A stretch of 63,547 bases of DNA, the filler included, from Collodictyon triciliatum (Eukaryota): NCBI GenBank assembly GCA_043381765.1. It is 56 parts of 56 records of this genome, joined end to end, with 100 filler letters (N's around TTAATTAATTAA, not from the genome) between each part and the next. Parts side by side here need not be neighbours in the genome. Positions count along the whole stretch, not along the records: positions 2,284 to 3,324 come from JBHJMP010012567.1; 55 more parts are not named here. The stretch is one strand, 5' to 3'. Under the pieces are notes generated by a model. The model was not told where the DNA came from and did not search any database. It saw only the letters and a program-made list of their open reading frames with translations. The position numbers and the translations under genes are program-made. Shown here piece after piece: positions 1-63,547 of the stretch; the first letter of the stretch is position 1, and each line of letters begins with the position of its first letter.

Positions 1-2
1 AA

Positions 3-143
3 ACAGAATACCTAATAAGATGGATAGGATATAAAGAAGAAGATGATACTTGGGAGCCAGAAGAGAACCTAAATAACTGCCGGAACTTGGTAGAAGAGTT
101 TGAACAAGCTGCGAGCTCGCAGCTAGGAAGGAGAGGGGAGTAG
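3..143 (+). mobile_element. C-terminal chromodomain of a Ty3/Gypsy (chromovirus) integrase, followed by the polypurine tract
   Basis: The frame from 3 reads [35 protein letters not shown]...RRGE*, the chromodomain signature YLxxWxGY...TWEPEENL. The purine run AGGAAGGAGAGGGGAG (125-140) lies immediately before TGTA. Confidence 0.88.
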
Positions 144-144
144 T

Positions 145-388
145 TGTAACAACTGGAATCCCAAGTGCGTCCTTGGAATCTGTGATCTGATTCTAAGACC
201 CATCTCGGAATTCTCCAAGTATGTTCTTAGAATCAGTCCAAAGAACCACCGTGGACTGCTCCAGGAACCTTCTCAGAAACCTCCCCTGAACCCTTCGTCC
301 AGGGGATATTTAACGAGTCCGTCGACTCGTTAATAGGTTGAGAATCATAAAGCAAGCCCATAGCAGAATAAAAGGACATCCCCATACA
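145..388 (+). mobile_element. 3' LTR of the chromovirus (~244 bp)
   Basis: Starts TGTA right after the PPT, contains AATAAA at ~367 and ends TACA at 388. An unrelated LINE RT frame resumes immediately after. Confidence 0.72.
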
Positions 389-390
389 CT

Positions 391-1042
391 GACTGCCTTG
401 CAAACCACTTCCGAAACGAAAACAAGGCACGCGACCAACTACTACTTCAATATGCAGACGACGCAGCTTTCATATTGCGGTCTCCCGAAGGCGCCACACT
501 CGCCAACAAATGCATGCAAGAATACACACGAGCTGTTGGCGGGAAAATCAACTATGAAAATATAGATGGAATTCTTTTTGGGTTTCAGGATGGACTTATG
601 TTTCCAGGAAACATTGTGTGGAAGCCACCGTCATATCCACTCAAGTATCTTGGCATCATCTTCGGTCCACAATCGGATAGCAAATGGACAAGCCTGGTTG
701 AGGACATCAAGTCGAAAATATCAGTGCGGAGCAACTTTCATCTCTAGGACGTGGCGAAAGTAAGGTTGTGGAACCAAGTGATGTTGTCGACCCTTATCTA
801 CAACATGAAAGGCACTTTGCTGAATCCCCAAAGGCTGAAGGAGCTGGAAGATATCCGCCGCAACTTCATCACTACGAATAATCAAAAATATAAAATCAAG
901 ACGCTCTCTAAGCCACCTACAGAGGGAGGACTGGGACTCATAACGCCTGGTATTGCATGGACATCGCTCACGATGAGATGGTGGACAGATATGCTTACCC
1001 ATCCGAAAGGATTCTGGCAGCGTGGAATGTGGCATCTCATCC
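391..1042 (+). mobile_element. Non-LTR retrotransposon (L1/Tx1-like) reverse transcriptase, domains 5-7 and thumb; interrupted
   Basis: LQYADDAAFIL (YADD at 451), GGKINYEN, KYLGIIFG and LSKPPTEGGLGL are all in one frame, with one in-frame TAG at 745-747. Confidence 0.9.
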
Positions 1043-1142
1043 NNNNNNNNNNNNNNNNNNNNNNNNNNNNNNNNNNNNNNNNNNNNTTAATTAATTAANN
1101 NNNNNNNNNNNNNNNNNNNNNNNNNNNNNNNNNNNNNNNNNN
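1043..1142. other. Artificial contig-joining spacer (44 N + TTAATTAATTAA + 44 N); first of ~55 identical spacers
   Basis: An identical 100-bp block recurs every ~1.13-1.14 kb. TTAATTAATTAA gives stops in all six frames. Flanking segments are unrelated to each other. Confidence 0.99.
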
Positions 1143-1228
<86 letters not shown>

Positions 1229-2101
1229 AAAAAATAAAAAAATAAAAAAATAAAAAATACGAATATAATCAAAGTCCATGTCCACAACGCAGTCAAGTCG
1301 CTCCTTCTGCAGAACGAAATCCTCTTCTGCACAAATAGCATCCTTCGAGAGCGCTTCTCACTCTTGAACAAGAGAGCAAACAAGGCCACAGCACAAGGAA
1401 ACTCTGACTAGTTCAAATAACAAATGACAAGGAGAAAAAAGTGCCGAATCAGACAGAACCATTCACACCCTGTTGTTACTTGAAACGTTTGGAGGGAAAA
1501 GAAATAAAAGAAAAGAAAAGAAAAGGAAAGAAAAGAAAACCCGACAGCACATGGATTTTCCTCTCTTTTATCCGTTCCCATCACTTTTTCTTCCTTTTCT
1601 TTCTTTGTTTCTTCCTGTCTTCCTGTCTTCCTGTCTTCCTGTCTTTCTGTCTTCTGCAAGCAGCAGAGCGGCAAGACCGGGGCCGTCAAGACAAGCACCG
1701 GCCCTCATTTGCCGCCCCACCGCGCCGCAGGACGAACGGAGGCCCATCGGGGGCGACGCACTCGGGGTGGTCTGAGCCGGGCAGCCGACAGATGGGGACG
1801 GGGCAGAGAGGGGACGATCGGGTGCTGGCGGGGTGCAGCCACAGCCACAGCCACAGCCACAGCCACAGCCGCAGATGCCACAGATGACGGACCTCTGACC
1901 TCCCCCGTGTCACCCTCGCGTTCTGGGCCCTCCCGGCGCCCTCCCCCTTCGGCCCCTCTGCGACGGCACGCCGCACGAAATTAAAATATCCCCGCCCGTC
2001 TTTGATCCCCGCTCGCCTGAATGTATCCGCAGACTCCTTATTTTTTATTTTTTTTTTTATTCCTCACCCAATTCTTGTTTTTCAAATGCCTTGGAAATAA
2101 A

Positions 2102-2149
<48 letters not shown>

Positions 2150-2285
2150 TAAAAAAAAAAAACACCCAAAAAAAAAAAAAAAANNNNNNNNNNNNNNNNN
2201 NNNNNNNNNNNNNNNNNNNNNNNNNNNTTAATTAATTAANNNNNNNNNNNNNNNNNNNNNNNNNNNNNNNNNNNNNNNNNNNNAT

Positions 2286-3272
2286 CAAATCAGTACATGT
2301 TATCTTACATATGATGTTGTTCGTATGGCTCCAGAATATCATCAACAGCTGCAGTCAAGTATTCAACGAGGAATTCCCCTGCAAATTCCGTACAAGACTT
2401 GGAGAACGTCTATGTACAGCTTACCATCTGGTCAACAAACGCTACATGTTTTTAATATCAACGATACAGTTAAATCACTAAATGCTGTGTATATTGCGTT
2501 TTTCAAGCAGCGAGAGCAAGGCACATTTTTGGTTCCTGGCAAAGATAGAAAGCACAAACCCCCAACACTTGTTGACGCCCAGCTTCAGCTTGGTTCGTTT
2601 TATTATCCTTTGCAGCCAATGGATTGTGAAGGAAATGCACCCCAAGCATTCTTGGAGCTGCAAAAGGCGCTGGGTCTTACTCACGTGAGAAGTGAATACA
2701 CTGGGCCATTCGGGTTTGATGGCCGAAACTTTGTTGGAAATTATTTAAATAATAGACAGAATTTGCAAACAGCATAATTTTCAATAACTGTACCTGAACA
2801 AGCTGCTAATGGAGCTGCGCAATTTGTTACTAGCCCGGCAACCATAGTAGATGATAATGGTACGGCACTAAACGGACCAGTGTTATCAGCTTCTCGAGCT
2901 GCCAGTAATGCAGCTCAAGCTAAACCCGCGTTCACTTCTACTATTAATGCAAATACAAATCATAGCGCTTTCGAGTTCACTGCTAATGCAAGTGATGTTA
3001 CATTGGACATAAAAAATTATTATCGATGCGCTTGCCAAGGACCTGCCAGTGAATTTATGATTGGCTTCAATCTCCGTAAGGTGCTTGATGCAGTCGAAGG
3101 GGAAATAGTCGGTACAGACATTCAGTCATCCGGTAGCGGTTTAATGTCATTGCGATTAAATTTCAATGCTGCTATTGGTGACACTGACGGGCCGTACAAT
3201 ATCATTGTTGCATCGCTATATGACGCTGTCCTCGAAATTCAATCCAACCAGCAGACTTTCCGCGTAGAATAA
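2286..3272 (+). CDS. Polinton-like virus (PLV) major capsid protein, C-terminal half; one in-frame TAA at 2775-2777
   Basis: ORFs 2325-2777 and 2880-3272 share a frame that is open from 2286 apart from one TAA. Motifs resemble the PLV double-jelly-roll MCP C-half: TVKSLNAVYIAF, AQLQLGSFYYPLQP, QAFLELQKALG, FMIGFNL, GTDIQ, LRLNF, terminal YDAVLEI. Intronless. Confidence 0.78.
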
Positions 3273-3288
3273 AATATTTATATAAGTA

Positions 3289-3324
3289 ATGGAACCGATT
3301 ACAATAATCTCATTACTTATGACT
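3289..3324 (+). CDS. Start of a small hydrophobic ORF (MEPITIISLLMT...) just downstream of the capsid gene, truncated by the contig end
   Basis: ATG lies 16 bp after the MCP stop, a virus-like compact spacing. Confidence 0.45.
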
Positions 3325-3450
3325 NNNNNNNNNNNNNNNNNNNNNNNNNNNNNNNNNNNNNNNNNNNNTTAATTAATTAANNNNNNNNNNNNNNNNNNNN
3401 NNNNNNNNNNNNNNNNNNNNNNNNTTGTTGTTATTGTTGTTATTGTTATT

Positions 3451-3492
3451 GGCATAACCTCGCTACACTTTGAATCGAATAAAGGAAAAAAA
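3451..3492 (+). mobile_element. Ultra-short poly(A)-tailed retroposon, copy A
   Basis: GGCATAACCTCGCTACACTTTGAATCGAATAAAGG(A)n, identical to the copies at 22013-22056 (minus) and 55141-55180. Confidence 0.85.
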
Positions 3493-4344
3493 TTGGTATT
3501 ATTGTCACTGTCATTAATGTCGGTTCCATCAAGTCAGGTTGTTAAAAACATGCTTTGGTGCTTCTAGTTAATGATATTTCAAAAAATGTAGCTTTCTGTA
3601 TCTGGTATTAATTTCTGTGACCAATACTTTACTCGCTATCAGGACGTTATGGCTATGTCTGGCATAGTCACAGATGACGCGCTAGAGGTTTGAAATTTAT
3701 ATCAAACATCTCAATACTATGGTCCATAACAGTACATATCACCAAAGAAGTACTCAGTTGTATTCGTTATTGTAGTGGATTTGTTTTTTAGTAACAGAAC
3801 GGGGAAAATACATGGATCATTCTCTATTTGTCTTTTTTCTTTTTGAAAAAAATGTATGAGTTGTTATGATGTCTTCGTTATTAAATCCAGAAAGAACCCC
3901 CAGTAAACACCGGTATTCATTTAAATTCTATTATTTGAAGGACCCAGAACTAACCCCATCGGACTTACCAGGGCCTTTTTTTATTCTCAGTGAGCATTTT
4001 ATTGTTAATGAGTAAACTTTGGATCGTCATATCTATTCATATCAAGTACGTCGGAGTGAAAAATGATGATAAATGTTTCCTATTATTTTGTAGCAAATCA
4101 GGTCGAAGGTGATTTCTTGAGGTCAGGTAACCAAATTAATTTTGCATTATTACCGGGGGCAAGATAAACGCTACATGCTTTTAATGCATATCCATTTGAT
4201 TAGGGTTCTCCATAAATGAGATATATGAAATCATCGGCTCTGTGGAGAGATGGCAATGCAGTGAAGCCTGCGAGCGGAAAACATGGAAACTTGATCCTTT
4301 GATTCGAATTCGGGTAAATATTCTGTAAATGACAACATTCATGG

Positions 4345-4377
<33 letters not shown>

Positions 4378-6049
4378 TGTATGTATGTATGTATGTATGT
4401 ATGTATGTATGTATGTATGTATGTATGTATGTATGTATGTATGTATGTATGTATGTATGTATGTANNNNNNNNNNNNNNNNNNNNNNNNNNNNNNNNNNN
4501 NNNNNNNNNTTAATTAATTAANNNNNNNNNNNNNNNNNNNNNNNNNNNNNNNNNNNNNNNNNNNNCAATTCAGCGTACTTGTCAAGCCCCGATTGAAGGC
4601 AGTTGTGTGTTTCAGATAAACATGAAGATCTACTTGGTATGGAAGCTAACTCCATAGATCATACACATCCACCCATGTATATTAAGGAAAGGCTCAACCT
4701 GCAGGGAGCTATTTTTGAAGATAGTTCTGAATGAAAAAAAGAAGATCAATAAGTTTCTATAAAGTCTTGGTTACTAATAATAAAATATCAAAGGAAAAGA
4801 TATGACTGGATTGAATTAATAAAAAGCACATCAAGATGACAGTGAAAACAACAACAAAAAAACTGGTAAGAGTGTGAAAAAGATCGAGATAAATATTGAA
4901 TAGAATAGAAAAAATAAAATAGTAACATATGAGAAGAGTATATATGTGTGTAAATTGTAAAATCAAATAACGAATAATAAAAAGAACTGTTGTGAGAAGG
5001 TTACAAGGAGAAGAAATATACTTAGAGAGCACATAGCGAAGAATAAAGAATATAGGTGAAAAAAGAGAATAAAAACAAGAAAGAATGAGATGATGGTCAC
5101 AAATCATGTCAGCAAGTATGAAAAGAATAGAAAAAAACAAGAGAACAAAAACGAAGAAAAGAATGTATGCTTTGTGATTGGAAAAAAGAGAAAAATATAA
5201 CAATAAGAATGTTAAAAATCAGAGCAATAATATACAAACAAAACATAATGTTAATATCTATTTACAAAAAGAAATGTTCAAATACATGGAAAAGCCTTCT
5301 GAAGGTGCTGCAGTCTATAATGTGACATTATAGTTCTACCATTGGAAACCAGGTTCATCTCGAATAGGAAAGAAAATATCAATATAGAAATATTACTTTG
5401 GCAATATGTTCTTTGAATATATTAGAATATGATTAGGATGAACAAAGCCCTGCCGGCCGGTCAAAAATGTGAAGCGAGATGAACGGTTCATCCCAGGTTC
5501 ATCCCAATTTACTAATGCCGGCCGGCGGGGCCATGTACTGCAGGTATTAGAAGTGACAGAGAATTTTCGGAGAGCCACGGATTTTCTCACGGCATGTCCA
5601 TGTTTGNNNNNNNNNNNNNNNNNNNNNNNNNNNNNNNNNNNNNNNNNNNNTTAATTAATTAANNNNNNNNNNNNNNNNNNNNNNNNNNNNNNNNNNNNNN
5701 NNNNNNTGTTGTTTTGTTGTTTTGTTGTTTTGTTGTTTTGTTGTTTTGTTGTTTTGTTGTTTTGTTGTTTTGTTGTTTTGTTGTTTTGTTGTTTTGTTGT
5801 TTTGTTGTTTTGTTGTTTTGTTGTTACTTTGTTGTTGCTTTGTTGTTGCTTTGTTGTTGCTTTGTTGTTTTTTGCTGTTGCTTTGTTGTTTTTTGCTGTT
5901 GCTTTGTTGTTTTGTGGCTAAACTACCCGGCCACTTTATGCCTCGAGTGCAACGAAACACAGCGCAAGCAGCACACCAGCCAGAAAGCAAAGTTGGTTTA
6001 GGGGGGAGCACAAAGAAGAAGAAAAGCGACGAACAAAGACGGAGCAGGC

Positions 6050-6592
6050 ATGTCGTTCAAGACTACGCTGCGCTTCTTGGACACACCTCCCGAGAGCCGC
6101 CGCTGCTTCCTTCTCCACCGTTCTGATGCGAAGTCGGCCTCCCTTGCAAAGTCTGCTGCAGGGTTTGTCCGACCAGCGTTACTTTCCGGCAACAAAATAC
6201 TCGACTTGTGCTGATGAGCCGTGTGTCTTCTTCGTGAGAGATGCTAAACAATCGACAGGCTTCTCACACCCCCGCACACACACCACACACAGATTCCTGG
6301 AGCGGATGTTTGGCATAAAGTCTTTCATGGCAGACACGTCGTACACGCCAAAGTCACAAGGTTTGGACATCTATGCAATTCTACAGAATGCTCTTCGGCT
6401 CTGGCGCTCTGTCGTTGGTTTCGTCTGTGTAGGTGTTGATGCAGTTATGATGTAGATGAAATTATTGATGTGGGACTTGCTGTGTGTTTTGGTGGAGATG
6501 GAACACTATTGCATATGAGCAGAGTATTCCAGCATCAGTGTCCGCCCATCCTCTCTGTTTGCACGGGATCTGTAGGATTCATGATGGGAAAT
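6050..6592 (+). CDS. NADK: NAD(+) kinase, 5' exons
   Basis: Spliced frame MSFKTTLRFL...|FLERMFGIKSF...|DEIIDVGLAVCFGGDGTLLHMSRVFQHQCPPILSVCTGSVGFM carries the GGDGT and GSxGF NAD-kinase motifs. GT-AG introns keep the frame. Confidence 0.85.
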
Positions 6593-6609
6593 GGTGCTTG
6601 GATGAACCA

Positions 6610-6711
<102 letters not shown>

Positions 6712-9125
6712 AAAGGCAAAAAGATGATTTAAACATATGACGAAATNNNNNNNNNNNNNNNNNNNNNNNNNNNNNNNNNNNNNNNNNNNNTTAATTAATT
6801 AANNNNNNNNNNNNNNNNNNNNNNNNNNNNNNNNNNNNNNNNNNNNAAGTGGAAAAGCAGAAAAGCAGAAAAGTAGAGAAACAGAAAAAACATGGTAGAG
6901 AGAATTGCTTACCAGGGCCATCCTTCCTGAAAAAGGTGGATAAGGCAAGGCCACAGCAGTTCCCTCACACTCCTTTGTAAATATCCAGAAGCAATTTATG
7001 TTCGTGTATTCAGCGCAAGCCGAAAAGCGGAGAGATAAGATGCAAGGGCAGAAAGTCCAAAAAGATTTGGCGAACGCTGTTTGGCTTTTCAGGACTTCGG
7101 TTTAACCAGACACAAATGTTGGTTCTCTTTTCTTTTCTTCATCAAGCATCATATTCATTTTTTAAAAAAATTAACAAAAAGTAAGCTTTTAAAAAAGCAA
7201 TTGCGTGCAAGCAAGGTTCGGGGCGGTCTGTTATCAGGCGTTTTCTGTTTCATGCGGCCTTTTTGGGTGCTGTGGGTTTGGTATTACATCTGTAATCAAG
7301 GGACCTATGCATATGCTTTGGTTATTTGCTTTATAAATCATGGCGTCTTACTCGTCCGGTGTCATTGCTGCGATGAAAACATAGTTATCCCACTCAAGGC
7401 CTTATGTGATACAAGAATTGCTCCTCGCTATGTTTTTAATTACAGAAACGAATCGTCCTTTATGAAAAGAAAAAAAACCAAATATCTGTCACTGTATCGT
7501 ATACTCACGAAGTAGCATACAAAAAGTCATATTTATGCCATTATGATGGTATTGCCACCCAAATTGTATATCTATTATTCATTTTATGTAATTTCCAGTT
7601 TAGTGCCACAATCGATCATTCGATTGTCTCATGATGCTTTTCTTTTTTGCGCTTAACTAATCAGCAATAAAAGCGCATTGCGACACAACATACAAGAAAC
7701 ACACACGAGGCACGAGACCTGTGAAAGTAACAACGAGCGGCAAAGCGGCAAAGCGGCAAAGCAGTCGAGGCGCGAAAGAACGAAATGGTCGCAACGCTTT
7801 TTCAACTCGAGATCGAACACCATTAAAACAACGCACTATTTTTCTTTCTATTCAGGCTCATCACACTTCGCCCAACGCAGCAAGCANNNNNNNNNNNNNN
7901 NNNNNNNNNNNNNNNNNNNNNNNNNNNNNNTTAATTAATTAANNNNNNNNNNNNNNNNNNNNNNNNNNNNNNNNNNNNNNNNNNNNTTTTTTGTTTTTTG
8001 TTTTTTGTTTTTTGTTTTTTGTTTTTTGTTTTTTGTTTTTTGTTTTTTGTCTTTGGTCTTTGGTTTTTGGTCTTTGGTTTTTGGTTTTTGGTTTTTGGTT
8101 TTTGGTTCTTGTTTTTTGCTTTTTGTTTTTTGGTTCTTGTTTTTTGCTTTTTGTTTTTTGTTTTTATCCTTTTGTTTTTGTTTTGTGCTTTTTTCTTTTT
8201 TGGTTCTTTGTTTTTTTATTTATTTCTTTTTTCTTTTTGCTTTTTTTGTTTCTTTGGCTCTTTCTTTTTGAGGTATGCTCAGGCGTTGAACGAAGCGAAG
8301 CGAAGGGCGTGTCATCTCTCTTCTGTTGTCATCGCGGTTGCATCCTCGGCAGATGAGCGATACAGACGCAGTAGTCAGTAAAAAATTGGTGATCATTTTA
8401 TCTAGGTGTCATTATATTATTACAAAAATAGGGTATTTAATGTTTTGAATAGTCAGAGAATCGTTACACATACTTTTGTAAATAATTATACTATATTTTC
8501 CAGAATTGAACACCTATCACAACCTTATCCACAAGCCAATCCATCTAACAAACCGTGTTTATTTTTAGCCTGTCTGATTCACGCAGCCTTCGTATTGAAA
8601 CAACATAAAAAAGTTCGTGAATGGCAAAAGTATTGCTACACACGAAAACCACAAACGACCTCAGAGAAAGCTGGACAGGAAATACGCAAACGACACCGTT
8701 TCACAACGCAAATCTGTCAACCAAGCCTGCGGTGGCGCACAAGGGCAACTACAAATGGCGATGTGAAGTTGCAAAGCACGAAAGATGAATGCTGGATGCA
8801 GAGGATTTGAGCTTTCGTCGACAATAACAGACATCCATTCAAGTCTATGGGGAAATGTCTTTTCTCTCTCTCTCTCTCTTTTCTTTTTTCTTTCTTCTGC
8901 CAGTAATTCTATGATGTTGTCCAGGCTAAAGAGAGATAGCCATGCCTGCAAAAACACTGGTATTTGGGGCAGAAATATTGTATGATTTAGAAAAGATGAA
9001 TGAATAGATAAAGAAGAGAAGTAAANNNNNNNNNNNNNNNNNNNNNNNNNNNNNNNNNNNNNNNNNNNNTTAATTAATTAANNNNNNNNNNNNNNNNNNN
9101 NNNNNNNNNNNNNNNNNNNNNNNNN

Positions 9126-9620
9126 AGTGGTGAATCCATTGAGCACACATTTGTGCAATGTCCCGTCGCTCAAAACCTGTGCGAAACAGCCGGTGAGATT
9201 CTTCGACTGACACTCAAGACGGCTGTAGCTGTTGGCCCAATCCAGGCGATATTTGGCCCTCTGCAACAGCTGCGTCCAGAGGCAAAAAAAATTCTGGGCA
9301 GTGACGCGAGGCCATTTGATATGGACTATGTGGATAGCACGCACATAGTCACGTAAGGCAAGACTCAACAACCAGCCACCCATTCCCGATAATAGGCTGG
9401 ATGACATCATACAAATCTCCTTCCTCAACAACTTTCTTCGCCACCTGCACGTTCTCTCCTACTCAGACCCTGTGAGAAGAGACACGTGGAAAGAAGCTAA
9501 GAGATTCAACCTCGCCTTGTATTTCTCATGCAAGCACAAGACCCAGAACACAGGCCAAACCGCAGGATGCAACTCCTGATTATCGACTACTTCTCCGCCA
9601 CCCGGCCACCAGGTAGCGTT
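9126..9620 (+). mobile_element. Degenerate LINE ORF2 C-terminus (zinc-knuckle region), copy 1
   Basis: ESIEHTFVQCP (ExxxHxxxxC knuckle) and a WTMW..R motif, with frameshifts and a TAG at 9346. Closely similar to 14821-15330. Confidence 0.8.
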
Positions 9621-10264
9621 AGTGCAAAAGAAGGCTGGCACCTTGGAGACAGGAACTTCATCTCCACACGCAAAGAAAATTAAACAAAAATAAAAAATGG
9701 CAAAGAATGACCCAGTAAGATGGGTTTAGAAGCAAAGTAAATTGGCTTTGACTTCGGCTTCGTGAAAAAATAAGTTAATCGAGCGCGATGGATTCTTTGA
9801 ACGATGCATTTAAACAGAGCTTTGCATCAAATAGTGGAACGAGTTTACTCAGGAACTGAGTTGTAGTGCGTCAGCATAGTTCATATACATATATTTATCA
9901 CGGGCAAAAGGCATTTAATCGAACAAAAAAAGATAATCAAGTACAGCATTATATCCAAATGGAAAGTTCATTTTTTTTAAATAAAATTAGCGACTTTCAC
10001 ATGTTGCGTCTACTGGTTACGCATTCATCGTCTGATTTAAATCAGTCGCGACACTTGGACTTTGCCGGAAGTTAGGCCTCGGATTGAATCCAAGTCAGGG
10101 CCTTTGGTAGTTACAGCTTTTAAGGATTGTATGTAGAAGCTCGACCCACAATAGATATATTTAGNNNNNNNNNNNNNNNNNNNNNNNNNNNNNNNNNNNN
10201 NNNNNNNNTTAATTAATTAANNNNNNNNNNNNNNNNNNNNNNNNNNNNNNNNNNNNNNNNNNNN

Positions 10265-11160
10265 ATTACTACACGCCAGTACCAAAGTTATGGAAGTTCA
10301 ACATAAGTAATTCAATATATAAATATACATAAGATTTTGTTTTAATTCATGTCTTTCGAAATGGTTATAAATATGAGAACTTGAGAAGAGGTTGTGTGTT
10401 TATGCAAGTTCATAAACTAAGAACCATTCTAGCCCTAGGAAGGTGGATTGAGCCTGTCGAATTACCTCAAAAATACCCTTACTTCAGTGTTGGTTGTATG
10501 TCAGTTCATGGCCATACTATTTTTGTCATTGGAGAGGTTATTAATTCAAATTGGGAAGTAGCAGTGCACCTGGTGATGGCAAATATTGGTTGGTATACAA
10601 TTTAGTCATATCATTGGATTCATATTCCTGTTATTAATGCTTAGCTTAGGTATTTGATATGATTAAGTGAGTATAATAATTAATGTACAGAAACGAATGA
10701 AATTGAGGAGTTGACAACGATACCTCATTATTTTCAAAGAAATTATCCTATTATCTCGCCCTCTCCAAGACAATACGCCCTTTCATCTGCATTTGAGGGA
10801 AAGTTTATACTAATTGGAGGCTTGACCTCTTCCAATCCGCATAATGACTTTTGGATTTTCGATGGAGGTTCTAACCCTATTTTTTTTTTTAGACTGGAAG
10901 CTTTCCAATATGATTTTTGATTCTTTTTTGGTATAATTCATGCAGTTAAAAATCATAGCCATATAAAAGGGGGAAAAAATGAAGATTAATGATAAATTAG
11001 TGAAAAAGCAGTGGATTGACAGCAGCTTATCAAGATATCCTCTCGGTAGAATAAAACCTTACGTTTCTGTCATCGATAAAGATAGCTATGCAGTATTTGG
11101 AGGCACCATATATCATTCGAATATACAGCCAACAAACGACCTTTGGATTCTGAGTACAGG
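10265..11160 (+). CDS. Kelch-repeat protein exons
   Basis: PSPRQYALSSAFEGKFILIGG...NDFWIFD and PLGRIKP...YAVFGG...NDLWILST Kelch motifs in separate exons. Confidence 0.75.
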
Positions 11161-11403
11161 TAAGATATTTTATATGTGTAATCACGTATTTCGACCGTGC
11201 GAGCGTATCAAAAGATAAATATTTTAGAGGGGAATAGCCGGTGGAGCAGACTTTCACAAGAGTCACTTTGTCATCCGAGTCAGTTGGATTGTGCGCCTGC
11301 TGTNNNNNNNNNNNNNNNNNNNNNNNNNNNNNNNNNNNNNNNNNNNNTTAATTAATTAANNNNNNNNNNNNNNNNNNNNNNNNNNNNNNNNNNNNNNNNN
11401 NNN

Positions 11404-11435
<32 letters not shown>

Positions 11436-11635
11436 CATAATGCAACCAACAAATATCCACCCAAGCAAGTTTCCAAAGCACATAACTATACGACTTTTTA
11501 TGGGACACAATATAGCGATATAACCTTAATACAAAACGCAAGGTAGCCCATCAAAATAAATGCATACTTAAAAATGGAAGGAATAATGGAGGTGAATTAA
11601 ACCAAGATGGGAAAGTTGATTTGCAATATAAGTAC

Positions 11636-12250
11636 CTCCACCAATAACAAACACGTTTTCAATCTCACGCTTATATTTCCCCAGAGAAACAAGTTCATGG
11701 GCATCCTCAAACGATGCTGCAACTTCAATATTCGGATTCCTGTTAAATTAAGAGATTAAATGATGAATAGGTGAATATAAAATAAGCTAAAAATAGTTGG
11801 TAGAAGATGAGATTCGCGTGGACAAAATGCAAAATATATTTACGCAGACGAATAACATATACATATTGAGGAACATCAAGTCATTATAGCATCTCTTAGA
11901 AGTTACTGTAAGCATGAGTAAATGGTCATTCAACGACGATACTCACTTGTCGGTGTTGGCAAATGTGCTGCTGATAACAACATTGAGCCGATTCGGAAGA
12001 GGCCTGCGGTTGAGCGGAATCGAATCCCACGTTTTGCGACCCATGATGATTGCATTGCGCTTTGTCGCATCGGCCACGACGCTTGTCTTTGTGCGAAAGT
12101 GGCTCAAGTCGCCTGGCAGAGACCACGGAAGAGTGCCGTTCAGCCCGATGCCGTTTGCTGACTCAGTGGCCGCAACGACTATCTCGAAGTCTTTCACTGT
12201 GCGCCGAAGTGGGGTGTTGCGAAAGTGAGAAGATAGAATTGCGCGACATA
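11636..12250 (-). CDS. DHFR: Dihydrofolate reductase (N-terminal exons; start not resolved, TS fusion not determinable)
   Basis: IVVAA..NGIGLNGTLPWSLPGDLSHFR..T, NAIIMGRKTWDSIP..RPLPNRLNVVIS. Second exon 11636-11739 reads NPNIEVAASFEDA...IENVFVIGG. Confidence 0.95.
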
Positions 12251-12350
12251 TCCTTGCTTTTTGTTTTCTTGTTTTCTTGTTTTCTTGTTTTCTTGTTTTC
12301 TTGTTTTCTTGTTTTCTTGTTTTCTTGTTTTCTTGTTTTCTTGTTTTCTT

Positions 12351-12442
<92 letters not shown>

Positions 12443-12542
12443 NNNNNNNNNNNNNNNNNNNNNNNNNNNNNNNNNNNNNNNNNNNNTTAATTAATTAANN
12501 NNNNNNNNNNNNNNNNNNNNNNNNNNNNNNNNNNNNNNNNNN

Positions 12543-52570: not shown

Positions 52571-53292
52571 GACGAATCTCCTCTCACGTGGGTTACGCAT
52601 GGTACAGTCAATCGTTTGAGATACATCGCGTCCCTTCTGACTGTATATGGAGGCAGAGTTTCGGTCACGCTGTATGTTTCAGATGAGAGCGAAAGCGGGT
52701 GTAAGGAATCAATTTTTCAAGCAGCTATGCATGTATATTGCTCAAGCGAATTCCATCGAAGAGTTGATCTGCACCTTGTTTTTGACCCCCACTGTAAACA
52801 TGTACGACTTTCATCGCCTCCCTTCTTATGATGTTTTTGAAATTGAAGTGATTATATATTGAATGGGCCAAATATATTACTTATAAAAATGCATGTATTA
52901 TTGAAAAGGAAATTGAATCCTCCTATGATATAAATATCAACTCGCTGGATGACTGCGTTAATCACGTTTTTCCAGAGACTAATTACACATGGAGCGTGAG
53001 TGTTGCATTTAATCATATAAATAATTGGACATGCTTGAGTTTATTGTGAAAGCAAAGTTAAAGGAAAATATAATCATTCGTGCAGAATGAATATCCTGTT
53101 CAACACTTGAGAAATTTTGGAATATCTCATGTGAAAACGGAGCTTGTTTATTGGTACGAGTAATGTTTAGTCATGAATTTTGTCTTCAGATATTGCTTAA
53201 TCAAACCAAGAATAAAACTCACGTTTCTTTTTTTTTTCTTCCAGCATTGATATGGATTATTTGCCGAACCCAGATCTTTTAGAGCAAATTAA
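52571..53292 (+). CDS. GT49 (LARGE/B4GAT1-like) glycosyltransferase exons
   Basis: LTWVTHGTVNRL...YGGRVSVTLYV; FNTLRNFGISHVKTELVYW|IDMDYLPNPDL (NxLRN and DxD motifs). Confidence 0.75.
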
Positions 53293-54579
53293 GTAATAAT
53301 ATTGGTGAATTAAATTATTTGTATACATATTGTTGCACTACAATNNNNNNNNNNNNNNNNNNNNNNNNNNNNNNNNNNNNNNNNNNNNTTAATTAATTAA
53401 NNNNNNNNNNNNNNNNNNNNNNNNNNNNNNNNNNNNNNNNNNNNTTTCCAAATAGATTCGCTGTTATTCACCCATATATCCTGTCGATATGTCGTCTTAC
53501 TCGCCAAAATCCAATCGTCGCTATTTCTCAACCGTCTTTTCTCTTCAATCATCAGACACAAACCATCCACCATCTACCATCTGTAATGCGCACAATTGCC
53601 TCTTTTTTTTTGTAAAAATATTGATGAGGGTGGGACTGTTTTAATTCAAGATAGAAGGATATACAATACTGTTGCATCTAATCTACATATGATAGGATAC
53701 CCCACTTGCGTGCTTTTGTAATTTGACAGAGTGACAACAATAATTGAGAGCAATAAGGGCTCGAGATTATGTAAAAGCATGGAATGAAATATTACGCTAG
53801 GTATATTTAATACTTTTATCAGGTCTTTAATTTCCTTAAATTTTAGTAATACATTAATTATATTTTCCAATTTATAATATTTCCAGATTTGATTGGCTTT
53901 TGGATTTCTACGAGGATTCTTAGAATTTTTTCAAATTAAGATAATAAAAAATAAATGTAGTAAAAACGAACCAATGTGAAGAAAGTTTTGTTCTTTTCCT
54001 AATTAGGGTAATAAATTAGCCACAATTCTTGAACTATTCAAAGAAATAGACCAAATGCTGAACAAAATACACTGCACCTTTTATATAACTAGCGCCATTT
54101 TAACCAACATTGCTGTTCTGTTTCGGGAGATTAGCTATTTTTACTATCATCATAGCATTCAGTAGCCCCGATTCCTTGAACTTGTGGGTTGTACTGATTA
54201 GCGCACGTGGTGGATGTATGCATTCTGAATACCGAACATGCAATGAAATTCTGTGAAATATGTGAATATAATCAATAATGGTACATGCAATCAAATAATT
54301 GCAACAAAATATAAATAAATCGAATGATTATGTCCAAAAAAATTAATCAAATATATAATATCCGCTTTTGTGTATTTTAGAATATTTCTATTATGGAATA
54401 AGTTCAGATGCTTTTGCTTCAGTTCAATCTGCTTTTGTTCATATTTACGCATTATGAAAGTTTTCCTTATTTTGCCTTCNNNNNNNNNNNNNNNNNNNNN
54501 NNNNNNNNNNNNNNNNNNNNNNNTTAATTAATTAANNNNNNNNNNNNNNNNNNNNNNNNNNNNNNNNNNNNNNNNNNNN

Positions 54580-55560
54580 GTTGGCTGACATAATTAGATT
54601 CATGATTGTCTCTTGATGATTCAGGAGTAATGAGCCCGACTTTTTCATCGCGGGGGTTTGAATCCTTTCGATGCCTCAGGACAGGAAATCCATTTGAGTC
54701 GAATCCATTGTTTTGATGTGGCATGATATTTGGTTGTGGAGTGTGTATATTCATAGGCTTTTGTATGATTTGAGTTTGTCCCTGAGATAATGACCTTGGT
54801 TTCGCCTGCATCTGTGTTGGGATGTGTGATAAAACTTGGTGCTTCATTTGAGATGCCTTTTGAGGTGATATATGGTTGGCTGGTGTTTTTGGTTGTGTTT
54901 GAACTGTCCGATTTGGAATCCCATGGGACGTCGGAGATGTAGGATTTCCTCTAAATGATATTTTATATATTGAGAATCATAAATAAGGTATGGATACTAG
55001 CACACAGAATGCAATAAAAGAGAAAAGTAAGGAGCAAACACATACTAGCTTCATGATGTAAAAATAGCATTAGAAAGATAAGAGTATATATGTTGAGCCC
55101 ACTAAACCATATGAGAAAAGCATTAAGTTTATGAATCTACCATAACCTCGCTACACTTTGAATCGAATAAAGGAAAAAAAGTTTATGAATCTACTTTAAC
55201 AGATAGCAAAGATATTTTATTTTGTAAGAAGAAAATGTATAAGGATGCTTGTTAAGTTCTATGCATTTATTGCTTCTTACTGAAAACGTTGCTCATTGAA
55301 GTTTGCAGTAAATTGCTCTGCAGGGTTCACCCAGTTAGTGTATGGAAGTGGTTGTGCTGTGGAGGTGTGATTTTGCTGGCGTGCGATCGGTTTTGCCACA
55401 TTGTGAACAAGGAATGGAGATGTCGATGATTGATTGAATGTAGTGGGCATAGGCATTGAACCAAAAACAGGTGGCTTTGAAGGATTTGCAGTTGGCACAA
55501 CCCTCCCGGGTATCTGCTTAGGGTTTGTTTGAAAAGTGTGCTGCATTTTGCAATGAGCGA
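54580..55560 (-). CDS. Low-complexity P/Q/N/S-rich host exons, product unknown
   Basis: Two open segments separated by an AT-rich GT-AG intron that contains retroposon copy F. Confidence 0.4.
55141..55180 (+). mobile_element. Ultra-short retroposon copy F with perfect 16-bp TSD
   Basis: CATAACCTCGCTACACTTTGAATCGAATAAAGG(A)n, flanked by AAGTTTATGAATCTAC at 55125-55140 and 55179-55194. Confidence 0.92.
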
Positions 55561-55713
55561 CCGAACTGCAAAGGAGCCTGTTTTAGAAATGGAACAACAG
55601 TGTGCTTGATATTNNNNNNNNNNNNNNNNNNNNNNNNNNNNNNNNNNNNNNNNNNNNTTAATTAATTAANNNNNNNNNNNNNNNNNNNNNNNNNNNNNNN
55701 NNNNNNNNNNNNN

Positions 55714-56746
55714 CGAGTTGTTGATTAGCTATATCAGCCGCTCGTTGGGCAGTTCGGGCTTCTAGTTGTGCGGTGTGTAATTCAGCATGTAGCTCTGCGA
55801 TTTCTTCAGTTAGCCGAGTGACTTCTGCTCTCTCAGTTTGTAAAGACATATTAGCTCTGTTTATTTTGAAGTTGTCTCTAGCTGTATTTGCTCTGATAGT
55901 TTGCTCTGCGGCCTGTTTTTCAAACTGGCTTCTTTGTAATTCCAGATTTAGACGGACATTTTCTTGTTCTAAACCTTCTTTTCGATTACGCAAGTCTTGT
56001 AATTCAGCTTCTAGTCTGGCAGCTGTACCCTGGTCACCTAGTTGTGCCTGTGGTCCAGTGGCTTGTCTTTGAGCTGCTTGTAATTGAGCTTCAAGTTTTC
56101 TGATTTCTAGTCTCGCTTTTATTAGGTCTTTGTTACTTTTTTGTACTTGCTGCGGCGAAGGGGGGGGTGATATGTTAGCAATTGGTACAGGTTGATTATC
56201 TGGACCAAAAAGAGTACGACGAACAGCAGGCCTATCAGCAGGTTCCTGAATACGTACTCTCCTTCGTTCAATAATTTCTTGTTTTGTTTCGGCTGACATT
56301 TTTGGCTTCCACGGAACCATAGCTAGCGATGGAGCTGGAGCTTGTGACGAGACTGATGTTGTATCTGCGGGCTGTTGTTCAGTTGGATCGGCTGTCTGGG
56401 GTCTGCGCAGGGGTTGAGTAAAATCTGTTATGTCTTGACCGATGGGATTTAGGTCTACTGCACCAAACAGTTCTCCCTGACTACCTGCATTATCGGAAAG
56501 TTCAGGTGGTTTCAGAGGATCTGGTACTGTTGCATTTCCGAAAAAAGGTTTAGGTATTGCAGTAATTTGTTGTACTTGACCGCCTGCATCTTGTATACCT
56601 TGTATAAATAATTGTCGAACGTCTTCATTTTCGTCAGCCATGATTGCCTCATTTATTTGATCATCTCCAATTCCCACAGGAGGTCTGGGCGCAGATTGTG
56701 TTAACAATGTATGTGTCAAATCAAAGATTTTATATTGTAGTTCACC
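55714..56746 (-). CDS. Unknown intronless ORF, P/Q/A-rich with C-terminal coiled coil, virus-like
   Basis: Frame open across the entire contig. Same architecture and codon style as 51177-52210. Confidence 0.55.
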
Positions 56747-57009
56747 NNNNNNNNNNNNNNNNNNNNNNNNNNNNNNNNNNNNNNNNNNNNTTAATTAATT
56801 AANNNNNNNNNNNNNNNNNNNNNNNNNNNNNNNNNNNNNNNNNNNNTTGTTTTTTTTATGTTTTGTTTTTTTATGTTTTGTTTTTTTATGTTTTGTTTTT
56901 TTATGTTTTGTTTTTTTATGTTTTGTTTTTTTATGTTTTGTTTTTTTATGTTTTGTTTTTTTATGTTTTGTTTTTTCATATTTGCTTTATTTTATAACAC
57001 CCCAAGGGA

Positions 57010-57088
<79 letters not shown>

Positions 57089-57796
57089 ACCCCGAAACAC
57101 CAACCGACGAAGAGAAAAGAAAACATTAGAAAGAAAACACTAAAAAGAAAGTCAGAAAGCTCCACCAACGCAACCACCCGTGCAACAAGTCAAAGGCTGG
57201 CCACGCTGCTCGAGCCAGAGGCAGGCTTCATGGTTCCCAAGCCAATATCCTTCGCCGATGAAGCGACACCACAGACATGACAGGCCCGAAGAAACACTGG
57301 GCCAAGCACTCACGCACACGAGGCCTGAAGGGAACCAGGAGAGCGCTGCGGGTTGGGAGAGGGCAGCCGACACCAGATCGATCCCTTCTGCGCGACTCTA
57401 CCAAAGACATACTGCCATCCGGTATTCTAAGCAAGCGACTTGTTGCATCGCGGCTCGCTCGACAAAATCCCTACGCATCGAAAACGCCCACGAGTCACAC
57501 AAAAGTGGAGCAGTGTTTGTAGCCGTTGATCTATTTTGGGCGCATACATCCCATCATCAATGTTATCTCATCATTGTGTAGAAATTTATGATGTAAATAT
57601 GCCAAAATATATATATTCAGTTGAACATAATTGTAATACAATTATAAAAAGACACAAATATGAATTTGAATCATTGATATTATATATTCCACAAATAAAA
57701 ATTTGCTTTGAGGGTGCAAAGGGCACCCATGAAATGATGCGTGATTCGACAAAACACATAAAGCGACACAACTACACACGCGAAAACTTGTCTTTT

Positions 57797-57869
<73 letters not shown>

Positions 57870-58274
57870 TCTTTTTTNNNNNNNNNNNNNNNNNNNNNNN
57901 NNNNNNNNNNNNNNNNNNNNNTTAATTAATTAANNNNNNNNNNNNNNNNNNNNNNNNNNNNNNNNNNNNNNNNNNNNACATACATACATACATACATACA
58001 TACATACATACATACATACATACATACATACATACATACATACATACATACATACATACATACATACATACATACATACATACATACATACATACAACGA
58101 AGGAAGGAAGGAAGGAAGGAAGGAAGGAAGGAAGGAAGGAAGGAAGGAAGGAAGGAAGCAAGTAAGTAAGCAAGCAAGCAAATAAACAAACAAACAAGCA
58201 AATAAACAAGAAATAAAACTTGTCTAGGTTGTATAAAGATATATCAGTTCAAATTATTTGCGTGTTGGGCTACC

Positions 58275-58889
58275 TAGATATTTGAGGTTTTGTCAACAAT
58301 TGCGTATTTATTGAATCATATGCGCAAAAGAGCCTGTCTTTGTCAATGAACGGAATCAAAACGACACTCTATATCATATAATTTTATATTTATTTCAGCT
58401 ACTGCGAACATATCTGAATCGAATTAAGAAATTGAAGAAATATGCTAATACGAAAAATAGACCAAAATTAAGTAATAATGTTCATATCTAACCTCCCACG
58501 CTGCCTGTTTTCCATTCAAATCTGTTTCAATAGTTTCTGGGTAGAAGTCGTGAATAGGGGAATCTATTCATTTATCTTTCAATAAAGGAAAGGGACTGTT
58601 TGAAATTTTCAAGGTAAGCTATGATAAAAGACCATTAGATTAACCTTTATCAAACATCAGTCCTCGGTACGCCTCAGGGAGAAGTTTAGCACTATTTGGC
58701 GGTAGAACTGAGAGCAGTTGCTGTGTCGAGAGGATACGAAGAAAAAAAAAAGGAATGAGTAAAATTTGAATAAAAAATGAAAGGGATTAATTTAACTATA
58801 CAAGCACGTTTAATTTTATTTAACCTGGAAAGGTAGAAAAGGAGCCCCCATTTCACAGTTAAAGGATATATCCTCCACTTCAGCAACAT
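58275..58889 (-). CDS. XRN1: 5'-3' exoribonuclease XRN1 exons
   Basis: GAPFLPFQ|QLLSVLPPNSAKLLPEAYRGLM|SPIHDFYPETIETDLNGKQAAWE|SVVLIPFIDKDRL. WExVVLIPFID favours XRN1 over XRN2. Confidence 0.88.
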
Positions 58890-58958
58890 CTATCGAATGC
58901 AATATTTTCTTTATGTACCAGTGTCTCATACATAAAGAAAAATGGGTATAAAGGAATT

Positions 58959-59010
<52 letters not shown>

Positions 59011-59282
59011 NNNNNNNNNNNNNNNNNNNNNNNNNNNNNNNNNNNNNNNNNNNNTTAATTAATTAANNNNNNNNNNNNNNNNNNNNNNNNNNNNNNNNNN
59101 NNNNNNNNNNACATACATACATACATACATACATACATACATACATACATACATACATACATACATACATACATACATACATACATACATACATACATAC
59201 ATACATACCTTATATTACATAAAAGAGGACAAAATGATGAAGAAAAAGAACGAGAGAGAGAAAAGAGGGCGAAAGAGAATAA

Positions 59283-59395
59283 CCTGGCGGTGTGATATAC
59301 GTATGGCGCACGTTGCTGAGTATGGTTCCGTCCTCCTTCACAATGCCCACACCAATCTTGTTTGCACTTCCCTCCAGTCCGATTGCAAGCCGCAT
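59283..59395 (-). CDS. KAE1: t6A synthesis protein Kae1/OSGEP, first exon
   Basis: [36 protein letters not shown], followed by a GT donor. Confidence 0.95.
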
Positions 59396-59746
59396 GGTGC
59401 CTTTGTGTTCTGAGGAAAGACCGCATCAGAAGCAGTCAGATCACCACAGTACGAGTTGCAGTTCATGTTGAGGGATTCGCCCTCGAGAGTCAGCCCACAG
59501 CAAGCAACTTTAGAGAAAGCACCCGCAAAACACCAAAGTTGCAACAGTCTAACCGGGATCCTTCGATCCAGGCATGTTTGCGACGAAAAAAAAAAAACGA
59601 AAAGAAAAAAAAAGAAAAGAAAAGCTAATTTTCGGCATTAACAAATAACAAAAACAGAATAAAAAAATCACATTGAAAAAAGAAATGGGCTAATTAGAGA
59701 AAAGCTCCTTCCGAAGAAATCCAAGGCACAGACAAAGCAAACGCAG

Positions 59747-59950
59747 ATGGAGTTGGAGCACAGCATGATCAAAGTGCCCCAGGAAGCGTGGCTGCGCATC
59801 GTGCGTGAGCAGCAAAAGCGCCTGGAAAAGGAGCTCGGCCAACTCTACGCAAACATCCAAGAGCTTTCCCTCAAGAAGGGCGCAAATAAAGAAGAGGTCG
59901 CTCGTACTATGGACGCGTATATTCATCGACTCAATCTAGTCAAGCGCAAG
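59747..59950 (+). CDS. MAEA: MAEA/Fyv10 (CTLH/GID E3 ligase subunit)-like first exon
   Basis: MELEHSMIKVPQEAW.R..REQQKRLEKE...I.RL..VKRK resembles the MAEA N-terminus LExxxLKVPxE..KxxxxE...LKRK. Confidence 0.62.
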
Positions 59951-60050
59951 GTGAAACCGATAGTGTTATCACTCTTTTATTATTCGTATTATTCGTGATA
60001 ATGATTGTTATTGTCATTGTCATTGCCATTGCTGTCATTATTTATTTATT

Positions 60051-60134
<84 letters not shown>

Positions 60135-60243
60135 TTTATTATTNNNNNNNNNNNNNNNNNNNNNNNNNNNNNNNNNNNNNNNNNNNNTTAATTAATTAAN
60201 NNNNNNNNNNNNNNNNNNNNNNNNNNNNNNNNNNNNNNNNNNN

Positions 60244-61162
60244 GGGTGTCTCCTCGATTACTAGAATTTTGGTCTTTTTTTTCTTGGGCTTCTTTCCAAC
60301 AATTGTTGTCAGTGGTCGGAATGAATTGGCATAAGCCAGGGCGTTGGCTTTTGCGTTGGCCTTGATTTTAGGATCGACTTTTGCTTTACCCTCAGATTCA
60401 AGGCTGATGTTGCTATCAGATTCATCAAGGTCGATGCACAACGGCTCCTCTGTTCGCAAAATCGGCTCAGATTGTTCTCTCCCGCGAGCAGCAGAGCCTA
60501 CATCTTTCAAAATATTGTTTGGATTTAATTCTGTATTAATTGGGGCTGGGGTTTCAATATCTTTTTCACATGAACTAATTCGTGCTTGACAATCATGACA
60601 GCGAGTGGCTGCGGTTGTCTTCGTCGGAGATTCAGTAGGGGTTTGCGTAGACATATCCGTCTTCAAAGTGAGGTTTGATTTGTGGAAATAGAACATTAGT
60701 TTCTGCTGCCTCTCCTCGTGGATAGAATCTGAAGATTGCTGCGACATGGAATCAAGGGAAGCTGATTCTGGATTCTCAAGGACAAGTTGCCTGGAGTGAT
60801 TTTTTAACGACGGGGTGCTGACTTTCTGTAGTCGAGAGAAGTTTTCATCCTGTTGAGAAGGTCCCAGAGTTTGTTGAGTCCTTTGCTCATGGCAAATAGG
60901 AACTTCTTTCGCCAATGAATCCTTGCTATATGGAAGGTGAGACACTGAATTTTGAATATTAGCATCAGGCTTGTAAACGGGTTGCTTTTGATGATTGAGA
61001 GGGTGTAAAATGGGGGGCTCAGGTGGTGGCATCCAGATGGCGGTTGCTTGACCAACGGTAGAGTTGCTCCCTTGGTTAATCTGCCGATATTGATTGGCTG
61101 CTCGTGTAATCGATGGGTTCGGAGAGGGAGTCAGATTCCCCTGTCCCAGTTGGGCTATCACC
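60244..61162 (-). CDS. Long low-complexity exon, product unknown
   Basis: About 300-codon open frame after a CAG acceptor. S/P/Q-rich, ending in a Lys cluster. Confidence 0.45.
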
Positions 61163-63481
61163 TGCTCAAGAAAAGATGGAGATATCTGGGATGAGGCAGA
61201 AGGGATATTACCTTGGCGCTCTCCCTGGAAGTATTGAATGGGCTGAAAAGCGTACTGAATGGATGAAGCACCAGTCNNNNNNNNNNNNNNNNNNNNNNNN
61301 NNNNNNNNNNNNNNNNNNNNTTAATTAATTAANNNNNNNNNNNNNNNNNNNNNNNNNNNNNNNNNNNNNNNNNNNNTTTTACTATGAGACTCGCTTATAC
61401 ATATCATTCAGAAAATATCAGGATTCTTTTTTTTTTTTTTTTTTGGAAATTTTGAAACTGGATTTTTTTTTTAAAAAAATGAGGGACAGAAAATCAAAGA
61501 TAAAATTTTTCGATATATATTAGGTAAACTAATATAAATCTACAAATAAGAAATCACATTTTGAAATGAAGGTTCTATGATGTTTATCAAAAGCAATTTG
61601 CATAATGCTCAATTAATTTATGGGGGTATTGAGACGAAAGTAGAATAAAGCTAGTACATCATTTCGTGACAGGAGGGTATGTCATATTTAAAGGATTTTT
61701 CATTCTATAGAAAGGAAATTGTACTCAATTTAATTATCATCATTCACAATACAACTGATTAATACTTTCCAGGTACAATGTTAAAATAACACACCATAAA
61801 TGAAAACACTAAATGGATAGCACGCACATACACACGCCTCGGAATTTTCAGTTACGACCTATTAATAGCCAAGGATAAATGATAGAATACTAACATTTTT
61901 CATTTAAAGCTTCCTTATTCATCTCCAAGCTCTTCATTTCTCAGAGCCTATGAAAATACACATGCAAAAAGAGGTCCATAAAGGTAATTAATCACACTTT
62001 ACTTTGTGTTAAATAGAAACCCCGGTTAAGGGCCAAACCACGTATTCAATTCATGATAACTTATTCATTCTCCACCAATATGCCCCCAATCATCGTTCTC
62101 GTAAATGAAAGCTAGAGAGCCAAGGCAAACGCTTCCGTTATCTTGCACAAAATTTGTAAGGAATAGTAGAAAATTAAGATAAGGCTCGGAAAAAAGGTTT
62201 TTAATTTATTTAAAAACGACATGAAGAGATAAAAGGAAAAATATTTGATGAAAATTGCTGGAACTATATGTAATGTCATATCAGTAAAAAAAGAGCAAAA
62301 AAAGAGTAAAAAAGAGTAAAAAAAGAGTAAAAAAAGAGTAAAAAAAGAGTAAAAAAAGAGTAAAAAAAGAGTAAAAAAAGAGTAAAAAAGAGTAAAAAAA
62401 AAGAAAAAAANNNNNNNNNNNNNNNNNNNNNNNNNNNNNNNNNNNNNNNNNNNNTTAATTAATTAANNNNNNNNNNNNNNNNNNNNNNNNNNNNNNNNNN
62501 NNNNNNNNNNCCAAATGGAGGACGTTTACCGCTCGTGGGACTTTCTGAAGATCGACGATCCAAGCACACTAACACCTCAGCCGCTGCGCTTTTCGCGACG
62601 TCCCGGCCCCGATTTCTCTCGTCGGACTGAGACTGCTCCCGCTCCTGCCATCGTATTGCCTCATTTTATTTTATTTTATATTTTATTTTATATTTTATTT
62701 TATATTTTATTTTATATTTTATTTTATATTTTATTTTATATTTTATTTTATATTTTATTTTATATTTTATTTTATATTTTATTATATTTTATTATGCTCA
62801 ACACATGCTATATTTCTGTGGTGGGTTTCTATTCCGTGCTTTTGTATGCCATATTAATTTTACTATTGTTTTATATCTTTATATTCTATATTCTGTTTTT
62901 GTAATTTTGTTTTTAACATTTCCTTAAAATCGTATGCTCATCTGCCTTTTCTTTTCTTTTTCTCGTATTTTGTGAATGGGCTGAAGTAACATATCTAACT
63001 TTAATGCAACGATTCTGACTATCGTACGCCTCAGCAGCGCCGAGTAATACACGTGGAAGCAGATATTCTTCCTGAACTGCCCGCAACTGCCCGCACACGT
63101 CCTCCGAACCATGTTGACACTTTTAAGAATGTCGAGGAATTCGGCTATGGAAAATGGAGTGTTGGTTTCCATCCCTTTTTACTTACGTCTCATCATTATC
63201 TTTATAGACTTTACAAAATTTACAATGTCCGGTAGAAATCATATCTTTTTTTTTTTTTTACAAAGGAAGAAAGTATGTTATCTTAATAAATTTTGATTGT
63301 AGGAATATGGTAAACAGGACAGACCCGGCTCTGCTCCATTTCACAAAATCCCTTACAGTCCGTCGAAACGTCGTGGGTATGACATTGGAAAAGCAAGGCA
63401 AGATGTACTTCAGGTTTGTGTCTTCTTTTTCTTTTTCTTTTTCTTTTTTGTTTTCTTTTTTGTTTTCTTTTTTTTTTGTTT

Positions 63482-63547
<66 letters not shown>

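Follow-up and report, generated by a model that had tools for sequence, protein, structure and literature searches.

A 1-kb contig of the Collodictyon triciliatum assembly carries part of a capsid gene from a polinton-like virus, probably co-sampled with the organism

The DNA analysed here, hereafter the window, is a stretch of 63,547 nucleotides from the Collodictyon triciliatum assembly GCA_043381765.1, composed of 56 separate contigs of about 1.03 kb with N/TTAATTAATTAA spacers between them. Because the window consists of separate contigs that were joined, the one at 2284-3324 has to be read as an island without linked neighbours. Three of the 56 contigs are viral: the one at 2284-3324 is viral sequence from its first base to its last, and the coding parts of the other two are likewise viral. 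The features recognised on these three contigs are the following.

2286-3269, plus strand: C-terminal part of the capsid gene, about 327 codons or about 59% of the gene, open at the 5' contig edge and with one in-frame TAA
2736-3050, plus strand: hypervariable insertion of about 105 codons, with low column conservation
2775-2777, plus strand: in-frame TAA at residue 164, an extra codon position without counterpart in relatives
3270-3272, plus strand: TAA stop codon of the capsid gene, at the same aligned end (...E followed by TAA) in 10 of 10 relatives' loci
3273-3288, plus strand: conserved intergenic, A/T-rich spacer that separates the capsid gene from the next ORF, nearly identical in the relatives' loci L001, L002 and L003
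3289-3324, plus strand: first 12 codons (MEPITIISLLMT) of the next ORF, a conserved ORF of 44-52 aa, the rest of which is cut off by the contig end
34163-35194, plus strand: piece of a fibre-like protein, 344 codons, open at both ends, rich in T, N, G and S, from the same virus type
38704-38901, minus strand: first 66 codons of a small ORF, counterpart of the ORF located just upstream of the relatives' capsid gene
38899-38919, minus strand: W5TCT promoter-like element, 18 nt before the ATG of the small ORF
38934-39737, plus strand: divergently oriented ORF, 268 codons long and running off the 3' contig end; by position, the putative N-terminus of a large protein of 1015-1393 aa

The initial annotation described the first of these features as an intronless frame of about 330 codons that encodes the major capsid protein of an endogenous polinton-like virus (PLV). 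The motifs quoted for it (KSLNAVYIAF, QLQLGSFYYPLQP, ELQKALG, FMIGFNL..GTDI..LRLNF and YDAVLEI) are all found in the translation of 2286-3269, and many of the residues in them are invariant across the family alignment A1. The open frame is thus genuine, but it cannot be called intact because it is interrupted by an internal stop and truncated at its 5' end. The frame is open up to the first bases of the contig; since full-length relatives measure 510-552 aa, only about the last 59% of the capsid gene lies on it. The ATG at 2325 encodes a conserved Met inside the protein (RMAPEY) and is not the start of the gene, and translation with table 11 yields two ORFs, 2325-2777 and 2880-3272, because of the in-frame TAA at 2775-2777.

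None of the 21 full-length homologues of A1 and none of the six closest relatives has a residue in the alignment column of this TAA. One metagenome contig that diverges from the window at 2765 continues in frame with no stop, and another (X4 record 19) covers the position of the TAA, over 2619-2843, with 15 differences from the window. When compared with L001, the frame gave a dN/dS of 0.057 over the 163 codons before the TAA and of 0.31 over the 164 codons after it, and both halves have evolved under purifying selection. The in-frame TAA falls within the hypervariable loop and reflects either a nonsense mutation of recent origin or an error in assembly or sequencing; it is not a recoded codon. 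As to the region downstream, the ATG located 16 bp past the stop codon, at 3289, which had been pointed out as a new start, is a genuine one: it opens an ORF of 44-52 codons that is present 3' of the capsid gene in nine of ten relatives' loci (eight complete, one with the start only) and absent in L011. The residues MEPITIISLLMT are identical to the first 12 of the same ORF in L001 and L002, and the N-terminal stretch of this ORF is hydrophobic.

The search for relatives gave 34 homologues of the capsid fragment, the best with an E value of 3e-157, 76% identity and 99% query coverage, well outside what chance would give, and all belonging to an unnamed protein family whose full-length members have about 510-552 aa. 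The metagenome contigs that carry full-length relatives reach 17,215, 17,173, 16,905 and 14,837 bp, and a further one of 17,175 bp comes from a cluster member. More distant relatives comprise 385 representative clusters at E <= 1e-3, and these are homologous over the full length in hhalign comparisons (A1 vs A3, E 1.3e-62; A1 vs A4, E 1.7e-68). In a quick tree the window joined the homologue P0002 and L001 (SH-aLRT 93) within a clade of 12 rows (SH-aLRT 99), with an end branch of 0.25 against a median of 0.16. The family has no match in Pfam, PHROGs or NCBIfam. In particular, no Pfam model rose above its cut-off in 147 distant representatives or in the five family members scanned (the window fragment and four full-length proteins); Capsid_N appeared below threshold in two of the 147 (E 5e-4 and 3e-3), and neither the window fragment nor the four full-length members reached the gathering cut-offs of Capsid_NCLDV or Capsid_N. 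No relative was found in the copy of IMG/VR searched, whether by family patterns, by a DNA pattern of the downstream small ORF or with the outgroup protein P0042. The exact names of five relatives' contigs were likewise absent from one supplementary file of Bellas & Sommaruga that was searched. The same supplement lists other contigs of the same metagenomes as virophages.

The insertion at 2736-3050 is the most variable part of the protein, with a column conservation of 0.29-0.47 compared with 0.57-0.94 elsewhere. In the hhalign comparison of A1 with A3, residues 377-470 of P0002 were left unaligned, and the insertion is absent in the distant relatives of about 400-490 aa. None of the four metagenome runs mapped covered positions 2844-2983. 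The insertion may face outwards, as a loop or tower on the second jelly roll.

Concerning the fold, the ESM Atlas model of P0002, a 76%-identical homologue whose model includes the N-terminal half not present in the window fragment, has a pTM of 0.72 and matches viral clusters with TM values of 0.62-0.71 over 390-427 residues. One of these clusters is named 'Double jelly roll-like domain', with PF21738 in 87% of its members, and another has members that carry Capsid_N and Capsid_NCLDV. In profile searches against the PDB, A2, a widened and mixed profile of 95 sequences, was the only one of A1-A4 to match a capsid chain (8h2i_bu, 'MCPv1', E 1.4e-4), over the first jelly roll; we take 8h2i to be a chlorovirus capsid. 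A1 and A4 found no match in the PDB, A3 found only two weak non-capsid matches, and the window fragment alone had no significant PDB sequence match. The P0002 model and the A2 match together argue for the double-jelly-roll (DJR) capsid fold expected of a PLV. The initial annotation had named a fold other than a jelly roll, or cellular best hits, as the results that would speak against it; the modelled fold appears to be a jelly roll and the best hits are viral or metagenomic.

Additional information came from the gene content of the relatives' loci. The most informative of them is L009, of which 11.8 kb of a 16.4-kb contig were seen, and whose capsid protein is only about 47-50% identical to that of the window. 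This locus encodes, at 1857-2579 on the minus strand, a packaging ATPase of the PF04665 Pox_A32 family (E 1.5e-9, 38.1 bits for a cut-off of 22.8), which also matches the PHROGs 'terminase large subunit' phrog_2666 with an E value of 4e-12. An FtsK/HerA-type (A32-like) ATPase is one of the hallmarks of PLVs, and it was found in the relative L009 only; none of the window's contigs carries one. L009 also encodes a 267-aa ORF that resembles viral DUF5901 clusters in Atlas structural matches (TM 0.79-0.83). L007 has a conserved counterpart of it (30% identity, E 9e-26), and sequence searches of Pfam and the PDB gave no match. We consider this DUF5901-like protein a candidate penton on the basis of its predicted structure; no mention of 'DUF5901' was found in the literature searched. 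A 737-aa fibre-like ORF and a possible primase complete the set seen in L009. The ATPase, the penton candidate and the primase-like gene thus all come from this relative and none from the window. The accessory genes seen in the relatives are fibre-like, GIY-YIG and possible primase genes, and neither pPolB nor an integrase turned up in the parts examined. No protease domain was present in the ORFs of L002, L007, L009 and L010, with 4.6 kb of the 16.4-kb contig lying outside the view.

The surroundings of the capsid gene are also characteristic. In the relatives there is a small ORF directly upstream of it, and beside it is encoded a large protein of 1015-1393 aa with coiled-coil, low-complexity or proline-rich sequence. 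Furthermore, a W5TCT element precedes 19 of 30 genes of the virus group, at positions -18 to -21, compared with 5.4% of background windows. This element, about 18 nt before the ATG, may be a shared, promoter-like driver of the virus genes.

The two other viral contigs of the window can be read against these loci. The fibre-like piece at 34163-35194 is 42-55% identical to the 737-aa ORF of L009 (E 4e-21); it also matches a 359-aa ORF of L007 (E 1e-9) and has no Pfam match. The small ORF at 38704-38901 is 86% identical to a 119-aa ORF of L005 and 28-52% identical to those of other loci. The ORF at 38934-39737 resembles the neighbouring ORF of L005 only weakly (E 4e-4) and has no homologue among the longer proteins; it is gene order alone that makes it the presumed N-terminus of the large protein. 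Three further contigs with 344-codon ORFs (51177-52208, 55715-56746 and 60244-61275) had no significant match to the relatives' large proteins (best E 0.14). Since the small ORF is 86% identical to L005, whereas the capsid fragment is 62% identical to L005 and 79% to L001, two strains are suggested, and the viral contigs of the window probably derive from both.

PLVs go back to the definition of Yutin et al. 2015 (PMC4642659), which Bellas & Sommaruga 2021 (PMC7805220) expanded; PgVV/Gezel-14T and the Tetraselmis viruses are cultured members. The identification of the fragment as a PLV major capsid protein is supported by the relatives of about 15-17 kb, the gene set of L009, the Atlas matches (TM 0.62-0.71) and the match between A2 and 8h2i. 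The contigs of the relatives (the longest ones of 14,837-17,215 bp) lie within the published range of 10-41 kb for PLV genomes. The morphogenetic triad of DJR capsid protein, candidate penton and A32-type ATPase is seen or inferred in the relative and not in the window. A capsid protein only distantly similar to those of giant viruses, accessory genes of fibre-like, GIY-YIG and possible primase type, and abundance in lake metagenomes are also common to PLVs and to the window's virus group. In contrast to known PLVs, the window's capsid family has no Pfam model and is absent from the IMG/VR copy searched, and its group may also differ in the hypervariable insertion of about 95-105 aa and in the adjoining coiled-coil or proline-rich protein of 1015-1393 aa. 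It should be mentioned that this is a placement by fold and gene content.

Other groups of eukaryotic elements share some of these traits. Giant viruses (Nucleocytoviricota) have the same predicted DJR fold, with a weak profile similarity in the first jelly roll (E 1.4e-4), but the cut-offs of Capsid_N and Capsid_NCLDV were not reached and the context is of about 17 kb instead of hundreds of kb. With Polintons/Mavericks there is one structural neighbour in common, a 'DJR-like domain' cluster from eukaryote genomes (97% Eukaryota, mostly Arthropoda); in contrast to them, the examined parts of the relatives contain no pPolB or integrase, and there is no sign of integration.

With these elements, the reading that we prefer, at a probability of about 0.6, is that the contig at 2284-3324 is a genome fragment of an uncultured small dsDNA virus of the PLV kind (Preplasmiviricota), co-sampled with the organism as a mixture of at least two strains whose reads were assembled into 1-kb scraps, the TAA being a nonsense change or an error. 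The capsid protein would form the trimeric, pseudo-hexameric capsomers of an icosahedral shell, the hypervariable insertion of about 105 codons (2736-3050) would occupy the exposed top of the capsomer, and pentons would close the shell, which the ATPase would fill. In the sample, the strains could have been free particles or inside a co-sampled protist.

The occurrence of the contig in public data is relevant to this reading. Parts of it occurred in 20 public runs belonging to 15 studies, with word shares of 0.07-0.39. The labels of these runs are freshwater, lake, aquatic, aquaculture or subsurface metagenome, where a label is given; among the 24 runs listed none came from the sequenced organism, and among those listed none holding parts of the contig was an RNA run. 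In the four runs that were mapped, conserved parts of the contig were matched by identical pieces, among them 2315-2474 and 2445-2557, each with 0 differences. Most likely, at least two strains of a lake-dwelling virus were present together in the sample at low abundance.

The term 'endogenous' could not be upheld, since no virus-host junction lies on any of the three viral contigs, the runs with parts of the contig and an organism label are all aquatic or subsurface metagenomes, and the relatives recur at the size of a free genome. That the contig is an integrated PLV of the sequenced eukaryote, one of several divergent copies whose decay has begun with the nonsense codon, is nevertheless the strongest of the other explanations, and we regard it as rather unlikely. 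An in-frame TAA in an otherwise conserved gene is what a decaying copy would show, the assembly holds at least two divergent versions of the virus, a fragmentation into 1-kb pieces fits many divergent integrated copies, and PLVs integrate widely in protists, as stated in passages of PMC7805220. Against this, the three contigs carry no host sequence, dN/dS is well below 1 on either side of the TAA, and the end branch of the window is not unusually long. Furthermore, parts of the contig that are identical over conserved stretches recur in lake and aquatic metagenomes of many studies, and the relatives assemble at a recurrent size of about 17 kb, typical of free genomes. Taken as a whole, the results fit a co-sampled free virus and integrated copies in a widespread freshwater protist alike.

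The origin of the capsid gene in a bacterial or archaeal DJR virus (tectivirus-, PM2- or FLiP-like) present in the sample would be compatible with a small genome, with the match of the ATPase to phrog_2666 and with the Uroviricota label of some Atlas neighbour clusters. We find this origin very unlikely, since the capsid protein is unmatched in PHROGs and NCBIfam, tblastn against 50,697 phage records gave no match, no relative appeared in 185,579 prokaryote species represented by one genome each, and the ATPase scores above the Pox_A32 cut-off. In addition, a length of about 530 aa is large for the DJR capsid protein of a prokaryotic virus, and an A/T-rich promoter followed by a very short leader is a typical arrangement in cytoplasmic eukaryotic DNA viruses.

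Virophages (Sputnik, mavirus; Maveriviricetes) are similar in genome size (about 17 kb) and have the same kind of morphogenetic module. A cluster of rank 7 among the Atlas feature neighbours, with Sputnik_MCP_1st or MCP_V20_C in 29% of its members, would also favour a virophage capsid gene. A single short promoter-like element at a fixed place before most genes is another trait shared with virophages; Sputnik and mavirus use the late promoter of their giant virus, according to passages of bioRxiv 2022.07.28.501842. A virophage is required to have the hexon, ATPase and protease of virophage type, as stated in part of Roux et al. 2023 (PMC9952930). However, the models PF21915 and PF22031, used as proxies for the published virophage HMMs, were unmatched in the window fragment, in four full-length members and in 147 distant representatives, the structural neighbours are capsid clusters of NCLDV or polinton type, and there is no cysteine protease within the 11.8 kb of L009 nor any maturation protease in the parts of the relatives examined. 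A virophage instead of a PLV is for these reasons highly improbable.

The weakest proposal, a ciliate-type code in which TAA and TAG stand for Gln and the frame is intact, could appeal to the conservation on both sides of the TAA at 2775 and to the polinton-like element Tlr1 known in the ciliate Tetrahymena (in part of PMC11161782), but its probability is practically negligible and it was rejected, since the capsid genes of the window and of 10 of 10 relatives all stop with TAA at one and the same conserved C-terminus, with the conserved spacer and the next ORF behind it, the in-frame TAA is the only one among about 1,000 viral codons of the window, whose other viral ORFs (344, 268 and 66 codons) have no in-frame stops, the relatives' capsid genes lack internal stops under the standard code, and the TAA column is a gap in every aligned relative.

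Returning to the co-sampled PLV, the results have some wider implications. As it stands, a eukaryote assembly contains scraps of a common lake virus, and the main value of the case is a caution against labelling such contigs 'endogenous'. Most virus lineages of this sort are known from metagenomes alone, and their hosts are unknown; a physical tie of the contig to the sequenced organism, if true, would provide a host for one of them. A more ambitious proposal, which we hold to be unlikely, is that the fragment represents an undescribed freshwater PLV clade with genomes of about 17 kb, characterised by an uncurated capsid family, the insertion of about 100 residues, a neighbour protein of 1,000-1,400 residues and W5TCT at -18, at least two strains of which live in, or are integrated into, the sequenced eukaryote or an attached protist; on this proposal W5TCT would imply that the virus, like a virophage, borrows its transcription machinery from a giant virus. 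Of specialist interest, if upheld, would be the promoter-like element at a fixed distance, the hypervariable insertion in a capsid protein and the huge coiled-coil gene adjoining the capsid gene.

The frame at 2286-3269 shows, at the sequence level, a similarity to other proteins that goes beyond chance. When the window fragment was searched against 5.8 billion proteins, 34 of 1,473 candidates matched at E <= 1e-3; the best (E 3e-157) covers 99% of the query at 76% identity. All 34 are annotated as "hypothetical proteins", with neither a name nor a Pfam domain. Their source contigs reach 17,215 bp, and the longest (14.8-17.2 kb) are about as long as the entire genome of a small virus. A profile made of the 21 full-length members and the window fragment recovered 385 representative clusters at E <= 1e-3 among 1.84 billion representatives (70 at <= 1e-10, 11 at <= 1e-30), and profile-profile comparison gave full-length homology with two sets of distant proteins (E 1.3e-62 and E 1.7e-68). 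Pfam, PHROGs and NCBIfam had no match for the window fragment or the full-length members. Likewise, no Pfam model reached its cut-off in the 147 distant representatives scanned (93 + 54) among the 150 matches listed, the set leaving out P0007 (scanned with the full-length members), P0013 and P0035; Capsid_N appeared below threshold in two of the 147 (P0178, E 5.4e-4; P0183, E 3.1e-3). No relatives were found in phage records, prokaryote genomes or the IMG/VR copy searched. Polinton-like viruses (PLVs) are reported from lakes in their thousands. These viruses are known as a kind; the capsid family itself is without a curated model and absent from that IMG/VR copy. The relatives' contig names do not occur in one supplementary file of Bellas & Sommaruga, whose other files, or later catalogues, may list them.

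Three lines of evidence point to the frame being part of a double-jelly-roll (DJR) capsid protein: the ESM Atlas neighbours of P0002 (the homologue 76% identical to the window), a match to a solved structure, and gene context. The Atlas's own model of P0002 (pTM 0.72) has viral clusters as structural neighbours, with TM 0.62-0.71 over 390-427 residues; in one of them PF21738 DJR-like_dom is present in 87% of members, and others have members with Capsid_N, Capsid_NCLDV or DJR-like_dom. The feature neighbours of P0002 (0.96) are also viral, Preplasmiviricota being the commonest label among the nearest. A widened profile of 95 sequences (A2) matches the solved chain 8h2i_bu "MCPv1" with E 1.4e-4 at profile positions 67-227, within the N-terminal half that is absent from the window. 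Since the narrower profiles A1, A3 and A4 found no capsid chain among solved structures (PDB), this link is thin.

As for gene context, the relatives are encoded at eleven metagenome loci (L001-L011). Of the 16.4-kb contig that carries L009, 11.8 kb belong to this locus; the capsid protein encoded there shares ~47-50% identity with those of the family, and the genes of L009 are, in order:

Genes of locus L009
Gene 1: presumably a candidate primase-like ORF (motifs by eye)
Gene 2: packaging ATPase, 240 aa (Pox_A32 PF04665, E 1.5e-9, above cut-off)
Gene 3: 267-aa protein, Atlas model similar to viral DUF5901 clusters (TM 0.79-0.83), conserved in L007
Gene 4: 737-aa T/N/G/S-rich fibre-like protein
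Gene 5: 6026-9592(-), opposite strand, 1,188-aa coiled-coil, proline-rich protein
Genes 6-8: 114-aa ORF, capsid gene, small downstream ORF

The 267-aa DUF5901-like protein is taken as the candidate penton. L002, L007 and L010 likewise have the large ORF, the small ORF, the capsid gene and the small downstream ORF as a block. Yutin 2015 (PMC4642659) and Bellas & Sommaruga 2021 (PMC7805220) define PLVs by a packaging ATPase together with the capsid protein and a minor capsid protein. The initial annotation had proposed a PLV major capsid protein, and this identification is supported by the DJR-type fold evidence and by the relatives' gene set (capsid, penton candidate, ATPase), which is the PLV-defining one, as seen in L009 rather than in the window and with a putative penton. 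In contrast, virophages are defined by Roux 2023 (PMC9952930) through a virophage-type hexon and a protease, neither of which was found in the relatives' gene set, seen in L009 for 11.8 of 16.4 kb.

Beyond the observed homology, gene context, selection and distribution, we infer by analogy with DJR viruses how such a virus could work. The capsid protein would trimerise into pseudo-hexagonal capsomers tiling an icosahedral shell, pentons would close the vertices, and the A32-type ATPase would pack the ~17-kb genome; the hypervariable insertion of the capsid protein would face outward, and attachment would take place through the fibre-like protein.

Several other features of the loci should be mentioned. 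The large protein (1,015-1,393 aa) adjoins the small ORF and the capsid gene at L009 6026-9592(-), L002 2-4180(-) and L010 121-3165(-), and its gene takes up between one fifth and one quarter of a genome of 17 kb. It is mostly Gln-rich coiled coil, with ~400 residues of Pro/Ala/Gly repeats also present in L009, and its weak conservation is confined to the C-terminal ~200 residues; no Pfam domain was above cut-off in L002, L009 or L010, the L010 ORF giving sub-threshold matches only. Downstream of the capsid gene in L007, at 6075-6266(+), there is a sub-threshold GIY-YIG nuclease fragment (E 5.7e-4, 20.6 bits vs a cut-off of 22.6). Beside the primase-like ORF of L009, the intergenic region 670-890 forms a nearly perfect hairpin with 65-nt arms, 89% complementary (DNA folding, -60.2 kcal/mol, z = -13.4 vs shuffles), which may be an origin-like structure.

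Of 30 genes in this virus group, 19 have a promoter-like element, W5TCT (five A/T bases, then TCT), whose first base lies 18-21 nt ahead of the ATG, mostly exactly at -18; it was seen in L002, L005, L007, L009, L010 and at window 38899-38919(-). Its background is 5.4% of random 35-nt windows from the same loci; in the window as a whole, motif plus ATG shows hardly any enrichment (8 matches where 4.3 are expected). Sputnik and mavirus reportedly use the late promoter of their giant virus (bioRxiv 2022.07.28.501842), and the CroV late motif is TCTA (PMC13196603). By analogy with these cases, W5TCT may be a hint of dependence on a giant virus.

Regarding the capsid frame itself, all the motifs quoted in the initial annotation are found in the translation of 2286-3269. 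Its single intronless frame of ~330 codons stood in part: ~327 codons translate as described, but an in-frame TAA interrupts them at 2775-2777 (residue 164), and the 5' end is missing. Read with the standard code, the interrupted frame falls into two ORFs (2325-2777 and 2880-3272). On its 5' side the frame stays open up to the contig's first bases, and full-length homologues have 510-552 aa, so that the C-terminal ~327 codons, or ~59% of the gene, are all that the contig holds; the ATG at 2325 encodes a conserved methionine inside the protein. The gene actually terminates with the TAA at 3270-3272, at the same position in 10/10 relatives' loci. The new ATG noticed after it, at 3289, is real and opens a conserved ORF of 44-52 codons (MEPITIISLLMT...). 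This small downstream ORF follows the capsid gene in nine of ten relatives' loci (eight complete, one start only; absent in L011), and the window's 12 codons of it are identical to L001 and L002.

The same virus type is found on two further contigs, hence on 3/56:

Viral ORFs on the other two contigs
34162-35196: fibre-like ORF, one open 344-codon frame, T/N/G/S-rich; E 4e-21 to the 737-aa L009 ORF, homologous to a 359-aa L007 ORF
38703-39737: N-terminal 66 codons of the small ORF that relatives have upstream of the capsid gene; 86% identity to L005's
38703-39737: divergent 268-codon ORF in the large protein's place, with Pro-/Glu-rich low-complexity parts

The capsid fragment shares 62% identity with L005's and 79% with L001's. 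Where the capsid identity of other locus pairs is close to 60%, their small ORFs share 28-59%. The contrast between 86% and 62% suggests that contigs 2284-3324 and 38703-39737 are probably from different strains.

The TAA at 2775-2777 falls in the opening part of a hypervariable stretch (2736-3050), where column conservation is 0.29-0.47 vs 0.57-0.94 elsewhere and which distant relatives of ~400-490 aa lack entirely. In the alignment column of this TAA, none of the 21 full-length homologues and none of the six closest relatives has a residue. Purifying selection acts on both sides of it, dN/dS vs L001 being 0.057 before and 0.31 after. A ciliate-type sense reading is contradicted because the gene ends with TAA in the window as well as in 10/10 relatives; it is also opposed by the window's other viral ORFs (344, 268 and 66 codons), which have no in-frame stop. 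Given the gap column, the selection and the contradicted ciliate code, this TAA is either an error or a nonsense change of very recent date.

The gene had also been called endogenous, for which there is no positive evidence; integration into a widespread freshwater protist would still be compatible with the results that follow. The capsid contig is viral over its entire length. Parts of it recur in 20 public runs from 15 studies (word shares 0.07-0.39), all of them freshwater, lake, aquatic, aquaculture or subsurface metagenomes or unlabelled, and none from a named organism. In four runs, short contigs match the window exactly over conserved parts (e.g. 2315-2474 and 2445-2557, 0 differences), and the hypervariable middle has no cover in any of the four; a microdiverse population of an environmental virus gives this pattern. 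A quick tree built on 32 rows (partial sequences P0004, P0013, P0014, P0033 and P0035 left out) places the window with P0002 and L001 (SH-aLRT 93) inside a 12-row clade (99), and the window's end branch of 0.25 vs a median of 0.16 gives no sign of a long decaying branch.

Rather than a single piece of chromosome, the window (63,547 bases) is a row of 56 unlinked contigs, each 1,029-1,042 bp long, with N runs around a TTAATTAATTAA spacer between them; the capsid contig (2284-3324) is the third of them, and neither of its window neighbours is physically linked to it. A tRNA gene at 50368-50439(+) is the sole Rfam match at gathering score within the window. At 47776-48807(-), a 344-codon intronless frame encodes WD40 repeats and, after them, five cysteine-rich repeats of the Ephrin_rec_like type (E 4e-34). 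Three more contigs carry one 344-codon frame each, open at both ends and of disordered or coiled-coil sequence (51177-52208(+), 55715-56746(-) and 60244-61275(-)), with no Pfam match and no significant likeness to the relatives' large proteins. Candidate reverse-transcriptase-/LINE-like frames on two contigs (364-744(+), 17101-17568(-)) and a candidate dihydrofolate-reductase-like frame on a third (11946-12440(-)) were recognised by eye. Microsatellites and homopolymer runs occur on many window contigs and, with the reverse-transcriptase-/LINE-like frames, fit a repeat-rich eukaryotic assembly.
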